In this document: positions 1 through 64,000 of the stretch, in pieces
How positions within the stretch are numbered: position 1 is the first letter of the stretch
Layout of the letters: every line of letters starts with the position of its first letter
NCBI GenBank assembly: GCA_041389425.1
Contig: JAWKRX010000028.1
Span: 6,388 to 70,387 of the forward strand
DNA length: 64,000 nt
Source of the DNA: Myxococcota bacterium
Lineage (GTDB): Bacteria; Myxococcota_A; UBA9160; UBA4427
Direction: 5' to 3'
The notes under the pieces: generated by a model
Database searches by the model: none
Told to the model about the DNA's origin: nothing
What the model saw: only the letters and a program-made list of their open reading frames with translations
Made by a program: the position numbers and the translations under genes

Positions 1-218
1 CTCGCTTCGTCGACGAGAAAGGCGTAGTGCTGCGTATCGAACGCCATCTCGCCGGCCTCGATGAAATCCAACGATGCGTCGTGGGCCAGGCCGACCACGA
101 GAAACGGCCCGAACGGCGTCGGCTCGTCGAGTCCCAGCACCTCCGCGAGAAACGAGGCCGAAGTCTTCTTGTCGCGGCAGTGGACCAGGGTGTGACTGAA
201 GCGAATCGAAGTCTTCAT
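1..218 (-). CDS. VOC/glyoxalase-bleomycin-resistance family protein (truncated by window edge)
   Basis: Own translation from ATG 218: MKTSIRFSHTLVHCRDKKTSASFLAEVLGL...LDFIE...QHYAFLVDE. The H-T-L-V and H-Y-A-F motifs are typical of VOC proteins. Not in the ORF track. Confidence 0.8.
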   Translation of the reverse strand, partial: MKTSIRFSHTLVHCRDKKTSASFLAEVLGLDEPTPFGPFLVVGLAHDASLDFIEAGEMAFDTQHYAFLVDEA

Positions 219-288
219 GCGACGACCCTCCGCAAGGAGTCATGGCGACACATCCCGTGCCGCTGACTGGCATCCACGCGAGTCTCAT

Positions 289-711
289 TCACGCCTGGGC
301 ACTCTCGGCCCTTTCGACGTACGCCTTGAAATTGTCGAGGATCGCCTGCCAGCCGTCACGCTGCATTTCGATCGAATTCGATTCTTCGGCATCGAACGTC
401 TGACGGACTCGCGTCGAGCCACCCTGCTTTTCGAAGCGCGTCATCACCTTCCGGTCGTCATCCATCGTGTACGTGAGGGCGTGCGGAGCAGAAACCTCGT
501 CGTAGATCGCCTCGAAATCGAACCCGAAGCTCCCGTCCTTGGCCTCCATCCGAGCTCTGTAGCGCCCGCCGACGCGCAGATCATTCTCGGCATTCGGACA
601 ACACCAATCATCCGACGCGAAGTTCCAGTGGACGATGTGTTCCGGTTCGGTCCAGCACGCCCAGACGCGCTCAGGTGTCGTTGCGACCACGGCTTCGATC
701 GTGATCTTCAT
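289..711 (-). CDS. SRPBCC/AHSA1-like domain protein
   Basis: MKITIEAVVATTPERVWACWTEP...DLRVGG...GWQAILDNF. GGAG-rich RBS before ATG 711. Confidence 0.85.
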   Translation of the reverse strand: MKITIEAVVATTPERVWACWTEPEHIVHWNFASDDWCCPNAENDLRVGGRYRARMEAKDGSFGFDFEAIYDEVSAPHALTYTMDDDRKVMTRFEKQGGSTRVRQTFDAEESNSIEMQRDGWQAILDNFKAYVERAESAQA

Positions 712-967
712 CACTCCCCCACCTCCGTCGTCCAATCGCGGGAAACCAATGGATCCCGCTCAGTGATCGCACAACGAGCGAATCCTTCAAGGTCTACCCG
801 ATGGCCATCGTCGCCGATGCCAGGCGAGTGCCATGAAGCGGGACATTCTCTCGGAAACGACGAGTGTTCCGCGTGCAGGGCATCGCTCGATCGGTGCCTG
901 AGGGCACTGGACACACCGGTCACGTATCGACCCGATGCAGCATCGACGAAGCCTCGTCGGCCTCCTG

Positions 968-1873
968 CTACCGCCACTCTCCGCTCGAGACGATCCCGGG
1001 ATGCGAACCCTCCGGCGCAACCGCCGGCGGCAGCTTCGCCTTGCCATCGAGCCCGAACACCGCGAACCCGGCAGCCGTCGGGAAGTGCATGCTATGCGTC
1101 ACGAGACCGGTCCGCTCCGCCGCCGGGAGATGCGCGAGCTGAAGAGCACATTCGGCGAGATACTCGACCCTCTCCGTCGGATAGTCGCCCGGGATGTAAC
1201 GCGCCGCGCCCGGCGTCGCGATCGCCGTCGACGGCGCGATCAGGTTCACGGCGATGTTGCTCGCGAGGCATTCCGCGGCGAGCCCCTGCGTGAATCGATT
1301 CAATGCGGCCTTCACGGCGGCATACAGCGTCGATCCGCCGTTGGCATCGAACCATCCGTAGGGCTTGTCGGGCGGCTGCGCCGTCACCGAGCCGACGTTC
1401 ACGATCCAGCCCGCGCCCCGGGATTTCATCAGCGGAATGGCCGCCCGCGAGAGCACGAACGGTGCGCGAAGATAATGATCCATCGTGCGGTCGTAGGTCG
1501 CGTCGCTCATCTCGGCGATCGTCGCGTACTCCGCATAGCCCGCGTTGTTGACGAGGATGTCGAGGCCGCCGGCGAGGGCCGCCGCCCGGGCGACGAGCTC
1601 TTCCCGATCCTGTGCGCTTTCGAGATCGGCGGCCAGCGCGAAGGCGCGGCCGCCGGCGCGCTCGATCAGGTCGACGGTCTCGCGCAGGGTCCCCGGCTCG
1701 TTCTTCGCCGTCTCGAGGCTGCGCGCCGTCACGACGACGGTCGCCCCCGCGGCGGCGAAGCGCTGGGCGATCGCGCGGCCGATCCCGCGGCTCCCGCCCG
1801 TGATCAAGGCGATCCGCCCGTCCAGCCGCGGCGCGTCGCCGCCCGCGCCAGCCATCGTCTCTCGACTCGACAT
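968..1873 (-). CDS. SDR family oxidoreductase
   Basis: TGGSRGIG, NNAG and YAAVK motifs. Start at MSSRET after GAGGAG. Confidence 0.9.
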   Translation of the reverse strand: MSSRETMAGAGGDAPRLDGRIALITGGSRGIGRAIAQRFAAAGATVVVTARSLETAKNEPGTLRETVDLIERAGGRAFALAADLESAQDREELVARAAALAGGLDILVNNAGYAEYATIAEMSDATYDRTMDHYLRAPFVLSRAAIPLMKSRGAGWIVNVGSVTAQPPDKPYGWFDANGGSTLYAAVKAALNRFTQGLAAECLASNIAVNLIAPSTAIATPGAARYIPGDYPTERVEYLAECALQLAHLPAAERTGLVTHSMHFPTAAGFAVFGLDGKAKLPPAVAPEGSHPGIVSSGEWR

Positions 1874-1938
1874 GAGAAGCTCCTCGCGAATGAGGACCGG
1901 ATCCCTCGCGAGGGGGCGATCCCGGCCTGCTTTTCCGA

Positions 1939-1971
1939 TTGAATCCGGCTGCGCGGTGAGTGTACACTCAC
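1939..1971 (+). promoter_or_regulatory. sigma70-like promoter (TTGAAT-18-TACACT) overlapped by perfect 16-bp palindrome GTGAGTGTACACTCAC; probable TetR operator
   Basis: Palindrome at 1956-1971 in the divergent SDR/TetR intergenic region, covering the -10 box. Confidence 0.7.
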
Positions 1972-1982
1972 TTTCGACCCCC

Positions 1983-2765
1983 ATGGCAACCCATCGTCTC
2001 AACCACGCCGATCGCCGCGACTCGATTCTCGAGGCCGCGACCGCTGCATTCGCCGCCCGCGGCTTCGACGGTGCCCGGACGCTCGAGATCGCCCGGTCCG
2101 CCGGCGTCTCCGAAGCCCTCCTCTACCGCCATTTCGATTCGAAGGAAGCGCTCTACGCGGCGGTGCTCGACCGCCTCATCGAACAGCAGGACCACAACTT
2201 CGCCGCGCTCCAGCTACCCGAGCCTTCGACGCAGGGCCTCGTCGAGACGCTCTGGCGTTATTTCGAGGCCTGCGTGCGAAACCCGCCGACCTCGCGGGCG
2301 TCGACGGGACAGCGGATCCTGCTCCTCTCGCTCGCCGGCGATGGCGAGCACGCGGGCATGCTCTACGAGCGGGCGCAGGCGATCGGCGTGCGCGCCTTCC
2401 GCCGTGCGCTCGAGGCTGCCCGGCGCGAGGGCAGCCTCGAGAGCGCGTCGATCGATCCGCGCAACGCCTGGAATTTCATCGAGCACGTCGGCTCGATGAT
2501 CACGTCCAGCGGGCTCTCCGGCCGTTCGGTCATCCCTTATGCAGGATCGGATGCAGGCTCCGATGCACGATCGGGTGCGGGGTCGGAGGCCGGATCGCAG
2601 AGCCGATCGAGAGCCGGATCGAAGGCGCGCCTCGTGCGCGAGGCCGTGCTCTTCTGCGGCCGCGGACTGGGCCTCAAGGACGCAGCGATCGGTGCCCATG
2701 CGCCGAAGCCCGTGTTGCGCGCGAAGCGGCGCAGCGCGGCCAACCCGAACCGGAGCTCGCAATGA
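1983..2765 (+). CDS. TetR/AcrR family transcriptional regulator
   Basis: RRDSILEAATAAFAARGFDGARTLEIARSAGVSEALLYRHFDSKEALY helix-turn-helix; 3' part of ORF 1545..2765. Confidence 0.9.
   Translation: MATHRLNHADRRDSILEAATAAFAARGFDGARTLEIARSAGVSEALLYRHFDSKEALYAAVLDRLIEQQDHNFAALQLPEPSTQGLVETLWRYFEACVRNPPTSRASTGQRILLLSLAGDGEHAGMLYERAQAIGVRAFRRALEAARREGSLESASIDPRNAWNFIEHVGSMITSSGLSGRSVIPYAGSDAGSDARSGAGSEAGSQSRSRAGSKARLVREAVLFCGRGLGLKDAAIGAHAPKPVLRAKRRSAANPNRSSQ
2541..2624 (+). repeat. Degenerate in-frame 12-bp tandem repeat x7 (AGSD-AGSD-ARSG-AGSE-AGSQ-SRSR-AGSK)
   Basis: gcaggatcggat gcaggctccgat gcacgatcgggt gcggggtcggag gccggatcgcag agccgatcgaga gccggatcgaag. Confidence 0.75.
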
Positions 2766-4702
2766 CCTCGTCTGCGTCGCCCCCCTCGCCGCCCCTGCCC
2801 CGCGCATCCCGCTCGCAGGCCCCCGATCCGAAGGCCCTCGAGAGCGCTCTGCAGGAAGCGAACCTCGAGACGCTGCTGATGGTGCATACCCATCTGACCC
2901 ACGACGAGGCCTTTCTCGAGAAGTTCGCCCCTCATATCCGCCCGCTCTACGCGCCGGTTCCCTCGGACGTCCCGGATTCGCTCGCCGCCGAGCTGCGCGA
3001 GCGGCTCTTCGCCCTCCTCTCCCGAGATGCGCCCATCGAGATTCCCGAGCTGCCGCGGCCGCTGATGCAGAAGATGATGTCGATCGGTGCGGGGGAGCCC
3101 GTCGCCGACGAATTCATCCCGCTGCTGCTCGACCAGATCGGACTCGAGCCCGCGAAGCCACGCCGCGAGTGGCCCGGGCGGGTCCCGCCGCCGGCGGATT
3201 TCCATGTCGTCGTGATCGGCGCGGGGCTGTCGGGCATCTGCGCCGGCGTGAAGCTCGCCGAGGCGGGCTACGCGTACACGATCTTCGAGAAGAACGAGAA
3301 CGCCGGTGGGACCTGGTGGGAGAACGTCTATCCCGGCGTCGGCGTCGATACCCCCAGCCATTTCTACTCCTTCTCCTTCGCCCAGAGCCCGGACTGGAAC
3401 GAATATCATCCCCGCGGCGCCGACATGCGGGCGTATTTTCTCGGCGTCGTCGAGCGCTTCGGCCTGCGAAAGCAGATCGAGTTCGAGACCCGCGTGCTCG
3501 GCTGCGAATGGGACGAGGCGAAGAAGCGCTGGCGCGTGAGCGTCCAGAAACAGGGCGAGCCCAGCCGGATCGTCGAGGCCGATGCCGTCCTCAACGCCCA
3601 CGGCATCGTGAATCGGCCTGCGTTCCCGAAGATCCCCGGGCTCGAGACCTTCCGCGGCGTCGTGATGCACACGACGCGCTGGGACCCGAACGTGCCGCTC
3701 GAGGGCAAGCGCATCGCCCAGATCGGGACCGGCGCGTCGGGCGCGCAGCTCGCCGTCGCGATCGCCCCGAAGGCCGAGCGGCTCACGATCTTCCAGCGCT
3801 CGCGCCACTGGCTGCTCAACAACCCGAGCGCGGGGCAGCCGGTCCCGGACGGCGTGAAGTGGGCCCTGCGCAACATCCCGAAATACGCCGAGTGGTTCCG
3901 CTTCCGCGCCTACTGGTTCGCGGCGGACGGCCTCTTCCCGAACGTGCTGCGCGATCCGAGCTGGCCCCATCAGGACCGATCCGTCTCCGCCGGCAACGAC
4001 GCCATGCGCGAGTTCACCCTCGCCTACTACCGCGAGAAGCTGGCCGACCGCCCGGACCTGCTCGAGAAGGTCGTCCCCGACATCCCGATCTTCTCGAAGC
4101 GGATCGTGATGGATACCGGCTATCTCGACACGCTGAAGCGGCCGAACGTCGAGCTCGAGATCGATCCCATCGAGCGCGTCACCGAGACCGCGATCGTCAC
4201 CCGGAGCGGACGCGAGATCGAGGTCGACGTGATCGCCCTCGCGACGGGCTTCGAGGTGGCGAAGATGCTCGGGCCCCTGCGCGTGATCGGCCGCGGCGGC
4301 CGCGACCTCGGCGCCGAGTGGGGCGAGGAGGATCCGCGCGCCTATCTCGGGATCCAGGTCCCCGGCTATCCGAACTTCTTCATGACGGGCGGCCCGAACT
4401 CGGCGCCGAACCATGCCGCGGGGCAGAACATCGTGTCCGAGCGCCAGGTCCACTACATGATCGAGTGTCTCGACCACGCCCGGGCCCGCGGCGCGCGCAC
4501 GATCGAGCCGACCGAAGCCGCCTACGCAGCGTTCAACCGCCAGATCGACGAACGCATGCCGCAGATGATCTGGTCGCATCCGAAGGCGAAGAGCTACTAC
4601 CGCAACAGCCAGGGTCGCATCTTCCTCTCCTGGCCCTATCGTCTCGTCGACTATTTCAACGCGACCCTCGGCCCGAACCCCGACCACATGCAGCTCGATT
4701 GA
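2762..4702 (+). CDS. Baeyer-Villiger monooxygenase, 4-hydroxyacetophenone monooxygenase (HapE)-like with N-terminal extension
   Basis: GAGLSG, WWENVYPG, BVMO fingerprint FRGVVMHTTRWD and GTGASG; about 150-aa N-terminal extension (ALQEANLETLLM). Confidence 0.88.
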   Translation: MTSSASPPSPPLPRASRSQAPDPKALESALQEANLETLLMVHTHLTHDEAFLEKFAPHIRPLYAPVPSDVPDSLAAELRERLFALLSRDAPIEIPELPRPLMQKMMSIGAGEPVADEFIPLLLDQIGLEPAKPRREWPGRVPPPADFHVVVIGAGLSGICAGVKLAEAGYAYTIFEKNENAGGTWWENVYPGVGVDTPSHFYSFSFAQSPDWNEYHPRGADMRAYFLGVVERFGLRKQIEFETRVLGCEWDEAKKRWRVSVQKQGEPSRIVEADAVLNAHGIVNRPAFPKIPGLETFRGVVMHTTRWDPNVPLEGKRIAQIGTGASGAQLAVAIAPKAERLTIFQRSRHWLLNNPSAGQPVPDGVKWALRNIPKYAEWFRFRAYWFAADGLFPNVLRDPSWPHQDRSVSAGNDAMREFTLAYYREKLADRPDLLEKVVPDIPIFSKRIVMDTGYLDTLKRPNVELEIDPIERVTETAIVTRSGREIEVDVIALATGFEVAKMLGPLRVIGRGGRDLGAEWGEEDPRAYLGIQVPGYPNFFMTGGPNSAPNHAAGQNIVSERQVHYMIECLDHARARGARTIEPTEAAYAAFNRQIDERMPQMIWSHPKAKSYYRNSQGRIFLSWPYRLVDYFNATLGPNPDHMQLD

Positions 4703-4761
4703 GCCCGCGCCCCCGCGCGCAGGAACCGCGCGCGTGCGACTCTCGCGAAGGAGCCCCGAAC

Positions 4762-5694
4762 ATGCCCCTCGATCCGCAAGTCGAAGCCCTGCTCGCCCCG
4801 GCGCCCGAAGGCTTCGAGATGACGAGCCTGCCGATCGACGTCCTGCGCAAATACGTGCGCGAATCGTCGACGGCCTATCCCAAGCTCGCCGTCCCGCTCG
4901 CCGGTGTCGCCGACCGCACGATCCCCGGCCCCGGCGGCGCGCTGCCCGTCCGGATCTACACCCCGACGGGCCAGGCGCCCTTCCCGATCGTCGTCTACTT
5001 CCACGGCGGCGGCTGGGTCGTCGGCGATCTCGATACCCAGGACATGATCTGCCGAGCGCTCTGTCATGGTGCGGGCTCCGTCGTCGTTTCGGTCGACTAC
5101 CGCCTCGCGCCCGAGCATCGATTTCCCGCGGCGGTCGAGGACGCCTGGGCCGCGACGAACTGGGCGGCGATCCATGCGGCGGAGATCGGCGGTGACGCGA
5201 GTCGACTCGCCGTCGCCGGCGACAGCGCTGGCGCGAATCTCTCCGCGGCCGTCGCGCTCCGCACCCGCGACGAGGGCGGTCCGGCCCTGCGCGCGCAGAT
5301 CCTGATCTACGGCTCCTGCAACTATCCCTCGGAGCGGACACCCTCGGCCGACGAGTTCGCGAGCGGCCCGATCCTGACCGACGCCGCGATCGCCTGGTTC
5401 TGGCAGCAGTTCCTCTCCGATCCGGTGGCCGAGCAGGATCATCCCTGGGCCTCGCCCGCGCGGGCCGCGCATCATCGCGGCCTCGCCCCCGCGTTCGTGG
5501 CGAGCGCCGAGCTCGATCCCAGCCGGGACGACGGGGAGCGCTATGCGGAGAAGCTCCTGCGCGCCGGCGTCCCGACCGAGAGCCGGCGCTATCCCGGCAT
5601 GCCCCACGGCTTCGTCTCCTGGGTCGGCCTCGTCGACCAGGCCCAGCGCTGCGTCGACGACGCCTCCGCGTTCCTGAAGCGCTGGAACGCCTAG
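4762..5694 (+). CDS. Alpha/beta hydrolase, HSL-family esterase
   Basis: MPLDPQV..., HGGGW, GDSAG, ELDPSRD and HGF triad motifs. Confidence 0.9.
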   Translation: MPLDPQVEALLAPAPEGFEMTSLPIDVLRKYVRESSTAYPKLAVPLAGVADRTIPGPGGALPVRIYTPTGQAPFPIVVYFHGGGWVVGDLDTQDMICRALCHGAGSVVVSVDYRLAPEHRFPAAVEDAWAATNWAAIHAAEIGGDASRLAVAGDSAGANLSAAVALRTRDEGGPALRAQILIYGSCNYPSERTPSADEFASGPILTDAAIAWFWQQFLSDPVAEQDHPWASPARAAHHRGLAPAFVASAELDPSRDDGERYAEKLLRAGVPTESRRYPGMPHGFVSWVGLVDQAQRCVDDASAFLKRWNA

Positions 5695-5799
5695 CCGCGG
5701 CGGGCGGGCGCGAGCCGGCAGGGCGCCGGATCGACCGGTCGCGCAAGGCGCGAGCGTGAGCAAGCGAACGAGCACGTGAGTGAAGAGGAGAAGAAGATC

Positions 5800-6657
5800 A
5801 TGACGAGTCCGGCGGAAGCATTTCGGGGCGGCGTCGCCGTCATCACGGGCGCAGGCAGCGGCATCGGCGAGGGCCTCGCGCGCACCGCCGCCGAGCTCGG
5901 CATGCGGGTCGCCCTCGCGGACATCGCGGCCGACCGGATCGAGCGCGTTGCCGCGGACATCCGTGCCGCCGGCGGCGAGGCGATCACGGTCCCGACCGAC
6001 GTCGCCGACCCGGCCGCCCTGGATCGGCTCGCAGTGACCGTCCACGATCGCCTCGGCGACGTCCGGCTCCTGATGAACAACGCCGGCATCGAGATCCTCG
6101 GCCTCTCCTGGGAGCTGCCCGTCGAAGTCTGGGAGCGCGCGATCCGGATCAACGTGCTCGGCGTGATCCACGGCGTGCGCGCGTTCGTCCCGCGCATGCT
6201 CGCCGCGGGCAAGCCCGCCTACATCGGCAATCTCTCCTCGATCGGCGGGCTCTCGATGATGGCCGTCCAGACCCCCTACATCCTGTCGAAGCACGCCGTC
6301 CTCTCGTTCAGCGAGTGCCTGCGCATGGAGATGGATCTCGTCGAGGCGCCGATCTCGGTCTCGGCCGTGCTCCCCGGTCCCATCGCGACGCGGATCTTCG
6401 AAGACGCCGCGACGGCCCCCGATGCCTCGAAGATCGAGTTCCACCGCAAAGCCATGCAGGACATGACTCATGGCCCCGGCAGCCTGACGGGCAAGCAGGC
6501 CGCCGAGATCATCCTCGCCGGGATCGCCGCGAAGGAGTTCTTCGTCTCGACCCATCCGGAGATCACGGCCCAGATGGCCAAGCAGCGCGCCGAGCATCTC
6601 TCGACCCTCTCGACGCCGACCCTCGGCGAAGAAGCGCGCCGCATGCTGCTCGGCTGA
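5800..6657 (+). CDS. SDR family oxidoreductase
   Basis: TGAGSGIG, NNAG and YILSK motifs; RBS GAGGAG. Confidence 0.9.
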   Translation: MTSPAEAFRGGVAVITGAGSGIGEGLARTAAELGMRVALADIAADRIERVAADIRAAGGEAITVPTDVADPAALDRLAVTVHDRLGDVRLLMNNAGIEILGLSWELPVEVWERAIRINVLGVIHGVRAFVPRMLAAGKPAYIGNLSSIGGLSMMAVQTPYILSKHAVLSFSECLRMEMDLVEAPISVSAVLPGPIATRIFEDAATAPDASKIEFHRKAMQDMTHGPGSLTGKQAAEIILAGIAAKEFFVSTHPEITAQMAKQRAEHLSTLSTPTLGEEARRMLLG

Positions 6658-6666
6658 ACGATTCCG

Positions 6667-7860
6667 ATGCAACAGGAGAACGCCATGACCGCGATCATCG
6701 ACATCGACGCCCATTTCGAACCCGGCGAAGACTGGCTCGAGGCCTGGCCGAAGCTCGCGAAGCGGCTGCCGAAGCTGAATCCCGGGCTGCTCGCCGTCGA
6801 CGCGATCGTCGGTGACCTCCTGCGCGCCGTCCCCGAGGCCGAGCGGCCGCCGCTGCGGGAGCTGATGCCGCCCGGCCTGATGACGCTCTTCGGAGAGGAG
6901 AAGGCCGGCGAGAAGGCGCGCCGGGCGGAGTTCGAGGGCAAGAACCAGTTCGAGGTGGCGAACGCGGCGGCGCGGGTCAAATGGGTGCGCGAGCAGGGCA
7001 TCGCCCAGCAGCACGTGATCTGCCTCGCGGGCATCTCGTACAACCTGCAGATCCCCGAGCTCGCGCTGCGCCAGGAGGTGATCTCGGCCTGCAACGACTG
7101 GCTCGCGACGACCTGCGCCGCGGGCGAAGGCCTGCTTCGGCCGGTGACGGCCCTCGAGTACAACGATCTCGCCTACGTCGTCGCCGAGCTCGGCCGCATG
7201 CGCGCCCGCGGCAGCCGGATCTTCCTGATCCCCGGCTATCCGGTGAACGGGAAGCCGCCGAGCCATCCGGACTGGGATCGCGTCTGGGCCGCCGCCAGCG
7301 ATCTCGGCATGATGCCGATGCTGCATACCGGCTTCGAGCGCATGCATTTCGATCCGGGCTGGGCGAATCAGGGCGGCGATACGACGCTGCTGCGCATGAT
7401 CTGCAGCAGCCATCGCCACGTGGCCCCCATGACGCTGATCAACTCGATGATCTATTCCGGCGTCTTCGAGCGCTTCCCGAAGCTGACGCTGCTGCTCGCC
7501 GAGGTCGGTACGGGCTGGCTGCCCTTCCTCCACCGCGAGATCGACGACCGGGTCTCGCCGACGGCCGAGCTCTTCCTCGGCCAGGCGAAGCTGCGCTCGA
7601 AGCCGAGCGAGGTCCTGGCGCAGCACGTGAAGGCGACGCCGCTCTCCGGCGGCAACGACTCGCCGCTGCTGAAGATCATGGAGGAGCTGCCCGAAGACAT
7701 GCTCGTCTTCTCGTCGGACTTCCCGCATTTCGAGGGCTTCACCGCCCCGACCGACCATTACCGGAAGCTGCTCGCCGATCTTCCCCGCCCCCGCTTCGAG
7801 GCGTTCATGGGGGGCACGATCGACGCCGCCTTCCGGCGGATGGGCGAAGGACTGCTCTGA
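6667..7860 (+). CDS. Amidohydrolase family protein (Amidohydro_2-like)
   Basis: IDIDAH, MLHTG, LLAEVG and FSSDFPH motifs. Confidence 0.8.
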   Translation: MQQENAMTAIIDIDAHFEPGEDWLEAWPKLAKRLPKLNPGLLAVDAIVGDLLRAVPEAERPPLRELMPPGLMTLFGEEKAGEKARRAEFEGKNQFEVANAAARVKWVREQGIAQQHVICLAGISYNLQIPELALRQEVISACNDWLATTCAAGEGLLRPVTALEYNDLAYVVAELGRMRARGSRIFLIPGYPVNGKPPSHPDWDRVWAAASDLGMMPMLHTGFERMHFDPGWANQGGDTTLLRMICSSHRHVAPMTLINSMIYSGVFERFPKLTLLLAEVGTGWLPFLHREIDDRVSPTAELFLGQAKLRSKPSEVLAQHVKATPLSGGNDSPLLKIMEELPEDMLVFSSDFPHFEGFTAPTDHYRKLLADLPRPRFEAFMGGTIDAAFRRMGEGLL

Positions 7861-7861
7861 G

Positions 7862-8737
7862 ATGACACTCGAGACGTCGAGCGCGACCGAAACCACGAGC
7901 GCGGGAGAGATCACGCTCGAGACGACCGCCGACGAGATCGCGATCGTCACGATCCGCCGCCCGGCCCGGCGCAATGCCCTCTCCGCGCAGACGCTCGGCG
8001 AGCTGCACGCCGTCTTCGACGAGATCGCGTCGAGCCGCACGCTCCGCGTCGTCGTCGTGCGCGGCGAGGGCGTCGCCTTCTGCTCCGGTGCGGACATGAA
8101 GTCCGGCGTCGACGACCTGAAGCAGGCGGGCGACACGCCGACGGGCGCGCTGGCAGCGAGCGTCGAAGGCGCGATCCCGCGTGCCTTCGCGATGCAGGAG
8201 CTGATGGCCGGCCTCTTCGAGAAGATCCATCGCCTGCGCCAGCCCGTGATCGCGGCGATCCACGGTCCGGCCCACGGCGGCGGCTTCGCCCTCGCCCTCG
8301 CCTGCGACATCCGCTTCGCGACGCCGCAGGCCTCGTTCGGCGCCGTCTTCATCCAGCGCGGCGTCTCCGCCTGCGACATGGGAACGAGCTACCACCTGCC
8401 CCGCCTCGTCGGCGCCGCGCGCTCGGCCGAGCTGCTGCTGACGGGCCGCGTCTTCGACGCCGCCGAGGCCGAACGGATCGGCCTCGTCTTCGAGATCGTC
8501 GAAGAGTCGCTGCTGCAGGAGCGCGCGCTCGCGAAGGCCCGCGAGATCGCGGCGCACAGCCCGCTCGCGGTCTGGATGACGAAGGAGACGATGTGGCAGA
8601 CGGTCGATTCGCCGTCGCTGCGCCACGCCCTCGACCTCGAGAACCGGACCCAGATCCTCTGCACGGCGACGGGCGACATCGCCGAGGCCTTCGCCGCCTT
8701 CCGCGAGCGGCGAAAGCCGACCTGGAAGCCGCTCTAG
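7862..8737 (+). CDS. Enoyl-CoA hydratase/isomerase
   Basis: AFCSGAD, AAIHGPAHGGGFALALACDIR and CDMG motifs. Confidence 0.9.
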   Translation: MTLETSSATETTSAGEITLETTADEIAIVTIRRPARRNALSAQTLGELHAVFDEIASSRTLRVVVVRGEGVAFCSGADMKSGVDDLKQAGDTPTGALAASVEGAIPRAFAMQELMAGLFEKIHRLRQPVIAAIHGPAHGGGFALALACDIRFATPQASFGAVFIQRGVSACDMGTSYHLPRLVGAARSAELLLTGRVFDAAEAERIGLVFEIVEESLLQERALAKAREIAAHSPLAVWMTKETMWQTVDSPSLRHALDLENRTQILCTATGDIAEAFAAFRERRKPTWKPL

Positions 8738-8747
8738 CGCGAGCGGA

Positions 8748-9176
8748 TCAGGCCCAGCCCTTCGCGAGCGGGACGCGGTGATAGAAGACGAGCTTGCGGT
8801 GGGCGAAGCGCCAGACGCCGTCCTCGCGCTCGAAAACGTCGTCGTAATGCCCGGCAGCCGTCACTGCCTCGCCGTTCTCCACCATGCGCAGCTCGATGCT
8901 GCAGAAGCCCGTCGCGCGGTCGCCGGCGAGCTCGACCACGTGGTTGTGGATGAAGGGGATCGGGCGGAGCTCGCCGAAGGAGCTGCGATAGAGCTTGAGC
9001 AGGCGCGCATGGCCGCTCTCGCGGGTCCCGCCCGATTCCATGATGCCATCGCGGGTGAACAGCGCGACGATCTCTTCCGCGCGACCCGCGACGGCGAGCT
9101 GGCAGTAGCGCGCCGTCAGCTCGCGGATCGCATCGCGATCCTCGATGGCACGGATTCGTTCTTCGAGCGTGGGCAT
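8748..9176 (-). CDS. NTF2/SnoaL-like domain protein
   Basis: IEDRDAIRELTARY...HNHVVELAGDRA...GHYDDVFEREDGVWRF. Confidence 0.85.
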   Translation of the reverse strand: MPTLEERIRAIEDRDAIRELTARYCQLAVAGRAEEIVALFTRDGIMESGGTRESGHARLLKLYRSSFGELRPIPFIHNHVVELAGDRATGFCSIELRMVENGEAVTAAGHYDDVFEREDGVWRFAHRKLVFYHRVPLAKGWA

Positions 9177-9196
9177 GCGCGCCCTCCCGTTCTTCG

Positions 9197-10057
9197 TCAG
9201 GGATCCAGCCCGAGGAGCCGGGCCGGATTGGCGCAGGCCATCTCGCGGAGCTGGTCCTCCTTCGCGCCCGCCCGCCAGAGGGCGTCGACGTAGTCGTGAA
9301 GCCCGATCGCCGGATGCGGCAGCTCGTCGGTCCAGCCGTAGTCGGTCGAGAGCACGATCTGCCGCGGGCCGATCGCGTCGACGGCCCGGACCATCTCGGG
9401 AATGCCCGGCCCGTGCCCCGCCATGCAGGTCGCGGCGGCGAGCTCGATGAAACAGCCGAGCTCCGCGAGGGCCGCGCAGTCGGCGACCGAGAGGTTCGGC
9501 CCCGCGCCCGCGTTCATCGCGTGGGTCACGACGACGGGACCGCGGCGGGCATGGGCCTTCGCGACGGCGAAATGCTCCGCGCGCGAGGTATGGCCGGTCG
9601 CCAGGATCGCGCCGTGCTGGGCGACGAGGTCGATGATCTCGAGCACCTCGGGCCGCAGGCGCCCCGCCTCGTCGAGCATTTCGATCCCCTCGCCCGGGAC
9701 GTTCAGCATCGCCGCGACGCCGTTGTCGAAATCCTGCTGGCTCGAGATGGTCGGCAGCCAGACGACGGCGGCCCCGTCCCGGAGCGCGATCTCGACCGCG
9801 CCCGGATTCAGCCCGCCGATGCAGAAATCGCAGCAGATCGAGCCGTAGACCCGGATCCCGGGCACCGTCTGCGAGACGGAATAGGCGAAACCGTTGCTGG
9901 GGAAATCGTGCGACTTGAGGACCAGCGCCTTGAAGTCGAGGGCCAGCGCGTCCCGCGCCGCGTCGAAGGGATCCACCGCATGCTTGCGGCCGACGACGGA
10001 CTCGGGACCGAAATGGCAGTGGAGATCGACGGCTCCGCCGAGAACGATTCGCGACAT
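9197..10057 (-). CDS. DUF6282-type metal-dependent TIM-barrel hydrolase
   Basis: DLHCHFGP, LKSHD, WLPT, ATGH, VVTH and LSTDYG motifs. Confidence 0.7.
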   Translation of the reverse strand: MSRIVLGGAVDLHCHFGPESVVGRKHAVDPFDAARDALALDFKALVLKSHDFPSNGFAYSVSQTVPGIRVYGSICCDFCIGGLNPGAVEIALRDGAAVVWLPTISSQQDFDNGVAAMLNVPGEGIEMLDEAGRLRPEVLEIIDLVAQHGAILATGHTSRAEHFAVAKAHARRGPVVVTHAMNAGAGPNLSVADCAALAELGCFIELAAATCMAGHGPGIPEMVRAVDAIGPRQIVLSTDYGWTDELPHPAIGLHDYVDALWRAGAKEDQLREMACANPARLLGLDP

Positions 10058-10116
10058 TCCGACCTCCTCACTGGCGCCCGCCCCGACCCGCTTCGGTCGA
10101 TGGCGCCGCGCCGCAC

Positions 10117-10965
10117 TCAGCCCGAAAGCTTCCGGATGCCCGCCATCGCCGTGTGATGCGAGAGGATCCCGCCGTCGACGGAGAGGATCTGTCCGGTCAC
10201 GAAAGCGGCGGCGTCCGACGCGAGAAAGACGACGACTGCGGCGATGTCCTCGGGCCGCCCGAGCCGCGGCGTGAGCGTGTTCTCGACGTAGACCTCGACG
10301 GCGGCCTTCGGCACGTTCGCCTCGAGCGCCGGCGTCGCGATCACGCCCGGGGCGACCGCATTGCAGCGGATGCCCTGCTTGCCGTATTGCACGGCGACGT
10401 TCTGGGTCAGCGAGCCGAGCCCCGCCTTCGACGCCGCATAGGCCGCGCGCACGACGTCGCCGGTCAGCCCCGATGCGGACGAGGTGTTGATGATCGAGCC
10501 GCCGCCCCGGCGGATCATGTGCGGAATCGCGTATTTGCAGCCCAGCATCGGCGCGCGCAGGTTGATGCGCATGTTGCGGTCCCAGACCTCGGCCGTCAGC
10601 TCGACGATCGGGCCATCCGCCGCCATCAGCGCGGGATCGGAATCGGCTGCGTTGTTGTGCAGGACGTCGATCCCGCCGAAGACGGCGACCGTCGCCTCGA
10701 TCATCGCCTCGATCGACGCCTCGTCGGCGAGGTCGACGGGCTGTGCATGCGCCCTGCCCCCGCCCGCCTCGATCTCCCCGGCGACCTTGCGGGCCCCGTC
10801 GGCGTTCAGGTCCGCGACGACGACCGCCGCCCCCGACGCCGCGAGGGCGAGGCAGGTCGCGCGGCCGATCCCCGAAGCGCCGCCGGTCACGAGGGCGACA
10901 CGCCCGGCGAGCGAAAAAGTCCCGGGCCCGATGGCTTTCGCGGGATTCGGAGCGGCACTCGTCAT
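10117..10965 (-). CDS. SDR family oxidoreductase (hydroxysteroid-dehydrogenase-like)
   Basis: TGGASGIG, NNAA and YAASK motifs; RBS AAGGA before ATG 10965. Confidence 0.9.
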   Translation of the reverse strand: MTSAAPNPAKAIGPGTFSLAGRVALVTGGASGIGRATCLALAASGAAVVVADLNADGARKVAGEIEAGGGRAHAQPVDLADEASIEAMIEATVAVFGGIDVLHNNAADSDPALMAADGPIVELTAEVWDRNMRINLRAPMLGCKYAIPHMIRRGGGSIINTSSASGLTGDVVRAAYAASKAGLGSLTQNVAVQYGKQGIRCNAVAPGVIATPALEANVPKAAVEVYVENTLTPRLGRPEDIAAVVVFLASDAAAFVTGQILSVDGGILSHHTAMAGIRKLSG

Positions 10966-10976
10966 GGCGATTCCTT

Positions 10977-12191
10977 TCAGCGCGTGACGCGAACCGGCAG
11001 ATGTTCGGGCCCGTACTCCTGCAGATGGTTCACGCACTGCCAGACGAATCCCGGCTCGAGCTCGAGCCGCGTCCGCTCCATCAGCGCGAGCGTCTCCTCG
11101 ATCACCACCCGACCGATCAAGCGCGTCAGGTGGTTGCCGAGGCAGAGGTGGGGGCCCGCGCCGAAGGCGAGATGCTCGGGGGGATCGATGCGATCGAGGC
11201 GGAACGACTCCGCGTCGGGATAGGCCGCCTCGTCGCGATTGCCCGCCGTGATGTGGCACATGATGTGCTCGCCGGCGAAGACGGGCGTGCCGGCGATCTC
11301 CGCGTCGGCCCGCGCCGTCCGCCAGAGGAAGGCGACGGGCGCCTCGTAGCGGAGCGATTCCTCGACCGCGCGGTCGATCCGGACGTCGTCGGCGCGCAGG
11401 GCCGCGACGAAGCCGGCGTCCGTCAGCAGCCGGTAGAGCAGGTTTCCGACCATGTAGGTCGCCGAGAGCGAGCCCGCGAGCATGTTGACGACGAGCGTGC
11501 GCGTGTGATGCGCGCCGATCTGCCAGCCGTCGTCACCCCGCGAACGCACCATCGAGGCGAGCAGGTCGTCGCAGGCGTCGTCCGCGATCCGGCGCTCGAT
11601 CTGCTCGTCGATGCAGGCCGTCAGCTCGGGGAAGCCGGCGGCGATGCCCTCGCCCTTTTCCGTCCGACCGGTCGGGGGCCAGCTGCTGTGGAGCAGCTCG
11701 TTACACCAGGTCATCAACCGGTCGTGCTGCTCCTCGGGAAAGCCGAGCAGGTCCGCCGAGACGGATCCGGGAATCACGGTCGCGAAATCCGCCATCAGAT
11801 CGCCCTTGCCCGCCGCGACGATCCGATCGAGCCGCTTCCGCACGGCCCGGCGCGTGAACGGCTCGGACTCCTTCGCCTTCGCGATCGTGAAAGTCCGATG
11901 GAGCACACGCCGGATCTTCGGATGGAGCGGTGCGTCGAGCTCGCCGAGGAAGCTCTCCTCGGGCGGCACGACGATGCCCGGCGCCCGCATGTCACCGACG
12001 GACGAGAAGCGCTTCGAGTCCCGAAAGACGGCGGTGACGTCCGCATGGCGCGTCACGAGCACGATGTTGTCCGCCGGCCGGCAGACCGGCTTCTCGCTCC
12101 GGATCCGCGCCATCAGCGCGAAATCCTTGGCCTTCGCCGCATCGTTCGGATCGAAGGCGAACTCCGCGTCGATCCCGGGTCGCTGGCTCAT
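10977..12191 (-). CDS. Cytochrome P450 with atypical I-helix (AGSLSAT)
   Basis: EESLR (ExxR) and heme motif FGAGPHLCLG. Confidence 0.9.
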   Translation of the reverse strand: MSQRPGIDAEFAFDPNDAAKAKDFALMARIRSEKPVCRPADNIVLVTRHADVTAVFRDSKRFSSVGDMRAPGIVVPPEESFLGELDAPLHPKIRRVLHRTFTIAKAKESEPFTRRAVRKRLDRIVAAGKGDLMADFATVIPGSVSADLLGFPEEQHDRLMTWCNELLHSSWPPTGRTEKGEGIAAGFPELTACIDEQIERRIADDACDDLLASMVRSRGDDGWQIGAHHTRTLVVNMLAGSLSATYMVGNLLYRLLTDAGFVAALRADDVRIDRAVEESLRYEAPVAFLWRTARADAEIAGTPVFAGEHIMCHITAGNRDEAAYPDAESFRLDRIDPPEHLAFGAGPHLCLGNHLTRLIGRVVIEETLALMERTRLELEPGFVWQCVNHLQEYGPEHLPVRVTR

Positions 12192-12192
12192 C

Positions 12193-13422
12193 TCATGCCC
12201 CCCCTGTCTTCGAAGCCGCGGGGCGGCCCAGCTTTCCGAACTCGATCGGCGCATGGGCGACGCCGCGCGTCGGCACGAGCTGATTGCGGACGATGCCCCC
12301 GGCGTCGACCGAATAATCGGGAGCGAGCTCGAGCAGCACCTCGAGCGCGACCCGCGTCTCGAGCCGTGCGACCGCGTTGCCGAGACAGAAATGGATGCCG
12401 TGGCCGAAGGTCCAATGGCTCTTCACCGGCCGGTCGAGATCGAGGACGTCGGGATTCGGGAAGACGGTCTCGTCGTGATTGGCCGAGCCATAGAGCAGGA
12501 GCACCTGATCGCCCTTCGGAATCGTCGCATCGCCGATCACGGCGTCGCGGGTCGTCGCCCGGGCCAGGCCCTGGACCGGAGAGACGAAGCGCAGGATCTC
12601 CTCGAGCGCCTGCGGCCAGCGCGCGGGCTCGCGGACGAGCTTGCGGCGCTCGTCCGGATACAGGCCGAGCGAAATGATCGCGTTGGCGATCATGTTCATC
12701 GTCGTGTTCTGCGACGCGTCGTGGAGCAGCGAGCAGAAGCCGCCGATCTCCTCGTCGGAGAGCTCCTTGCCCTCGCTCTGGTTGTGCAGGATCTGCGAGA
12801 TCAGGTCGTCGGATCGGTGGACCCGCCGTTCGGCGACGAGATCGGTCCAGTAGCGGCCCATCTCCGCGTAGGCCTCGAGCGCTGCGGGGCTCGTGAAATC
12901 GCCGCCGGCCAGGGTCGCCATGTTCCAGGCGAGGAACTGGTCGCGATCCGAGACCGGCAGATCGAGCAGCTCGCACATCGTCAGCGTCGGGATCTGGTGC
13001 GAGTAGTCGGGCGACGCGTCGCAGCCACCGCGATCGACGAGCCCCTCGAGGATCGCCCGCGCGCTCTGGCGGATGTGGCCCTCGAGGCGCGCGACGCGCA
13101 CGGGCGTGAGGACGCGGGCGAGGATCGCGCGCAGCTCGTCGTGGCGCGGCGGATCCATGTTGAACATGTTGGGCGGGATCAACGAGATGTCCGTGTCGAT
13201 CAGCGTTCCGCGCGCAGAGGAGAACGTCCGCCAGTCGGCGAGCGCGTCGTTCACGTCCTTCGCGCGCGAGATCATCCAGAAATGGGGCCAGACCCGACCT
13301 TCGTGCGTCGCGTGCTTGTAGGCGGGCGCGTGGTCGCGCATGACCTTGTAGTACGGATAGGGATCGTCGTAGAAACTCGGATCGAAGGGATCGAATTCGA
13401 AATCGCCGGGAAGACCACTCAT
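12193..13422 (-). CDS. Cytochrome P450 with atypical I-helix (HDASQNTT)
   Basis: MDPPRH, EEILR and FGHGIHFCLG motifs. Confidence 0.92.
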   Translation of the reverse strand: MSGLPGDFEFDPFDPSFYDDPYPYYKVMRDHAPAYKHATHEGRVWPHFWMISRAKDVNDALADWRTFSSARGTLIDTDISLIPPNMFNMDPPRHDELRAILARVLTPVRVARLEGHIRQSARAILEGLVDRGGCDASPDYSHQIPTLTMCELLDLPVSDRDQFLAWNMATLAGGDFTSPAALEAYAEMGRYWTDLVAERRVHRSDDLISQILHNQSEGKELSDEEIGGFCSLLHDASQNTTMNMIANAIISLGLYPDERRKLVREPARWPQALEEILRFVSPVQGLARATTRDAVIGDATIPKGDQVLLLYGSANHDETVFPNPDVLDLDRPVKSHWTFGHGIHFCLGNAVARLETRVALEVLLELAPDYSVDAGGIVRNQLVPTRGVAHAPIEFGKLGRPAASKTGGA

Positions 13423-13432
13423 TGCGCCACCT

Positions 13433-14671
13433 CTACTCCGTCACTGCCACGGCGGCGCACGGGGCCACCTTCGGCATCCTCAACATCACGAGAACGGCCG
13501 CCGCCACGCCGAGCACACCGATGAAGATCTGAAAGGCGAGCACATAGCTCCCCGTCTGATCCCGGATCCGCCCGACCAGGGCGAGGCCGGCCAGTGCGCC
13601 CGCCGTAATGAACGGCGCCTGGAATCCCATGGCGCGGCCGAAGTTCGCGACGCCGAAGACCTGCGCCATCAAGGCGCCCCAGACGGGCAGGATCCCGCCG
13701 GCAGCGAGGCCCATCATCGCGGCGCTCGCGATCAGAACGGGCATCTCTGGCTCCGTCGACATCACGCCGATCGCCGTGGCCGTGAGGCCGATGGCCGTCC
13801 AGAGGCCGAGATTCAGCGGGATCCGGTCGGCGAGCCAACCGAAGCCGAGCTTGCCGACGAGGCCGGCCAGCGTGAGCGCGACGACCATGTTCGATCGCGC
13901 CATGGAGTCTGCACCGAGGTCCGCGGCGAACTTCGGGACGTTCATCAGCATCGCGTTGTAGGTCCCGAGAAAGAGCGCGAGGCAGATCGAGATCGCCCAG
14001 AACGGCAGCTGACGCAGGATCTCGCTGGCGGCCGCGGGTTGAACGGGAGGCGCCGAAGCGGCCGCCGACCCGGCCTCGACGCCTTCGGGCAGCAGGCCGA
14101 GATCCCGGGGATGATTCCGGAAGAAGACGAGCAGCAGCGGCAGCGCCAGCAGCGCGACGAGTACGGCCATGAATCGGAGGGTGAGCCGCCAGCCGATGGA
14201 CTCGAAGCTCAGGCCGAAGAGCGGCGCGATCACGAGGCCCCCGATGGAGGTGCCGAGCGCGGCGATGCCCATCGCCCTGCCGCGCGAACGCGTGAACCAG
14301 CGCGAGACCGCCGCCTGGCCGACGATCGGCCCGAGCAGCGTATTCGCGATCGCGACGATGCTGCCCATCACCACCGCCCAGGCGATCCAACCCGGCGCGA
14401 GAGACAAGGCGACCAGGCCCGCGACGAGTCCACCGACACCGATCAGCATGAGGCCACGCACGGACCAGCGATCCACGAGCGGACCGACCACGAGTGGAAG
14501 CACGAATCCGATCGCGGTCATCGCCATCGCGCCCGCATTCATCTTCTCCATGCCGCAGGCGAACTCCTTCTCGACTTCCACGATCAAGAGGCCGTAGCCG
14601 TAGCTCATGAAGCCGACCATGAAGAGCTGGGCCATGAAGACGGTCGCGACGATCCACCAGCCATGGAACAT
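13433..14671 (-). CDS. MFS transporter (MCT/OFA-like)
   Basis: GWWIV start, GPLVDRWSVR, RWFTRSRGRAMG and GWLADRI motifs; about 12 hydrophobic segments. Start could lie upstream. Confidence 0.88.
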   Translation of the reverse strand: MFHGWWIVATVFMAQLFMVGFMSYGYGLLIVEVEKEFACGMEKMNAGAMAMTAIGFVLPLVVGPLVDRWSVRGLMLIGVGGLVAGLVALSLAPGWIAWAVVMGSIVAIANTLLGPIVGQAAVSRWFTRSRGRAMGIAALGTSIGGLVIAPLFGLSFESIGWRLTLRFMAVLVALLALPLLLVFFRNHPRDLGLLPEGVEAGSAAASAPPVQPAAASEILRQLPFWAISICLALFLGTYNAMLMNVPKFAADLGADSMARSNMVVALTLAGLVGKLGFGWLADRIPLNLGLWTAIGLTATAIGVMSTEPEMPVLIASAAMMGLAAGGILPVWGALMAQVFGVANFGRAMGFQAPFITAGALAGLALVGRIRDQTGSYVLAFQIFIGVLGVAAAVLVMLRMPKVAPCAAVAVTE

Positions 14672-14877
14672 GCAGTCCTGCCAATCCTTTCGTCGCGATC
14701 CGCTGCGCAGCCCATTCATCGGCTTCGAGCGCTCGCTCCATCCGCGGCGAGCCGAGCCCGGACCGCAGGGACCCCGCGATGGTACTGCGCCGGACGCGCC
14801 GCGCTGCCCCGAATCGCGCGCGCTCGGGTAAGCTGCCGGGGCGCTCCGCCCCACCGATCGCGGACGCAGGAGGGGCC

Positions 14878-15282
14878 ATGCCGATCACGGGTCGTTGTTA
14901 TTGTGGACGGGTCCGGTACGCCGCCGAGGGCGAGCCGGCGATGCGCATGCAATGCCATTGCCGCGAGTGCCAGTACATCTCGGGCGGCGCCGCCGTGCTG
15001 ATCATGGGAATGCCCGTCGACGGCTTCGCCTTCACGCAGGGCGAGTCCCGGGCCTTCACGCGCAGCGACATCCCGCGGCCCGTGACCCGCGAGTTCTGCC
15101 CGGATTGCGGGACGCACCTGCTGACGCGGGTGCCCGACGTGCCGCTCGTCTTTCTCAAAGTCGGGACGCTCGACGATCCCTCGCTCTTCCGGGGGCCGGA
15201 GGCGGTCCTCTTCACGATCGACCAGCAGCCGTGGCATCACGTCCCGGATGGCGTCCCGAGCTTTCCGCGCATGCCCGGCTGA
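14878..15282 (+). CDS. GFA (glutathione-dependent formaldehyde-activating/CENP-V) family protein
   Basis: GRCYCG, CHCRECQ and FCPDCGT Zn motifs. Confidence 0.9.
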   Translation: MPITGRCYCGRVRYAAEGEPAMRMQCHCRECQYISGGAAVLIMGMPVDGFAFTQGESRAFTRSDIPRPVTREFCPDCGTHLLTRVPDVPLVFLKVGTLDDPSLFRGPEAVLFTIDQQPWHHVPDGVPSFPRMPG

Positions 15283-15320
15283 GAGCCCGGCGGTACCCGA
15301 GCTTTCCGCGCACGCTCGGC
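15255..15320 (+). repeat. 25-bp direct repeat (23/25 identical) duplicating the 3' end of the GFA gene
   Basis: cccgagctttccgcgcatgcccggc at 15255-15279 and cccgagctttccgcgcacgctcggc at 15296-15320. Confidence 0.75.
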
Positions 15321-15344
15321 CAGAGCGGCATCGCCGCGGGCGGA

Positions 15345-16034
15345 TCAGCCCGTCGTCGGACGCGTGCGCGGGCCCGGCTTCTTCGCGCCGCCGACCTTGC
15401 GCATGCGCGGGCGCGGCGGGATGACGAGGGGATCGAAATGCCCCGCGCTCCGCCGCAAAGCGGCGCTCGGCATCTGGAGGCGCCCCGTCACGGTGGCCCC
15501 GTCGTGGAGGATGACGCGGGGCGCCCGCACGTCGCCGAAGATCACGCCCCCCGGCTTGACCTCGACCCAATCCTCCGCCGTGACGTTCCCGCGCACGGTG
15601 CCCCGGATCCGGACCGAGCGCGCTTCGATGCGCGAGCGCACGAGCCCCTCCACGCCGATCGTGACGCGCGAGCGCCGCGCGCGCACCCGGCCTTCGACGA
15701 GCCCCTGGATCTCGACGTTCTCGTCGGCGACGAGGTCTCCCGCGATCTTGCTCGCAGGACCGAGCACGCTGGCGAGCCTGCGCGCGACCTCGCCGAGCGA
15801 GAACTCGACGTCGATCTCCGGATAGAGCGGCTGGGTCCCGGTGTGCAGCGTGTCGCCCGCGGCGGCCCGCTCGCTCGCGCCCGGACCGAAGACGCGGTCC
15901 ACGATGCCGGCATGGCGGGCCGCAGCGCCTGCGTCGCGATGCATCGCGGCAACGGTGCCGACGACGCCGCGAGCGGATTCCCCGCGCGCAGTCTCCGTCT
16001 CGGCCGCCGCGGGATCGCGCGACATCATCGCCAT
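15345..16034 (-). CDS. Bactofilin (polymer-forming cytoskeletal protein)
   Basis: GPASKIAGDL...VEIQGLVEGRV...IRGTVRGNVTAEDWVEVKPGGVIFGDVRAPRVILHDGATVTGRLQM beta-helix; RBS GGAGGAG. Confidence 0.82.
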   Translation of the reverse strand: MAMMSRDPAAAETETARGESARGVVGTVAAMHRDAGAAARHAGIVDRVFGPGASERAAAGDTLHTGTQPLYPEIDVEFSLGEVARRLASVLGPASKIAGDLVADENVEIQGLVEGRVRARRSRVTIGVEGLVRSRIEARSVRIRGTVRGNVTAEDWVEVKPGGVIFGDVRAPRVILHDGATVTGRLQMPSAALRRSAGHFDPLVIPPRPRMRKVGGAKKPGPRTRPTTG

Positions 16035-16232
16035 CGAGGCTCCTCCCGGGTCGAGTCCGGGCGCGCCAGGCGGATTCCACCCCTGCGGCCGGTCGACGGG
16101 GATGAGTGGTGGCGAGAGACGTCGGATCGCAGGCAACGGGCGCGCCGGGACGCCGGAACCGGCGCGCGACGAGAATCTGCGGCCGACCTGCCGGCGAGGT
16201 ACCGCTTCGCCGCCGCCGCGCCGCCGCCCCGA

Positions 16233-17351
16233 TCAGCGCGAGGCGACGTCCGCGAACTTCACGACCTGCGTCTCCCACTCCTTCGGGCAGGGGCCGGCGG
16301 CGCCGACGATGCGGCCGAGCATGCCGCCCTGATCGTGGCCGAGGGTGTTCAGCCAGTTCGGATGGGCCGGCCCCGGATCGGCGTGGGCGATCAGGATCTT
16401 CACCGAGCCATCGGGCTCGTGGCGCGCCATGAACTTGTTGGTCCAGACGTTGAAGAAACGGTGGTCGAGGGACTCCATCCAGAAATTCGAGAGCTGCAGG
16501 TTCCACGTCTGGCATTCCGGCAGGAACGGAATCCGCACGGCGAGCGCCTCGTCCGGCGCGAGCTGCCAATGGCTCTGGTAGTAGTGGATCGTCGGATCCC
16601 CGCCCGCCGCCTGCAGCACCGCCTGGTCGTGGGGATGCAGCCGGTTCAGCGTGTTCTCCTGATAGTCCTTCGTCCACATGAGCCCGAGCTTCACCGTGCT
16701 CTCGAGGAAGCCGAGTGCGCCCATCAGCTGCGCCTCGATCCGATCCGGATCGACGTTGTTGTTCTTCCGCTCGGGATTCAGGCACTCGATCGAGAGCTCG
16801 GCCCGCTTCTCCTGCTTGCGGTTGCCGAAGGTCTGGCGGACGACGAGGTTCGTCGCCTTCGGCGAGAGCTCGAGCCAGTTGCCCTTCTGCGGCTTTTTCT
16901 GCGAGAGCAGGATCTCGAAGCTGCCGTCGGGCTCGAGCTCGATCTTCGAGGAGTCGATCTCGGAAAGGCTCGCCATGCCCTCGACGCCGACGCCACCCTT
17001 GATGCCGATGCTGAACCACTTGACGGTCCCGCGCGTCCCGCTGATGCGGTAGTCGAAGCGGCCGTCGATGTTGCAGTTCTCGTAGTAGTTGTCGGGGTTG
17101 TCGTTCAGGATCTTCTTCGTGTCGTCGGCGAGGCGGTAGAAGGCGGGATACTGCGGATCGGCGTAGTCGACGACGCGCTCGAGACCGGCGCGCAGGATGC
17201 GGGTCAGGAAGCGGTGGCCGAGGGCCTGGTTCATCCGGTCCTTCGGAACGTTCGGCTCCTGGAGCAGCTGGCCGGCCGCCTTCAAGCGGTCGCAGAAATC
17301 GTTCCAGAGCTGGCCGTTCAGGATCCTGTCTTCCGCCGATTGCTTGCTCAT
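16233..17351 (-). CDS. DUF1214 domain-containing protein
   Basis: WNDFCDRL, DNPDNYY, YRISGTRG, PDGSFEILLS, NFWMESLD and NWLNTLGH motifs; 3' part of ORF 16233..18761. Confidence 0.78.
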   Translation of the reverse strand: MSKQSAEDRILNGQLWNDFCDRLKAAGQLLQEPNVPKDRMNQALGHRFLTRILRAGLERVVDYADPQYPAFYRLADDTKKILNDNPDNYYENCNIDGRFDYRISGTRGTVKWFSIGIKGGVGVEGMASLSEIDSSKIELEPDGSFEILLSQKKPQKGNWLELSPKATNLVVRQTFGNRKQEKRAELSIECLNPERKNNNVDPDRIEAQLMGALGFLESTVKLGLMWTKDYQENTLNRLHPHDQAVLQAAGGDPTIHYYQSHWQLAPDEALAVRIPFLPECQTWNLQLSNFWMESLDHRFFNVWTNKFMARHEPDGSVKILIAHADPGPAHPNWLNTLGHDQGGMLGRIVGAAGPCPKEWETQVVKFADVASR

Positions 17352-17495
17352 GTCGTCGCTCCTCTGCCGGTTCCGATGCCCTACGCTAGCGTGCCGTGAA
17401 CCCAAGTCATGGCCCCGACCGGGCCTTCGGAGCGCCGTTTCGCACGTCCTTCGATCCGCCCATTCTTCTCGATTCCCTCTGCAGAGGAGCCCGTG

Positions 17496-18992
17496 ATGAG
17501 CCCGACCCCGAATCCGCCCCGCAGCGCCTCCACGCGCCCGCGCCCGCTCGCCGAGATCGCGCGCTGGGACGCGGAATGCGACGTCGTCGTCGTCGGCTTC
17601 GGCGCGGCAGGCGCATCGGCGGCGATCGAGGCCGCCGAGGCCGGTGGGCGCGTCATCCTCGTCGAGGTCGCCTCGGGCAGCGGCGGGACCAGCGCGATGG
17701 CGGGCGGCGACATCTATCTCGGCGGGAACGGCGGGACCGAGGTCCAGCGCGCGAACGGCTTCGTCGACGAGACCGAGGACTTCTTCCGCTACATGATGAT
17801 GGCGGGCGGGCCCGATGCCGACGAAGAACGCGTACGGATGTACGCCGACGGCGCGCTCGCGCATTTCGAATGGCTGAAGGCCCAGGGCGTGCCCTATCGG
17901 AACACCTGGATCCCCGGCAAGCCCGTCATGCCCGGGACCGGCGACTGCCTGATCCTCTCGGGCAGCGAATACGCCTGGCCCTTCAAGGAGCAGGCACGCC
18001 CCTGTCCGCGCGGCCATCTGCCCGAAGCGATCGGCGAGACGGGCGGCTTCATGCTGCTCGACAAGCTCGCGCAGCGCGTGCATGCGCTCGGCGTCGAGGT
18101 CCGCTTCCAGACCCGCGCGCGGGCGCTGGTCGTCGACGAAAAGAATCGCGTCTGCGGCCTCGTCGTCGTCACCGACGGCGAGGAGAAGGCCCTGCGCGCC
18201 CGGGGCGGCGTCGTCCTCTGCGCCGGCGGCTTCGCGCTGAACGAGGACATGCTGCGCCAGTACGTCCCGCTCCGGCCGCGGCTCGGCGCCGATGGCCTCT
18301 CCGGCGGCTACGACGACGGCTCCGGCATCCGCCTCGGGATGAGCGTCGGCGGCGCCGCCATCCACATGGACGAGATCTTCCTGACCCTGCCCTTCGACCC
18401 GCCCGAGTCCCACGTCAAGGGCATCCTCGTGAACGACAAGGGTGCGCGCTTCATCAACGAAGACGCCTACGGCGGGCGCGTCGCGCATTTCATCGCGAGC
18501 CAGATCGGCGATCGCTTTTTCCTGCTCGTCGACGACGCGATCTTCCAGCAGCCCTCGCCCTATTCGAAGATCGAGATCGCCGCCGTCGGCTCGACCTGGG
18601 AAGAGGTCGAGCGCGAGCTCGAGCTGGCGCCCGGCAGCCTCGTCGCGACCGTCGAGGTCTACAACCGCCATGCCGCCAAGGGCGAAGACCCCCTCTTCCA
18701 CAAAGACGCGAACTGGCTGAAGCCCCTCGACGAGCCGCCCTTCGCCGCCCTCGCCTGCCATCTCAAGCAGGCCTACTACCCCTTCTTCACCCTCGGCGGC
18801 CTGCGTGTGCGCCCGACGGGCGAGGTCCTCACGGTCGACGGCGATCCGATCCCCGGCCTCTACGCCGCCGGCCGCACGGCCTGCGGCCTGCCGCGCTGGG
18901 GCAAGGGCTACAGCTCGGGCATGTCGCTCGGGGATTGCACGTTCTTCGGCCGCAAGGCGGGACGCCAGGCGGCGACGACGCCACTCGACTAG
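17496..18992 (+). CDS. FAD-dependent oxidoreductase, 3-ketosteroid Delta4(5alpha)-dehydrogenase/Rv1817-like
   Basis: DVVVVGFGAAG, GGTSAMAGG, DDGSGIRLG, FTLGGL and GYSSGMSLG motifs; recalled similarity to actinobacterial Delta4-KSTD. Confidence 0.75.
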   Translation: MSPTPNPPRSASTRPRPLAEIARWDAECDVVVVGFGAAGASAAIEAAEAGGRVILVEVASGSGGTSAMAGGDIYLGGNGGTEVQRANGFVDETEDFFRYMMMAGGPDADEERVRMYADGALAHFEWLKAQGVPYRNTWIPGKPVMPGTGDCLILSGSEYAWPFKEQARPCPRGHLPEAIGETGGFMLLDKLAQRVHALGVEVRFQTRARALVVDEKNRVCGLVVVTDGEEKALRARGGVVLCAGGFALNEDMLRQYVPLRPRLGADGLSGGYDDGSGIRLGMSVGGAAIHMDEIFLTLPFDPPESHVKGILVNDKGARFINEDAYGGRVAHFIASQIGDRFFLLVDDAIFQQPSPYSKIEIAAVGSTWEEVERELELAPGSLVATVEVYNRHAAKGEDPLFHKDANWLKPLDEPPFAALACHLKQAYYPFFTLGGLRVRPTGEVLTVDGDPIPGLYAAGRTACGLPRWGKGYSSGMSLGDCTFFGRKAGRQAATTPLD

Positions 18993-19954
18993 CAGACGCG
19001 ATTCGGGACCGCCTCGCCGCGCCGCCAGGCCTCGATCGCATCGATCAGGATCCGGCCCATCCCCATGCGCGCCTCGATCGTCGCGCTCCCGATGTGCGGG
19101 ACCATGAAGACGTTCTTGAGATCGAAGTACTCCGGATGGATCGCCGGCTCGCCCGCGAAGACGTCGAGCCCCGCGGCCCAGACCTGCCCCGATTGCAGCG
19201 CGTCGATCAGTGCGCGATCCACGACGAGATCCCCGCGCGCGATGTTGACGAGAATGAGCCCGGGACGCGCCACGGCGAGCAGCGCCTGATTCACGATCCC
19301 TCGCGTCTCGTCCGTCGCAGGACAGGCCAGTACGAGGACGTCGACCTCCGCCGCGAGCGCGGCAATCGAATCCCGGTACTCGGCCCCTGCCTCGAGCGCA
19401 GGCGCGAGCCGCCTGCGATTGCAGTAGAGGATGCGCATGTCGAAGGCACGGGCGCGCGCCGCGATGCGCCGGCCGATGTCGCCCATGCCGAAGATGCCGA
19501 GCGTGCGCCCTGTGAGCTGCCGCCCGACCAGCTGGCCCGGATTCCAGCCGTGCCAGCTCCGCTGGCGGATCATCTCGATCGCCTCCTGGCCCCGGCGCGC
19601 GGCCCCGAGCATCAGGAAGAGCGCATTCTCCGCCACCGAATCCGCGAGCACGCCGGGCGTGTTGAAGACGGCGAGCCCGCGCGCGCGGGCGGCCGCGAGA
19701 TCGATGTGGTCCGTACCGACCGAATAGGTCGCGAGCACACGGACGCGTTCCGGCAGCGCCGCGATCTCGGCCTCGCGCATCGGCACGTCGAGGGAGAACG
19801 CGATGCCGTCGAATGCTTCACCGGCGGCGCGCAGCTCGGCGAGCGGATCCTTCGTCTCGGCGAAGCGCGTCTCGAAGGCCGCAGCGAAGGCCTGCTCGAC
19901 CGGCTCCAGGAAGCGTGAGGCGACGAAGAGCTTGAACCCGTCCGGGCGACTCAA
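18989..19954 (-). CDS. D-isomer-specific 2-hydroxyacid dehydrogenase (glyoxylate/hydroxypyruvate reductase-like)
   Basis: GTDHID, GIFGMGDIG, NIARG, GLDVFAGEP and PHIGSAT motifs. Confidence 0.9.
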   Translation of the reverse strand: MSRPDGFKLFVASRFLEPVEQAFAAAFETRFAETKDPLAELRAAGEAFDGIAFSLDVPMREAEIAALPERVRVLATYSVGTDHIDLAAARARGLAVFNTPGVLADSVAENALFLMLGAARRGQEAIEMIRQRSWHGWNPGQLVGRQLTGRTLGIFGMGDIGRRIAARARAFDMRILYCNRRRLAPALEAGAEYRDSIAALAAEVDVLVLACPATDETRGIVNQALLAVARPGLILVNIARGDLVVDRALIDALQSGQVWAAGLDVFAGEPAIHPEYFDLKNVFMVPHIGSATIEARMGMGRILIDAIEAWRRGEAVPNRVC

Positions 19955-19985
19955 CGCAGCATCCTCCCGCCCGATCGCGCTGCGA

Positions 19986-22900
19986 TCAGGCGACGCCCCT
20001 CGCCTCGACTGCCGGCGACCGCTTCGTCCCCGCGAAGCGCGCGCGCAGCTTTTCGAGCCCGAGATAGAAGACCGGAACGATCAGCAGCGTCAGCAGCATC
20101 GACGTGAACATGCCCGCCGCCGTCGCGACACCCATCGGCGCGCGCGTCTCCGCACCCGGACCGATGCCCATCGCCGAGGGCAGCACGCCGAAGATCATCG
20201 AGAGCGCCGTCATCAGCACGGGCCGCATGCGGATCGGCGCCGCCTTGCGCATCGCCTCCTTCGCCGACATGCCCTCCGCCTGGAGCTGATTGGCGTAGTC
20301 GACGAGCAGGATCGAGTTCTTCGTGACGAGGCCGATCAGCAGCACGATGCCGATCATGCTGAAGAGGTTCAGCGACATGTCGAAGAGCCAGAGCCCGCCG
20401 AGGGCGCCGACCATCGAGAAAGGCAGCGCCGCCATGACGATCAGGGGCTGCACGAAGCTCTCGAACTGAGCCGCGAGCACCATGTAGATGACGAGCACGG
20501 CGAGCAGCATCATGACCATGAACTGCTGGCCCGATTCCTTCATCGCCTCGGCATCGCCCGTGAGGCGGAGCGAAAGCGTCGAGGGCAGGATCTCCTCGGC
20601 GACGCGCTGGGCGCGGGCGACGGCGTCGCCGAGGGCGATGCCCTCGAGGCTCGCCATGACCTTGACGCTGCGTTCGCGATCGGTGCGCGTGATCGAGGCG
20701 GCGGTCGCGCCGCGCTCGACGGTGACGAGGTTGCGCAGCTCGACGAGCTCGCCGTTCCGGGCGCGCACCCAGAGGTCACCGATCGCCGAGAGGTCGTCGC
20801 GCGTCCCTTCTTCCATCCGCATGCGCACGTCGTGGCGCTCCTCGCCGTCGCGGTAGCTCGCGATGTCGAGGCCGCCGATCATGGCGAGCACGGTATCCGC
20901 GACGGTCTGCGCGTCGACGCCGAGCGCTGCCGCCTTGTCGCGATCGGGGACGACCCGCGCCTCGGGCAGACCGACGCGCAGGCTCATCTCCATGTCGACC
21001 ATGCCGCCCTCGGCCTCGAGGCGCTCGATCATCTCGTTGGCATAGCGGTCGAATTCCTCGAGCGTGCCGCTCCCGACGATCTCGACCTCGAACTCGCGGT
21101 CGGAGGAGCCCATCGGATCGACGACGGAGAACTCCTGGCCGGGAATCTCCGAGAGCGCCTTGCGGGCCTCGACCATGATCTCCTGGGCGCTGCGCTTGCG
21201 CTGATCCGCGGGATAGAGCCGGGCGTTCAGCATGCCGTCCGAGGGGCCGCCGATGCTGATCGAGGTCGAGCCGATGGCCGCGAAGATCGAGGCGACCTCG
21301 GGCTGCTCGAGGAACCAGGCCTCGTTCTTCGTGAGGATGTCGACGGTGTTCTCGAGCGAGCTCCCGGGCGGCGTCTTGAAGCGCACGGCGACGAAGCCGG
21401 TATCGGCCGCGGGGAAGAACTCGCCCTTCAGCTGGCTGCCGGCGAGGACGGCGAGCACGACGGCGCCGATCGCGATCGCGGTCGTCTTGCGCGGACTCGC
21501 GATCGACCAGTCGAGCACGCGGCGATAGAGATCCTCGAGGGCCCGGAAGCCGGCCTCGAGCCGGTCGTAGATCTTGCTGCGACCGTGCTCCTTCGGCGGG
21601 GGCATACGAGAGGCGAGCATCGGCGTGATCGTCAGCGCGACGAGCAGGGAGATGATGACGGCGACGGAGACCGTGACGCCGAACTCCGTCAGGAAGCTGC
21701 CCATCTGACCGGTCGCGAAGGCGACGGGGAGGAAGACGGCGGCGACGGAGAAGGTCGCGGCGGCGGCGGCGAGGGTGATCTCGCGGGTGCCGGCGCGGGC
21801 GGCCTCGAAGGCGGTCTTCCCGCCCTCCCGATGGCGCTCGATGTTCTCGAGCACGATGATGGCGTCGTCGATCACGACGCCGATGGCGAGCGTGAGGCCG
21901 AGCAGCGTCATCGTGTTGAGCGTGTAGTCGAAGAGCCAGATCATGCCGAAGGTCGTCACGATCGAGGTCGGGATCGCGAGCGCGACGATCAGCGTCGGGC
22001 GCGTGCGGCGCATGAACACGAACACGACGAAGACGGCGAGCAGCCCGCCGAAGACGAGCGAGAAGAGCGTCTCCTCGAAGGACTCGCGGATCAGCTCGGA
22101 GTTGTCGATGAAGCCGGCCTTCTCGACGATGTGGATGCCCTCGGGCACGCGCTCGCGCAGGATGTCCATGCGCCGGTAGAACTCGTCGACGATCGCGACG
22201 GTGTTGCCGTCGGATTGTTTCTTGACGGCGATCGCGATGCCGGGCTGGCCGTTCATGTGGGACGCGCGGCGAACGTCCTCGGCGCCGTCCTCGATGCGCG
22301 CGACGTCGCCGAGGCGGATCGGGGCGTCGCCGTCCCAGGAGATGACCATGCGCGCGAGCTCGTCGAGAGAGCGGAACTCGGCCGCCGTCTTGAGGGCCCA
22401 TTCGATCTCCGCGCCTTCGACGAAGCCGCCCGGGCGCTCGACGTGTTCGCGGCGAATCGCGGCGAGGACGTCGGAGACGGCGAGCTTGCGGGCGCGCAGG
22501 GCGTCGGGATCGATCCAGATGCGGATGTTGCGCTCGACGGAGCCGTAGACCTCGGTCCCCGCGGCGCCGGGGATGCTCTCGATCATCGGCTTCATGTGGC
22601 GATCGATGTACTCGGTCGCCTCGGTCGCGGGCATCGAGGTCGTGATCGGCGCGAAGATGATCGGGAACATCGAGAAGTCGGCCTTGCCGAGGACCGGCGG
22701 CTCGATCTCCTCGGGCAGCTCGCCCATGCTCATGTTCAGCTTGTCGCGCACGTCCTGCGCCGCGACGTCGAGATCCTGCTCGAGCTCGAACTCCATCATG
22801 ACGCGGGCGACGCCCTGGGCCGACTCGGAGTAGATGTGGCGGATGCCCTCGATGGTGGCGAAGGACTCTTCGAGGACGTCGACGACCTCGTCCTCCATCA

Positions 22901-23072
22901 CGGTCGGCGAGGCACCCTCGAGCTGGACCACGACGCCGACGAACGGGAACGTCATGTCGGGATAGCGATCGATGCCCAGGCGCGAGAAGCCGAGGACGCC
23001 GAACGTCGCGAGCGCGAGCATCAGCATCCACGTCAGGACCGGACGATCGATCGAGACGTCGGAAAGACTCAC
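19986..23072 (-). CDS. RND efflux permease (AcrB/HAE1 family)
   Basis: GTG start MSLSDVSIDRPV overlapping the MFP stop; VVIDDAIIVLENI, LVTKNSILLVDY and RMRPVLMT motifs; 1028 aa. Confidence 0.92.
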   Translation of the reverse strand: MSLSDVSIDRPVLTWMLMLALATFGVLGFSRLGIDRYPDMTFPFVGVVVQLEGASPTVMEDEVVDVLEESFATIEGIRHIYSESAQGVARVMMEFELEQDLDVAAQDVRDKLNMSMGELPEEIEPPVLGKADFSMFPIIFAPITTSMPATEATEYIDRHMKPMIESIPGAAGTEVYGSVERNIRIWIDPDALRARKLAVSDVLAAIRREHVERPGGFVEGAEIEWALKTAAEFRSLDELARMVISWDGDAPIRLGDVARIEDGAEDVRRASHMNGQPGIAIAVKKQSDGNTVAIVDEFYRRMDILRERVPEGIHIVEKAGFIDNSELIRESFEETLFSLVFGGLLAVFVVFVFMRRTRPTLIVALAIPTSIVTTFGMIWLFDYTLNTMTLLGLTLAIGVVIDDAIIVLENIERHREGGKTAFEAARAGTREITLAAAAATFSVAAVFLPVAFATGQMGSFLTEFGVTVSVAVIISLLVALTITPMLASRMPPPKEHGRSKIYDRLEAGFRALEDLYRRVLDWSIASPRKTTAIAIGAVVLAVLAGSQLKGEFFPAADTGFVAVRFKTPPGSSLENTVDILTKNEAWFLEQPEVASIFAAIGSTSISIGGPSDGMLNARLYPADQRKRSAQEIMVEARKALSEIPGQEFSVVDPMGSSDREFEVEIVGSGTLEEFDRYANEMIERLEAEGGMVDMEMSLRVGLPEARVVPDRDKAAALGVDAQTVADTVLAMIGGLDIASYRDGEERHDVRMRMEEGTRDDLSAIGDLWVRARNGELVELRNLVTVERGATAASITRTDRERSVKVMASLEGIALGDAVARAQRVAEEILPSTLSLRLTGDAEAMKESGQQFMVMMLLAVLVIYMVLAAQFESFVQPLIVMAALPFSMVGALGGLWLFDMSLNLFSMIGIVLLIGLVTKNSILLVDYANQLQAEGMSAKEAMRKAAPIRMRPVLMTALSMIFGVLPSAMGIGPGAETRAPMGVATAAGMFTSMLLTLLIVPVFYLGLEKLRARFAGTKRSPAVEARGVA

Positions 23073-24202
23073 GACTGCGCTCCGAGCAGCTCGCCCGACG
23101 CCGTCTCGACCGCGCTCGACTGCGTATCGCGCACGACGACCACCATGCCGTCGGCGAGGCCACCGTGCCCGCGGCGCACGACGCGGTCGCCGGCCGAGAT
23201 GCCTTCGCCGCGGACCTCGATCCTGCCTTTGCTCTGGCGACCGGACGCGACCTGCACGCGCCGGACACGGTCGTCTGCGCCGATCAGGAAGAGCCAGGCG
23301 CTCCCTTCGCGCTGGACGATCGCCTCCTCGGGAACCATCAGCACGCTGCGGCGCTGATCCGTGCCGACGAGCACCCGCGCGAAGAGGCCGGGTCGCAGCA
23401 GCCCGGCGGTGTTGTCGATCTCCGCCTTGATGCGGAGCGTACGCGTCCCCGGGTCGACCGTGGGCGCGATGAAGGTGACGACGGCGTCGAAGGTCTGGTC
23501 GGCCGGCGCCGCGACGCTGACCTCGATCGTCTGGCCGGGGCTCACGCGCTGCGAATCGATCTCGGGGAGGCTGAACGTCACCTCGAGGGGCGACATCGAC
23601 ACGAGCTCGAAGAGGTCCTTGCCGGCCTCCACGTACTCGCCCAGCTCGACCGAGCGTTTGGCGACGAGGCCCGCGAACGGCGCCGAGACGCTCGCGTCCT
23701 TGAGCGCACGATTCGCGACGCCGACGGCCGCCTCCTCGGCGCGCACCGACGATTCGGCCAGCAGCAGCGCCGTCTCCGCCTCTTCGAGCCGCTCCTCGGA
23801 GGCGACGTTCTCCGAGCGCAGCTTGCGCACGCGCTCGACCTTGCTGTTCTCCTGGCGCAGGTTCGCGCGCGCCTGCGCGAGGCGGGCACGCGCAGCGGCG
23901 AGATCGAGGCGGCGGCGCTCGGGATCGATCTGGATGACGACCGCCCCCTTCTCGACCGAACCGCCCTCGTCGACGGAAACCTCCGTGACGCGCCCGGCGA
24001 TCTCCGCCGCGATCATCGTCTGGAAGCGCGCGCGCAGATCTCCGCTCGCGCGGATCTCCTGATCGAAATCGACCGCGGCGATCTCCACGGCCGAGACCGA
24101 AGGCAGGATCTCCTCCGTCGCGATCTGCTCCTCGCGGCAGGCCGACGCAGTGGCCATGAGGGCGATCCCGAGGATCAGGATGCGAAACGTTCGGCCGGTC
24201 AT
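23069..24202 (-). CDS. RND periplasmic adaptor (MFP) subunit, lipoprotein
   Basis: Signal peptide ending ASAC; IAAEIAGRV, VSAPFAGLV, VDPGTRT and LRPGLF motifs. Confidence 0.9.
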   Translation of the reverse strand: MTGRTFRILILGIALMATASACREEQIATEEILPSVSAVEIAAVDFDQEIRASGDLRARFQTMIAAEIAGRVTEVSVDEGGSVEKGAVVIQIDPERRRLDLAAARARLAQARANLRQENSKVERVRKLRSENVASEERLEEAETALLLAESSVRAEEAAVGVANRALKDASVSAPFAGLVAKRSVELGEYVEAGKDLFELVSMSPLEVTFSLPEIDSQRVSPGQTIEVSVAAPADQTFDAVVTFIAPTVDPGTRTLRIKAEIDNTAGLLRPGLFARVLVGTDQRRSVLMVPEEAIVQREGSAWLFLIGADDRVRRVQVASGRQSKGRIEVRGEGISAGDRVVRRGHGGLADGMVVVVRDTQSSAVETASGELLGAQS

Positions 24203-24855
24203 TGCGACACTTTCTCCAGCTCGGCCATGCCGAGGAACAGGGCATCGATGGCTCGCTCGGCGAGGTCGTCGTCCTGGGTGAGTTCGGGCTGCGTCAGTTG
24301 AAGCGAGACGAGGCCGTAGACGAGGGCCCAGAGCACACGGCCGGCGCTGCCGGTATCGAAGCGGCCCGGCGGCCGGCTCTCGCCGTATTGCTCGAGGCTC
24401 TCCTCGACACATCGCCGGACCCGCTCCATCGCGGCCGGCATGCGGCTCTCGCCCTTCCTCGACAGCGTCCACATCAGACGCGTGAAGGTCGGGTTCGTCA
24501 CGCTGAATTCGTAGTAGGCGAGCAGGATCGACCGCAGGCGATCACGCGGATCGCCCGTCGGCTCGACCTCCTCGAGCTCCTCGGCGAGGCGGCCGACGCG
24601 ATCGTCGAGCAGCGCATCGATGAGGCCGTCCTTGTCGCCGAAATGGTGGTAGACCGTCGGCGCCGAATAGCCGGAGCGATCGCCGAGGCGGCGGATCGAG
24701 AAATCCGAGCCGCTCGCCTCGATCATCAGGGCCTCGGTCGCGTCGAGGATCGTGCGGCGCGCTTCCTGGCGCTGGCGCTCACGCCGCTCTTCGATGCGCG
24801 GACCGGATTCGCCGAGCTCGGTGAGGCCGATTGCCCCATTGGACGCGGTAGTCAT
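24199..24855 (-). CDS. TetR/AcrR family regulator of the RND operon
   Basis: SIRRLGDRSGYSAPTVYHHFGDKDGL helix-turn-helix; overlaps the MFP start. Confidence 0.88.
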   Translation of the reverse strand: MTTASNGAIGLTELGESGPRIEERRERQRQEARRTILDATEALMIEASGSDFSIRRLGDRSGYSAPTVYHHFGDKDGLIDALLDDRVGRLAEELEEVEPTGDPRDRLRSILLAYYEFSVTNPTFTRLMWTLSRKGESRMPAAMERVRRCVEESLEQYGESRPPGRFDTGSAGRVLWALVYGLVSLQLTQPELTQDDDLAERAIDALFLGMAELEKVSQ

Positions 24856-24902
24856 CGATCATGAACCTCGAAGCTTGATGCGGATTCGGTCGGTTGATCG
24901 AT

Positions 24903-24929
24903 GTTATAGCTTGAGCACGGCGTTAACGC
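24903..24929 (-). promoter_or_regulatory. Candidate -10 box (TATAAC) and palindrome GCGTTAACGC upstream of tetR-RND
   Basis: AT-rich patch; palindrome at 24920-24929. No convincing -35 box. Confidence 0.35.
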
Positions 24930-25135
24930 TACGCACGCCCTCTCCCGCCGCCCGGGTGGACTCTAACTGCGTTTCAGCCTGCGTGAAGGTGCTCGCCCCG
25001 GAGGGTCGAGGCGGCGGAGGCGATCAACCGCGTCCGATTCACCCCGACTCGGCGGTCATCAGCCGGCCTCGCGGGTTCGAGTGCACTCGGCCGAAGACGG
25101 AGCCCGGCGGAGGCAGGCCCGGCCGGCTGGGTCGA

Positions 25136-25774
25136 TCAGGGCATTCCGTTCCAGCCGATGACCTCGGTCGTCGGCTTGCGGTAGGCGCGCTTGAAGTCGG
25201 TCCCGATCGTGTAGGCGATGGGGAAGAGACCGACCTGGGTGTAGTGCTTCGGAATCCCGAGCAGCTTCGCCATGTCGCCATCGCGCATCAGGTGGCCCGT
25301 CGTCCAGGCGCTGCCGAGACCGCGCGCGCGCAGGGCGAGCATGAAGCTCCAGACCGCCTGGATGATCGAGCCCCAGGAGCTGCCCTGGTTGAACAGATTC
25401 GCCCCCTCCGTGCGGCCCGCCATCAGCGGCAGCAGCAGCGCCGGACAGCGATGGAAGTTCTCGCGGAGATAGGCGACGGAGGTGCCGATCGCCTCGGCGC
25501 CGGGGACGGCGGCGCCCGGATAGCCGCCGACCTTCGCGAGCCCGGCGATGTAGTCGTCGAGCCCGCCGTTGTAGATCTCGGCCGCCTTCGCGATCAGCGC
25601 CGGATCGTCGATCACGATCCAGCGCCAGCTGTTCATGTTCCCGCCATTGGGCGCCTGGAAGGCGATCTGCAGGCATTCGTCGATCAGCTCCCGCGGCACC
25701 TTGCGGTCGAAGTCGAGGCGCTTGCGGACGGCGCGGGTGGTCGTGAGCAGCGTATCCGGATCGAGGTCGAGCAT
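25136..25774 (-). CDS. Nitroreductase family protein
   Basis: TTRAVRKRL, QAPNGGN, WRWIV, LALRARGLGSAWT and PIAY motifs. Confidence 0.9.
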   Translation of the reverse strand: MLDLDPDTLLTTTRAVRKRLDFDRKVPRELIDECLQIAFQAPNGGNMNSWRWIVIDDPALIAKAAEIYNGGLDDYIAGLAKVGGYPGAAVPGAEAIGTSVAYLRENFHRCPALLLPLMAGRTEGANLFNQGSSWGSIIQAVWSFMLALRARGLGSAWTTGHLMRDGDMAKLLGIPKHYTQVGLFPIAYTIGTDFKRAYRKPTTEVIGWNGMP

Positions 25775-25868
25775 TTCGGAACTCCCTCGCCCCGACCGGG
25801 TCGGGCCGGCGGGAGCGGAATCGGTTGGCGTCGGGTCGAGAAGCGGTGCTTCCAGAGATCCGTGTCGT

Positions 25869-27610
<1,742 letters not shown>

Positions 27611-27671
27611 GACTCTGCTGCTCCTTCGTCGAGGGTTCGGGCCGCGCGATGGGTCGCCCGCGGCTTCCGGT

Positions 27672-28037
27672 CTAGCGCGTCGCGTCCGGAGCGGCGGGAT
27701 CGGCCGGGATCCCGACCTGCCAGCCCGCCCCTGCGCTCCGCACGGGATAGCACGTCACGGGCCGGCGGATCGGCATCGCCACCGGCCGGCCGTCCCGCAG
27801 GTCGAGCTGCCCGCCGTGCAGCGGGCATTCGAGGATGGTCCCCTTGATGAGACCACCCTGGAGCGAGGTCTTCACGTGCGGGCACTCGTCGTGCACGACG
27901 AAGGGCGTCCCGCCCGCATTGCAGAGCAGCAGCGCGAGCTCGCCGACCACGAACGTCTCATTGCGGCCGTCGGGCGGGAGCGGAATCGGAATCTCGATCC
28001 ATCGCAGCCCCGGCGGCCCCGAGCCGGTCTCAGTCAC
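27672..28037 (-). CDS. Rieske [2Fe-2S] ferredoxin
   Basis: CPH...CPLHG motif; GTG start overlapping the oxygenase stop. Confidence 0.85.
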
Positions 28038-29358
28038 GCTGCCCTGCCTGCCCGCCCGGCGTCGACGACCCGCGCGCCCGCTCGCGGCCGCGCTGCAGAT
28101 AGTCCTCGAGGGTCTTGTGGAAATGCAGGATGCGGACCTCCTGGGTCCCGAGATGCAGGCTCTCGAAGGCGCGCGAGCGCATGCCGGCCTGGATCCGCGG
28201 GAGGTTGTAGAGATCCTCGTCGACCAGGTCGCCGCCATTGCATTTGCCGGCCAGGGTATCGCCGTTCGCCGTGCTGTAGTGCTGCTTCTCCGGCCGCGGC
28301 ATGTCGATGGCCGGCGCGTTCACGAGCTCGATGAAGTCGAAGTACATCTTGTTCGGATCGGTCGGATGCGGGCGATGCCAGAAGACCCAGGTGAAGAGCG
28401 CGTGGGTGTTGAAGGTCATGTTCGGGAAGACCGTGTAGTGGAAGTCGTCGCAGAGCTGATCGTCGTTCAGCTCCGAGAGGTCCGCGCCCATGCCCACGCC
28501 GAGCTTCTTCTGCTGCTCGGCGAAGACCTTGCGCGCGTCCTGCCAATCGCCCTCGAAGCTGGCGACGTCGACGCCGACGCGCTTCAGGAACATCTCCTTG
28601 ATGCCGTCGGTCACGGTATTCGCGCCCGGATGCCGCAGGCTCGCCTGGACCTCGGGAAAGAGCATGCGCGTGTGCTTGTCGTAGCAGTCGTAGAGGGTCC
28701 GCGTATCGTCGCTGAATTCGAGCGTCCAGGTATGCGTCGCGGCGAGATGGTAGGCCTCGTTGAAGGCGTCGACGCAGGTCTTCCAGTTGCACTCGATCTC
28801 GACGGTGCAGTCGAACGAGATCTTCCAGTCCTCGAAGTGATAGGGATCGAGATGCTGCGGGATGATGCCGAGGTAGTCGCGCAGCGGCGCCGCGTTCGGA
28901 TCGAGGTTCACGAACACGAAGCCCGCCCAGGTGTCGCAGAGCACCGGCTGCAGATCGAGCTTCTTCCGATCGAGGCCCTGGGGAAAGCATTCGGGATCGA
29001 GCGCCTTCAGGAGCGAGCCGTCGAGGCCGTACTCCCAGCCGTGGAACAGGCAGGCGAACTTCGAGGCGTGGCCGCGGCCGGGCTCGCGCAGGCGATTGCC
29101 GCGGTGCATGCAGACGTTGTAGCGGGCCCGCAGCGAGCCACCTTGCTGGCGCACGACGAGGATCGACTCGGGGCCGAGCTCGAGGGTGAAGTAGTCGCCC
29201 GGGCGCACGAGATCGGATTCGCGGCCGGCGCAGACCCAGGTCTTCGTCCACATGTGGTCCCACTCTTCGCGGGCGTATTCGGGACTCGTATATCGGGTCT
29301 TCGGGATCGGGACGTAGGCGAGGCCGGGATCGGGGGCGCGCTCCATCGGGGTCGGCAT
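28030..29358 (-). CDS. Rieske aromatic ring-hydroxylating oxygenase alpha subunit (SRPBCC catalytic domain)
   Basis: CMHRG...CLFHGW, NWK, EAYHLAATH and EDLYN motifs. Confidence 0.9.
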   Translation of the reverse strand: MPTPMERAPDPGLAYVPIPKTRYTSPEYAREEWDHMWTKTWVCAGRESDLVRPGDYFTLELGPESILVVRQQGGSLRARYNVCMHRGNRLREPGRGHASKFACLFHGWEYGLDGSLLKALDPECFPQGLDRKKLDLQPVLCDTWAGFVFVNLDPNAAPLRDYLGIIPQHLDPYHFEDWKISFDCTVEIECNWKTCVDAFNEAYHLAATHTWTLEFSDDTRTLYDCYDKHTRMLFPEVQASLRHPGANTVTDGIKEMFLKRVGVDVASFEGDWQDARKVFAEQQKKLGVGMGADLSELNDDQLCDDFHYTVFPNMTFNTHALFTWVFWHRPHPTDPNKMYFDFIELVNAPAIDMPRPEKQHYSTANGDTLAGKCNGGDLVDEDLYNLPRIQAGMRSRAFESLHLGTQEVRILHFHKTLEDYLQRGRERARGSSTPGGQAGQRD

Positions 29359-29438
29359 GCGGAATCTCCCTGGGGCTCGGGGCCGGTCACGGGCCGAGCG
29401 TGGACGCCGCGATGGTAGCGGCGCCCGCGCGCGTCGCG

Positions 29439-30491
29439 TCACCCCCTCTGCGGCTCGGGCGATCCGTCCCAGGCACGCAGCTCGGCGACGATCTCCGCGA
29501 GCGCCGGGTCACCCGCCGCATCGCTCGGCAGCGGGAGCACGAACGCATCCGCGATCCCGGCGTATTTCGCGCGCAGCGCCGACGCGAGGGCGTCCCAGCG
29601 GGCGCAGACCATCAATTCGTCGAGCATCTCGTCCGAGAGCAGCGCCGCCAGCGCATCCCAGCGATTCGCGCGCACGAGGCCGTTCAGCTGCTCGCCGACC
29701 GCGCGCCAGCCGTGGAGCTCGAGCGTCGGCCAGTAGCTCGGCGTCGAGTAGAGCGTCGCGAGCAGGGCACGCTGTCGCTCGCGCTCGCCGGCGACCGCCG
29801 CCGCGTCGGGCCCGGTCGCGACGAGCGGATTCACGAAGAGGCGGACGCTGCGCGGATCCTTCCCGACTCGCGCCGCGCCGCGCGCCAGGCCCGGCCGCGC
29901 CCGTTCGCGCAGGAAGCGCGGCGAGACGTTCGTCGGATGCGTGATCAACGCGTCGGAGAGCTCGCCGGCGACGGCCGTCATGTTCGGGCCGATGCCCGCC
30001 ATGTGGATCGGGATCTCCGGATGCCCGATCGGCGGCGGCGCGACGAAGCTCTGCATGCGGGTCAGCCGATAGTGCTCGCCGCGGTGGTCGAGGCGCGTGC
30101 CGTTCTGCCAGCAATCGAAGAGCGCGCGCAGCGCCTGGACGTAGTCGCGCATGTGCGGGGCCGGCGGGCTCCAGGGCATGCCGTACTTCTCGACGATATT
30201 GGTGCGGATCAGGGGCCCGAGACCGAGATGGAAGCGGCCGCCCGAGAGCGCCTGGAGATTCCACGCCGCGACCGCGACCACCATCGGCGAGCGCGCGAAC
30301 GCGACGACCGCGCTCGTCGCGACGCGGATCTCCCGGGTCGTGGCGATCGCCGCCTGCGCCGCGAGGAATCCGTCCGTCATGACGTCGGGGACCATCAGGC
30401 CGTCGAAGCCGAGGGATTCCGCGCGGCGGGCCGCTTCGCCGACCCCCGCGAGCGGGAGCGCGAGATCGATCGATGCCCAGACCTGGACCAA
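29439..30491 (-). CDS. LLM-class oxidoreductase, probable F420-dependent (TIGR03617-like)
   Basis: AVVAFARSPM, LSGGRFHLGLG, NIVEKYGMPW and YSTPSY motifs. Confidence 0.8.
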   Translation of the reverse strand: MVQVWASIDLALPLAGVGEAARRAESLGFDGLMVPDVMTDGFLAAQAAIATTREIRVATSAVVAFARSPMVVAVAAWNLQALSGGRFHLGLGPLIRTNIVEKYGMPWSPPAPHMRDYVQALRALFDCWQNGTRLDHRGEHYRLTRMQSFVAPPPIGHPEIPIHMAGIGPNMTAVAGELSDALITHPTNVSPRFLRERARPGLARGAARVGKDPRSVRLFVNPLVATGPDAAAVAGERERQRALLATLYSTPSYWPTLELHGWRAVGEQLNGLVRANRWDALAALLSDEMLDELMVCARWDALASALRAKYAGIADAFVLPLPSDAAGDPALAEIVAELRAWDGSPEPQRG

Positions 30492-30549
30492 GCCCCGCTC
30501 CTCCTTGCCGCCGCGGAGGGCGCCGGCGGCGCCCGCGGCGGGCTGCCGC

Positions 30550-33081
30550 CTAATCGATGATCCGGCGCGCCACGAGATCTTCGTAGCGCCCGGCCGGGAG
30601 TCCGAGCAACCCGCGCAGGACGGCCTCGTTGTCCTGCCCGATCGAAGGTCCCGGCTGGATCCGGGGCCGCGTCCGGCTGCACTTCACGTACGCCCCGTAG
30701 ATCGTCTCGGAAAAGCCCAGCGGGTGCAGGACTTCCACGAACGTGCCGCGCGCCCGATGATGCGGATGGTCGAGCAGATCGGACACGTCGCAGACGGGGC
30801 TCGCCGCGACCCCGTGGCCTTGCAGCTGCGCGGCGAGGTCGTCGCGCTCGAATCCGCGGGTCCAGGCGGCGAGGCCTGCGTGCAGACGCTCGATGCCGGC
30901 GACCCGCCCGGCGCGGCTCGCCCACTCGGCGCCGAGCGCCCAGCCCGGCCGCCCCATCGCTTCGACGAGGCCCGACCACTCGGCATCCGTGAGCACCGCG
31001 ATCGCGATCCAGCGATCCGCGCCGCGGCAGGGAAAGACGCCGTGCGGCGCTCCTGCCGCGACGGGATGGCGATTGCCGAGGGGCCCGCCGACGCGGCCGT
31101 TCAGGACCTGGTCGAGGAAGGTCGGACCGACGAGCTGCATCACGCCCTCGAGCTGGGCGTAGTCGACGAGCTGGCCGCGGCCGGTGCGTTCGCGGTCGGC
31201 GAGCGCGAGCAGGATCGCGAGCGCACCGACGACGCCGCCGAGCGGATCGGCATAGGCGTTCTCCATCGCCTGCAGCCGGCCATCGGCATGGCCCGTGATG
31301 CCGTCGAGGCCGGCGAGGCTCGCGAGGCTGTTGCCGTAGGTGCGAAGACCGGCGAGCGGCCCGGAGAGCCCGGTCGACGAGAGCGATGCGAAGACGAGCC
31401 GCGGATCCCGCGCGCAGAGCGCCCCGGCGCCGAGCCCGAATCGCTCCATCACGCCGCGGCCGAAGTTCTCGATCACGACGTCCGAGCACGCGACGAGATC
31501 GCGCGCGAGGGCGCTGCCCTCCTCCGTCTTGAGGTTCAGCGTGATGCTGCGATTGCCGGCCCAGAAGGCGTGGTTCTGGATGCTGCGATCGGGGTCGGGG
31601 ATGCCGTTCCAGAACGGCGGAATCGTGCGCTGGATGTCGGGCCGCGCGCGCGATTCGATCTTGATCACGTCGGCCCCGAGGAATCCGAGCAGCTGCCCCG
31701 CCGTCGGACCGACGATCCCCCAGCCGAAGTTCGCCACGCGCAGCCCGGCCAGCGGCAGCGCCCGTTCGTCCGGGGCGAGCGCTTCGCCGTTCGCCTCGCG
31801 CGCGTCCGGGGCGAGCGCTTCGCCGTTCGCCTTGCGCGCGGCCGGTCGCAGCACGAGACGGGGCTGCGCTTCGCGCGCGGCGAAGCCCCGGTGGCCGTGC
31901 TCGCCGAGCAGCGGCGCCCCGCGACGGGGCGCGACGGGATGATCGGCGAGCCGGATCGGCGCGCCCAGGCTGCGCACCGACCCGAGCCGCGGATGCTCGA
32001 CGTCGACGAGCGCCCCGCGCGCCTCGAGATGGGGATGCTCCGCGAGGTCGGCCATCGTGTAGACGGCCGTCGCCGGACAGCCGTTCGCCTGGCAGACGGC
32101 CATGATCTCTTCCTTCGATCGCCCGCTCGCCCATTCGCCGATCAGGGCGTAGATCAGATCCGCGTTGCGTCCGCGCTCCCACATGTCGTCGAAGATCTCG
32201 GGACGCGCCCAGTCCGGATCGCCCATCGCCGCGCGCAATCCGCGCCACTGCGCCTTCTCCAGCGCGATGACGAGGACGTGGCCGTCGCGGCAGGCGACGA
32301 TGCCCGCCGGTGCCGCCAGCCCCATGCCCGCGCCGCCGGTCCGGCGATCGAAGCGGCCGTCCTGCGCATAACCGCCGACGTTCAGCGCGCCGACGAAGAG
32401 CGCCCCGAGGATCTCCGCCGAAGCGACGTCGAGCCACTGGCCGCCGCCGATGCGGTCGCGGCCGAGCAGGCAGGCGAGGCCCCAGGCCGCTGCCGCATAG
32501 CCCGCGAAGAAATCCGCGGAGAAGGTGCCGTGCTCGAGCGGCTCGCCGTCCGGCCGGCCGCAGTAGCGCGCGCCGCAGGCCGAGAAGTGATAGGCGTTGA
32601 GGTCGTAGCCCTTCCAGCCGGCGAGCGGACCGCTGCGGCCGAAGGGCGAGAGCGAGACCACCACGAGCTCGGGATGGCGCGCGCAGAGGGCCTCCTCGCA
32701 GAGACCGAAAGCAGCGAGCCGATCGTCCGGCGCGCCCGAGCCGCCCGCGACCAGGACGTCCGCCTCGCCGAGCAGTGCCTCGAGCCGCTCTCGATCCGCC
32801 GGACGATCGGGATCGAGAACGACGCTCTGCTTGTCGGTATTGAGAAAAAAGAAGGTGCCACTGGCTTCGGGATCGGGCCGATCGCCCGGAAAGGGACCGA
32901 AGCGACGGGTTTCGTCGCCGGCGCCGGGTGCTTCGATCTTCAAGACCTCGGCGCCCTGATCCGCGAAGAGCCGTGCGCAGAACGGGCCTGCGATCCCCGA
33001 GGCGAGCTCGATCACGCGGACGCCGCGAAGGGCCGCGCCCCGGCCCGCCGCCTCGGGCGCCGAAGGGACGGCGCGCGTCAT
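30550..33081 (-). CDS. Class III CoA-transferase (CaiB/BaiF), two fused domains
   Basis: Two repeats: LRGVRVIEL...GAEVLKIE and LAGLRVANF...GADVIKIES; 843 aa. Confidence 0.88.
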   Translation of the reverse strand: MTRAVPSAPEAAGRGAALRGVRVIELASGIAGPFCARLFADQGAEVLKIEAPGAGDETRRFGPFPGDRPDPEASGTFFFLNTDKQSVVLDPDRPADRERLEALLGEADVLVAGGSGAPDDRLAAFGLCEEALCARHPELVVVSLSPFGRSGPLAGWKGYDLNAYHFSACGARYCGRPDGEPLEHGTFSADFFAGYAAAAWGLACLLGRDRIGGGQWLDVASAEILGALFVGALNVGGYAQDGRFDRRTGGAGMGLAAPAGIVACRDGHVLVIALEKAQWRGLRAAMGDPDWARPEIFDDMWERGRNADLIYALIGEWASGRSKEEIMAVCQANGCPATAVYTMADLAEHPHLEARGALVDVEHPRLGSVRSLGAPIRLADHPVAPRRGAPLLGEHGHRGFAAREAQPRLVLRPAARKANGEALAPDAREANGEALAPDERALPLAGLRVANFGWGIVGPTAGQLLGFLGADVIKIESRARPDIQRTIPPFWNGIPDPDRSIQNHAFWAGNRSITLNLKTEEGSALARDLVACSDVVIENFGRGVMERFGLGAGALCARDPRLVFASLSSTGLSGPLAGLRTYGNSLASLAGLDGITGHADGRLQAMENAYADPLGGVVGALAILLALADRERTGRGQLVDYAQLEGVMQLVGPTFLDQVLNGRVGGPLGNRHPVAAGAPHGVFPCRGADRWIAIAVLTDAEWSGLVEAMGRPGWALGAEWASRAGRVAGIERLHAGLAAWTRGFERDDLAAQLQGHGVAASPVCDVSDLLDHPHHRARGTFVEVLHPLGFSETIYGAYVKCSRTRPRIQPGPSIGQDNEAVLRGLLGLPAGRYEDLVARRIID
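31768..31832 (-). repeat. 36-bp-period in-frame duplication (ANGEALAPD x2) in the CoA-transferase linker
   Basis: gtccggggcgagcgcttcgccgttcgcct at 31768 and 31804. Confidence 0.85.
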
Positions 33082-33125
33082 GACAGGACACCCCGCGCAG
33101 AAAGCCGCGTGCTCACCTGCCGCGA

Positions 33126-33365
33126 TCAGCCGCCGGCGAGGGGCGCGAGAAAATGGACCTCGCTCGCGGGCCGGAGGGTCTGGAAGCGCGCATCGTGGTG
33201 GAGCGTGCCGTCGATGGCGACGGTGGCGCCCTCGAGCTTGCCGGCGAGGGCGGGATAGCGGGCGTAGAGGGCAGCGACGAGGTCGACGACCCGGGCGGCC
33301 TCGAGCTCGACCGACTCGTCGCCGGTCAACGCCCGCAGGCCGCCCGTGAAGATCACCTTCGCCAT
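33126..33365 (-). CDS. MoaD/ThiS family sulfur-carrier protein
   Basis: 79 aa, ubiquitin-like, with C-terminal LAGG. Confidence 0.85.
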   Translation of the reverse strand: MAKVIFTGGLRALTGDESVELEAARVVDLVAALYARYPALAGKLEGATVAIDGTLHHDARFQTLRPASEVHFLAPLAGG

Positions 33366-33385
33366 GCCCGGCTCCGACCCGTGGC

Positions 33386-35668
33386 CTAACCCTTCTTCGT
33401 CTCGATGGCGTCGAGCACCCGCGGCGGCGTCATCGGCAGCTGGTGCATGCGGACGCCGATCGCCCGCGACACCGCGTTCCCGACCGTCGCGAGGGGCGGC
33501 ACGATCGGCGTCTCGCCGACGCCGCGCACGCCGTAGGGATGGAGCGGATTCGGAACCTCGACGACGACCGTATCGATCATCGGCAGATCCGAAGCGACCG
33601 GCATCCGGTAGTCGAGGAAGCCCGGGTTCTCCATCTTGCCGTCCTTGTCGAAGAGGTACTCCTCCCAGAGCGCCCAGCCGATGCCCTGGGCGGCGCCGCC
33701 CTGGAGCTGGCCTTCGACGTAGCTCGGATGAACGGCCTTGCCGGCATCCTGGACGACGGTGTAGCGCGCGACCGTCGTGCGGCCCGTCTCCGGGTCGACC
33801 TCGACGTCGCAGATGTGCACGCCGAAGCCCGGGCCGGCGGCGGGCGGGTTCACCGACGCGCTCGCGATGATCGGCCCGCCCGTATGGCCCATCTGTTTCG
33901 CGATGTCCGCGACCGTGAGGGGCTTGTTGTCCGACGCGCCGTTGGTGCCGATGGCCTGTCCATCGCGCCATTCGACCGCATCGACCTCGCAGCCCCAGAT
34001 CGTCGCCGCACGCGCGCGCAGATGCTCGATCACGATCTTCGACGCCTCGATCACCGCCATGCCCGTCGCGTAGGTCACGCGGCTGCCGCCGGTCAGATCG
34101 CAGTAGCCGACCGTGTCCGTATCGCCGACCAGCGGACGCACGCGCTCGACCGGGATCCCGATCTCCTCGGCCACCGTGATCGCCATCGAGGCCCGCGAGC
34201 CGCCGATGTCGGGATTGCCGGTCCGCACGACCGCCGAGCCGTCGTCGTTGATCGAGACCGTCGCGCTCGACTGCAGCCCGACGTTGAACCAGAAGCCGGC
34301 GCCGACGCCGCGCCCCTGATTCTTGCCGAGCGGCGCCTTGTAATGGGGATGGTTCTTCGCGGCCTGCAGACATTCGACGAAACCGATGCGATCGAATTTC
34401 GGCCCGTAGGACGCCACGTCGCCTTCCTTGACGGCGTTCTTGAGCCGCAGCTCGATCGGGTCCATCCCGAGCTTCTCGGCGGCCTCGTCGATCACGGTCT
34501 CGATCGCGTAGGCCGCGTTCGGCGCCCCGGGCGCGCGATAGGCCGCGACCTTCGGCTTGTTGACGACGATGTCGAGGCCCTCGAGCCGGAAGTTCGGGAA
34601 GTTGTACGACGCGAACACGGTCATCGTCGCCGCGCCCATCGGCGAGCCCGCGAATGCGCCCGCCTCGAACTCCATGCGCGTGTCGGCGGCGACGAAGCTG
34701 CCGTCCTTCTTGACGCCGAGCTTCGCCCAGATGCGCGTGCCGGAGGTGGGGCCCGTCGCCCGGAAGACCTCTTCACGCGACATCACCATCTTCACCGGAC
34801 GCCGCGCCTTCTGCGAGAGCAGCAGCGCCACCGGCTCGAGGTAGATCGTCGTCTTGCCGCCGAAGCCCCCGCCGATCTCCGACGGCGTGACGCGGATCAG
34901 GTTCGGATCGAGCTGGAGGGTCACGGCGACCATCGACTTGACCGCGAACGGCCCCTGGGTCGAGCACCAGATCTCCGCCTGCCCGTTCTCGCGCGTCGTC
35001 ACGACCGTCGCATGGGGCTCGATGTAGCCCTGATGCGCCATCGAGGCCTCGTACCAGCCCTCGACGACGACGTCCGCCGTCTTGAAGGCGGCGTCGACGT
35101 CGCCCTTCGCGTTCGCGAGGCGCATCATGATGTTCGTGTCGCCTTCCGGAAGCGGCGGGACACCGACGGCCTTGCGGCCCTCGTGCAGGATCGGCGCATC
35201 CTTCGCGAGCGCCTGCTCGAGGGAGAGCACGGGCTTCAGGACCTCGTAGTCGACGGCGATCATCTTGCAGGCCTCGCGCGCCTGCTCCACGGACGTCGCG
35301 GCGACGGCTGCGATCGCGTGGCCGTGATAGAGGGCCTTGCCGCGGGCCATGATGTTGGCCTGGAGATCCTTCGGATCGATGTGGCTCTCGCCCGCGGCCA
35401 TGCCGCCGCTTCCGATCTCGGGGAAATCGGCGCCCGTGACGATCGCCTTCACCCCGGGCATCGCGAGGGCCTTGCTGACGTCGATCTTCTTGATGCGCGC
35501 GTGGGCATGGGGGCTGCGCAGGATCGCGCCGTGGAGCATGCCCGGCAGCGCGAGATCGGCGCCGTAGTTGGCGCGGCCCGTCACCTTGTCGAGACCGTCG
35601 TGCCGGATCGGACGCGTCCCGACGACCTTGTACTTGCGCTCGCCGCCATCGCTCTTCGGGTTGCTCAT
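33386..35668 (-). CDS. Xanthine dehydrogenase family Mo-hydroxylase, large (molybdopterin) subunit
   Basis: KVTGRANYGAD, SPHAHA, YIEPH, IGGGFGGK, AYRAPG, GQLQGG and GVGETP motifs. Confidence 0.92.
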   Translation of the reverse strand: MSNPKSDGGERKYKVVGTRPIRHDGLDKVTGRANYGADLALPGMLHGAILRSPHAHARIKKIDVSKALAMPGVKAIVTGADFPEIGSGGMAAGESHIDPKDLQANIMARGKALYHGHAIAAVAATSVEQAREACKMIAVDYEVLKPVLSLEQALAKDAPILHEGRKAVGVPPLPEGDTNIMMRLANAKGDVDAAFKTADVVVEGWYEASMAHQGYIEPHATVVTTRENGQAEIWCSTQGPFAVKSMVAVTLQLDPNLIRVTPSEIGGGFGGKTTIYLEPVALLLSQKARRPVKMVMSREEVFRATGPTSGTRIWAKLGVKKDGSFVAADTRMEFEAGAFAGSPMGAATMTVFASYNFPNFRLEGLDIVVNKPKVAAYRAPGAPNAAYAIETVIDEAAEKLGMDPIELRLKNAVKEGDVASYGPKFDRIGFVECLQAAKNHPHYKAPLGKNQGRGVGAGFWFNVGLQSSATVSINDDGSAVVRTGNPDIGGSRASMAITVAEEIGIPVERVRPLVGDTDTVGYCDLTGGSRVTYATGMAVIEASKIVIEHLRARAATIWGCEVDAVEWRDGQAIGTNGASDNKPLTVADIAKQMGHTGGPIIASASVNPPAAGPGFGVHICDVEVDPETGRTTVARYTVVQDAGKAVHPSYVEGQLQGGAAQGIGWALWEEYLFDKDGKMENPGFLDYRMPVASDLPMIDTVVVEVPNPLHPYGVRGVGETPIVPPLATVGNAVSRAIGVRMHQLPMTPPRVLDAIETKKG

Positions 35669-36147
35669 GCGGATTCTCCTCGCATCGACGCCGCGGCGTC
35701 GAGAACGGCCTTGATGATCTTGTCGTAACCGGTGCAGCGGCAGAGATTGCCGGCCAGGTAGTAGCGGGCCTCCGCCTCCGTCGGATTCGGGTTCTTCAGC
35801 AGCAGCGCACGCGTCGCGACGATCAGGCCCGGCGTGCAGACGCCGCATTGCAGCGCTGCGTGCTCGAGGAATTTCCGCTGGATCGGATGCAGCCCGGAGC
35901 CCTGGGCGACCCCTTCGACCGTCCCGATCTCGCGCCCCTCTGCCTCGGCCGCGAGCACGAGGCAGGCCGGCACGAGCTGGCCGTCGAGGGTGATCGAGCA
36001 GGCGCCGCAATCACCCGTCGAGCAGCCTTCCTTGGTTCCCGTGAGCCCGAGCTCGTCGCGCAGCGCCGAGAGCAGGGATTGCTGCCCGTCGCAGAGGAAA
36101 TCGAGCTGCTCGCCATTGATCGTCGTCTGGACCTGGATCTTTGCCAC
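35665..36147 (-). CDS. Mo-hydroxylase small [2Fe-2S] subunit (CoxS-like)
   Basis: GTKEGCSTGDCGAC, QCGVCTPG and NLCRCTGY motifs; GTG start. Confidence 0.92.
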   Translation of the reverse strand: MAKIQVQTTINGEQLDFLCDGQQSLLSALRDELGLTGTKEGCSTGDCGACSITLDGQLVPACLVLAAEAEGREIGTVEGVAQGSGLHPIQRKFLEHAALQCGVCTPGLIVATRALLLKNPNPTEAEARYYLAGNLCRCTGYDKIIKAVLDAAASMRGESA

Positions 36148-36158
36148 CGGAATTCCCC

Positions 36159-37025
36159 TCAGCGCGCCTTCGCCCGCTCGTACGCCTGCTTCGCGACGCG
36201 CTTCGTCAGCACCGCCGAAATCTTCTTGCGATAGGCCACCGTGCCGCGCCGATCGTCGATCGGCTTCGCCGCCGCGGTCGCCGCCTGGCCGGCGCGCTCG
36301 AGCGCCGCCTCTTCGCATTTCGTCCCGACGAGCGCCGCCGCGGCCTCGGGAACGAGGATCGCCGTCGGCGCGACCGCGCCGAGCACCACCCGCGCCGCCG
36401 TGACCACACCGCCGGCATCGAGCGTCAGCGCCACGCCGACCCCGACCACCGCGATGTCCATCTCGCTGCGCGGGATCAAGCGCTGATAGGCGTCCGACGC
36501 ATGCGGCGCAGGCGCCGGGATCTCGAACTCGACGATGAATTCGCCCGGGGCGAGGCTCGTCTTGCCGGGCCCCGTGTTGATCTGCTCCACCGGCACGCGC
36601 CGCTCGCCCTTCGGCCCGGCGACGACGGCCGTCGCCCCACAGGCGATCAGCGCCGGCACGGAATCGGCCGCGGGCGAGGCGTTGCAGAGGTTCCCCGCCC
36701 AGGTGGCCCGCCCCTGGATCTGGCTCGAGCCGATCAGATCGGTCGCCTCGGCGAGTCCGGGCCAGAGCTGGCGGATCGCCTCGTTCTCGTAGATCCGCGC
36801 CGCAGGCACCGCGGCGCCGGCGCGCAGCCCCTTCGCGTCGAGCGCGAGGGCCGAGAGGCGCGGAATCCGCTTCACGTCGACGAACACCGTCGGCACGCGA
36901 TTCATGATCCGCATCTGCACGATCAGATCGGTGCCTCCCGAGAGGACCTTCGCGCCCGCGTCTGCGGCCAGCAATCGCACGGCGGCTTCGACGTCGTTCG
37001 GGGCTTCGTATCGAACGGATTCCAA
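36159..37025 (-). CDS. Mo-hydroxylase FAD-binding subunit (CoxM-like)
   Basis: SGGTDLI, ATWAGNL, ASPAAD and PIDDRRGTVAYR motifs; TTG start after GGGAGG. Confidence 0.9.
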   Translation of the reverse strand: MESVRYEAPNDVEAAVRLLAADAGAKVLSGGTDLIVQMRIMNRVPTVFVDVKRIPRLSALALDAKGLRAGAAVPAARIYENEAIRQLWPGLAEATDLIGSSQIQGRATWAGNLCNASPAADSVPALIACGATAVVAGPKGERRVPVEQINTGPGKTSLAPGEFIVEFEIPAPAPHASDAYQRLIPRSEMDIAVVGVGVALTLDAGGVVTAARVVLGAVAPTAILVPEAAAALVGTKCEEAALERAGQAATAAAKPIDDRRGTVAYRKKISAVLTKRVAKQAYERAKAR

Positions 37026-37217
37026 CTTCGACCTCCCTTGGGCTCGGTTCTCGGGGCTCGGTTCTCGCCTCAGCTCGCGGCGTTCGCTCGGCTCACGGCA
37101 CGGGACCCGATCCTCCCGGATCGGATCTCGATCGGATCGTGTTCTCGCGCTGCTCGATCGGACGTCTCGACGAGAGGCGTCCACCGGATGGCCGCGCCTC
37201 GCCGGCCAGCATAAGTC

Positions 37218-37616
37218 TCAGGACGGCATCTGGAAATACGCATCCACCTCGGCCGGCGGATCATAGTAGCCCCGGACGTGGACGAATCTCCCGTCCTCGC
37301 CGACGGTCCAGACCTCGATCGTCTCGAACTCGAACTGCTTCTCACCGATCCGACCCGAGTTCTGGACGACGCAGGCGATGTCGGCACCGCGGTAGTAGAT
37401 CAGGCGGTGGTGGAGCTGCCAGCGCTGGCCGTCGACGAAGGATGCGTCCCATTGGCGCGCGGCGGCCTCGAGGCCGTGCTTCGTCGGGACCCCGACGGGA
37501 TCGTCGAAGCGGACGTCCGGATCGAAGAGCGCGATCCAGCCCTCTCGGTCGAGGCGGTTCCAGCAGTCGAGGTGGCGCTCGAAGGCGAGGCGGAGGGCGT
37601 CACGGGACGGGGGCAT
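37218..37616 (-). CDS. NTF2-like protein, ketosteroid-isomerase-like
   Basis: WIALF...FDDPVG...IEVWTVGEDGRF; 3' part of ORF 37218..38579. Confidence 0.75.
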   Translation of the reverse strand: MPPSRDALRLAFERHLDCWNRLDREGWIALFDPDVRFDDPVGVPTKHGLEAAARQWDASFVDGQRWQLHHRLIYYRGADIACVVQNSGRIGEKQFEFETIEVWTVGEDGRFVHVRGYYDPPAEVDAYFQMPS

Positions 37617-37792
37617 CGGACGGGCTCCTCGTGGATCCAGGGATCGGGGCGCGGCGTCGCACCACCGCACGAGGCCTGCCCCGGCCTCACCGTACCGCTC
37701 CCGCTGGCGTGCGCCCACCGGCCCGACTCGGCACCACGGCACCGCCGCGCGCGCCCTGCCCCGCTGGAGCCGAGCGGCGGGGTGCGGCCCGC

Positions 37793-38932
37793 CTAGCGCT
37801 GCCTGAACCGCTGCTCGATCTCGCTCTCGGACAGGCCGAAGTCCTGCGCCGAGTAGGCATGGGCGCCGTGCCGCCCCTTTCGATTCGCGGCGAGCCACGC
37901 CCGCATCGCAGCCTCGGCCTCCCCGGACAGCTCGAAGCCGAAGCGATCGTAGATCCGGCGGACCTCCGCGAGCGGATCCGCCTGGAAATCGTCGAATTGC
38001 ATGCGATGGAAGCGCTCCGGCGGCAACCCGGCGCAGACCTCGTCGATCCGGCGCAGTCCGCGCGCCCAGAGCTCGAGCTGGGCGCGCCCGTGCTCGACCG
38101 GATCGAAGTCGGCGACCGCCGGCTTCATGACGACCGAGGTCAGGCTCGCGACCGACGGGATCATCTTCGCGGGCTCCCGCATCGTCGTGACGACGCAGGC
38201 ATCGGGAAAGACCTCGAGGAAGCGGTCGAGGTGGAACATGTGGGTCGCGTCCTTGAGCAGCAGGCGGCGACCGGGCTCGCCTCCCCCGATCAGTGCGACG
38301 TTCCTGCGATAGCGCCGGTAGCGCGGGCCCATGTCGCATTCCGCCCACCAGCGCGCGTACGACGGGATGCGGAAGCTGCATTCGAGGTTGACGGTCGCGA
38401 AGCTCTGGCGGAGCAGGTGCCAGCACTCGTCGACCTCGTCGGCGTCCATGTCGTGGATCGCGCGCATCTCGGGCGCCGCGTCGAAGAGCGCCTGCGTCCG
38501 CGCCGCGCATTCGACGAAGGCCGGGATCGACGGCCACGCGGCGCGCGGCGGCCGCCGCATCGGCGCGTCCATCAGCCACATCTCGAGCCCCTGTAGCGCG
38601 GGATCACGGGCCAGCAGGCGATGGAGCGTCGTCGAGGCCGTGCGCGGCATGCCGACGATCAGGAGCGGGCGCTCGATCGGCGCGGCGTCGATGTCCGGAT
38701 GGCGGCGAAACCCCGCCTCGGAGTGCAGCCGGCCGACGAGCCCCGTCAGCACCTGCTCCTCGAGCGCGGCGCGGCCGACGGGCGTGAGGTTCGATTCCCG
38801 CTCCGCCGCTTCGAGCAGGCATTCGAGCCCTTCGCGGTCGTCGTCCGGTCCGAAATCCGAAAGACCGGTCGCCGCGCGAGCCGCCGCCTCGAGCGCTGCG
38901 AGGCGTTCGAGGAGCGGTGCGACTAACGCCAA
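37793..38932 (-). CDS. Sulfotransferase family protein (mycobacterial Stf type)
   Basis: LSDFG, PAPS-binding IVGMPRTASTTLH, LLKDATH and REPAKMIPS motifs; probable TTG start. Confidence 0.88.
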   Translation of the reverse strand: MALVAPLLERLAALEAAARAATGLSDFGPDDDREGLECLLEAAERESNLTPVGRAALEEQVLTGLVGRLHSEAGFRRHPDIDAAPIERPLLIVGMPRTASTTLHRLLARDPALQGLEMWLMDAPMRRPPRAAWPSIPAFVECAARTQALFDAAPEMRAIHDMDADEVDECWHLLRQSFATVNLECSFRIPSYARWWAECDMGPRYRRYRRNVALIGGGEPGRRLLLKDATHMFHLDRFLEVFPDACVVTTMREPAKMIPSVASLTSVVMKPAVADFDPVEHGRAQLELWARGLRRIDEVCAGLPPERFHRMQFDDFQADPLAEVRRIYDRFGFELSGEAEAAMRAWLAANRKGRHGAHAYSAQDFGLSESEIEQRFRQR

Positions 38933-39351
38933 TTGCCCTTCCCCGTCTCGCGATCCCAGCGCAGCATCTCCTTCACGACCGGATCGTCGAGGTTGCGCCA
39001 GATCGGCTCGAGGCCGGCGATCGTCGCATGGATCTCGAGCAGCTCGGCGCCCTCCGGGCCCGCGAGCAGCGGGCCGTACCAGACGTTCGGCTCGATCAGC
39101 GCGACGGCGCCGCGTTCGTACCAGGTCTCGCCGATCTTGAGCCGCCCCGAGAGGACGACGTTGGCGGTCCACGATTTGTGGCGATGCTCCGGGGCGCCCT
39201 CGTTCGGCCCCCAGCGCACGTGCATGAAGCCCGGCTTCACCGGATCCTCGTCGTACCCGAGCCGCCAGGCCGCCGCCTCGCCGGCCGCGGTCGCGAGGCG
39301 CTCTTCCGTGTCCCAATGCGTGAATACGATGCCGGAGTTGTCGTCGTCCAT
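38923..39351 (-). CDS. Cupin-like hypothetical protein
   Basis: PEHRH...VVLSGRLKIG...YGPLLAGPEGAELLEI cupin-like motifs; good RBS; overlaps the next gene. Confidence 0.65.
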   Translation of the reverse strand: MDDDNSGIVFTHWDTEERLATAAGEAAAWRLGYDEDPVKPGFMHVRWGPNEGAPEHRHKSWTANVVLSGRLKIGETWYERGAVALIEPNVWYGPLLAGPEGAELLEIHATIAGLEPIWRNLDDPVVKEMLRWDRETGKGNWR

Positions 39352-39379
39352 GGGATCTCCTTCGCGCGCCTTCGCCCGC

Positions 39380-40333
39380 CTAGGCCTTCGGATAGAACTG
39401 CCGGCACCAGCGGCGGAACTCGGCGATCGGCCCGTCGCCGTCGCAGAGGACGGGGCGATCCCGATAGATCTTGTTCTCCCAGATCGGCACGTCCTCGTTC
39501 GTCTGCTTCACGATGTCGCGGATGATCGCCGCCGCCACGCCGCCCTTGGGATCCTCGCCGTTCACGCGGGGCTGGGTGAAGGCATAGCGGACGTGGGTCG
39601 TGGTCGCGTCGACCGGCGTCGACGTCGCGAGCTCGAGCGTCTCGCAGATGCCCGTGAAGCGGGTCGCCGAGAAGCCCATGCCGAACGAGCGCGCCTCGAT
39701 GCCGCCCTTCACCTCGCCGCGCGGCGTCTTCATCTCGACGGGCTGGAAGGCCGTCCGATAGGGGCCGTCCTCCTTCGCCTCCATGTTCGGGACGTTGAGC
39801 GTGCCGTGGACGAAGCGGAAATGCGCCGGGTCGACGCCGTTCTCCCCGAGCTCCTGTCCATGGGCGCGGATCGTCCAGTCGTAGCGCTGGTGGGTCGACC
39901 AGTCGGGGCTCGACGACTCGGGCACTTCGGGGACCTCGAACCACGGCGCGCTGCCCGCCGGATCGTGCCAGACGAAGACGAAGCCGTTGCGTTCGAGCGT
40001 CGGCCATTTCTTCACCCGCGCATTCTCGGGAATCCGCTTCGCATAACCGATCTCGCGACAGATCCCTTCGCCGTCGAAGGCCCAGCCGTGGAAGGGACAG
40101 CGCAGCCGCTCGCCTTCGACGCGGCCCCCGTGGCCGAGATGGGCGCCGAGATGCGGACAGTACGGATCGAAGACCGAGACCACGCCCGCCTCGGCCCGGA
40201 AGACGACGAGCTCCTGGCCGAAATAACGCCGGATCACGACCTCGCCCCTCGCGATCTCGTCGCCGACGGCGACGGCGAACCAGCCGTTCGGAATCGGGAG
40301 CGTCGCAGCCTCCGCATCGCTCGTGGACTTCAT
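39380..40333 (-). CDS. Rieske oxygenase, KshA/Neverland (steroid hydroxylase/desaturase)-like
   Basis: PNGWF, CPHLGAH...CPFHGW, ENGVDPAHFRFVH, EDVPIWENK and RRWCRQFY motifs. Confidence 0.85.
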   Translation of the reverse strand: MKSTSDAEAATLPIPNGWFAVAVGDEIARGEVVIRRYFGQELVVFRAEAGVVSVFDPYCPHLGAHLGHGGRVEGERLRCPFHGWAFDGEGICREIGYAKRIPENARVKKWPTLERNGFVFVWHDPAGSAPWFEVPEVPESSSPDWSTHQRYDWTIRAHGQELGENGVDPAHFRFVHGTLNVPNMEAKEDGPYRTAFQPVEMKTPRGEVKGGIEARSFGMGFSATRFTGICETLELATSTPVDATTTHVRYAFTQPRVNGEDPKGGVAAAIIRDIVKQTNEDVPIWENKIYRDRPVLCDGDGPIAEFRRWCRQFYPKA

Positions 40334-40433
40334 CCCCTGCCTCCTCTTTCCGGCGGCCACACCGGCCGCATCGACACCGGCCCCGAGTCGCCCGACCACC
40401 GGCCCGCGCCGCAACCGGGCGGTGCGGGCGAAT

Positions 40434-40955
40434 TCACAACCGGTCCGAGATCGTCCGGAGCGTGGCGACCGTGATCTCGAGATCGCGAGCCCGCACGCCC
40501 ACGCACGCCTGCTCGAGGTATCCGACCGCGCGCGGAACGATGGCGTCCCGGAGCGCCTCGCCCTTCGGCGTCAGCGAGACCAGGTAGGCCCGGCGGTCGC
40601 TCGCGGAGATCTGCTTGCGGACGAGGCCGCGTTCGATCAATCGATCGAGCATCCGCGTCACCGCCGGCTTGTCCTTGTAGGTGAGCGAGGCGAGCTCGAC
40701 CTGCGTCAGCTGCCCGAACTGGTGGAGCCGGTTCAGGACGGCGAACTCCCGCGGCCGCAGATCGCTCTTCTCGGCGGCGATCGCCCGGGCGAGGGCCGAG
40801 CTCAACCGGAACGCGGCCTGACTCACGACGAAGCCGACGACGTTGTCGTAGTCGTCGAACGAAAAGGCGGAGAACGCGGCGGCCGGCGCGGCGCCTGCCG
40901 TCTTCGGATCGGCGCTGCGCACCGCATTCGTTCTCGTCGCACCGGCTCGCTTCAT
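40434..40955 (-). CDS. MarR family transcriptional regulator
   Basis: TQVELASLTYKDKPAVTRMLDRLIERGLVRK...DRRAYLVSLTPKG; exact start uncertain. Confidence 0.88.
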   Translation of the reverse strand: MKRAGATRTNAVRSADPKTAGAAPAAAFSAFSFDDYDNVVGFVVSQAAFRLSSALARAIAAEKSDLRPREFAVLNRLHQFGQLTQVELASLTYKDKPAVTRMLDRLIERGLVRKQISASDRRAYLVSLTPKGEALRDAIVPRAVGYLEQACVGVRARDLEITVATLRTISDRL

Positions 40956-41010
40956 CGCTCGCTCCGACGGCCCCGGCCAGACGTCCGGCCTGCCGCAGTC
41001 GCGCCGATAG

Positions 41011-41035
41011 TTGCCAAACACAACGAAGTTGGCAA
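41011..41035. promoter_or_regulatory. Inverted repeat TTGCCAA-N11-TTGGCAA, candidate MarR operator
   Basis: AT-rich palindrome in the divergent marR/SDR intergenic region. Confidence 0.6.
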
Positions 41036-41096
41036 GACTCGCCGCGCCCGCCCGGGAAGGCTCCGCGGCGCAGGCGAGGCGGAGGAGAGCGGACGC

Positions 41097-41873
41097 ATGA
41101 ACGATCCCTCGGCCCGCGCGTTCCGCCTCGACGATCGAATCGCCCTCGTGACGGGCGGGACCCGCGGCATCGGGGCGGCCATCGCGCGCGAGCTCGCCGG
41201 GGCGGGAGCGAAGATCGTGCTGACGGGGCGGGATGGGCCCCAGGCCGAGGCCGCGGCCGCCGCGCTGCGCGCCGAGGGCGCGGACGCCCACGGCTTCGAA
41301 TACGACGCGAGCCGGCCCGGCGCCTGGTCGCGCCTCGCCGATCGCATCGCCGGCGAGATCGGGCGCCTCGACATCCTCGTCAACAACGCCGCCGTCCTGC
41401 GCCCCCATCTCGTCGCGCGCCTGCGCGAAGAGGAATTCGACGAGCTCTTCCAGGTCAACGTGAAGTCCGCCCTCTTCCTGACGAAGGCCCTGCTGCCGCT
41501 GCTCCAGGCCTCGCCTCGCGGCTGCGTCCTCAACATCACCGCCGCGGGTGCGCAGGCGCCGATGGCGGGGATCGGCGCCTACTGCGCCAGCAAGGCGGCG
41601 CTCGTCAACCTGACGCGCACGCTCGCGAAGGAGTGGACCCCGCTCGGCATCCGCGTCAATGCCCTCACCCCCGGCTCGACCGCGACCGACATGATCCTGC
41701 CCGTCGACGCGGAGCGCCGCGAGCGCTTCGTCGCCGAGATGGCGGCGCAGAACCCGATGAACCGGATCGCGGAGCCCGTCGAAATCGCCCGCGCGGCGCG
41801 CTTCCTCGTCAGCGACGCAGCTTCCTACGTGACGGGCCACGTCCTGGTGGCGGACGGCGGGCTGCTCGCGTGA
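41097..41873 (+). CDS. SDR family oxidoreductase
   Basis: TGGTRGIG, NNAA and YCASK motifs. Confidence 0.9.
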   Translation: MNDPSARAFRLDDRIALVTGGTRGIGAAIARELAGAGAKIVLTGRDGPQAEAAAAALRAEGADAHGFEYDASRPGAWSRLADRIAGEIGRLDILVNNAAVLRPHLVARLREEEFDELFQVNVKSALFLTKALLPLLQASPRGCVLNITAAGAQAPMAGIGAYCASKAALVNLTRTLAKEWTPLGIRVNALTPGSTATDMILPVDAERRERFVAEMAAQNPMNRIAEPVEIARAARFLVSDAASYVTGHVLVADGGLLA

Positions 41874-42661
41874 GGGCCGCGAACCCGGCGCCGCAGCCGA
41901 TGCCGGGCCATGCGCTGCTCGCCGGCAGGACGGTCGTCGTGACGGCAGCGGCCGGAACGGGGATCGGGTTCGCGGCGGCGCGGCGCTGCGCCGAAGAAGG
42001 CGCGACGGTGCTGCTCTCGGATCTCCACGCAAAGCGCCTCGCCCGCTGCGCCGACGAGCTCGCCGAGGCGAGCGGCCGCGCGGTGCCGCGGATCGTCTGC
42101 GACGTGCGTTCGAACGATTCCGTCGCCGTGCTCTTCGAAGCCGCGACCGCCGAGCTCGGCGGCATCGACGTCCTCGTCAACAACGCGGGGCTCGGTGGCA
42201 CCTTCGACGTCGCCTCGGCGACGGATGCGCAGTGGGACGCGATCCTCGACGTGAATCTCTCCGGGACGTTCCGCTGTCTGCGAGCGGCGCTGCCCGGGAT
42301 GCAGGCGCGGCGCAGCGGCGCGATCGTCAACATGGCGAGCATCGTCGCCTGGCGCGCCGAGCGCGGGCAATCGGCCTACGCCGCGGCCAAGGCGGGCGTG
42401 CTCGCCCTGACCCGCTGCGCGGCGATCGAGGCGGCGCCCTTCGGCGTGCGGATCAACGCCGTCGTGCCGAGCCTCGCCCTGCATCCGCATCTCGAGAAGG
42501 TCTCGGATCCCGCCTTCCTGCAGAGGATGGTGCGCGAGAACGAGGTCTTCGGACGGGCGGCCGAGCCGTTCGAGATCGGGAACGCCGTGGTATTCCTCGC
42601 CTCGGACTATTCGAGCTACATGACGGGCGAGGCGCTCTCGGTGAGCTGCCGTCGGGCATAG
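41870..42661 (+). CDS. SDR, IpdF/Rv3559c-like (steroid C/D-ring catabolism)
   Basis: Distinctive VTAAAGTGIG motif, YAAAK, and GRAAEPFEIG...SDYSSYMTGE. GTG 41870 or ATG 41900 start. Confidence 0.8.
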   Translation: MRAANPAPQPMPGHALLAGRTVVVTAAAGTGIGFAAARRCAEEGATVLLSDLHAKRLARCADELAEASGRAVPRIVCDVRSNDSVAVLFEAATAELGGIDVLVNNAGLGGTFDVASATDAQWDAILDVNLSGTFRCLRAALPGMQARRSGAIVNMASIVAWRAERGQSAYAAAKAGVLALTRCAAIEAAPFGVRINAVVPSLALHPHLEKVSDPAFLQRMVRENEVFGRAAEPFEIGNAVVFLASDYSSYMTGEALSVSCRRA

Positions 42662-42727
42662 GCGCGCAGCCGGCCCGTCGGCCCGCGCGACGCGGTCGGA
42701 CGGGCCAAACGGTACGGAGGAGGACGG

Positions 42728-43144
42728 GTGGCCCGGAAGCTGAACGACGACATGAAGCGCCTGATCGACGGCGCGAACTTCGCGCATCTCGCGACCCTCC
42801 AGGCCGACGGTGCACCGAAGGTCGAGCCCGTCTGGATCGGCCGCGAGGGCGATCGGCTGCTGATCGCGACGGATCGTCGCTCGCTGAAATCGGGCAACAT
42901 CGAACGCGACCCGCGCGTCGCGATCTCGCTCGTCGCCCGCGAGAATCCCTACGAGCAGCTGCTGATCCGCGGCCGTGTCGTCGAGACCCGGGACGACGGC
43001 GATCTCGCCGGTCTCGATGCGCTCTCGCAAGCCTATCTCGGCGGGCCGTTCCCGCGGCGCAAATGGCCCAGCCGCGTGCTGTTCGTGATCGAGCCGAGCG
43101 TGGCGCGCCATTACGTCTCGCCGCTGGTGGACCCGCGCACATGA
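42728..43144 (+). CDS. PPOX-class (split-barrel) probable F420-dependent oxidoreductase
   Basis: NFAHLATLQADGAP...VW...K..NIERDPRVAIS...LSQAYLG. Confidence 0.82.
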   Translation: MARKLNDDMKRLIDGANFAHLATLQADGAPKVEPVWIGREGDRLLIATDRRSLKSGNIERDPRVAISLVARENPYEQLLIRGRVVETRDDGDLAGLDALSQAYLGGPFPRRKWPSRVLFVIEPSVARHYVSPLVDPRT

Positions 43145-43250
43145 TCCGCGCACGCGCACGCGCCGAAGGCCGCGCAACCCGGAAGGCGACGGGAGCGCCT
43201 TCGCGCGGGCGCCGCCATCGAACACCTTCCCCGCAAGAGAGGACGAGAAC

Positions 43251-44015
43251 ATGACCATCCGCTGCACCGTCGAGAACCAGATCGCCGAGGTGGTGATGCA
43301 CCATCCGCCCGTCAACGCGATCACCGTCGGGGATACCTGGAAGATCCACGACACCTTCAAGGAGCTCGCAGAACGCAGCGAGCGCGAGGACATCCGCGCG
43401 ATCATCCTCACCGCCGAGGGCAAGGGCTTCAACGCCGGCATCGACATCAAGGAGATGCAGAGCACGCCCGGCTGGGGCCATCTGCTCGGCTCGGGCGAGG
43501 CCTGCTATGCGACGTTCCACCAGATCTACCAGACGCCGATCCCCGTGATCGCCGCCGTCAACGATTTCTGCATGGGCCTCGGGATCGGCCTCGTCGGGAG
43601 CTGCGACATGATCGTCGCCTCGACGAAGGCGCGCTTCGGGCTGCCCGAGGTCGACAACGGCGCGCTCGGCTGCGCCTCCCATCTCGCGAAGCTGGTCCCG
43701 CCGATGAAGCTGCGCGAGATGTCGCTGACCTGCCGCCCGGCGACCGCGCAGGAGCTGCTCGCCTGGGGATCGGTCGCCTACGTCGTCGAGCCCGAGGAGC
43801 TGATGCCGAAGGCGCGAGAGATCGCCGCCAACATCGCGAAGAAGCAGAAGGCGGTCGTCAAGTTCGCGAAGGCGGCCCTCAACCACATCGACCACATCGA
43901 GATGCACGCCAACTACCGCCTCGAGCAGGGCTACACCTACCAGCTCAACATCATGGGCGACGGCGACGAGGCCCGGAACGCCTTCATCGAAGGCACGCGC
44001 ATCATCACGCGCTGA
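43251..44015 (+). CDS. Enoyl-CoA hydratase, EchA20-like
   Basis: PPVNAI, EGKGFNAGIDIKEMQ, FGLPEVDNGALG and YRLEQGYTYQLN match the recalled EchA20 sequence. Confidence 0.85.
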   Translation: MTIRCTVENQIAEVVMHHPPVNAITVGDTWKIHDTFKELAERSEREDIRAIILTAEGKGFNAGIDIKEMQSTPGWGHLLGSGEACYATFHQIYQTPIPVIAAVNDFCMGLGIGLVGSCDMIVASTKARFGLPEVDNGALGCASHLAKLVPPMKLREMSLTCRPATAQELLAWGSVAYVVEPEELMPKAREIAANIAKKQKAVVKFAKAALNHIDHIEMHANYRLEQGYTYQLNIMGDGDEARNAFIEGTRIITR

Positions 44016-44043
44016 AATGCGCCGCGAGGAGAACACGGGAGCG

Positions 44044-44811
44044 ATGGATCAGGCGGAGCTCGAGGGAAGAGTCGTCTTCGTGACGGGCGCGGCGCGCGGA
44101 ATCGGCGCGGCCTGCGCTCGGCGCTGCGCCGGCGCGGGGGCGCGCGTCGTGCTCGCGGATCGCCGGGAGGACGACGTGCGCGGCGTCGCCGAAGCGCTGA
44201 ACGCCGAGCGGGCGGGCTCGGCCCTCGCGCTCGCCTTCGACGTCGCGGACGGCGCCGGCTGGGCGCAGGCGATGGAGAGGGCCGAAGCGGCCTTCGGTCG
44301 ACTCGACGCCCTCGTCAACAACGCCGGCACGATCCGCGTCGTCCGGATCGAGGAATCCGACGAGGCCGCCTTCCGCAAGCTGATCGACGTCAACCTCGTC
44401 GGGACCTTCCTCGGCCTGAAGGCCGCGATCGAGCCGATGAAGCGCGCCGGCGGCGGCTCGATCGTGAACTTCTCCTCCGTCCAGGGCTTCGAGGGCCGCG
44501 CCGGGTTCGGCCTCTACTCGGCGACGAAGTTCGGCATCCGCGGCTTGACGCGCACCGCCGCCCTCGAGCTCGGCCCCCACGGCATCCGCGTCAACGCCGT
44601 CGTCCCCGGTCCGACGCGCACGAAGATGACGGAGCGCGCCGGCTGGACGGACGAAGACTACGAGCGCGCCTACGCGAACACGCCCGCCGGGCGGATGGCG
44701 CGGCCGGAGGAGATCGCCGAGATGGTGGCGTTCCTGGTCTCGCCGCGATCGTCGTACTGCACGGGCGCGGATTTCGTGGTCGACGGCGGGGTGCTCGCGG
44801 GCAAGGTCTGA
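44044..44811 (+). CDS. SDR, 3alpha(20beta)-hydroxysteroid-dehydrogenase-like
   Basis: TGAARGIG, NNAG, YSATKFGIRGLT and YCTGADFVVDGG motifs. Confidence 0.88.
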   Translation: MDQAELEGRVVFVTGAARGIGAACARRCAGAGARVVLADRREDDVRGVAEALNAERAGSALALAFDVADGAGWAQAMERAEAAFGRLDALVNNAGTIRVVRIEESDEAAFRKLIDVNLVGTFLGLKAAIEPMKRAGGGSIVNFSSVQGFEGRAGFGLYSATKFGIRGLTRTAALELGPHGIRVNAVVPGPTRTKMTERAGWTDEDYERAYANTPAGRMARPEEIAEMVAFLVSPRSSYCTGADFVVDGGVLAGKV

Positions 44812-44828
44812 CGCGCGCGCCGCCGCGC

Positions 44829-46064
44829 TCAGGGCGCCGGCTTGAGCGAATACCGGACCGGCAGGTGCTTGATCCCGCCGACGAGGTTCGAGCGCAGCCG
44901 CTCGACCGGGCCCGTCAGCTCGATCTCGTCGATGCGCGGCAGCAGGTACTTGAAGGCGAACTCGAGCTCGAGGCGCGCGAGATGCGCGCCGGCACAGAAA
45001 TGCTCGCCGATTCCGAAGGCCAGATGGCGGTTCGGATCCCGCCCGACGTCGAAGGCGTAGGGCCGGTCGAAGACCTCCTCGTCGCGGTTCGCGGAGGGAT
45101 AGAAGAGCGCGAGGTGGTCCCCCTCGCGAATCTTGCGGCCGCGCAGGACGGTGTCCCGGGAAGCGGTGCGCGCGAAATGGATGATCGGGCTGGTCCAGCG
45201 CAGGACCTCCTCGATCGCCGAGCCGAGCAGCGCGGGGTTGCGCTGCACGCGCTGCAGCTCGTCCTGGTTCTCGATGAAGGCGAGCATGCCGCCCGTCGTC
45301 GCGTTGCGGGTCGTCTCGTTGCCGGCGACGACGATGATCTGGCAGTAGGCGAGCACGTCGATCGGCGCGAGCTTCTCGCCGTCGACCTCGGCATGGGCGA
45401 AGAGCGAGATCAGATCGTCCTTCGGCTTCTTCTTCCGCTCCTCGACGAGCGCGGCGAAGTACTGGAACGTCTCGAAGATCGCCTTCTGCGCGGCTTCCGG
45501 GCCGGCGACGCCGTCGACGGCGTACTCCGGATCGTCGGCGCCGATCGTGCGGTTCGTCCAGTCGAAGAGCAGCTTCCAATCCGACTCGGGCACCCCGAGC
45601 AGCCAGGCGATGACGGCGATCGGCAGCGGCGCCGAGACCTGCTCGACGAAATCGACGGAGCGCCCGCCCTGCTCGAGCATGTCGTCGACGATCTGCTTCG
45701 CGATCCGGTCGATGTCGGCGTGGATCTTCTTGAGCGCGCGGGGCGTGAAGCGCGAGCTGATGATGCGGCGGTAGGCGCGATGCTTCGGCGGATCCATCTC
45801 GATGATCGTCGGCGGCGGCCGGAAATCGCTCCGGTCGGTCGGCGTGATGACGAGGCGCGGGCTCGAGAGGAAGATGTCGGGGTTCTTCCCGACCTCCATG
45901 ATGTCCGCATGCTTCGTCACCGCCCAGAACGGCACCGGGCCGTCCTCGAAGCGATGGACGGGATCGTTCGCGCGCAGCTCGCGCCAGTGTTCGTGGGGAT
46001 AGCCATGGGCCGCGATGTGGGCCGGATGGATGATCGACGGGAGCTCGGGGGCGGCGGTGCTCAT
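44829..46064 (-). CDS. Cytochrome P450, canonical (CYP125/124/142-like steroid or lipid oxidase)
   Basis: FWAVTKHAD, MDPPKH, VAGNETTRNA, EEVLRW and FGIGEHFCAGAHLAR motifs. Confidence 0.9.
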   Translation of the reverse strand: MSTAAPELPSIIHPAHIAAHGYPHEHWRELRANDPVHRFEDGPVPFWAVTKHADIMEVGKNPDIFLSSPRLVITPTDRSDFRPPPTIIEMDPPKHRAYRRIISSRFTPRALKKIHADIDRIAKQIVDDMLEQGGRSVDFVEQVSAPLPIAVIAWLLGVPESDWKLLFDWTNRTIGADDPEYAVDGVAGPEAAQKAIFETFQYFAALVEERKKKPKDDLISLFAHAEVDGEKLAPIDVLAYCQIIVVAGNETTRNATTGGMLAFIENQDELQRVQRNPALLGSAIEEVLRWTSPIIHFARTASRDTVLRGRKIREGDHLALFYPSANRDEEVFDRPYAFDVGRDPNRHLAFGIGEHFCAGAHLARLELEFAFKYLLPRIDEIELTGPVERLRSNLVGGIKHLPVRYSLKPAP

Positions 46065-46319
46065 GCGAGGGCCTCTCGAAAAGGGATCGGTCGGACGCGC
46101 GCGGTCACTCTAACAGAGGCAGAACGCGGCCACAGCGGCGCGCGAGAACGAGGGGGGCGGATGCCGCCGCGCGCCGATCCGACTACGCTGCGCGCGAGCC
46201 CGGGACGCATCGGGTCCGGCGCGCGATCGACGCGCGGCGGAGATCGGGTCGCCGCCCGCGCATGATGCGCCGGCGGCGATCGCCGGAGTGCATTCAGGAT
46301 CGAAGACGAGAGCCGGCGA

Positions 46320-47693
46320 ATGACCCGAAACGAGGTCCAGATCCGATTCCTGGGCGGCGCCGGCACGGTGACCGGCTCGCGTACCCTCGTCGAGGTCGAG
46401 GGTCGGCGCATCCTCGTCGACTGCGGACTCTTCCAGGGCTGGAAGACGCTGCGCCTGCGCAACTGGGCGCCCTTCCCCGTCGACCCCGCCTCGATCGACG
46501 CCGTCGTCCTCACCCACGCCCACATCGACCACTCCGGCTACCTCCCGCTCCTGATCCGCAACGGCTTCGCCGGCCCCGTCTGGTCGACGGCGGCGACGCG
46601 CGATCTCTGCAGCGTGCTGCTCCCGGACAGCGGCCGCATCCACGAGCGCGACGCCGAGCAGGCCAATCGGTACGGCTATTCGCGCCACGAGCCCGCCCTC
46701 CCGCTCTATACCGGCGAAGAAGGCGAACGCGCCCTCGACGCGTTCCGGACGACCGGGTTCCACGAGCCGACCGCGATCGCGGACGGCATCGAGCTCACGT
46801 ACCACCGCGCCGGCCACATCCTCGGCGCCGCGATCGCCGAGCTTCGCGTGCACGGGACGCGCATCGTCTTCTCCGGCGATCTCGGGCGCCCGAGCTGCCC
46901 GGTGATGCTTCCGCCGGATCCGATTCGCGAAGCCGACGTGCTGATCGTCGAATCGACCTACGGCGATCGCCGCCACGAGCACGCCGATCCCGAAGAAGCC
47001 CTCGCCGCCGTCGTCTCGCGCACGATCGCGCGGCGGGGCACCGTCCTGATCCCCGCCTTCGCCGTCGGCCGCACGCAGATCCTCCTCTACTACCTGGAGC
47101 GGCTGCGACGGAGCGGCCGGATTCCCCATGTCCCGATCGTGATGGACAGCCCGATGGCGATCGACGCGACGGAGATCTTCCGCCGGCATGCGAGCGATCA
47201 TCGCCTCGATCCGCAGCGCTGCGCCGAGGTCTGTGGCGTCGCACGCCTCGTGCGCACGCCCGACGAATCGAAGCGCCTCGACCAGTCCGGCGAACCGATG
47301 GTCCTGATCTCGGCGAGCGGCATGGCGACCGGCGGCCGGGTGCTCCATCACCTCGAGCAGATGGCGCCCGACCCGCGCAACACGCTGCTCTTCGCCGGCT
47401 ACCAGGCCCCGGGGACGCGCGGCGATCGGATCGTCCGCGGCGAGACGCAGGTCCGGCTCCACGGCCGGTCCGTGCCGATCCGCGCGGAGGTCGAGAGCCT
47501 CGACATGCTCTCGGCCCATGCGGATGCCGACGAGATCCTGGACTGGCTGAAGCATTTCGAGCGCACCCCGCGGATGACTTTCGTCAATCACGGGGAGCCG
47601 GCCGCGGCCGACGCCCTCCGCCTGCGGATCCGCGACGAGCTCGGATTTCGCGTCCGGGTCGCCGACCACGGCGAGAGCTGGAGCACGGGATGA
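46320..47693 (+). CDS. MBL-fold beta-CASP metallo-hydrolase (YSH1/RNase J-like RNA specificity domain)
   Basis: DCG, THAHIDHSG, AGHILG, ESTYG, FAVGRTQ, SAHAD and NHGE motifs. Confidence 0.9.
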   Translation: MTRNEVQIRFLGGAGTVTGSRTLVEVEGRRILVDCGLFQGWKTLRLRNWAPFPVDPASIDAVVLTHAHIDHSGYLPLLIRNGFAGPVWSTAATRDLCSVLLPDSGRIHERDAEQANRYGYSRHEPALPLYTGEEGERALDAFRTTGFHEPTAIADGIELTYHRAGHILGAAIAELRVHGTRIVFSGDLGRPSCPVMLPPDPIREADVLIVESTYGDRRHEHADPEEALAAVVSRTIARRGTVLIPAFAVGRTQILLYYLERLRRSGRIPHVPIVMDSPMAIDATEIFRRHASDHRLDPQRCAEVCGVARLVRTPDESKRLDQSGEPMVLISASGMATGGRVLHHLEQMAPDPRNTLLFAGYQAPGTRGDRIVRGETQVRLHGRSVPIRAEVESLDMLSAHADADEILDWLKHFERTPRMTFVNHGEPAAADALRLRIRDELGFRVRVADHGESWSTG

Positions 47694-48421
47694 GCGAGCG
47701 GCTCTCCGTACGCGACGCGCTCGCCCTGATCGGCTTCGGGCGCGACGGCTTCGATGCCGACACCGGCCGCGACGAGCCCGAGCGCCTCGCCCGCATCCAG
47801 CGCGAGATCCGCAACGGATTCCGTGCACTCGCCGACGTCGAGCCCGCCGTCTCCGTCTTCGGCTCGGCTCGCCTCGGCGAATCGACCCCCGAATACGCGC
47901 GCACGCGCGAAGTCTTGCGCCGGGTCGCTCGGGCGGGCTTCAACGTGATCACCGGCGGCGGCCCCGGCCTGATGGAGGCCGCCAACCGCGGCGCACGCGA
48001 CGGCGGCGCCCTCTCGGTCGGCGTCAACATCGAGCTCCGGATGGAGCAGATCCCGAACGCGTATCTCGACCGCAGCTTCGAGTGTCGTTATTTCTTCGTC
48101 CGCAAGCTGCTCTTCGTCCGCTATGCGTGCGCCTTCCTGATCTTCCCGGGCGGTTTCGGGACCCTCGACGAGGCGTTCGAGGCGCTGACCCTCGTGCAGA
48201 CCCAGAAGATCCCCCACTTCCCGGTGCTCTTCTTCGGCGGCGGATTCTGGCGCGACCTCGAATCCCATCTCGATCGGCTGCACGCGAAGGGCATGATCGA
48301 CGACGACGATCGCTCGATGGTGCGAATGGTCGACGATGCCGACCAGGCCCTCGAGATCCTCCGCACCTGCCACGCACGCCTCTGCGCCGAAACCGGCCGC
48401 CCCGCCCTCCGTCCGAGATAG
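47690..48421 (+). CDS. LOG family (TIGR00730) nucleotide phosphoribohydrolase
   Basis: VSVFGSAR, TGGGPGLMEAAN and PGGFGTLDE motifs; ATGA overlap with the MBL gene. Confidence 0.9.
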   Translation: MSERLSVRDALALIGFGRDGFDADTGRDEPERLARIQREIRNGFRALADVEPAVSVFGSARLGESTPEYARTREVLRRVARAGFNVITGGGPGLMEAANRGARDGGALSVGVNIELRMEQIPNAYLDRSFECRYFFVRKLLFVRYACAFLIFPGGFGTLDEAFEALTLVQTQKIPHFPVLFFGGGFWRDLESHLDRLHAKGMIDDDDRSMVRMVDDADQALEILRTCHARLCAETGRPALRPR

Positions 48422-48471
48422 CCCCCACCCCAACCAGAGACGGGGCGTGCGATCCGATCCACCACGCCGAC

Positions 48472-48603
48472 CCGAGTGCTCCGGCCGAGCGGTGCGGCGT
48501 GAGATGAAATGGACGCGCGCGCAGCAAGGCCATTGACGCGCCGGCGAGCCTCGACGCGCGCGTCCGAGCCACGAACCCCGCGCCGCTCGGCCGGAGCACC
48601 CGG
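48472..48603. repeat. Nested inverted-repeat element: 26-bp outer arms (24/26) and 11-bp inner arms; MITE/REP-like or bidirectional terminator
   Basis: ccgagtgctccggccgagcggtgcgg / ccgcgccgctcggccggagcacccgg; inner ggacgcgcgcg / cgcgcgcgtcc; lies between convergent genes. Confidence 0.7.
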
Positions 48604-48636
48604 CACGGCCCGCGCTCCGAAAAGCGCGCGCCCCGA

Positions 48637-49779
<1,143 letters not shown>

Positions 49780-49856
49780 GCTTCCTCCTCCTCGCGAGCC
49801 CCTCGCGCCCGGAGGCCGACGCTAGCATGGCGGCTCCAATCGAACGGGAGCACGAC

Positions 49857-50420
49857 ATGACGGATGCCCACCTCGAGCGCCAGATTCGCGAGCTGATCGA
49901 TCGGCAGGCGATCCACGACGTGATCGTCCGCTACTGCCGCGGAGTCGATCGGCTCGACCGGGAGCTGATCCTCTCTGCCTATCATCCCGACGCGATCGAC
50001 GACCACGGCATCTTCGTCGGGGGCCCCGAGGCCTTCGCGGACCATTTCTCGGCGTTCCACGCCAGCCGGCAGAGCGCGACCCAGCACATCGTCACGAACC
50101 ACAGCTGCGAGCTCGCGGGCGACGTCGCCCATTGCGAGACCTACTGGCTCTTCGCGGCCATGAACCGCGAAGGTCCGCCCCTCTCCCTCGGCGGCGGGCG
50201 CTACATCGACCGGATGGAGCGCCGCGGCGGCCGCTGGGCGATCGCGCAGCGCAAATGCCTCTACGACTGGCAGGGCGTCCCGGGCGACTACGCGCTGCCG
50301 CCGGACCTCGCCGCGAAGATGCAGGGCGCAGGCCCGCCCGCCCGCGACCGCAGCGATCCCTCCTACGAGCGGCCGCTGCGCGTCGACCCGAAGCGCATCT
50401 TCGATCCGCCCCAGGGTTGA
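49857..50420 (+). CDS. NTF2/SnoaL-like domain protein
   Basis: DRQAIHDVIVRYCRGVDRLD...AYHPDAIDDHG...GGRYIDRMERRGGRW. Confidence 0.88.
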   Translation: MTDAHLERQIRELIDRQAIHDVIVRYCRGVDRLDRELILSAYHPDAIDDHGIFVGGPEAFADHFSAFHASRQSATQHIVTNHSCELAGDVAHCETYWLFAAMNREGPPLSLGGGRYIDRMERRGGRWAIAQRKCLYDWQGVPGDYALPPDLAAKMQGAGPPARDRSDPSYERPLRVDPKRIFDPPQG

Positions 50421-50457
50421 TCGGCGCCGGCGACCGCGGCATCGCCGGCGCGGGCCT

Positions 50458-52563
50458 TCAGCGCGGCAGCGCGAAGGCCATCAGCGCGTCTCCGGGCTCC
50501 GACCAGACGTGGCCGCCCGCGGCGATCACGACGAACTGGCGACCGTCCGGGCCGAGGCGATAGGTCATCGGCGTCGCGTTGCCGGTGAAGGGCAGCCGAT
50601 GGCGCCAGAGCTCTTCGCCGGTCTCGGAGTCGAAGGCGCGCAGGTAGCGATCCGTCGTCGCGGCGATGAAGACGAGCCCGCTGGCCGTCAGCACGGGCCC
50701 CCCGAGATTCGGCGCGCCGAGATTCCGGAAGCCGGGCCAGAGCCAGATCGGAAACGGCGCCTGATCGCGAATCGTCCCGAGCGGCTTCTCCCAGGCGATC
50801 TCGCCGGTCGCGAGATCGACGGCGACGAGCGTGCCCCAGGGCGGCGGCGAGCAGGGCGCGCCGAAGGGCGAGAGGATCGGGAAGTTCTTCATCGCCCAGG
50901 GCGTGCCGTGCATCGGCTGGAGCTGGAAGGGCCAATGCGAGGCCTTGTCGGGCATCGCGTCCCATTCGGCGCGCGGAATCAGCTGGATGCCGTTCGCCAT
51001 CCGCATCAGGTTCGTGACGAGCAGCCGGCGCTCGGGATCGATCGCGACGCTGCCCCAGTTCATGCCGCCGGGGTTCTGGGGGAACTGGATGCTGCCCTCC
51101 ACGGTCGGCGGCGTGAAGATGCCGTCGTAGCGGTATCGCGCGAGCGCCTCGCGACAGCGGCCGCGGTCCCAGAACGTGAAGCCGAAGGCGTCGTCGGGCT
51201 TCAGCTCGCTCGGGTGGAGGGGCGCGACGAAGGTCGGGACCGGCTGCGTCGGCGCGAGCTCTTCGCCCGGAACGCCGTCGGTCGGGACCGGCTGCTCGCG
51301 ATGGCCGTGGATCGGCCGGCCCGTGCGGCGATCGAGCAGGAAGACGTGGCCCATCTTCGTCGCCTGGGCGAGCGCCGGAACGCGGCTTCCGTCCGGATGC
51401 TCGAAATCGAAGAGCACGGGCTGGGAAGCCGTATCGAAATCCCAGACGTCCTTGTTCACCATCCGGTAATGCCAGACGAGCTCCCCCGTCCCGCCGCGCA
51501 GCGCGACGACGGAGCTCGAAAAATGATCGAGCCCGAAGCGGGAGGAGGCGAAGTAGTCGGTCGCGGCGTTGCCCATCGGGACGTAGACGAGGTCGAGCGA
51601 TTCGTCGGCCGAGGCGATCGACCAGCTGTTGGCGGTGCCGGCGACGAACTCGCTGCCCTCGGCGGGCGGCGGCCCGGCATAGCCGGGCGGAACCGGATCG
51701 AAGCCCCAGCGTCTCTTGCCCGTCCGCACGTCATAGCCGCGGACGACGCCCGGCGGCGCCGCGCGCCGGAGATTGTCGTAGACCATGCCGCCGACCACGA
51801 CCGTGTCGTTGACCGTCGTCGGCGGCGACGTCACGTAATAGGCCCAATCCTCGATGGCCCCCATGCCGGCGCGCAGGTCGACGCGCCCCGCGTCGCCGAA
51901 ATCGCCGCAGACGAGTCCGGTCGCCGCGTCGATCGCGATCAGCTCCGCGTCGATCGTGGCCGTGAAGATCCGGCGACCACAGCGCTGCTCGCGCTCTTCG
52001 GCGTCTTCCGCCTCCCAGAAGGCGACGCCCCGGCAGACGCGGCTATGCGGGTCCGGCAGCTTCGTCTGGCGCTGCTGCGGGTCGTAGGCCCAGCGCTGCT
52101 CGCCCGTCTGCGCATCGATCGCGAGCACGCGGTTCATGGGGGTGCAGTAGACGAGCGCGTCGCCGACCAGCAGCGGCGTCACGTTGAAGGAGGTCCGGCT
52201 CGTCCCGTCGCTGCCGTCCGAGACGTCACCGCTGTGGTGGACCCAGGCGACCTCGAGCCGGTCGACGTTCGCTGGTGAGATCTGGGTGGCGACGGAATGC
52301 CGCATGCCGCCGCGGTCGCCGCCATAATGCGGCCAGCCGGCTGCCGGTCCGGGATCGGCGTCCGGCCCCGGGCGATCTGCGTCGCAGCCGGTCCACGCGA
52401 TCGCAAACATGCCCGCGAAGGCGACCGCTCGCAGCGCGTTCGCCGCGCGCTTCGCGACGCCCCGGCGGCCGAGCGCCTCGCCGGCACGCGACGCTTCGTC
52501 GCGCGGGCCGACGTGCCGCGCACGCCTCCGCCTCGCCCGTACCTCCGCGATCCGCTCGTGCAA
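50458..52563 (-). CDS. PQQ-dependent dehydrogenase (glucose/quinate/shikimate family), probable lipoprotein; start uncertain (52410-52563)
   Basis: WPHYGGD, CRGVA, VWDFD, GGMNWG, PPWGTL, GGPVLTASG and ATPMTY motifs; lipobox-like AWTGC. Confidence 0.88.
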   Translation of the reverse strand: MHERIAEVRARRRRARHVGPRDEASRAGEALGRRGVAKRAANALRAVAFAGMFAIAWTGCDADRPGPDADPGPAAGWPHYGGDRGGMRHSVATQISPANVDRLEVAWVHHSGDVSDGSDGTSRTSFNVTPLLVGDALVYCTPMNRVLAIDAQTGEQRWAYDPQQRQTKLPDPHSRVCRGVAFWEAEDAEEREQRCGRRIFTATIDAELIAIDAATGLVCGDFGDAGRVDLRAGMGAIEDWAYYVTSPPTTVNDTVVVGGMVYDNLRRAAPPGVVRGYDVRTGKRRWGFDPVPPGYAGPPPAEGSEFVAGTANSWSIASADESLDLVYVPMGNAATDYFASSRFGLDHFSSSVVALRGGTGELVWHYRMVNKDVWDFDTASQPVLFDFEHPDGSRVPALAQATKMGHVFLLDRRTGRPIHGHREQPVPTDGVPGEELAPTQPVPTFVAPLHPSELKPDDAFGFTFWDRGRCREALARYRYDGIFTPPTVEGSIQFPQNPGGMNWGSVAIDPERRLLVTNLMRMANGIQLIPRAEWDAMPDKASHWPFQLQPMHGTPWAMKNFPILSPFGAPCSPPPWGTLVAVDLATGEIAWEKPLGTIRDQAPFPIWLWPGFRNLGAPNLGGPVLTASGLVFIAATTDRYLRAFDSETGEELWRHRLPFTGNATPMTYRLGPDGRQFVVIAAGGHVWSEPGDALMAFALPR

Positions 52564-52620
52564 GACCCTGCCCTCCCGCGCGAACCGCTCGTGAAGTTCC
52601 CGGCTCTCCCGCGCGATCCG
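52549..52620. repeat. Degenerate 33-bp tandem repeat (2 units plus a partial, 26/33 identical)
   Basis: gatccgctcgtgcaagaccctgccctcccgcgc / gaaccgctcgtgaagttcccggctctcccgcgc / gatccg. Confidence 0.6.
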
Positions 52621-52643
52621 GCGATTCTAGGGCGACCCTCGAC

Positions 52644-52687
52644 GAAGGAAAGCGGCGCGCGGCCCCTTTCGGAAGGCCACGCGCCGC
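52644..52687 (-). terminator. Rho-independent terminator after the outer-membrane protein gene
   Basis: Minus strand reads gcggcgcgtggccttcc-GAAA-ggggccgcgcgccgc followed by TTTCCTTC. Confidence 0.6.
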
Positions 52688-52765
52688 CGTCTTTCGCCCC
52701 GATCGGTGCGTATTCGAGCGGGCCGCGGCGCGCGAGCCGCCGCGGCCACGGCCACGGCCACGGCC

Positions 52766-53865
52766 TCAGAACACGTAGTCGATCATCCAGGTCGCGCGCT
52801 GCTCGAAGATGTCCTTGCGCTGACTGATCGCGCGCTCGTACGAGAAGCCCATCGAGACACCAACGCGCAGGGGAACGCGGACGCCCCAGGCGAAGGTGAC
52901 GAGATCCTCGCCCGCCATGCCCGAGGAGCCGAGATTCGCGACGTCCGCGCCCTCGAAGCGGCGGTCGGCCGTGATGCCGTTGGCGTGGAGGATGTCCTGC
53001 GCGGTCCGCAGCGGGACGTGCTGCGCGGGCGCCGGCGGCGACTTCAGGTCGATCGACTTCTTGCCCTCGCCGGAGTCGACCCAGACCATGCCGTTGAGCT
53101 CGATGAAGGGAACGATGTAGTCGGCGCCGGGAATGAAGTCGACCTCGAACGCCTGATCGAGATGGATGTTGTAGAAGACCGACGAGCTGTCGCGATCCTT
53201 GTCGATCGGGAGCTGGGCGCCGATGTCCGTGATCAGATGGACGTTCTTCGGACCCCAGCCGAAGCTCACGGCGGGGATGAAGACGCCCTCGCCGTCGCCC
53301 TGCAGGACGTCCGAGTTGCCGACCGGGATCTCGAAGCGCAGGCTCGGCGTGACGATGATTCCGCGCGCGCGGTCGTCGATCACCGCGTATTTGAAGCCCG
53401 CCGAGATGTCCATGAATCCCTCGTCCTGCTTGAGCCAGGGATTGTCCGGACTGTTGATCATGTAGCCGTCCTTCGTCGCGATGAAGGCGAGGCGATCGGT
53501 CAGCGCGAGGCGCGCCTGCAGCGCAATGACGCCGGCATCGCCGCCGTCGAAGACGGAATCGGACGGGAACCCGTGGTAGATCCCGATGAGATTCAGCTCG
53601 GTCGTGATGTACGGATCCTCGAAGAGGTGGGCCTCGACATCGGCGCGACGTGGCCCGCCGGGCGCGCCTCCCGATCACAGCCAAAATCGGGCAGGAAGCC
53701 GCGGCACGGCGCCTCCGATTCCGCCGCATGCACCGGCCCCGTCCAGGCGCTCACGCCGATGGCCGTGACGATCGCCGCTGCGAGTGAGCGACCTGAAAAA
53801 AAGCGCCTTCGTATCGCCGCGCGCGGCTGCGCGTCGGCGTTTTCCGCCCTCGATTGAATCGACAT
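52766..53865 (-). pseudogene. Secreted/outer-membrane beta-barrel-like protein with a single frameshift at about 53630
   Basis: Signal peptide ORF (MSIQ...RRRFFS...GPVHA; RBS GAGGAG) continues in another frame as HLFEDPYITTE...WMIDYVF. Alternating beta-strand pattern and terminal Phe. Confidence 0.7.
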
Positions 53866-53933
53866 GGGACTCCTCTCGGCGAATGCCGTCGCCGGAAGCA
53901 CGGCATCGCCCTGGTTGGTTGTCAGTCGATTTC

Positions 53934-53948
53934 GCAATCTGCGTGCCA
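53934..53948 (-). promoter_or_regulatory. sigma54 (-24/-12) promoter TGGCACG-CAGA-TTGC
   Basis: Exact match to TGGCACG-N4-TTGC on the minus strand, about 70 bp upstream of the OMP ATG. Confidence 0.75.
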
Positions 53949-54162
53949 AGCTGTGATCGATCGCATCACGTCATCGCAGCCGCCGGCGGGCGGGAGCGTG
54001 GCCGACGACCACGCGTGTCGTCTTCGGCGAGACGGCCGACCCCGATCGGCGCGCCGCCCCGGCCGTGTCGAACCCCTCCCCAATACGGGCCGGACGAGGC
54101 TTCAACCCCTATCGTCCGAATCGTCGGGATCGCACGGGCGGGGCTGTAAGGGAGAAGCGACC

Positions 54163-54519
54163 ATGATCGTCACGTTCACTCTGGTCCGAAAGCGACCGCA
54201 TCTTTCCAGGGAAGAGTTCCTGAACCGCTGGGTCGAACACACCGAGCGCTTCGATCTGCCGGACCACCCATACATCGAGCGCAACCGTCTCATGCTGTTG
54301 CAGGACGAAGTCCCCTACGTCGGTCTCGCCGAGAACCACTGGCCCGACCTCGCGAGCCTCGAAGCGACGTCGGCTTTCTATCGCGAGACCGAAGCCGGCC
54401 GGCGGCATTGGGCGGACCTCGAAAGCTTCATGGACATCGACAACAGCCCGACCGTCGTGGTGACCCACGAGGCCGAAGTCTCCACCGAGGGAACGCGTCG
54501 AACGAAGTACCTCGAATGA
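54163..54519 (+). CDS. EthD domain (dimeric alpha-beta barrel) protein
   Basis: LVRKRPHLSREEF..W..H...DLESFMD; RBS GGAG. Confidence 0.8.
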   Translation: MIVTFTLVRKRPHLSREEFLNRWVEHTERFDLPDHPYIERNRLMLLQDEVPYVGLAENHWPDLASLEATSAFYRETEAGRRHWADLESFMDIDNSPTVVVTHEAEVSTEGTRRTKYLE

Positions 54520-54596
54520 GGCGCGGGGCTCGGATGGCGCGCCCGCTCGATAGAGCGACGACCCGTTACGAAGCATCCCGATCGAAGGAGGAATCC

Positions 54597-54980
54597 ATGA
54601 CCGAGCGTGAAATGACCGGCAATGAAATCGTCGTCCGCGACTTCATCAGCGCGTGGTCGCGCCTCGACGCGGCCGAGCTGGCGAGCTTCTTCAGCGAAGA
54701 CGGCATCTACCACAACATGCCGACGCGGCCCGCGCAGGGCCGCGCGAACGTGCGCGATCTGATTCGGGGATTCATCTCGAGCTGGACGGAGACGGAATGG
54801 GAGATTCGAAATCTCCTCTGTGCGGGCAATCTAGTCATCGTCGAGCGACTCGATCGAACGAAGGCGGGCGCACGGTCGGTCGATCTTCCCTGTACCGGTG
54901 TCTTCGAGCTCGAAGGGGGCAAGATCAAGCGGTGGCGTGACTACTTCGACCTCGCGACCTATCAGCGCGGCATCGGTTGA
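54597..54980 (+). CDS. Limonene-1,2-epoxide hydrolase family protein (NTF2 fold)
   Basis: YHNMP, VIVERLD and WRDYFD motifs; RBS AGGAGG. Confidence 0.88.
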   Translation: MTEREMTGNEIVVRDFISAWSRLDAAELASFFSEDGIYHNMPTRPAQGRANVRDLIRGFISSWTETEWEIRNLLCAGNLVIVERLDRTKAGARSVDLPCTGVFELEGGKIKRWRDYFDLATYQRGIG

Positions 54981-55076
54981 GGGCCCCCCTCGCCCGCGCG
55001 AGCCGGATCGTGCGCTGCGCGGCTCCAGCCGACTGCGGCCGCTCCGGGCGCGAATCCGATTGCGCTCGGGGTCTCG

Positions 55077-58000
55077 TCAGGGCGTGGCGAGGGGCGGGAG
55101 CGAGGCGCCCATGACCGGCCGGAGCTCGTCCGGCGGTGCCGTGGGCCGGAGGTCCCGGCGCTTCCAGAGGAGGTAGACGGCCGGGTAGACGAGGAGCTCG
55201 AGCAGGAACGAAGTGGCGAGACCGCCGACCATCGGCGCGGCGACGCGCTTCATCGTGTCGGCTCCGCTGCCGACCGACCAGAGCAGCGGCATCAAGCCCA
55301 GCATCGCGGCCAGGACCGTCATCAGCTTGGGCCGGATCCGCTTCACGGCCCCCTCGACGATCGCCTCGTGCAGATCGGCGACCGTCTCGAGCCTTCCTGC
55401 CCGTTTGCGCGCGTCCATTGCGAGGTCGAGAAAGAGAAGCATGAAGACTCCCGTCTCCGCATCGAGCCCCATCAACGCGATCATTCCGACCCAGACGGCG
55501 ACCGAGACTTGATAGTCGAGCAGGTAGAGGAACCAAACGGCGCCGATCAACGAGAATGGAACCGCCAGGAGTACGATTCCCACCTTGACCAGGGAGCGCG
55601 TGCTCAGGAAGAGCAGCACCGCGATCGAGCCGAGCACCAGCGGCAGGACGATCTTCAGCCGATTCGCGACCCGCTGCATGCTCTCGTATTGCCCGCTCCA
55701 GGCGAGCGAGTACCCCGGCGGCAGCTCGAATTTCGCATCGACCAGGGCTCGCGCCGCGTCGACCCACCCGCCGACGTCGCGCCCCTCGACATCGACCAGG
55801 ACGTAGGCGGCGAGACGGCCATCCTCGTTCCGGATCATCCCGGCGCCCTCGACTCGTCGGATCTCGGCGAGTTCTCCGAGCGCGACACTCCCGCCCGAAA
55901 CGAGCGGAACGAGCAAGTTCGCAATGTCGCTCGGCCGCTCTCGGCGCTCGCGCGGATACCGGACGCTGATCCCGATCCGCTCCCGCCCGTCGATCACTTC
56001 CGCGACCGGCGCTCCGCCGATCGCGATCGCCACGGCGCGATTGAGATCGACGACCGATGCGCCATGGAAGGCGAGCGCTTCGCGGTTCGGCACGACGTCG
56101 ATGAAATGGCCCCCGGCCGAGCGCTCGGCGACGACGCTGCGCGTTCCGGGCAGCTCGCTCAGGAGTCCCTCGAGCCGCTCCGAAATCCGCTGGATGCCGT
56201 CGGAGTCGGGGCCGAGGACCTTGACGCCGATCGGCGTGCGGATGCCGGTGGCGAGCATGTCGATCCGCCCGCGGATCGGAAGCGTCCAGTTGTTGGGAAC
56301 GCCGGGGATCTGCAAACGGGCGTCGAGTTCCGCGCGCAATTCCCCGGGAGAGATCCGATCGGGCCAGACGAGGCGAAGCGGCGGCTTGACCCATTCCGGA
56401 GCCGCCGAATACCAGCGCGGCTTCTCCCTCCATCGCGCGCTCGGCTTCAAGACGATCGTCGTCTCGACCATGGACAGGGGCGCGGGGTCGGTCGCGGAGT
56501 CGAAGCGTCCCGCCTTCCCGAAGACGGTTTCGATTTCGGGAACCTGCTTCAGGATGCGATCCTGGACGTTGATCAGACGCTGCGCCTCGCTCGCCGAAAT
56601 GCCCGGGAGCGTACTCGGCATGTAGAGCAGCGTGCCCTCGTCGAAGGGCGGCATGAACTCGGAACCGATCCGCAGCGCGATCGGAACGGTCGCGAGCGTG
56701 AGCGCGAGAGCCATTCCGATCGTCGCGAGGGGATGCCTCAGGACGAGACGGCAGGCGGGCTCGTATACGCGAAAGAGGACCCGGCTCACCGGATGTCGCT
56801 CCTCGGGGCGATAGCGCCCGACGGCGAGCCAGTTCCATAGGCGACTGAGCACCACCGGACGAAAACGAAAGGGCTCCATCCGCGTGAACGTCATGCGGAG
56901 CGCGGGATCGAGCGTAATGGCCAGCACGGCAGCCAGGGCCATCGCCAGCGTCTTCGACCAGGCGAGCGGCTCGAACATGCGTCCTTCCTGTCCCTCGAGC
57001 GCGAACAGAGGAAGGAATCCGACCGCGATGACGAGCAGGGAAAAGAACACCGAAGGCGCCACTTCCTGGAGCGCGGCGAGCCGAACGGCGTGGAAATCGC
57101 CTCGACATCCCCCTGCCTGCCACTGCTGGATCCGCTTGTAGGCGTTCTCGACCTCGACGATCGCCCCGTCGACGAGCACGCCGATCGAAATCGCGATCCC
57201 CGCGAGCGACATGACGTTGATCCCGATGCCGAGCGCGAACAGAGGCAGGAAGGACAGCACGACGGCCGTCGGAATCGTGGCGATCGGGACGATCGCGGAA
57301 GGCGCATGCCAGAGGAAGAGCAGGATCACCCCGCTGACGATCAGCATTTCCTCGCCGAGCGCCCGGAATAGCGTCGAGAGCGAGCGGCGGATCAGCGGCG
57401 CACGGTCGTAGACCGGCACGATCTCGACTCCGGCCGGCAAGGACGCGCGGATTTCGTCGAGAGCGCGCTCGACCCGACCGATCAGGGCGAGTGCATTCTC
57501 GCCCTGCCGCATCACGACGACGGCGCCGACTGTGTCGCCCTCGCCATCGAGGTCCGCGACGCCGCGCCGAGGACGCGGACCGAGCGACACGCGAGCGAGA
57601 TCCCCGACCAGAATGGGCCGACCGATTTCGGCGCCGTCGGCCACCACGATCTGCTCGATGTCCTCGGCGTCTTCGATGCTCCCTCGGCCCCGGATCATGA
57701 ATTCGGTGCCCGCGATCTCGAGCAGCCTGCCGCCCCGCTCGTCGTTGCCCGCGCGCACCGCTTCGACGACGCGCGCGAGGGAAACTCCGTAGGCGAGTTG
57801 CGCGTCCGGATCGAGACTGACCTGATACTCGCGGACGGCACCGCCGATCGACGCGACCTCCGCGACGCCGGAGACGGCCTCGAGGCGGTAGCGCAGGACG
57901 TTGTCCTGGAGGCTTCGCAACGCCGCGAGATCGTGCGCGCCGGAATCATCGCGGAGCGCGTATTGATAGACCCAACCCACGCTCGTCGCGTCGGGCCCGA

Positions 58001-58382
58001 GCTCGGTCCTCACGCCGTCCGGCAGTCCGGGCAGGACCGTCGCGAGCTGCTCCGCGACCCGGAACCGGGCCCAATCGGGCTCGGTTCCGTCCTCGAAGAG
58101 GACATAGACGAAGGAATGGCCGTAGTCCGAAACGCCGCGCACGGTCTTGACCCGCGCCCCGCCGAGCAGCGCGCTCACGATCGGAAACGTCACCTGATCC
58201 TCGATCACGTCCGGGCTGCGATCCCAGCGCGAGAAGACGATCACCTGCGTATCGGATAGATCGGGGATCGCGTCCAGCGGCAGCCGGCTGGCCGACCACG
58301 CCGCGCCGAGCAGTGCGATGACCGTCGTGGCGATGACGATCAGGCGGTTACGCACGCTCCAGTCGACGATGCGTCCGATCAA
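55077..58382 (-). CDS. cusA: CusA/CzcA family heavy-metal (Cu/Ag) RND efflux permease
   Basis: LPLDAIPDLSDTQVI, DATSVGWVYQY, MSLAGIAISIGVLVDG, EGRMFEP, DMLATGIRTP and KRIRPKLMT motifs. Confidence 0.92.
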   Translation of the reverse strand: MIGRIVDWSVRNRLIVIATTVIALLGAAWSASRLPLDAIPDLSDTQVIVFSRWDRSPDVIEDQVTFPIVSALLGGARVKTVRGVSDYGHSFVYVLFEDGTEPDWARFRVAEQLATVLPGLPDGVRTELGPDATSVGWVYQYALRDDSGAHDLAALRSLQDNVLRYRLEAVSGVAEVASIGGAVREYQVSLDPDAQLAYGVSLARVVEAVRAGNDERGGRLLEIAGTEFMIRGRGSIEDAEDIEQIVVADGAEIGRPILVGDLARVSLGPRPRRGVADLDGEGDTVGAVVVMRQGENALALIGRVERALDEIRASLPAGVEIVPVYDRAPLIRRSLSTLFRALGEEMLIVSGVILLFLWHAPSAIVPIATIPTAVVLSFLPLFALGIGINVMSLAGIAISIGVLVDGAIVEVENAYKRIQQWQAGGCRGDFHAVRLAALQEVAPSVFFSLLVIAVGFLPLFALEGQEGRMFEPLAWSKTLAMALAAVLAITLDPALRMTFTRMEPFRFRPVVLSRLWNWLAVGRYRPEERHPVSRVLFRVYEPACRLVLRHPLATIGMALALTLATVPIALRIGSEFMPPFDEGTLLYMPSTLPGISASEAQRLINVQDRILKQVPEIETVFGKAGRFDSATDPAPLSMVETTIVLKPSARWREKPRWYSAAPEWVKPPLRLVWPDRISPGELRAELDARLQIPGVPNNWTLPIRGRIDMLATGIRTPIGVKVLGPDSDGIQRISERLEGLLSELPGTRSVVAERSAGGHFIDVVPNREALAFHGASVVDLNRAVAIAIGGAPVAEVIDGRERIGISVRYPRERRERPSDIANLLVPLVSGGSVALGELAEIRRVEGAGMIRNEDGRLAAYVLVDVEGRDVGGWVDAARALVDAKFELPPGYSLAWSGQYESMQRVANRLKIVLPLVLGSIAVLLFLSTRSLVKVGIVLLAVPFSLIGAVWFLYLLDYQVSVAVWVGMIALMGLDAETGVFMLLFLDLAMDARKRAGRLETVADLHEAIVEGAVKRIRPKLMTVLAAMLGLMPLLWSVGSGADTMKRVAAPMVGGLATSFLLELLVYPAVYLLWKRRDLRPTAPPDELRPVMGASLPPLATP

Positions 58383-59527
58383 GGACCCGGCTCTTGATGA
58401 TGTCCGTGTCCGTCGGCATGATCGTGGCTGGCCGGTGCATCGGATCCCCGATCCGAATGCGCCGAGTCCGTCGTTTCCGGAGCGTTCTGCAGCCTGCTCT
58501 TCCCGTAGGCCGCGACCGCCGCGCGAAATCGAGACTCGGAATCGATCAGGAAATTCGCGGCGGTCACGACGTGCTCGCCGGCGGTGAGGCCCGCGAGCAC
58601 CTCGACCTGGCCCTCCCCCTCGACGCCGACGACGACCTCACGCGGATCGAAGCGGCCCGCTTCGTCGGAAACGAAGAGCATCTGCCGCACACCGGTGTCG
58701 AGCAGAGCGTCCTCGGGGACCGCCAGCCGCCTTCCGAGCGGAATCTCGACCGCGAGGCGAACGAACGCCTCGCCGCGCAGACCGCCGCCGGGGGTCGAGA
58801 CGAGCGCGCGCACACGCGCGCTGCCGCCGCGAGTTCCCGCATCGGGATCGATCGTGACGATTTCGCCCAGGTAGAGCCGCCCCGGCCGTCCGGGGGCCGT
58901 CACGCGAACGCGCTGTCCTTCCCGCAACGATTCCGCATCATGGAAGACGCGCGCATAGACCCACGCGCTCCGCCCCGGCAGAAGCAGACTCTGGGCACTC
59001 ACCCCGGAATCGAAGATCCGTCCGAGCTGATCGAAGGACAACCCGAGCAGGCGGAGTCGAACGGCCAGTGCACGCCTCTCCTCGAGCAGCCGTGCGCCCT
59101 CTCCTTCCTGCGCCGACGCCGCCAGCACGTCGTGGTAGTCCGCGAGCGCGGCATAGAGCTCCGGATCGAACGCGACGCGGCCGGCCGTTCGGATCTCCCG
59201 GTGAATCTCCCGATAGGCCGCCTGCGCCGTCGTGACTCCGATCGTCTGGGTCCGCCAGGGTTCGACCGCGAACCCGACATGGCTGGCCGGGTCGCCGGCG
59301 GCGTCGAACGACGCCGCCGGCTCGGACTCAACCGGGGTCAACTCCATCCCGCAGATTCCACAGCGATCCGGACCGCTCGAAACGACCTCCGGATGCATCG
59401 GGCATTGATAGACGACGGCCTCTCGCGACCCTCCCTCGTCCCTGGCGCCCTCGCATCCGGTTGCCGTCACGGCGAGCGCGAAGACGAGCGCCACGACGGC
59501 CGCCAGGAAACGTTCCGTTCTCCGCAT
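58379..59527 (-). CDS. CusB-like periplasmic adaptor with heavy-metal-binding domain and His-rich tail
   Basis: Lipobox TGC; YQCPMHP...CGICGMEL; ANFLIDSES; C-terminal HSD...HDHADGHGHH. Confidence 0.85.
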   Translation of the reverse strand: MRRTERFLAAVVALVFALAVTATGCEGARDEGGSREAVVYQCPMHPEVVSSGPDRCGICGMELTPVESEPAASFDAAGDPASHVGFAVEPWRTQTIGVTTAQAAYREIHREIRTAGRVAFDPELYAALADYHDVLAASAQEGEGARLLEERRALAVRLRLLGLSFDQLGRIFDSGVSAQSLLLPGRSAWVYARVFHDAESLREGQRVRVTAPGRPGRLYLGEIVTIDPDAGTRGGSARVRALVSTPGGGLRGEAFVRLAVEIPLGRRLAVPEDALLDTGVRQMLFVSDEAGRFDPREVVVGVEGEGQVEVLAGLTAGEHVVTAANFLIDSESRFRAAVAAYGKSRLQNAPETTDSAHSDRGSDAPASHDHADGHGHHQEPGP

Positions 59528-59584
59528 TCCGCTACTCCTGCCCCGCGAACCCGAATGCGCTCGGACGCGCTGGGACGCGCCCCT

Positions 59585-60526
59585 TCAACGCAGGATGATC
59601 TGCTCGCCCCGGCCCAGCTTCGGATCCGCATCCTTCGAGGTCATCAGCACGCTGATCGCTCCGCGCAGCGCTCGGCTCATCGCATGATCCACGATCGCAT
59701 TGTTGGTCGATCGATCCGCCGGCGGCACGAGGTCGAAAGTCGCTGCAGAAGCCGGGGGAATCAGATAGGTCTGAACTCCCTCCATCACGTTGCGGGGATT
59801 TCCGTGGTCGTAGACCCGGTCCCAGATTCCGGCGATCGGATGAAGCGCGACCGAATCGTTGATGCTGGCATTGACGTAGAAGATGCGAACCCGCTCGCCC
59901 GGGTTCGCCTGGAGCGTCTTGCCCGCGTTGGGGTCGTGCACGGGGTCGTAATGAAACACTTTCCCGTTGATCAACGCGCCGATCCAGTTCTTTCCGTCGA
60001 GAAGATCTTCGACCGCCGTTCCCTCCCGGAAGAGATCGCCCTGCACGAGGACGTATTCGCGATCCGGCTTGGGATAGGCCGCGGAGAACCCGTCTTTCGG
60101 GTCGACGATGATGACCCCGTACATCCCGCGCGAGATGTGCTCGGCCATGGAGGATGCGCCGCAGTGGTAGATGAACGCGCCGGGATACTTCGCTTCGAAT
60201 TTGAACGTCTTGGTCCCGCCGGGCTTGATCTCGGCGAATTCGTCGAGGACGTCGACGATCGCCGCATGAAAGTCCATCGAATGACTGTTCTTGTTCGCCG
60301 GGTCGTTGGTCAGGGCGAACTGGACGACGTCCCCCTGTTTGACTCGCACGACGGGCCCGGGAATCGTTCCGTCGTAGGTCCACATCTTCTGGGTCGTACC
60401 CTTGTTGTCGACGGGCAGATCGACCTCCTTGACGGTCATCGCCACGTCGACGGTCCCGCCGAGGGCGGGCATGGCGAGGAGCATCGCGAGAGCGGCGGTC
60501 GGTAGAGCTCGGAGAACGGATTGCAT
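59585..60526 (-). CDS. nirK: Copper-containing nitrite reductase, Nitrosomonas europaea/Nitrobacter-type
   Basis: Signal peptide; HSMDFHA (T1 His, catalytic Asp, T2 His), YHCG..EHISRGM, LHPIAGIWDRV and AIVDH; C-terminus GRGEQIILR as in recalled Nitrosomonas NirK. Confidence 0.9.
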   Translation of the reverse strand: MQSVLRALPTAALAMLLAMPALGGTVDVAMTVKEVDLPVDNKGTTQKMWTYDGTIPGPVVRVKQGDVVQFALTNDPANKNSHSMDFHAAIVDVLDEFAEIKPGGTKTFKFEAKYPGAFIYHCGASSMAEHISRGMYGVIIVDPKDGFSAAYPKPDREYVLVQGDLFREGTAVEDLLDGKNWIGALINGKVFHYDPVHDPNAGKTLQANPGERVRIFYVNASINDSVALHPIAGIWDRVYDHGNPRNVMEGVQTYLIPPASAATFDLVPPADRSTNNAIVDHAMSRALRGAISVLMTSKDADPKLGRGEQIILR

Positions 60527-60622
60527 GACGATTGTCTTCCTCTTTCCAGAATAGGGGAGCAGCACCGAGCCGATCTCCTTGAGCGACTCGAGTGCAGTCC
60601 GATCACGGGGACACGACACGTC

Positions 60623-62188
60623 TCAGGGACGCGGAGAGCCCGCCGTCTCCGCACCGCGGAAGCCGGGATTCTCGAAGAGACCGGGGCCCTTGCCGAGACT
60701 CTCGCTGTAGTAGAAATCGGGGTCGTACTGCTTGTCCTTCCAGGCGTACCAGTCGGGTCTCTCGATTTCGTCGTACTCGAAGATCAACATCGATCCGCCC
60801 ATGTCCTTGCCGGCATTGGTCACGTGTTCGTCGACGTGGTCGTGGGTGACCCAGAGCCCCGGATTGTCCATCCGGACGATCGCGTCGTAACGCTCCCCCT
60901 GCTCGACGTGGACGACGTCGGCCCAATAGGGTTCGGGGAGCGGGAGGCCGTCCTTGTGAGTCACGAGCACGTCGTGTCCGTGCAGGTGGAAGCCGACCTC
61001 CGTCCCCGCGCCGAAGATGCGGAGTCGGACGACGTCTCCCTGCTTGACCCGGAGCGGCTGAGTGAGGGGAAACGATTTCCCGTTGATCGAGAAGTAGTCG
61101 CGCAGCTCGGAGGGATGTCCGCCGACGCCGTAACGGTCCGCGAACTTGGAGTTCCAGCCCGAGAACATGAGGATCGCGTCCTTGGTCACCTCCTGTTCGA
61201 GCTTCGTGGGCTCGATCGGGTCGACGACGAAGGGGCCCCACATTCCGCGAATCGAGATGTGCTCGGCGACGTTGACGTGGCAGTGGTACCAGAGCGTACC
61301 CGTACGCGTCGCGATGAAGTGATAGGTGAAGCTCCCGCCCGGCGGAACCGGCTTCTGCGTCACGTTCGGCACGCCGTCGCTCTGCCAGGTTCCCTGCTGA
61401 TGCATGCCGTGCCAATGGATCGTGTGGTCCATCGTCGACAGGTTCACGAACTTCACCTTGACCTCGTCGCCCTCGCGGACCCGAAGCAGCGGTCCCGGGA
61501 CCTGTCCATTGAACGCCCAGACCTTGGCGTTGAAGCCGGGAGCCACTTCGACCTCGGTCTCCTCGACCCGGATCTCGAACTCCCGGAGGCGGCTACGTCG
61601 GTACTTCTTCTTCAACGAAGCGGGGGGCGGAGGCGCGACGACGTCGAGCGCATCGGAGGCTTCCGCCACCGGGGACGCGACGCGCAGCGGCGTCGAAGCC
61701 GCTGCGGTCGGTGACCCGATGGGAGCTCGATGCGCCGCCGTCGCGGCTTCCGGCTCGGCCTCCGCCCCCCTGGAATTCGGTGCGACCGCGGTCGTCGCGA
61801 CGATCGGCGTCCCGGACCCGCCGCCCCCGGTCCCCGACAGCGTTCGAAGATGCTTCACGAGCGAAGCGATCTGCGCGTCCGAGAGGACGCCGCGCCAGGG
61901 CGGCATCAGCACGGATTTTCCGACTGCCGGCCCCCCCTCCGAAATCGCGGCGTGCAGATCCCGATCGGTCCGCGTCGCCATCTCCCGTGTGTCCGTATGG
62001 TCGCGGGGCTGGACGGCGAGCGCCGGGACGTTCAATCCCTTGCCGTCGCCCCCGATGCCATGGCAGGCCGTGCAATAGGTCCGATAGAGCACTGCTCCTT
62101 CGGTCTCGGCCGAACGCGCCAGCGCAGTACCGCCGAACATGCACGCCAGAGCCCAGGTGGCGAGCCACGCAAACGATCGCTTCTTCAT
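60623..62188 (-). CDS. Fusion of monoheme cytochrome c, Ala/Pro linker and two-domain (type C) multicopper oxidase, NcgA/BCO-like
   Basis: CTACH...LMPPW; HTIHWHG, WYHCHVNVAEH..RGM, FHLHGH, THDHVDEH and PDFYYSESL motifs. Confidence 0.88.
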   Translation of the reverse strand: MKKRSFAWLATWALACMFGGTALARSAETEGAVLYRTYCTACHGIGGDGKGLNVPALAVQPRDHTDTREMATRTDRDLHAAISEGGPAVGKSVLMPPWRGVLSDAQIASLVKHLRTLSGTGGGGSGTPIVATTAVAPNSRGAEAEPEAATAAHRAPIGSPTAAASTPLRVASPVAEASDALDVVAPPPPASLKKKYRRSRLREFEIRVEETEVEVAPGFNAKVWAFNGQVPGPLLRVREGDEVKVKFVNLSTMDHTIHWHGMHQQGTWQSDGVPNVTQKPVPPGGSFTYHFIATRTGTLWYHCHVNVAEHISIRGMWGPFVVDPIEPTKLEQEVTKDAILMFSGWNSKFADRYGVGGHPSELRDYFSINGKSFPLTQPLRVKQGDVVRLRIFGAGTEVGFHLHGHDVLVTHKDGLPLPEPYWADVVHVEQGERYDAIVRMDNPGLWVTHDHVDEHVTNAGKDMGGSMLIFEYDEIERPDWYAWKDKQYDPDFYYSESLGKGPGLFENPGFRGAETAGSPRP

Positions 62189-62919
62189 CGTCCGTCCTCA
62201 CTCAGCAGACGCAGGTACTCCATCAGCTTCCCGACTTCTGCGGGCGCCAATCCGTAATCCGGCATCGGCGCGACGGGATCCCAGGCCTGCGGCTTCGCGA
62301 TGAAGCTGGCCAGGAACTCCGGTCGCAAGCGCGCCCAGGCGTCGAACAGGTCGGGACCGGAGAGCGGTGGCCCATCCGGCGTCACGCGATGACAGGACCC
62401 GCAACCCTTGAACTTGCTGAAGTTGAGCTCGGCGAGCATGCGGGGCATGGCGGGCAGTTCAGGGTTCGTCTTCGGGAGCATTTCGCTCCCCCAATCGAGT
62501 GCAGCGAGCGCCTTCACGACTTCGTCGATCTGGTCGGACGCGAGACGCGGATGCGGCGCCGGGGCCGAATCGAGCACGTCTCCCGCCGGAGTCCGCTTCG
62601 TATGGTCGCCTGGATGCAGGCCCGCCGGGCGGATCGCGCGCGGCTCGGCGAGCCAGGCCGCCAGCCAATCGGATCGATACTTCGCGCCGGAGTAGAAGAG
62701 ATCCGGCCCTTTGCGCGTCGCATGACGTTCGACGGTCTGCTCGTCCGGTCGGGGTGCCGAGATCAGGTGGCAGGCGTTGCAGCCGGCCCGATCCAGGACC
62801 GAAACGTCCGCCGGGGCCTGCGCCTCGGCCGTCAGGGTCCAGGCGGCCGCCACGAGGAAGACGAACATCGAAAAGGCCTGCCTCGAATTGCCGATCCGAT
62901 CGTCGCGGTCTAGCCTCAT
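62185..62919 (-). CDS. Diheme cytochrome c (ncg-type)
   Basis: Signal peptide; CNACH and CGSCH, each followed by GPDL; ATGA overlap with the next gene. Confidence 0.85.
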   Translation of the reverse strand: MRLDRDDRIGNSRQAFSMFVFLVAAAWTLTAEAQAPADVSVLDRAGCNACHLISAPRPDEQTVERHATRKGPDLFYSGAKYRSDWLAAWLAEPRAIRPAGLHPGDHTKRTPAGDVLDSAPAPHPRLASDQIDEVVKALAALDWGSEMLPKTNPELPAMPRMLAELNFSKFKGCGSCHRVTPDGPPLSGPDLFDAWARLRPEFLASFIAKPQAWDPVAPMPDYGLAPAEVGKLMEYLRLLSEDGR

Positions 62920-63027
62920 TGCGCTTCGACTCCGAGTCCTGCTCCGTCTCACGGGCCCCGTCCTTCCGAGAGCCGATCGAATCGTCGCCCGGGCGGGCTT
63001 CGCGGCTGCGATTTCGACGTCGCGTTG

Positions 63028-63052
63028 ATTGTGGAGTTTGAAGTACCACAAT
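63028..63052. promoter_or_regulatory. Rrf2/NsrR-type operator candidate ATTGTGGAGTTT-G-AAGTACCACAAT
   Basis: ATTGTGG-N11-CCACAAT palindrome in the AT-rich divergent intergenic region; TTT-n-AA core. Confidence 0.6.
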
Positions 63053-63085
63053 TAGCGATCCGCCGTCAACGGGCAATTCTCCGAA

Positions 63086-63547
63086 ATGCGACTCACCCAA
63101 TTCACCGACTACGGGCTGCGCGTTCTCATGTACGTGGCGAGCCGCGAAGGGGAATTCGTTCCGACCGAGCGGATCGCGACGATCTTCGCGATCTCGCAGG
63201 ACCATCTGCTCAAGGTCGTTCGACGTCTCGTGGAGCTGGGCTACGTCGAGGCGAAGCGGGGCGCTCGCGGAGGCGTTCGGCTCCAGCCCGCGGCGCGCAC
63301 GGCGACCGTGGGCGAGGTCATTCGAAACCTCGAGCCGCAACTCCTGGTCGAGTGCTTCGATCCGGAAGTCAATCAATGCCCGATCGCGGAATTCTGCGGA
63401 CTCTCGTCCCTGCTGCGGCGGGCAGGGGCGGCGTTCTACCGTGAACTCGACCGCGTCTCAATCGGGGAGCTGATGCCGTCGGCCGCCCTGCGCAAAGGGT
63501 GGCCGCCCATCGACTCCGATTCGAAGAAGAGCCGGAGATCCAGATAG
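63086..63547 (+). CDS. nsrR: Rrf2 family NO-sensing repressor NsrR
   Basis: MRLTQFTDYGLRVLMY, HLLKVV, RGARGG and three Cys (VECF..QCP..FCGL). Confidence 0.85.
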   Translation: MRLTQFTDYGLRVLMYVASREGEFVPTERIATIFAISQDHLLKVVRRLVELGYVEAKRGARGGVRLQPAARTATVGEVIRNLEPQLLVECFDPEVNQCPIAEFCGLSSLLRRAGAAFYRELDRVSIGELMPSAALRKGWPPIDSDSKKSRRSR

Positions 63548-63610
63548 CGCAGCGCGATCTCCACGCAGAAGGCAGTCCGGGTCGTCGATCGACGCGCCCC
63601 GTGCCGCCTT

Positions 63611-63653
63611 CGTCGGCCAGCGCGCTTCGGTCGCGCCCTTCGATCGGCCGACG
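63611..63653. terminator. GC hairpin with cUUCGg-type loop between convergent genes
   Basis: cgtcggcc...gcgcg-cttcgg-tcgcgc...ggccgacg. Confidence 0.35.
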
Positions 63654-63676
63654 GATGATGGCGTCGGCCCTTCGGA

Positions 63677-64000
63677 TCAGGGCAACACTCCCCCATCGAC
63701 CTGGATGAGCTGACCGGTGGTATACGACGACGCGTCGGAGACGAGGTAGAGCGCCGTGCCGACGATCTCCTCGGGATCGGCGACGCGCCGCAACACGTTG
63801 CCGCGCGAAGCCATCTCGGCCGCTTCGTCGTTCGGGACGCCGGCGCGGAAGCTGTCGGTCCAGAACGTCCCGCAGACGATCGCGTTCGCGCGGATTCCCT
63901 GCGGCGCGAATTCCTGTGCCATGACGGAGGTCAGGACGTTGAGGCCGGCCTTCGCCGCGGCGTAGACCGCCGTGAAGCTGTTCGGCCGGACGCTCGCGAC
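63677..64000 (-). CDS. SDR family oxidoreductase (3' part; truncated by window edge)
   Basis: YAAAKAGL...GIRANAI...PEEIVGTALYLVSDASSYTTGQLIQVDGG. Confidence 0.88.
   Translation of the reverse strand, partial: VASVRPNSFTAVYAAAKAGLNVLTSVMAQEFAPQGIRANAIVCGTFWTDSFRAGVPNDEAAEMASRGNVLRRVADPEEIVGTALYLVSDASSYTTGQLIQVDGGVLP

Follow-up and report, generated by a model that had tools for sequence, protein, structure and literature searches.

Two cytochrome P450 families lacking the I-helix acid form a co-inherited oxidation module with a PtmO8-like dehydrogenase in three bacterial phyla

Described P450s without the I-helix acid

The acid-alcohol pair of the I-helix is typical of the P450 superfamily but is not obligatory. 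EryF and CYP7A1 are natural P450s without the acid or the alcohol, yet they are plain hydroxylases. In CYP152, an Arg-Pro pair replaces the acid-alcohol pair and binds the substrate carboxylate. CYP51, the sterol 14-demethylase, has no I-helix acid and carries a His at that position (A-G-Q-H-T-S type); it uses O2 and redox partners in a multistep oxidation that ends in C-C cleavage. P450s without the pair are mined for unusual chemistry such as peroxygenation, ring contraction and C-C coupling. In the CYP114 family the acid gives way to Ala or Val, and the Thr is kept; EtCYP114, from a bacterial gibberellin operon, acts on the diterpenoid ent-kaurenoic acid, and its A261D variant is restricted to hydroxylation, so the missing acid is required for the chemistry beyond it (PMC10293830).

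Here we describe two adjacent P450 genes, P450-A and P450-B, in the window, a 64,000-nt stretch of DNA from a Myxococcota bacterium. P450-A partly resembles CYP114 in that a hydrophobic residue stands in for the acid family-wide, although P450-A has Leu and Ser where CYP114 has Ala or Val and Thr, and P450-B has a polar Asn. Both lie in an operon that holds further P450s and a short-chain dehydrogenase (SDR), and the module that we propose below would also share with CYP114 a carboxylic-acid substrate. In contrast, CYP114 needs a dedicated ferredoxin encoded alongside it, which the P450-A/P450-B operon does not have, and the gibberellin operon is biosynthetic whereas the proposed module would be catabolic. 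P450-A is no close sequence relative of CYP114, and no CYP114 entry was found among the best 60 PDB matches of P450-A or P450-B. CYP51 is an unrelated family, with His where P450-A has Leu and P450-B has Asn. The same genome has a CYP51-like gene (C62), which reads GGFHTS.

The I-helices of P450-A and P450-B

Both P450 genes belong to an operon on the minus strand (Table 1). P450-A most likely starts at the ATG at 12191 (MSQRPG...), rather than at 12254, because this ATG lies 1 nt past the TGA of P450-B and the length of every orthologue is close to 404 aa. Both proteins exceed the PF00067 cut-off of 22.8 bits, and their AF2 models have P450 folds (pLDDT 81.6 and pTM 0.85 for P450-A, 80.4 and 0.85 for P450-B). 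The ExxR of the K-helix, EESLRY in P450-A and EEILRF in P450-B, is intact along with the haem Cys loop in each protein, as the first-pass annotation had read, and both loops fit the pattern FxxGxxxCxG. Both proteins are thus intact haem-thiolate P450s, each from an uncharacterised family of its own; that of P450-A is part of a wider clade without the acid.

Table 1 Features of the operon, in the order of transcription
Feature	Position in the window	Strand	Description
MFS transporter	13433..14854	minus	Pfam MFS_1; first operon gene; start codon uncertain
P450-B	12193..13422	minus	409 aa; Pfam p450, 95 bits
P450-B I-helix	12688-12732 (residues 231-245)	minus	SLLHDASQNTTMNMI; ASQNT
P450-B Cys-ligand loop	12379..12408	minus	FGHGIHFCLG; intact
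P450-A	10977..12191	minus	404 aa; Pfam p450, 60 bits
P450-A I-helix	11448-11489 (residues 235-248)	minus	VNMLAGSLSATYMV; AGSLS for the usual AGxET
P450-A Cys-ligand loop	11136..11165	minus	FGAGPHLCLG; intact
SDR	10117..10965	minus	282 aa; Pfam adh_short_C2; third member of the trio
DUF6282 protein	9197..10057	minus	286 aa; Pfam PF19799, 181 bits
SnoaL_4 (NTF2-like) protein	8748..9176	minus	142 aa; Pfam SnoaL_4, 82 bits; last operon gene

The claim that both adjacent P450s lack the I-helix acid is borne out by gapless alignments to solved P450s. In HMMER alignments, the AGSLS of P450-A aligns to AGNET of CYP125MRCA and AGHET of CYP107L2; this register places Leu242 at the acid position and Ser243, which replaces Thr, at the alcohol position. 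The I-helix of the AF2 model breaks at residues 242-243, and an invariant Asn236 lies seven residues ahead of Ser243. In P450-B, LLHDASQNTT aligns to LLVVAGNETT of CYP124A1, LLIAGHETT of Vdh and VTAGNDTV of CYP130, again without a gap; consequently, Ser237 replaces the Gly and Asn239 the acid, while Thr240 is retained. The earlier reading of Leu-Ser for Glu-Thr in P450-A, and of Gly to Ser and Glu to Asn in P450-B, was therefore correct. What it had called an extra His-Asp in P450-B is not an insertion, since the gapless alignments show that His234-Asp235 substitutes for two hydrophobic residues.

Neither A-G-S-L-S nor A-S-Q-N-T matches the acid-alcohol motif (A/G)-G-x-(D/E)-(T/S), and the alcohol position is kept in both. 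Because neither I-helix holds a D/E followed by T/S, realignment cannot bring back the pair, and none was restored in either protein when realignment was run as a check. The P450 used for comparison in the first-pass annotation, encoded at 44829-46109, reads the canonical AGNETT. The A-S-Q-N-T of P450-B may resemble the A-S-Q-x-N-T of animal CYP7/CYP8; an I-helix-only PDB search with P450-B returned only bacterial class I P450s.

Each family was aligned as the query with 120 orthologues, at 59-100% identity for P450-A and 68-96% for P450-B. The G-S-L-S columns of P450-A are invariant (121/121), as are the N and L columns. In P450-B, Q and both T are found in all 121 sequences, N in 119, D in 120 and H in 115. 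This strict conservation indicates that the loss of the acid was selected and is a fixed trait of each family, not decay, and it rules out reading either gene as a pseudogene. Members of the wider clade of P450-A carry an uncharged, mostly hydrophobic residue instead of the acid and conserve the Asn. The conserved motifs would agree with another way of activating oxygen in these enzymes. The genome is rich in P450s, with ~52 genes, only 7 of which (13%) have no I-helix acid; together with the fixed motifs, this makes the absence of the acid from both neighbours more than coincidence.

The nearest solved structures to P450-A are the CYP125 and CYP142 sterol side-chain oxidases and EryK, whose I-helices are of the AGNETT type. 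The best PDB matches reached E ~1e-21, and Foldseek gave the P450-A model a TM of ~0.8 (0.80-0.83) to CYP125MRCA, EryK and CYP142 at 23-29% identity; in these alignments CYP125 and CYP142 stand at 24-28%, under the 40% threshold, and identity is at most 29% to any solved P450. We found no evidence that P450-A acts on sterols. CYP130 (Rv1256c) and CYP107BR1 Vdh are nearest to P450-B, with collinear alignments at 225-227 bits and the same class I fold and length, although their canonical G-G-N-D-T and A-G-H-E-T stand against the A-S-Q-N-T after His-Asp of P450-B. M. tuberculosis CYP130 shares 140 of 367 aligned positions with it, or 38%, which is the highest among solved P450s and under the 40% identity by which CYP families are conventionally drawn, if borderline. 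Compared with the solved structures, both proteins thus fall in no characterised family. The NCBIfam search placed no family above its cut-off for P450-A, P450-B, the DUF6282 protein or the SnoaL protein. No structure has been solved and no function assigned for any member of either P450 family.

Linkage of the pair to an SDR gene

The two genes had been described as tandem P450s. They are adjacent but they are two distinct families: the P450-A profile gives P450-B 125 bits, and many other P450s of the genome score higher. Tandem duplication was ruled out because few P450 pairs of the genome are as dissimilar. The junction between them reads TGA-G-ATG, which indicates that P450-A is translationally coupled to P450-B. 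Of 50 P450-A loci, 39 have P450-B in the flank and ~35 have it directly upstream, an arrangement that prevails in the loci of Myxococcota, Sphingomonadales, Caulobacteraceae and Actinomycetota. About one locus in five has P450-A apart from P450-B; all nine genomes without A-B adjacency have a P450-B orthologue elsewhere. Among 301 Myxococcota genomes, both families are restricted to the same few lineages. The pairwise identity matrices of the two are correlated (r = 0.77), and orthologues from the three phyla keep at least 53% identity for P450-A and at least 57% for P450-B. P450-A and P450-B are a co-inherited functional pair. No Rosetta-stone fusion of B to A was found among 150 representatives, where the long P450 matches were fusions with a beta-lactamase-fold domain, an IPT domain and others, one protein that also matched squalene-hopene cyclase weakly, and a further long protein in which P450 was the sole Pfam match. 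A PLSDB search for plasmid carriage gave no match at E<=1e-40.

The third constant gene encodes the SDR, whose ATG at 10965 lies 11 nt past the P450-A stop behind the RBS AAGGA. SDR orthologues (51-98% identity) are near P450-A in 35 of 50 loci, and in one genome (G148) the orthologue is placed between P450-B and an A-like gene. The closest solved relative is PtmO8 (PDB 5f1p), with 257 aligned residues and 253 bits, against ~157 bits for generic SDRs. PtmO8 acts on diterpenoid intermediates. It is a Streptomyces enzyme of platensimycin/platencin biosynthesis, and its substrate is not transferable to the module SDR. With acid loss fixed in both P450 families and the pair travelling with one dehydrogenase gene, P450-B, P450-A and the PtmO8-like SDR are a real, uncharacterised three-gene oxidation module that has spread across three phyla.

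The flanks of the loci vary by lineage and only the trio is constant. The stop of the MFS gene lies 10 nt ahead of the P450-B ATG, and MFS orthologues (41-89% identity) are upstream of P450-B in many loci; the protein resembles monocarboxylate (lactate, oxalate/formate) MFS transporters, with all NCBIfam matches weak and below cut-off. The DUF6282 and SnoaL_4 genes are lineage-specific and outside the conserved core. The former is present solely in the window's own lineage of loci, and its product probably belongs to the amidohydrolase superfamily as a metal-dependent hydrolase, since orthologues also match PF04909 Amidohydro_2 and the invariant H13-x-H15, H156, H179 and D239 fit the HxH...H...H...D metal-ligand pattern; PDB searches by sequence and by profile gave no significant relative. 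The SnoaL_4 protein has weak PDB matches to Rv3472, LinA and steroid delta-isomerase, and in other lineages a SnoaL_2 protein follows the SDR orthologue. Literature searches on DUF6282 and PtmO8 returned nothing usable. The module usually adjoins carboxylate transport and CoA or beta-oxidation-type genes: ECH and Amidohydro_2 genes lie beside it in the window, and the Sphingomonas jatrophae locus has a CoA ligase, an ACAD and two ECH genes.

The first-pass annotation had pointed out that the operon has no ferredoxin. We found none in the operon or its flanks, but this is uninformative, because ferredoxins are scarce genome-wide (2 Fer4_15 and 7 Fer2 matches for ~52 P450s) and a ferredoxin gene adjoins only one P450 in the genome, so that their absence from an operon is normal here. 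The Cys loops and other core motifs of both P450s look like those of ordinary ferredoxin-dependent class I enzymes, which argues against peroxygenase or isomerase activity.

Possible chemistry of the module

We tentatively propose, at somewhat short of even confidence, that the module carries out successive O2- and ferredoxin-dependent oxidations of a single carboxylic acid that the cell takes up and that is probably alicyclic or terpenoid. The monocarboxylate-type MFS, the ECH and Amidohydro_2 genes, the CoA genes of S. jatrophae and the PtmO8-like SDR give the module a carboxylate or CoA context. P450-B, which has Asn239 and the retained Thr240, would be a hydroxylase that either sends protons along another relay or anchors the substrate by polar contacts; helix periodicity places its nearly invariant His234-Asp235 one turn earlier, at what would be the position of the substrate-contacting Val247 of P450cam. 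The SDR would then oxidise the newly formed alcohol to a carbonyl, and P450-A, whose Leu242-Ser243 offers no polar relay residue, would carry out a proton-starved follow-up oxidation, not plain hydroxylation, that over-oxidises or rearranges its substrate or cleaves a C-C bond, on the pattern of CYP114 or CYP51. The product may, in the window's lineage, pass to the DUF6282 and SnoaL-like proteins for processing. We infer the order B, SDR, A from gene content alone.

It is quite possible, although we lean the other way, that both P450s are ordinary regiospecific hydroxylases of one catabolic pathway and that their odd I-helices reflect substrate fit only. Protons could then arrive through water, through Ser243 and Asn236 in P450-A, through Asn239, Asp235 and Thr240 in P450-B, or from a hydroxyl or carboxylate group of the substrate itself, as in EryF. 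The other P450 hallmarks are all canonical, the alcohol position is kept as Ser in one and Thr in the other, Ser243 and Asn239 could keep normal proton delivery via water, acid loss is not rare in this genome, and the neighbourhood is full of the oxygenases, SDRs and beta-oxidation genes typical of catabolism. On the other hand, a Leu in every sequence of family A, with an uncharged and mostly hydrophobic residue in its clade, exceeds what substrate fit would demand, and CYP114 is a precedent for the residue at the acid position deciding the mechanism. The suggestion in the first-pass annotation that such P450s do unusual chemistry is thus partly supported, in that the acid is absent and the core intact; we found no evidence of non-canonical chemistry itself. 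A bolder version, which we consider unlikely, has the trio open or rearrange the rings of a carboxylic acid that is like a terpenoid or steroid; after P450-B had added a hydroxyl, the Leu-bearing P450-A would use a long-lived ferric-peroxo or over-oxidising species on the ketone made by the SDR to cleave or rearrange the skeleton. This would follow the logic of the CYP51/CYP17 third step or the CYP114 semipinacol step in a catabolic module. A steroid pathway is a weak possibility, against which counts the distance of the KshA-like Rieske gene, 26 kb from the module. The neighbouring FAD protein at 17409-18992 belongs to the PRK07121 family, above that family's own cut-off, and was rejected as a KstD (148 bits against a cut-off of 789). 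The pair is also present in the oestrogen degrader Croceicoccus estronivorus, and the literature checked gave no link to the known oec/edc genes.

Tailoring and export of a secondary metabolite, instead of degradation of a nutrient, seem improbable. Tailoring typically involves P450s, SDRs and SnoaL-like proteins, PtmO8 is biosynthetic and the MFS protein could be an exporter, but no PKS, NRPS or terpene synthase is present in the annotated parts of the window and related loci, the neighbours are CoA ligase, ACAD, ECH, BVMO, Rieske oxygenase and amidohydrolase genes, and the flanks change around a constant trio. We give still less credence to a physical A-B hetero-complex with one P450 as a non-catalytic or electron-relaying partner. 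The two are always in the same genome, are translationally coupled with correlated identity matrices, and are unusually conserved, including the P450-A B-C loop, which is invariant yet of low confidence in the AF2 model; however, B-A fusions are absent among the representatives, the genes are unlinked in ~20% of loci, both have a full catalytic core, and consecutive pathway steps explain the co-occurrence equally well. We credit least of all the idea that one or both enzymes are partner-free, as H2O2 peroxygenases or as peroxide isomerases or dehydratases like CYP152, CYP74, CYP5 and CYP8. The missing acid of both and an operon without ferredoxin or reductase would agree with it. Against it, Leu-Ser and Asn-Thr stand where the Arg-Pro of CYP152 or the Gln-Glu pair of the SyoA/CYP255 type (PMC11842817) would be expected. 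Moreover, the Cys loops are standard class I FGxGxHxCLG without insertion, Thr240 is kept in P450-B, and P450 genes in this genome as a rule have no ferredoxin gene next to them.

The two families offer two well-defined targets with hundreds of orthologues, each with a strictly conserved replacement motif, and both are genetically tied to one SDR in Myxococcota, Alphaproteobacteria and Actinomycetota. The module is directly testable in the culturable carriers Sphingomonas formosensis, S. jatrophae and C. estronivorus. If both enzymes are plain hydroxylases, they would be two more cases in which the acid is dispensable. If the trio does open or rearrange rings, all members of the Asn-x-L-x-G-G-(hydrophobic)-(S/T) clade would together make up a family of 'second-stage' P450s. 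If the Leu of P450-A is mechanistically required like the Ala of CYP114, the principle would extend to a large clade, and a catabolic reaction that is widespread among bacteria of soil and wastewater would come to light.

I-helix motifs and family assignment of the two P450s

The first-pass annotation claimed that two adjacent P450s, P450-A and P450-B, both lack the acid of the usual I-helix motif AGxET, whose last two residues form the acid-alcohol pair. In HMMER alignments to solved P450s, neither I-helix showed gaps: that of P450-A (VNMLAGSLSATYMV) aligns on LLVVAGNETTRNAI of CYP125MRCA and on AGHETT of CYP107L2, and that of P450-B (LLHDASQNTTMNMI) on LLVVAGNETTRNAI of CYP124A1, LLIAGHETTVNLI of Vdh and MVTAGNDTVTGML of CYP130. 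The acid-alcohol positions are therefore Leu242-Ser243 in P450-A and Asn239-Thr240 in P450-B, and the claim is borne out. In P450-B, the second Gly is replaced with Ser237, and His234-Asp235, previously read as extra residues, stand for two hydrophobic residues without any insertion. Since a D/E-T/S pair is absent from both helices, the motif is not restored by realignment. The ExxR motif and the haem Cys loop, reported as intact, are indeed canonical in both proteins. The predicted models show the P450 fold (pLDDT 81.6 for P450-A and 80.4 for P450-B, pTM 0.85), with a TM of ~0.8 between the P450-A model and P450 structures. The B-C loop of P450-A (residues 63-91, window 11919-12005, SSVGDMRAPG...LGELDAPLHP) is nearly all invariant across phyla and is also the least confident AF2 region (pLDDT <50); such a segment might serve as a flexible lid or as a surface for interaction.

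For each protein, we compared the query with 120 database orthologues (121 sequences; identity to the query 59-100% for P450-A and 68-96% for P450-B). The N-x-L-x-G-S-L-S of P450-A is invariant (121/121) and the H-D-A-S-Q-N-T-T of P450-B nearly so (N in 119, D in 120 and H in 115 of 121), which shows that the acid replacements are selected family traits, not decay. As an argument against chance, this conservation is stronger than the frequency within the genome, where alignment to one profile showed that 7 of ~52 P450s lack the acid: P450-A, P450-B, a P450-A paralogue (GGFST), a CYP51-like protein (GGFHT) and three with AGVHT, AGHGT and SGAST. At 13% of the P450s in this genome, loss of the acid is not rare, and it is an already known phenomenon. 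Two further P450s lack the alcohol alone and the remainder are canonical, as had been stated for the third P450 at 44829, which reads AGNETT. The P450-A paralogue (C19:5010-6404; L061:5253-6353) is 39% identical to P450-A, scores 337 bits against the family-A profile and reads VGGFSTG; tblastn of the 14 kb around it found neither a B-like nor an SDR-like gene.

The description of the pair as tandem holds for adjacency but not for duplicate origin, which we rejected: the P450-A profile scores P450-B at 125 bits, under many other P450s of the genome, and the nearest genome paralogues of P450-B are canonical. P450-A shares 23-29% identity with its best solved relatives (CYP125MRCA, EryK, CYP142 and CYP109E1) and P450-B 38% with CYP130, and neither has an NCBIfam match above cut-off. 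The first-pass annotation had raised membership in characterised families; by the 40% identity convention for CYP families, both fall outside every solved-structure family. Searching 1.84 billion cluster representatives placed P450-A in a wider clade at 36-54% identity, with a structure for none of its members, in which the acid position is mostly uncharged (Leu, Ile, Val or Met, with Gln or Ser as well), Ser or Thr serves as the alcohol, and an Asn seven residues upstream of the alcohol is kept. At ~35% identity and below, canonical AGNETT predominates. One metagenomic relative of P450-A (P0244, 1008 aa, 46% identity, I-helix L-A-S-Q-S-T) carries a C-terminally fused beta-lactamase-fold (serine hydrolase) domain, and P0374 is an isopentenyl-transferase-P450 fusion.

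A conserved P450-P450-SDR unit

The source genome is a 6 Mb Myxococcota MAG of 70% GC (window, C28:6388-70387), in which the pair belongs to an operon of six co-directional genes with very short gaps. The MFS-to-B junction is 10 nt, the B-to-A junction 1 nt (TGA-G-ATG) and the A-to-SDR junction 11 nt with an AAGGA ribosome-binding site, followed by gaps of 59 and 20 nt. Because of the TGA-G-ATG junction, we place the start of P450-A at 12191 (MSQRPG), not at the upstream ATG 12254, in agreement with the orthologue length of 404 aa.

Operon genes and other features of the window
Feature	Position	Strand	Remark
MFS transporter	13433-14854	-	operon gene
P450-B	12193-13422	-	operon gene
P450-A	10977-12191	-	operon gene
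SDR	10117-10965	-	operon gene
DUF6282	9197-10057	-	operon gene
SnoaL_4	8748-9176	-	operon gene
FAD-binding protein, PRK07121 family	17409-18992	+	741 bits, above cut-off
D-2-hydroxyacid dehydrogenase	18989-19954	-	syntenic with P450 operon
Luciferase-like monooxygenase	29439-30683	-	TIGR03617 F420-dependent LLM family, 321 bits vs cut-off 278

Scanning one genome per species, we found 56 loci with a P450-A relative. Hosts identified by name comprise MAGs of Myxococcota, Sphingomonas formosensis, S. jatrophae, Croceicoccus estronivorus, one Caulobacteraceae MAG, and MAGs of Acidimicrobiia, Frankiaceae and other Actinomycetota. Among the 50 loci with a near-full P450-A orthologue, 39 have a P450-B orthologue in the flank (~35 directly upstream in the same orientation) and 35 have an orthologue of the window SDR (51-98% identity); all nine genomes without P450-B beside P450-A carry it elsewhere (55-75% identity). 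In 301 evenly drawn Myxococcota genomes, P450-A occurs in 7 and P450-B in 9, both confined to one small set of lineages, chiefly the genus of the window. The pairwise identities of the two correlate (r = 0.77, 36 loci), with cross-phylum minima of 53% for P450-A and 57% for P450-B. This co-occurrence, the SDR linkage and the correlated identities indicate that P450-B, P450-A and the SDR form a conserved core that has been inherited and transferred together.

DUF6282 and SnoaL_4 occur only in the lineage of the window. In other lineages, an antisense SDR and a degenerate SDR-like ORF of 208 aa are followed by the SDR orthologue and a SnoaL_2 protein. The order in one Myxococcota genome (G148) is SDR-like, B, SDR orthologue, A-like, ECH, ECH. 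In S. jatrophae (L032:9979-10605), as in L001/L002 at the corresponding position, an ORF of 207-208 aa lacking any Pfam match lies between P450-A and the SDR orthologue, co-oriented with a full SDR; it looks like a degenerate truncated SDR, perhaps acting as a pseudo-subunit in a hetero-oligomeric SDR. In an Acidimicrobiaceae MAG (L055:8001-9593), the P450-A match spans 1593 nt instead of the usual ~1200 and the P450-B match begins just 800 nt upstream of it; rearrangement, a frameshift or an insertion in this copy could be the cause. The MAGs of L006 and L007 each have a further locus (L034 and L049) with another, paralogous B-A pair (72-73% and 59% identity) adjoining a second PRK07121-like flavoprotein (43-44%); the entire unit appears to have been either duplicated or acquired on two occasions.

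Gene neighbourhood and redox partners

The operon transporter resembles lactate and oxalate/formate-type monocarboxylate transporters, below cut-off, and the best solved relative of the SDR is PtmO8 (253 bits vs ~157 for generic SDRs). The DUF6282 protein, for which we found no solved relative, is probably a metal hydrolase, because its orthologues co-match Amidohydro_2 and keep the HxH...H...H...D pattern. Convergent with the operon are genes for an SDR, an Amidohydro_2 protein and an enoyl-CoA hydratase. The pair is preceded in S. jatrophae by a CoA ligase, an Amidohydro_2 protein, an acyl-CoA dehydrogenase and two hydratases, and flanked in S. formosensis by a BVMO, an SDR, an amine-oxidase-like flavoprotein, an MFS transporter and an amidase. 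Elsewhere the window is rich in Rieske oxygenases, a BVMO, an F420-type LLM oxidoreductase, acyl-CoA dehydrogenases and further SDRs. Such transporter, SDR, hydrolase, CoA-type and oxygenase neighbours point to the breakdown of a carboxylic acid, for which an alicyclic or terpenoid structure is plausible. A reading specific to steroids is weak, since the syntenic flavoprotein belongs to the PRK07121 family and is not KstD. This flavoprotein (77-90% identity) and the D-2-hydroxyacid dehydrogenase (67-82%) are syntenic with the operon in many Myxococcota loci, beside a bactofilin gene and an AcrB-type pump. The luciferase-like monooxygenase hints at F420 use in this genome.

The operon indeed lacks a ferredoxin, but this lends no support to unusual chemistry: the genome has 2 Fer4_15 and 7 Fer2 matches for ~52 P450s, and a single P450, CYP51-like on C62, adjoins a ferredoxin, so absence is the norm. 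The P450:ferredoxin ratio is extreme, and adjacent P450 pairs occur at C7:187110/189447, C15:70273/72808 and C15:48725/51171. The C62 P450 (within C62:2285-5523, outside the window; I-helix GGFHTS) has the top Pfam P450 score of the genome (205 bits), and with the Fer4_15 ferredoxin directly after it (C62:5338-5523) may be a sterol 14-demethylase cassette.

Proposed roles of P450-B, the SDR and P450-A

In P450-B, Asp235, five residues before Thr240, would by helix periodicity take the position of the substrate-contacting Val247 of P450cam. Together with His234 and Asn239 it could anchor some polar group of the substrate or lead protons along another path. In P450-A, Leu242 would abolish the relay at the acid position, with Ser243 and the invariant Asn236 presumably staying on the haem-facing side. 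CYP51 is one multistep oxidase without the acid; CYP114 is the closest functional analogy. In every CYP114 the acid position carries Ala or Val; the enzyme oxidises a diterpenoid acid, its operon also encodes other P450s and an SDR, and putting Asp back confines it to hydroxylation (PMC10293830).

We suggest that P450-B hydroxylates, the SDR would then make a carbonyl, and P450-A would oxidise further, possibly by more than a hydroxylation. A single pathway for the trio is likely; the successive-oxidation scheme in full is tentative, and genuinely non-hydroxylating chemistry by P450-A is unlikely. The main alternative, that each is a plain hydroxylase supplied with protons by another route, is only slightly less probable than that scheme. 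A peroxygenase or isomerase reading is the least probable of all: the Cys loops are class I-type and the alcohol residue is retained, which speaks against a peroxygenase and suggests that turnover depends on O2 and ferredoxin, not on peroxide chemistry. A physical complex of the two P450s is very improbable as well. Whether the role is biosynthetic instead of catabolic is a separate question, compatible with each of these mechanisms, and we consider a biosynthetic role rather improbable. The absence of the acid from both P450s is a correct and robust observation, and its interpretation as non-canonical chemistry is plausible but tentative. B-A-SDR is a widespread, strongly conserved and uncharacterised P450-P450-SDR module, and its interest lies in the tight linkage of the pair, its culturable hosts and a clear mutational test.

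Follow-up and report, generated by a model that had tools for sequence, protein, structure and literature searches.

A set of four redox genes with an adjoining regulator was first described in Nitrosomonas, and the nsrR/ncgA-ncgB-ncgC-nirK cluster of N. europaea was reportedly studied by Beaumont et al. (2004, 2005), with the structures 3G5W and 4KNS coming from its products. We read the reference order from contig P0121, whose NirK is identical over the 4KNS sequence: nsrR on the minus strand, then the genes for a multicopper oxidase (MCO), a dihaem cytochrome, a monohaem cytochrome and nirK. A second arrangement, nirK-ncgB-ncgC-ncgA under NorR control, is found in Gammaproteobacteria and Alphaproteobacteria (among them the Pseudomonadales MAGs L005 and L021, Haliea and Thioalkalivibrio denitrificans). 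In Thiobacillus denitrificans (locus L096) ncgABC-nirK is followed by genes for an HMBD protein, CusB and CusA. Finally, the metagenome-derived two-domain laccase mgLAC (PDB 2ZWN) was studied alone as a "laccase", apart from any genomic partners.

The locus described here lies in a window of 64,000 nucleotides (the whole stretch analysed) from a Myxococcota MAG, and is a local version of the Nitrosomonas set in which two genes are fused and a copper pump is attached. The original prediction placed a nitrifier-type nsrR-ncg-nirK cassette at positions 59585-63547, and every gene claimed was found there, each of the five parts pairing with its N. europaea counterpart at 34-54% identity. Like the N. 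europaea cluster, the locus combines the same five protein families with a divergent Rrf2 regulator, a promoter palindrome and products that are all predicted to be periplasmic. The operon runs on the minus strand in the order ncgB-like, ncgC::ncgA, nirK, cusB, cusA, with the nsrR-like gene upstream and divergent, in such a way that ncgA-ncgB-ncgC-nirK of N. europaea becomes ncgB - ncgC::ncgA - nirK, NcgC and NcgA form one polypeptide and cusBA is appended. The nitrifier order had been given as MCO, cytochromes, nirK, which agrees with P0121, so the arrangement was rightly called rearranged. The order is also a cyclic permutation of that in the NorR-controlled operons, which share the four redox genes but, unlike the window, start with nirK, keep cytochrome and oxidase genes separate except in locus L063, are often governed by the sigma-54 activator NorR and not by a repressor, and generally lack cusBA.

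The first gene of the operon (62185-62919, minus strand) encodes an NcgB-like dihaem cytochrome c of 244 aa with a Sec-type signal peptide and the motifs CNACH at residue 47 and CGSCH at residue 173, and is 34% identical to N. europaea NcgB (E 7e-43). The ends of the transcript contigs, at 63016-63018, rule out translation from the TTG at 63051, and the ATG at 62919 fits as the start. An ATGA overlap joins this gene to the fusion gene (60623-62188, minus strand; 521 aa with a signal peptide), in which an NcgC-like domain (residues ~25-120), a low-complexity linker of ~75 aa rich in Ala, Pro and Gly (~120-198) and a type-C two-domain NcgA-like MCO (~200-521) follow one another. The family hits (PF00034/PF13442, Cu-oxidase_3 and Cu-oxidase_2) and the motifs CTACH39, MPPW95, HCH302, HLHGH401 and HDH449 match this layout, and the NcgC and NcgA parts are 40% and 54% identical to their N. 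europaea counterparts. The best structural template of the oxidase part was mgLAC (2ZWN, E 1e-136), followed by N. europaea NcgA (3G5W, E 9e-114); mgLAC has the same type-C layout with HCH in its first domain, lacks a cytochrome domain and falls among the N. europaea and methanotroph oxidases, apart from the window. The predicted monohaem-MCO fusion is a genuine open frame, kept in all eight related loci and transcribed. Cytochrome-MCO fusions make up 34 of the best 120 homologous protein clusters, and a second, independent one, also in an open frame, occurs in the Bryobacterales locus L063. Fusion of the two points to the monohaem cytochrome as the direct redox partner of the oxidase.

The nirK gene (59585-60526, minus strand) encodes a protein of 313 aa with a Sec-type signal peptide, of the short N. 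europaea type, whose best PDB match was 4KNS (E 2.4e-102) and whose score against TIGR02376 (177 bits) is below the cut-off of 296. The quoted motifs HSMDFHA, HPIAGIWDRV and GRGEQIILR are all present, and the ligand motifs and the C-terminal GRGE..I.R are shared with N. europaea. The copper ligands and the catalytic Asp and His were predicted to be intact, and alignment to 4KNS bore this out for the T1, T2 and Asp/His positions (HSMDFH82, HC121-122, H130, M135, H229 and H281).

The relation to nitrifiers was studied through trees and gene neighbourhoods. The species genomes carrying this NirK type number 256; the 80 closest all belong to non-nitrifiers, and among those 80 loci none lacked a partner gene where the contig could show one. 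Three gene orders occur among the surveyed loci; on the NirK tree each of them is monophyletic or almost so, and the MCO tree agrees. The window falls, for both NirK and oxidase, in a well-supported clade of Myxococcota, Binatia and Thermodesulfobacteriota MAGs that stands apart from Nitrosomonas and has the NorR-controlled operons as its sister on the NirK tree; gene order and fusion are common to its members, and cusBA is usual. A cassette derived from nitrifiers, or a relic hinting at the origin of the cassette, would be consistent with the N. europaea homologue of each part and with the shared regulator type. However, a NirK branch of length 0.97 with SH-aLRT 95 parts the 81 sequences of the window lineage from Nitrosomonas and its neighbours, the MCO tree places N. 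europaea NcgA with methanotroph, T. denitrificans and mgLAC sequences and apart from the window, Nitrosomonas is a small twig amid non-nitrifiers (outside Nitrosomonas, the nearest relatives of N. europaea NirK are those of Thiobacillus, Inhella and Mitsuaria), and identities reach merely 34-54%, so that we regard a nitrifier source as highly improbable. Occurrence in non-nitrifying Zetaproteobacteria is already published (PMC3603346), and a NirK clade is described as comprising comammox, non-nitrifying Proteobacteria and a few ammonia oxidisers (PMC10999283). The parts, order, fusion, cusBA linkage and gene absences of the original prediction thus stand, and its suggestions of an undescribed module outside nitrifiers and of a clue to the cassette's origin do not, given the separate trees and the spread of the set among non-nitrifiers; a gene set so common in ordinary non-nitrifying bacteria gives no clue to nitrifier ancestry.

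Within the phylum, this NirK was detected in 3 of 401 sampled genomes, all of one genus, and the block is missing from eight of ten sister genomes of the host genus. The whole block covers 9.2 kb (54481-63676) and includes an NTF2/ketosteroid-isomerase-like gene plus cusA through nsrR, with a GC content of 0.65-0.67 against ~0.69 for the window. Its flanks, the left one up to 54480 and the right one from 63677, are collinear in the same-genus genomes G268, G368 (contig C2) and G088, where they enclose other genes over 2.2, 4.3 and 9.0 kb, respectively. The block is therefore accessory, filling a variable hot spot between genus-conserved flanks. An assembly or binning artefact, with the cassette foreign to the genome or the contig chimeric at the nsrR/SDR junction, was also considered, having in mind that the right flank matches a sister genome at 95% identity whereas the cassette, which is inverted, reaches just 70-79%, and that an assembly break ends the contig 1.9 kb beyond. 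Against this, contigs that cross the nsrR/SDR junction with 0-21 differences come from four separate studies, an independent MAG (KLAP59) is collinear over the left junction at 84% identity, and the three sister genomes are collinear with both flanks; the chance of an artefact is close to negligible, and we reject a chimeric contig. The steroid-degrader context proposed for the window was not borne out either: it contains SDRs, enoyl-CoA hydratases, three P450s, a KstD-related flavoprotein, a Rieske oxygenase and acyl-CoA dehydrogenases, but in a family-profile search no steroid-specific family exceeded its cut-off.

The regulator gene (63086-63547, plus strand) encodes an Rrf2-family protein of 153 aa (PF02082, 102 bits) that is 39% identical (E 6e-32) to the Rrf2 gene product adjoining the N. 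europaea cluster. It scores 108.6 bits against NCBIfam NsrR and 107.4 against RirA, each below its own cut-off, and has three cysteines, at residues 90, 98 and 104. The sub-threshold NsrR score, the equal RirA score and the Cx7Cx5C spacing speak against an NsrR/NO reading. Just 3' of a TTGAC box (63065-63069, minus strand) lies a 25-bp palindrome, ATTGTGGAGTTTGAAGTACCACAAT (63028-63052), a candidate NsrR operator that overlaps the divergent promoters and ends 10-12 nt upstream of the transcript contig ends. It is conserved across the clade, the consensus ATTGTGGTATTTCAAATACCACAAT following the TTGAC box in all eight related loci, and no other site in the 5.97-Mb genome is strong (33.4 bits, against 19.6 for the runner-up). 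N. europaea has a palindrome of its own at the equivalent place, with operator AAAGATATATTA.. compared with ATTGTGG.. in the window. The layout suggests that the Rrf2/NsrR-like protein binds the palindrome. A gene for an NO sensor lies within 1.2 kb in 64 of the 68 loci with enough flank (26 NsrR-like, 38 NorR-like), the NorR query scoring 678 bits against the NorR equivalog model (cut-off 476), and in the NorR-controlled operons too the NO sensor adjoins the operon. These neighbours, and the clade-conserved, genome-unique palindrome, suggest that NO is the signal of the operon.

Expression was analyzed in four wastewater metatranscriptomes, where the block was covered at 100% identity. Contig depth, a poor expression measure from strandless contigs, was 40-118 for nirK (the highest of the block), 15-57 for the ncg genes, 2-20 for cusB and ~0-3 for nsrR and the flank, compared with 0-9 for a housekeeping region of the same genome. 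Transcripts of the dihaem cytochrome and fusion genes were thus seen in situ, cusA was low yet present, and RNA contigs 57978-59651 and 58157-59651 link nirK, cusB and cusA. The block is strongly transcribed, with nirK highest and weaker read-through into cusBA.

As predicted, cusBA follows nirK. CusB (58379-59527, minus strand; 382 aa, PF19335 HMBD and PF16576) is a CusB-like periplasmic adaptor with an N-terminal metal-binding domain (CPMHP at residue 42) and a His-rich tail, and cusA (55077-58382, minus strand), whose start overlaps the cusB end by 4 nt, encodes a Cu(I)/Ag(I) RND pump of 1101 aa (TIGR00914, 938 bits, above cut-off) that scores 882 bits against E. coli CusA (3K07 and related entries) versus 443 against ZneA and conserves the positions aligned to Met573, Met623 and Met672. 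Neither cusC nor cusF was found adjoining cusBA in the locus. An outer-membrane factor may sit unlinked elsewhere. In T. denitrificans a CusBA-type pump without cusC also lies directly 3' of nirK, with a CusA 46% identical, but with unfused genes in N. europaea order and a NirK that is 79% identical to that of N. europaea and beside Nitrosomonas on the tree, outside the window lineage, so the linkage seemingly arose twice. That recurrence, the co-transcription of cusBA directly 3' of nirK and the weak MCO matches to CopA and CueO families might be read as a copper-homeostasis island, in which the oxidase would be a CueO-like cuprous oxidase working with CusBA, and NirK and the cytochromes would be passengers. 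We consider this very unlikely: cusBA adjoins the set only in nine of the 80 surveyed loci (the window's clade) and in T. denitrificans, about 70 of the 80 having the four redox genes but no cusBA, the regulators sense NO and are not CueR or CusRS, the MCO belongs to the NcgA/mgLAC type and falls well short of the CopA and CueO cut-offs, and within the block transcript depth is lowest for cusBA. Most likely CusBA buffers or supplies periplasmic copper for the two trimers, which we take, from published structures of related enzymes, to hold 18 copper sites (6 per NirK trimer and 12 per oxidase trimer).

The direction in which NirK works has to be judged against the host. The prediction that the window has no nor, amo or nxr was confirmed and extended to the 92%-complete MAG (AMO being searched for without a ringing control); the host, unlike N. 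europaea, is a non-nitrifier. In the same MAG no NarG/NxrA, NapA, NirS, NorB, NosZ or Hmp globin was found (the NosZ-propeller search also had no ringing control), and the haem-copper oxidases are cbb3 and aa3 only; nor or hmp could sit in the missing 8%. In the forward direction NirK would make NO from nitrite, either to detoxify nitrite or as a truncated denitrification step, with NcgB and NcgC as its electron donors and the MCO as an accessory electron sink or oxygen scavenger. The intact catalytic residues of a nitrite reductase, the closest solved structure, named and studied as one, and the nitrite-rich wastewater are in line with this. Purified N. europaea NirK is reportedly a competent nitrite reductase (in the 4KNS paper), which counts against NO oxidation, and nirK mutants of N. 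europaea are said to be nitrite-sensitive, which fits the forward direction as well. The N. europaea literature, as quoted in PMC5080386, ties nirK and ncgABC to nitrite tolerance. By contrast, the MAG shows neither an NO-removing enzyme (NorB, Hmp globin and NosZ) nor a nitrate reductase as a nitrite source, control by NsrR or NorR sensors would be positive feedback on a toxic product, and the constant company of the O2-reducing oxidase with NirK, and its cytochrome fusion, would stay unexplained. With no host pathway for nitrite-made NO, an NO-induced NO producer would poison itself, whereas an NO-induced remover of NO would be ordinary feedback; forward NirK is possible but the less probable reading.

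We favour, with a little more than even confidence, an NO-induced periplasmic NOx detoxification module that probably oxidises NO with O2. The Rrf2/NsrR-like repressor would sit on the promoter-overlapping palindrome, NO would inactivate its Fe-S cluster, and ncgB - ncgC::ncgA - nirK would be transcribed, with weaker read-through to cusB-cusA. The four redox proteins, all predicted to be Sec-exported, would then meet in the periplasm, where three c-haems (two in NcgB, one in the fused cytochrome domain) may form a short electron wire from NirK to a putatively trimeric, O2-reducing two-domain oxidase. It is an even call that NirK turns NO into nitrite, with the electrons moving through the haems to the oxidase and from there to O2, for a proposed net reaction of 4 NO + O2 + 2 H2O -> 4 nitrite + 4 H+. 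The NO2-/NO potential of ~+0.35 V is near or above the usual cytochrome c potentials, so NO oxidation would need the pull of the oxidase. A study of Nitrobacter winogradskyi, a species with the same cluster, showed NO consumption, could not confirm NO production, and suggested that ncgABC serves NOx consumption or detoxification (PMC5080386); a suggestion of possible NO oxidation to nitrite by N. europaea NirK is cited in PMC10999283.

We conclude with high confidence that the locus is a clade-specific variant of nsrR/ncgABC-nirK, horizontally acquired by an uncultured aerobic Myxococcota-type heterotroph of wastewater and activated-sludge biofilms.

The gene content of the locus was established from the ORF list and from family-model scans of the window. 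A gene of the Rrf2 family (63086-63547, forward strand; PF02082, 102 bits) diverges from an operon on the reverse strand, which starts with a dihaem cytochrome c similar to NcgB (62185-62919; CxxCH motifs CNACH47 and CGSCH173) and continues with a 521-aa protein (60623-62188) made of a signal peptide, a monohaem cytochrome domain similar to NcgC (CTACH39) and, after an Ala/Pro/Gly-rich linker of around 75 residues, a two-domain multicopper oxidase (MCO) similar to NcgA. It is followed by nirK (59585-60526, 313 aa), whose best solved relative is the N. europaea enzyme (4KNS, E 2.4e-102), by cusB (58379-59527, with HMBD and barrel-sandwich domains) and by cusA (55077-58382, 882 bits against E. 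coli CusA). At this locus no cusC or cusF was found in the operon, the gene after cusA being a convergent NTF2-like gene.

In pairwise comparisons with the N. europaea counterparts, identities of 54% for the NcgA part, 52% for NirK, 39% for the Rrf2 protein, 34% for the NcgB-like protein (E 7e-43, two CxxCH motifs) and 40% for the NcgC-like part (E 5e-30, one CxxCH motif), which is the N-terminal domain of the oxidase, were found. The oxidase is a type-C two-domain MCO, homologous to NcgA, with an HCH motif in its first cupredoxin domain, and its structure matches are the metagenome-derived laccase mgLAC (2ZWN, E 1e-136) and N. europaea NcgA (3G5W, E 9e-114). Alignment of the NirK to 4KNS showed that the T1 and T2 copper ligands and the catalytic Asp and His are all conserved; its score against TIGR02376 (177.3 bits) lies under the cut-off of 296.3. 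This model was built on classical NirK, from which the 4KNS-type branch, including the N. europaea enzyme, is divergent. The positions of the three-Met Cu(I) site of E. coli CusA (Met573, Met623 and Met672) are also conserved in the CusA protein.

The arrangement in N. europaea was read from contig P0121, whose NirK is identical over the 4KNS sequence. There, nsrR, on the minus strand, is followed by four separate genes in the order MCO, dihaem cytochrome, monohaem cytochrome and nirK (ncgA-ncgB-ncgC-nirK), whereas in the window the order is ncgB-ncgC::ncgA-nirK with two of the genes fused, an order shared by eight other loci. The single open frame for ncgC and ncgA was detected in the window, in all eight complete loci with its gene order and separately in one Bryobacterales locus with the order nirK-ncgB-ncgC-ncgA, the two genes being separate in all the other loci surveyed among the best 80 of 256 genomes. 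At the protein level, 34 of the best 120 homologue clusters hold both the cytochrome and the copper-oxidase domains (489-591 aa), under database names as plain as "multicopper oxidase", "cytochrome c553" or "manganese oxidase". The stand-alone oxidases carry a Sec-type signal peptide that ends right before ELRKFEMTIEE, the start of the mature domain, in such a way that the fusion exchanged a stop codon and a signal peptide for a linker. We also considered that the fusion forced a new export route, possibly offset by cusBA, but the stand-alone oxidases of other clades are likewise Sec-type, with no twin-arginine motif in their true signal. The fusion has arisen at least twice, good comparative evidence that NcgC would be the direct redox partner of the oxidase and one link of the electron path.

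The distribution of this type of NirK was studied in a scan of 185,579 species, with one genome per species, and 256 of them were found to encode it. The best 80 of these 256 (62-92% identity) are all non-nitrifiers, among them Myxococcota, Binatia, Thermodesulfobacteriota, Haliea, Pseudomonadales, Rhodospirillaceae, Steroidobacteraceae, Thioalkalivibrio, relatives of Arcobacter, methanotrophs, Bryobacterales and Rhodocyclaceae. When the proteins of the window were used as tblastn queries against these 80, in no locus was a partner gene missing where the contig could have held it. Three gene orders were detected within the 80: that of the window, nsrR divergent from ncgB-ncgC-ncgA-nirK(-cusBA), in eight complete loci and a truncated one (order A); nirK-ncgB-ncgC-ncgA in around 64 loci (order B); and ncgA-ncgB-ncgC-nirK, as in N. 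europaea, in six methanotroph loci (order C). In one order A locus, from the Myxococcota MAG JB083 (L003/L015, 8980-11046), a 377-aa protein takes the place of cusBA; it has no family match and, from its ending ...GFQYSF, looks like an outer-membrane barrel, and its gene is followed by a convergent gene for cytochrome P460, a hydroxylamine/NO-related haem protein.

In the phylogeny of NirK the window belongs to a clade of 11 members (SH-aLRT 98), formed by ten order A sequences, its own included, and a further truncated locus (L014) that clusters with them. This clade is sister to the order B sequences, with the order C group of methanotrophs next, and a long branch (support 95, length 0.97) separates all of these from Nitrosomonas and the sequences of Thiobacillus, Inhella, Mitsuaria and Nitrospinae that accompany it. 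The MCO tree agrees, with order A monophyletic (99) and with N. europaea NcgA, the Thiobacillus denitrificans oxidase and mgLAC grouping with order C and not with the window. Even for the N. europaea NirK, the nearest relatives outside Nitrosomonas (around 75-81% identity) include the non-nitrifiers Thiobacillus, Inhella and Mitsuaria. In T. denitrificans cusBA is also found downstream of nirK, a link that seems to have arisen there independently.

Non-nitrifier cases are also found in the literature, as the cluster was already noted in Zetaproteobacteria (PMC3603346), and a published NirK clade unites comammox bacteria with non-nitrifying Proteobacteria and a few ammonia oxidisers (PMC10999283). 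Together with the distribution and the trees, they make "nitrifier-type" a historical label. The set belongs mainly to ordinary aerobic or facultative bacteria rather than to nitrifiers. The locus, with its fusion, its changed order and its added cusBA, is a new version of a gene set that is already known and is widespread, and it is not a nitrifier relic. Of the original prediction, all the genes that it named, their rearrangement and the fusion stand, as supported by the gene content and the reference locus, but not the possible clue to the origin of the cassette; a nitrifier origin fails, since neither NirK nor the MCO groups with Nitrosomonas and the best 80 of the 256 genomes are non-nitrifiers. 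Nor is the module undescribed outside nitrifiers, as was also proposed, given how widespread it is in organisms some of which were already published. The literature that we searched treats the ncgABC-nirK set almost exclusively in nitrifiers. NcgABC was reportedly first described in 2005.

The host is represented by a MAG of 5.97 Mb in 78 contigs, 92% complete, and genomes of its genus are labelled at NCBI as Deltaproteobacteria or Myxococcota. The absence of nor, amo and nxr, noted for the window, could be extended by family searches to this MAG. No NarG/NxrA, NapA, NirS or NosZ over threshold was found in it. Nor was NorB, so that the nitrate, NO and N2O reductases of a respiratory denitrification pathway were not found; the haem-copper oxidases of the MAG number just two, a cbb3 CcoN (747 bits) and a frameshifted aa3 subunit I. 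The globin domain of flavohaemoglobin (Hmp) was not found either. The searches of the MAG for AMO (PF02461) and for the NosZ propeller (PF18764) gave no match, but with silent controls, which makes these two negatives weak; a repeat search for NosZ with TIGR04246 found none either. The cbb3 oxidase on contig C16 is intact, and the aa3 subunit I gene (contig C34, 13652-14994) is split across two frames, either by a frameshift error in the MAG or as a pseudogene. The host is an aerobic heterotroph whose 92%-complete MAG shows, apart from this set, none of the denitrification or NO-detoxifying enzymes that were searched for.

The rest of the window corresponds to generic catabolism of hydrophobic substrates. 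No steroid-specific family scored above its cut-off there, and the steroid-degrader setting first assigned to it was not upheld; that impression probably came from an FAD-binding protein (17409-18989, forward strand) which belongs to the PRK07121 subfamily (741 bits, over cut-off) and has low-scoring kinship to 3-ketosteroid dehydrogenases. A beta-CASP/metallo-beta-lactamase RNase (46320-47690, forward strand) reaches 392 bits against a "type VII CRISPR Cas14" model, whose cut-off is 800, and 292 bits against archaeal aCPSF1; it is most probably a common nuclease of the beta-CASP type.

A chimeric contig had to be considered, since the right flank shares 95% identity with a sister genome whose cassette is inverted and only 70-79% identical. 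The contig proved sound: four independent studies yielded contigs that run across the nsrR/SDR junction, an independent MAG, KLAP59, keeps collinearity through the left junction, and three sister genomes agree with the window on both flanks. The end of the full contig (C28 of the genome, 72066-72296) lies inside an acyl-CoA dehydrogenase gene and, in an alignment to a sister genome, overlaps by around 230 nt the start of contig C55 (1-1224), which makes the two contigs neighbours.

NirK of this type was found only in the host and in two of ten same-genus genomes, among 401 sampled genomes of the phylum. The flanks of the block (up to 54480 and from 63677) are collinear in three same-genus loci, where they enclose 2.2, 4.3 and 9.0 kb of other genes (L110, 2798-4963; L111, 3169-7436; L112, 2224-11245). 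In one sister genome, G368, the cassette is at another place, beside a transposase and a second SDR-APH-ACAD copy. The block is therefore accessory cargo in a variable site, and in this genus cargo of different kinds collects at a hot spot bounded by the conserved left flank and by the SDR-APH-ACAD genes. In one of the three loci, that of genome G088, the cargo includes a Fur/PerR-like regulator and a gene that by its sequence looks like a KatG-type catalase-peroxidase, and the hot spot would there house a further unit of stress defence. The second SDR-APH-ACAD copy of G368 (contig C24, 13713-15946) is 95% identical to window positions 63675-65909 and its native copy (C2, 796973-799157) is 79% identical, a pattern that suggests that the flank was recently exchanged between species. 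The transposase, of the Y2 type, adjoins the cassette in this sister genome only, and no convincing terminal inverted repeats were found when mobile-element ends bounding the block were looked for.

In the intergenic region a TTGAC box precedes a palindrome of 25 bp (63028-63052) that overlaps the promoter, a layout kept in the window and in all eight sister loci, with the consensus ATTGTGGTATTTCAAATACCACAAT. The half-site of the palindrome resembles the NsrR consensus, G-A/T-T-G-C/T-A-T-T-T. N. europaea has a palindrome at the equivalent promoter place, but of different sequence. In the Binatia and Thermodesulfobacteriota loci (L010, 4984-5780, and L012, 4950-5727) an extra ORF of around 165 aa with no NCBIfam match lies between nsrR and ncgB, and in L010 a second copy of the palindrome immediately precedes ncgB. 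A strict sigma-70 scan found no promoter match, the evidence for the promoter being the TTGAC box and the RNA ends described below.

A matrix built from 10 sites detected no second strong palindrome in the whole genome, the runner-up adjoining a tRNA gene. This speaks against a wider NsrR regulon, and the Rrf2 regulator looks dedicated to the NirK operon. The protein has the PF02082 winged-helix domain and three Cys (residues 90, 98 and 104) that are candidate Fe-S ligands; it scores 108.6 bits against the NsrR model NF008240 (cut-off 182) and 107.4 against the RirA model NF008886, in such a way that the name NsrR rests on context and on the identity to the N. europaea gene. Sufficient flanking DNA is available for 68 of the best 80 loci, and in 64 of these 68 a gene for an NO sensor lies within 1.2 kb, which is Rrf2/NsrR-like in 26 and NorR-like in 38, the NorR query being a bona fide NorR by a curated model. 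The repeated recruitment of two unrelated NO sensors points to NO as the signal for the set, and NO is probably its substrate as well.

The organism is present in biofilm, activated-sludge and wastewater metagenomes, and the block was covered at 100% identity by assembled contigs in four wastewater metatranscriptomes. Contig depth, a rough measure of expression only, was 15-57 for the dihaem gene and the fusion, 40-118 for nirK, 2-20 for cusB, 0-5 for cusA, 0-3 for nsrR and about 0 for the SDR flank; in the same runs a housekeeping region of this genome had a depth of 0-9. DNA carry-over would not be expected to produce so steep a profile. Two contigs (57978-59651 and 58157-59651) each link nirK, cusB and cusA. 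The transcript contigs end at 63016-63018, 10-12 nt from the palindrome, in agreement with transcription starting at that point, and TTG 63051 is thereby excluded as the start of the dihaem gene. The set is strongly transcribed in wastewater communities, from a host whose MAG has no other recognisable enzyme for NO or nitrite.

The locus encodes a periplasmic set of NirK, three c-type haems and one O2-reducing oxidase, under what looks like a dedicated Fe-S regulator. We propose that NO would inactivate the Rrf2 repressor, that NirK would act as an NO:cytochrome c oxidoreductase, that the haems would connect it to the oxidase and that the oxidase would hand the electrons on to O2. We hold the chances about even that the set removes NO in this way. 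Such a direction would give negative feedback under an NO sensor, would account for an oxidase that is an obligate partner and in some cases a covalently joined one, and agrees with Nitrobacter, which has the same cluster and for which NO consumption has been reported and NO production is unconfirmed (PMC5080386). The forward reaction, from nitrite to NO, for which all the copper ligands and catalytic residues are in place, is a serious rival and a real possibility. CusBA would most likely buffer or deliver periplasmic Cu(I) for the two copper-rich trimers, the weakest of these inferences. More tentatively, and less likely than not, the set could be a self-contained periplasmic NO:O2 oxidoreductase, in which NirK would oxidise NO to nitrite, the three c-type haems would carry the electrons and the two-domain MCO would reduce O2, with the fusion as the end of the wire, and the main NO defence of a host in which no Nor or Hmp was found; it would then protect the cell from NO leaked by the nitrifiers and denitrifiers of the sludge.

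The locus is without bearing on the origin of nitrification, and its value is that the variant and its host inform on the function of NcgABC-NirK. If the reading as a self-contained NO:O2 oxidoreductase is true, the same chemistry would be a candidate for the NO-to-nitrite step of bacterial ammonia oxidation. A cytochrome and its oxidase in a single polypeptide, in a host with NirK only, offer a clean system in which to ask if the counts of "NirK" in metagenomes mean production or removal of NO, a question of importance when NO and N2O are budgeted for treatment plants and soils.

Follow-up and report, generated by a model that had tools for sequence, protein, structure and literature searches.

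The closest described counterpart of the locus analysed here is the ncgABC-nirK cluster of Nitrosomonas europaea, whose gene names follow PMC3603346, PMC4940428 and PMC6967387. Both comprise a type C multicopper oxidase (MCO), a diheme cytochrome c, a monoheme cytochrome c, an N. europaea-type copper nitrite reductase (NirK) and an NsrR-like regulator. The literature on ncgABC favours NO/nitrite tolerance over O2 respiration (PMC5080386, PMC6967387), which counts against the O2-reducing role preferred below. The closest solved structure is mgLAC (2ZWN), about 60% identical over the whole oxidase part and identical in its copper motifs; as solved, it is without a heme domain, acts as a laccase on artificial substrates and has no known partner. 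The blue copper oxidase of N. europaea, in turn, reportedly oxidises ferrocytochrome c. Unlike in N. europaea, the counterparts of NcgC and NcgA are here a single polypeptide, joined by a tether of 64-91 aa in the fused family. The gene order also differs, being diheme, cytochrome c-MCO fusion, nirK and cusBA instead of ncgA-ncgB-ncgC-nirK (the N. europaea-like order occurs in loci L076 and L082), and where N. europaea is a nitrifier, the present genome is the MAG of a Myxococcota-like heterotroph.

Other systems resemble the fusion in part. The cytochrome c-tethered NirKs (RpNiR of Ralstonia pickettii, 3ZIY; PhNiR of Pseudoalteromonas, 2ZOO; and the four-domain BrNiR, 6THE) have a trimeric two-cupredoxin core with an attached class I cytochrome c feeding the type 1 copper (T1), and in RpNiR and PhNiR the electrons pass from heme to T1. 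They are the best mechanistic precedent. These enzymes carry the heme domain at the C-terminus, on a short linker, and reduce nitrite at a T2 copper, whereas here it is N-terminal on a long tether predicted to be disordered and the catalytic site is a predicted trinuclear O2-reducing centre. Assignment of the fusion as an RpNiR-type NirK was rejected on its trinuclear His set, its N-terminal heme and its far better MCO matches; the tethered NirKs match at E 1e-38 or weaker, and that only to the neighbouring NirK. The Nitrosopumilus maritimus MCO (9CCK), also from a nitrogen-cycle organism, has a similar layout of a two-domain core with a fused one-electron carrier, but this carrier is a C-terminal cupredoxin, not a heme, and the core is 27-28% identical to the one described here. 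Finally, cytochrome c_y of Rhodobacter offers a likeness in layout: a long, flexible arm rich in Ala and Pro keeps this class I cytochrome c from diffusing off as it moves between donor and oxidase. The anchor there is the membrane, whereas the present heme is tethered to the acceptor enzyme.

The window (the whole stretch of DNA analysed, 64,000 nucleotides) contains the fusion with the following parts:

60623..62188, minus strand: fusion ORF, uninterrupted, 521 aa
62114..62188, minus strand: Sec-type signal peptide of the fusion, read from the sequence, with putative cleavage between MKKRSFAWLATWALACMFGGTALA and RS
61835..62113, minus strand: NcgC-like class I cytochrome c domain with one heme (residues 26-118), PF00034 and PF13442 above cut-offs
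61592..61834, minus strand: Ala/Pro/Gly/Ser-rich tether, residues 119-199, predicted disorder with a conserved ordered end
60623..61591, minus strand: type C two-domain MCO, NcgA/mgLAC-like, residues 200-521 and the stop codon

The sequence-only reading had placed a cytochrome c with a single CXXCH, a linker of about 75 aa and a type C two-domain MCO, with T1 only in domain 1 and HDH in domain 2, in one frame. The searches bear this out: Pfam domains of both parts were matched in the 521-aa protein, in the order Sec-type signal, class I cytochrome c, Ala/Pro/Gly-rich linker and MCO. The leader is without a twin-arginine motif, and a hydrophobic N-terminal leader was identified in 33 of the 33 fused homologues aligned. 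A Tat/Sec conflict as a barrier to fusion was considered and discarded, the unfused MCOs likewise having Sec-type leaders without RR.

The heme domain was matched by Cytochrom_C and Cytochrome_CBB3 at residues 28-118 (E 2e-10), with 42.3 bits for PF00034 (cut-off 21.3) and 41.3 bits for PF13442 (cut-off 27). The one CXXCH is C39-T-A-C42-H43, and C39, C42, H43 and M95 (motif LMPPW) are invariant across 33 fused homologues; heme is likely bound by C39, C42 and H43, with M95 as the sixth ligand. This domain is 44-67% identical to the stand-alone monoheme cytochromes (about 120 aa) encoded between the diheme and MCO genes of unfused loci, with 50-67% identity to those of about 70 unfused relatives, and it is the orthologue of the monoheme cytochrome c of the nirK/MCO module. 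The fusion is single-copy in its own genome, where a separate NcgC gene was not found. Most of the stand-alone members have a C-terminal vicinal Cys pair (LRxLCC). It is replaced throughout fused clade 1, here by LRTLSGT, and in Emcibacter, and is kept by fused clade 2; the motif is an observation of the present analysis and not an established family criterion.

The oxidase part comprises Cu-oxidase_3 at residues 208-324 (E 5e-37) and Cu-oxidase_2 at 365-458 (E 3e-24), and the Pfam scan found no third cupredoxin domain in the fusion. Its closest sequence matches are 2ZWN (E 1e-136) and the N. europaea blue copper oxidase 3G5W (E 9e-114), to which Foldseek gave E 1e-43 and 9e-39, respectively, with a TM of 0.89 each, which confirms it as type C. 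The copper motifs are H255-T-I-H258-W-H260 and H302-C303-H304...H310...M316 in domain 1, and H401-L-H403 and H449-D450-H451 in domain 2, where Asp occupies the type A/B position of the T1 Cys. None of them varies within the fused family, and 2ZWN and 3G5W carry the identical motifs. Assigned by motif, the T1 ligands are H255, C303, H310 and M316, in domain 1 only, and the trinuclear-centre histidines are H258, H260, H302 and H304 of domain 1 and H401, H403, H449 and H451 of domain 2. Since these eight histidines and the T1 set are all kept, the oxidase part would have retained the capacity for O2 reduction. Homology with 2ZWN and 3G5W points to a homotrimer whose subunit interfaces would each hold a trinuclear copper centre, and such a trimer would carry three tethered hemes.

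By motif borders, the linker is of 87 aa (residues 119-205) and rich in A, P, G, S and T. In the AF2 monomer, pLDDT is below 50 at residues 123-179, about 28-30 at 130-170 and 77-87 at 180-200; residues 180-199 (DVVAPPPP..KKKY) are conserved and predicted to be ordered together with the oxidase. The estimate of about 75 aa is therefore about right. The model has a mean pLDDT of 66 and a pTM of 0.61 from a shallow alignment of 33 rows, and is usable for linker disorder but unreliable for domain contacts. A tether this long and floppy could also let the heme reach other partners, NirK included, a point against the preferred reading given below.

The neighbours of the fusion, in its operon and beside it, are as follows:

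63086..63547, plus strand: Rrf2-family regulator, NsrR-like, Pfam Rrf2 E 3e-29, divergent from the operon
63028..63053, no strand: palindrome AATTGTGGTA-N6-CTCCACAAT, a candidate operator for the Rrf2 regulator, within the promoter region
62185..62918, minus strand: periplasmic diheme cytochrome c, NcgB-like, CNACH and CGSCH, Pfam Cytochrom_C
59585..60526, minus strand: copper nitrite reductase NirK, N. europaea type, 4KNS E 2e-102
58379-59527 and 55077-58382, minus strand: CusB-like and CusA-like copper RND exporter genes, directly downstream of nirK

The regulator contains three Cys (ECFDPEVNQCPIAEFCG) and scored 108.6 bits with NCBIfam NsrR and 107.4 bits with RirA, both under the respective cut-offs; the divergent gene is kept at all fused clade 1 loci. 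The core of the palindrome (ATTGTGGTA..TACCACAAT) is conserved at the equivalent place in L004, L003, L005, L008 and L001, and beside it lies TTGAC (63065-63069). The diheme gene likely starts at the ATG at 62918, and its stop codon overlaps the start codon of the fusion as ATGA, which suggests that both are translationally coupled. In nearly all of the best 80 loci, a homologue of it (35-76% identity) is encoded just ahead of the monoheme gene or domain. The nirK gene starts 96 nt past the fusion stop, with the ribosome-binding site AGAGGAAG ahead of it. NirK homologues with 59-92% identity were found in nearly all of these best 80 loci. The protein scored 177 bits with TIGR02376, under the cut-off of 296. 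HMBD and HlyD_D23 were matched by Pfam in the exporter region (55077..59527), where the CusA-like label was given from a 1101-aa ORF. The cusBA genes possibly share the operon transcript, and within fused clade 1, L003 and L005-L008 also have a CusB homologue after nirK.

Fused homologues, at least 36 or thereabouts as clusters at 90% identity and with 48-84% identity, were identified in public collections under generic names, in MAGs labelled as Myxococcota, Binatia, Thermodesulfobacteriota and Bryobacterales. A word search of the cytochrome region gave 28 matches in clade 1 and 4 in clade 2, and the full-length search covered up to 8000 candidates and 120 rows, the total of about 36 being a lower bound. 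The architecture is thus not unique, but no description of a cytochrome c fused to a two-domain MCO was found in the full-text literature searched (subscription papers lay outside its coverage). Vertical inheritance as the main pattern was rejected, with a match in 3 of 25 genus genomes and in 0 of 16 others in the order. Four short homologues (P0016, P0021, P0028 and P0033) were considered as unfused intermediates and discarded as truncated gene calls; they start within the cytochrome domain (MPPWR.. or MGTRSDQ..) and have no cytochrome Pfam match.

The core of the unfused loci is a conserved module of nirK, diheme cytochrome c, monoheme cytochrome c and MCO; a relative was found in 401 species genomes. 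The monoheme gene is directly upstream of the MCO gene in about 66 of the best 80 species loci, as in L024 (monoheme 5917-6279, MCO 6323-7390) and L010 (monoheme stop at 6345, MCO start at 6364). Given this adjacency, the fusion is a read-through of neighbouring NcgC-like and NcgA-like genes. Loss of a stop between operon genes may be tolerated without contact between the domains, which also counts against the preferred reading. The MCO tree contains two fused clades (support 99 and 97) with unfused rows between them, and a single fused clade was not rejected by the AU test (p 0.42). The fusion arose once or twice, and the differing gene orders together with the LCC pattern favour two events. 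A second type of fusion, diheme to monoheme (P0122/P0123), joins NcgB to NcgC elsewhere; the L087 example stands two genes upstream of an MCO that distantly resembles type C, in a locus with no NirK.

The preferred reading, to which we give a probability of about 0.62, is that this is a genuine and selectively maintained fusion of NcgC to NcgA, a soluble periplasmic cytochrome c oxidase within the ncg-nirK module. The proposal that the fusion marks the cytochrome as partner of the NcgA-type oxidase (a Rosetta-stone argument) proved sound, since the stand-alone orthologue of the fused domain lies immediately upstream of the NcgA-type gene, within the module, in about 70 unfused loci. Sequence and synteny thus indicate that the heme protein is the electron partner of the oxidase. 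This partnership was already implied by operon adjacency, so the fusion adds weight to it and not a new link. The analysis covers architecture, conservation, orthology of the parts, synteny and predicted linker disorder, and from these we infer the trimer, a direct electron transfer that runs from heme to T1, O2 as its final acceptor, and the physiological role.

In the proposed path the fusion would be exported by Sec and heme c attached in the periplasm. The heme domain, on a disordered Ala/Pro tether of about 57 residues, would be a captive electron carrier, reduced by the co-translated NcgB-like diheme cytochrome or by another periplasmic donor, and would dock near the T1 copper of domain 1. 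Electrons would be handed on singly, first to T1 (H255/C303/H310/M316) and then across the Cys-His bridge, and at the trinuclear centre O2 would be reduced to water. An NsrR-like repressor would control production of the protein together with that of the N. europaea-type NirK, both belonging to a module for nitrite/NO stress.

A first alternative is that the fusion is a tolerated loss of a stop codon, the oxidase being a mere anchor for a heme that really partners NirK or some other enzyme of the periplasm. The long tether with its predicted disorder would permit this, NirK is directly downstream in fused clade 1, and the donor of NirK has to be a c-type cytochrome or a cupredoxin, of which the operon encodes no other; the diheme cytochrome, however, is available for that purpose. 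The two genes are kept separate in most lineages and fusion is therefore not required. Against this stand the commonest order, with the monoheme gene directly before that of the MCO while nirK is upstream, downstream or absent (L079, L087), and the retention of the fusion down to 48% identity, with possibly two origins. We consider this account unlikely, if worth keeping in view.

Somewhat less probable again is that the substrate of the oxidase is NO (or hydroxylamine) from or near NirK, with NO oxidised to nitrite at T1 as in ceruloplasmin and the tethered heme supplementing or removing electrons. The heme would either make up the number of electrons that four-electron O2 reduction requires or take NO-derived electrons to the respiratory chain. 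In nearly all of the best 80 loci the MCO shows tight linkage to NirK and the NsrR-like regulator, although the module is also present in ordinary denitrifier-like Gammaproteobacteria and the L087 cytochromes accompany an MCO without NirK. In the host genome (92% complete) the only heme-copper oxidases are cbb3 and aa3, and neither a NorB-type enzyme nor clade II NosZ was found. NO from NirK would thus need another sink, but as the MAG is incomplete, the absence of nor may be only apparent. Cytochrome P460 genes occur in the same genome and beside the L001 cassette. Ceruloplasmin has NO oxidase activity, and in ncg mutants of N. europaea NirK is harmful. To these points is added the NOx consumption and tolerance in which ncgABC is implicated (PMC5080386). 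On the other side, no NO site is identifiable from the sequence and His/Met cytochromes c bind NO poorly.

More doubtful still is a combined reading, in which NcgB, the tethered NcgC heme and the NcgA trimer would form a soluble copper terminal oxidase with NO as its physiological substrate besides cytochrome c, returning NO to nitrite at the expense of O2 beside NirK in organisms that lack NO reductase. If true, the NO-oxidising activity long sought in connection with the ncg genes of nitrifiers would have a candidate here, and NO oxidation could be measured for the first time in a self-contained form, the fused enzyme.

A missed stop or frameshift that makes one ORF of two real genes, as might be suspected in a 78-contig MAG with a low-complexity, GC-rich linker, is highly improbable: about 36 assemblies, independent of one another and spread over different studies and phyla, show the same in-frame architecture, two congeneric genomes carry the fusion without internal stops, and the MCO part lacks the start codon with signal peptide that it has in unfused relatives. 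The reading frame is preserved through the fast-evolving linker. Linker indels relative to L004, L003 and L006 are of 12, 6, 3, 6 and 12 nt, all multiples of three; GC at codon positions 1, 2 and 3 of the linker is 0.70, 0.72 and 0.82, with GC3 highest in this frame, and each of the other frames contains a stop. The fused homologues in many MAGs, the in-frame indels and GC3 together argue that the fusion is no assembly artefact.

Returning to the preferred reading of a maintained NcgC-NcgA fusion, the role of ncgABC beside nirK has been unsettled since the genes were named in N. europaea (PMC6967387, PMC5080386), and the four-gene module is widespread outside nitrifiers. The fusion fixes the link of NcgC to NcgA, and the diheme-monoheme fusion suggests the link of NcgB to NcgC; both together turn the label of "nirK cluster genes" into a concrete and testable electron path. 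With heme and copper on one polypeptide, the fused protein is, like the tethered NirKs before it, convenient for the study of electron transfer within a molecule, and it could show directly whether the enzymes of this oxidase family act on O2 alone or on NO as well.

The core of the architecture is one gene in which a cytochrome precedes a multicopper oxidase (MCO):

60623-62188, minus strand: monoheme cytochrome c fused through a linker to a type C two-domain MCO, 521 aa, no interruption

At the N-terminus, MKKRSFAWLATWALACMFGGTALA/RS looks like a Sec-type signal and contains no twin-arginine motif. Pfam domains over their curated cut-offs were identified at residues 28-118 (cytochrome c), 208-324 (Cu-oxidase_3) and 365-458 (Cu-oxidase_2), with an Ala/Pro/Gly/Ser/Thr-rich stretch separating the cytochrome from the oxidase. 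The single CXXCH is C39-T-A-C42-H43, and M95, within LMPPW, is unchanged across 33 fused homologues. The monoheme domain also presented a CcoP-like similarity, under the family cut-off. The oxidase part is closely related to two solved type C enzymes, the metagenomic laccase mgLAC (2ZWN, E 1e-136) and, from N. europaea, the blue copper oxidase (3G5W, E 9e-114), each with a TM of 0.89 to the AF2 model. Its copper motifs, H255-T-I-H258-W-H260 and H302-C303-H304..H310..M316 in domain 1 and H401-L-H403 and H449-D-H451 in domain 2, are the same as in these two structures and invariant across the fused family, so the T1 copper would be confined to domain 1. Judged by motif and homology, the trinuclear centre appears complete, with all eight His present; type A/B enzymes carry Cys at the Asp of HDH. 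The sequence-only reading had proposed a monoheme cytochrome c, an Ala/Pro/Thr-rich linker and a type C two-domain MCO with T1 in domain 1 only and HDH in domain 2, and all of these were recovered.

An assembly or sequencing artefact appears to be excluded by four lines of sequence evidence. The in-frame architecture is shared by at least about 36 clusters (90% identity) from independent assemblies, with source labels including Myxococcota, Candidatus Binatia, Thermodesulfobacteriota and Bryobacterales, and two congeneric genomes carry it without internal stops. DNA identity of the window to the related loci L004, L003 and L006 is 78, 56 and 55% in the linker vs 89, 86 and 81% in the oxidase, and the linker indels (12, 6, 3, 6 and 12 nt) are all multiples of three, the pattern of a linker evolving fast with its reading frame preserved. 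Linker GC by codon position is 0.70/0.72/0.82, and each of the two alternative frames contains a stop. Finally, no start codon with leader peptide, as present in unfused relatives, was found before the oxidase part. L003 (JACKFD010000005.1) is titled Spirochaetaceae bacterium, isolate HK-STAS-MYXO-51, a taxonomic label that looks doubtful; in its oxidase part the cassette matches both the window and a Myxococcota MAG at 93% identity.

A scan with one genome per species identified 401 loci with a relative. Among the best 80 of these, nine were fused (L003-L009, L019 and L023) and the remainder unfused; L009 and L001 are one and the same contig. tblastn with the window proteins revealed a highly conserved module of four genes in nearly all of the best 80, made up of nirK, the oxidase and two cytochrome c genes, one diheme (protein of about 230 aa) and one monoheme (about 120 aa). 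The stand-alone monoheme cytochromes have 44-67% identity to the fused domain, and in about 66 unfused loci of the best 80 their gene lies immediately upstream of the oxidase gene, as in two examples:

L024 (Emcibacter): monoheme cytochrome c 5917-6279, then oxidase 6323-7390
L010: monoheme stop at 6345, oxidase start at 6364

Since the monoheme gene is directly upstream in unfused loci, the fusion would have joined two neighbouring genes in their original order, with a tether in place of the oxidase leader region.

The commonest module order was nirK-diheme-c-MCO. Exceptions are L076 and L082, with MCO-diheme-c-nirK, equivalent to ncgA-ncgB-ncgC-nirK of N. europaea (PMC4940428, PMC3603346), and the unfused Ferruginivarius (L057), with diheme-c-MCO-nirK. 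In the clade of the window (fused clade 1) the order diheme-[c~MCO]-nirK, with cusB behind it in many cases, is preceded by a divergent Rrf2 gene, and the small second fused group (fused clade 2: L023 from Bryobacterales, P0034-36, P0040 and P0048) has nirK-diheme-[c~MCO]. Within the genus, just 3 of 25 genomes carry the fusion, and it was found in none of 16 other genomes of the order; the cassette is accessory and has probably moved horizontally.

The maximum-likelihood tree of the oxidase domain placed the fused proteins in two clades (support 99 and 97) with unfused ones in between, and the AU test did not reject a single fused clade (p 0.42). A second character is found in the stand-alone monoheme cytochromes (L010-L081; L010 at about 6040-6345, L013, L025, L045), nearly all of which end in ..[HY]LRxLCCxxx-stop. 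The vicinal Cys pair, which might form a disulfide, bind Cu or act as a thiol switch, is retained in fused clade 2 (e.g. L023) and absent in fused clade 1 (LRTLSGT in the window), in Emcibacter, the nearest unfused neighbour of that clade on the oxidase tree, and in the diheme~monoheme fusions. Gene order and motif pattern, as two independent characters, favour two fusion events as more likely than one, if unproven.

These diheme~monoheme fusions, P0122 and P0123 (352-354 aa), were identified with the cytochrome region alone and consist of a diheme cytochrome c, an Ala/Pro/Gln linker and a monoheme cytochrome c. The locus of P0123 is L087:

5001-6059: tri-heme protein, NcgB-like diheme fused to NcgC-like monoheme
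7345-8508: type C-like two-domain oxidase, distant (43% identity), the tri-heme gene being two genes upstream

No NirK was found in this 11-kb locus, and its neighbours include ketoacyl synthase, phosphopantetheinyl transferase, acyltransferase and cyclase genes. Together both fusions suggest a chain NcgB - NcgC - NcgA that may exist without NirK.

In the window, the diheme stop and the fusion ATG overlap (ATGA), a context labelled here as putative translational coupling. The mechanical diheme frame (62185-63051, 288 aa) opens with a TTG that lies within the putative operator; since homologues have only about 230-241 aa, translation probably begins at the ATG at 62918. In the first heme domain of this protein there is a faint CcoO/FixO-like similarity, under the family cut-off. 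The nirK gene starts 96 nt past the fusion stop behind a good ribosome-binding site and encodes an N. europaea-type enzyme (4KNS, E 2e-102). Two further features flank these genes:

63028-63069: TTGAC box, then palindrome AATTGTGGTA-N6-CTCCACAAT, between the Rrf2 and diheme genes
55077-59527: cusB-cusA-like copper RND genes, directly after nirK

The palindrome ATTGTGGTA..TACCACAAT adjoining TTGAC is conserved in six fused-clade promoter regions (L001, L003, L004, L005 and L008 among them) and fits a putative operator for the divergent Rrf2 regulator, which has three Cys and equal NsrR and RirA scores, both below cut-off. The palindrome has no obvious resemblance to the E. coli NsrR box. A CusB homologue follows nirK in most of fused clade 1 (L003, L005-L008) but not in unfused loci, which suggests copper handling tied to the two copper enzymes.

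The MAG itself (5.97 Mb, 92% complete) contains one fusion copy, and no separate NcgC gene was found in it. Other elements identified were:

C16:62897-64189: cbb3 oxidase
C34:13652-14994: aa3 oxidase, subunit I matching in two pieces (13652-14611 and 14629-14994)
C2:330128-330469: cytochrome P460

As neither a NorB-type heme-copper enzyme nor a clade II NosZ was detected in this 92% complete MAG, its NirK probably acts outside full denitrification.

In the AF2 model residues 123-179 fall below pLDDT 50, and the conserved DVVAPPPP..KKKY (180-200) is confident and packed with the oxidase. By our estimate, the resulting disordered arm of about 57 residues would be long enough to bring the heme domain to a T1 site of the same subunit or of an adjacent one, in a trimer some 80-90 Å wide. 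By analogy with tethered NirKs, and because a His/Met cytochrome c normally has a potential under that of Met-ligated T1 copper, heme c would be the electron entry point. A donor, probably the co-translated diheme protein, would reduce heme c, from which electrons would pass to T1 and through the Cys-His bridge to the trinuclear centre, where O2 would be reduced; this route is in line with reports that the N. europaea enzyme oxidises ferrocytochrome c. For a cell expressing NirK the oxidase could serve in O2 scavenging, as an electron sink or in oxidation of NirK-derived NO.

Fused proteins are already public as "multicopper oxidase domain-containing protein", "cytochrome c553" or "manganese oxidase". 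The architecture was not found among solved structures by sequence and AF2-model comparison, and the full-text literature searched (subscription journals excluded) contained no description of a cytochrome c~two-domain MCO fusion. The role of ncgABC is still called unresolved (PMC6967387, PMC5080386); the fusion backs a partnership already suggested by synteny and is a good experimental handle on this old question.
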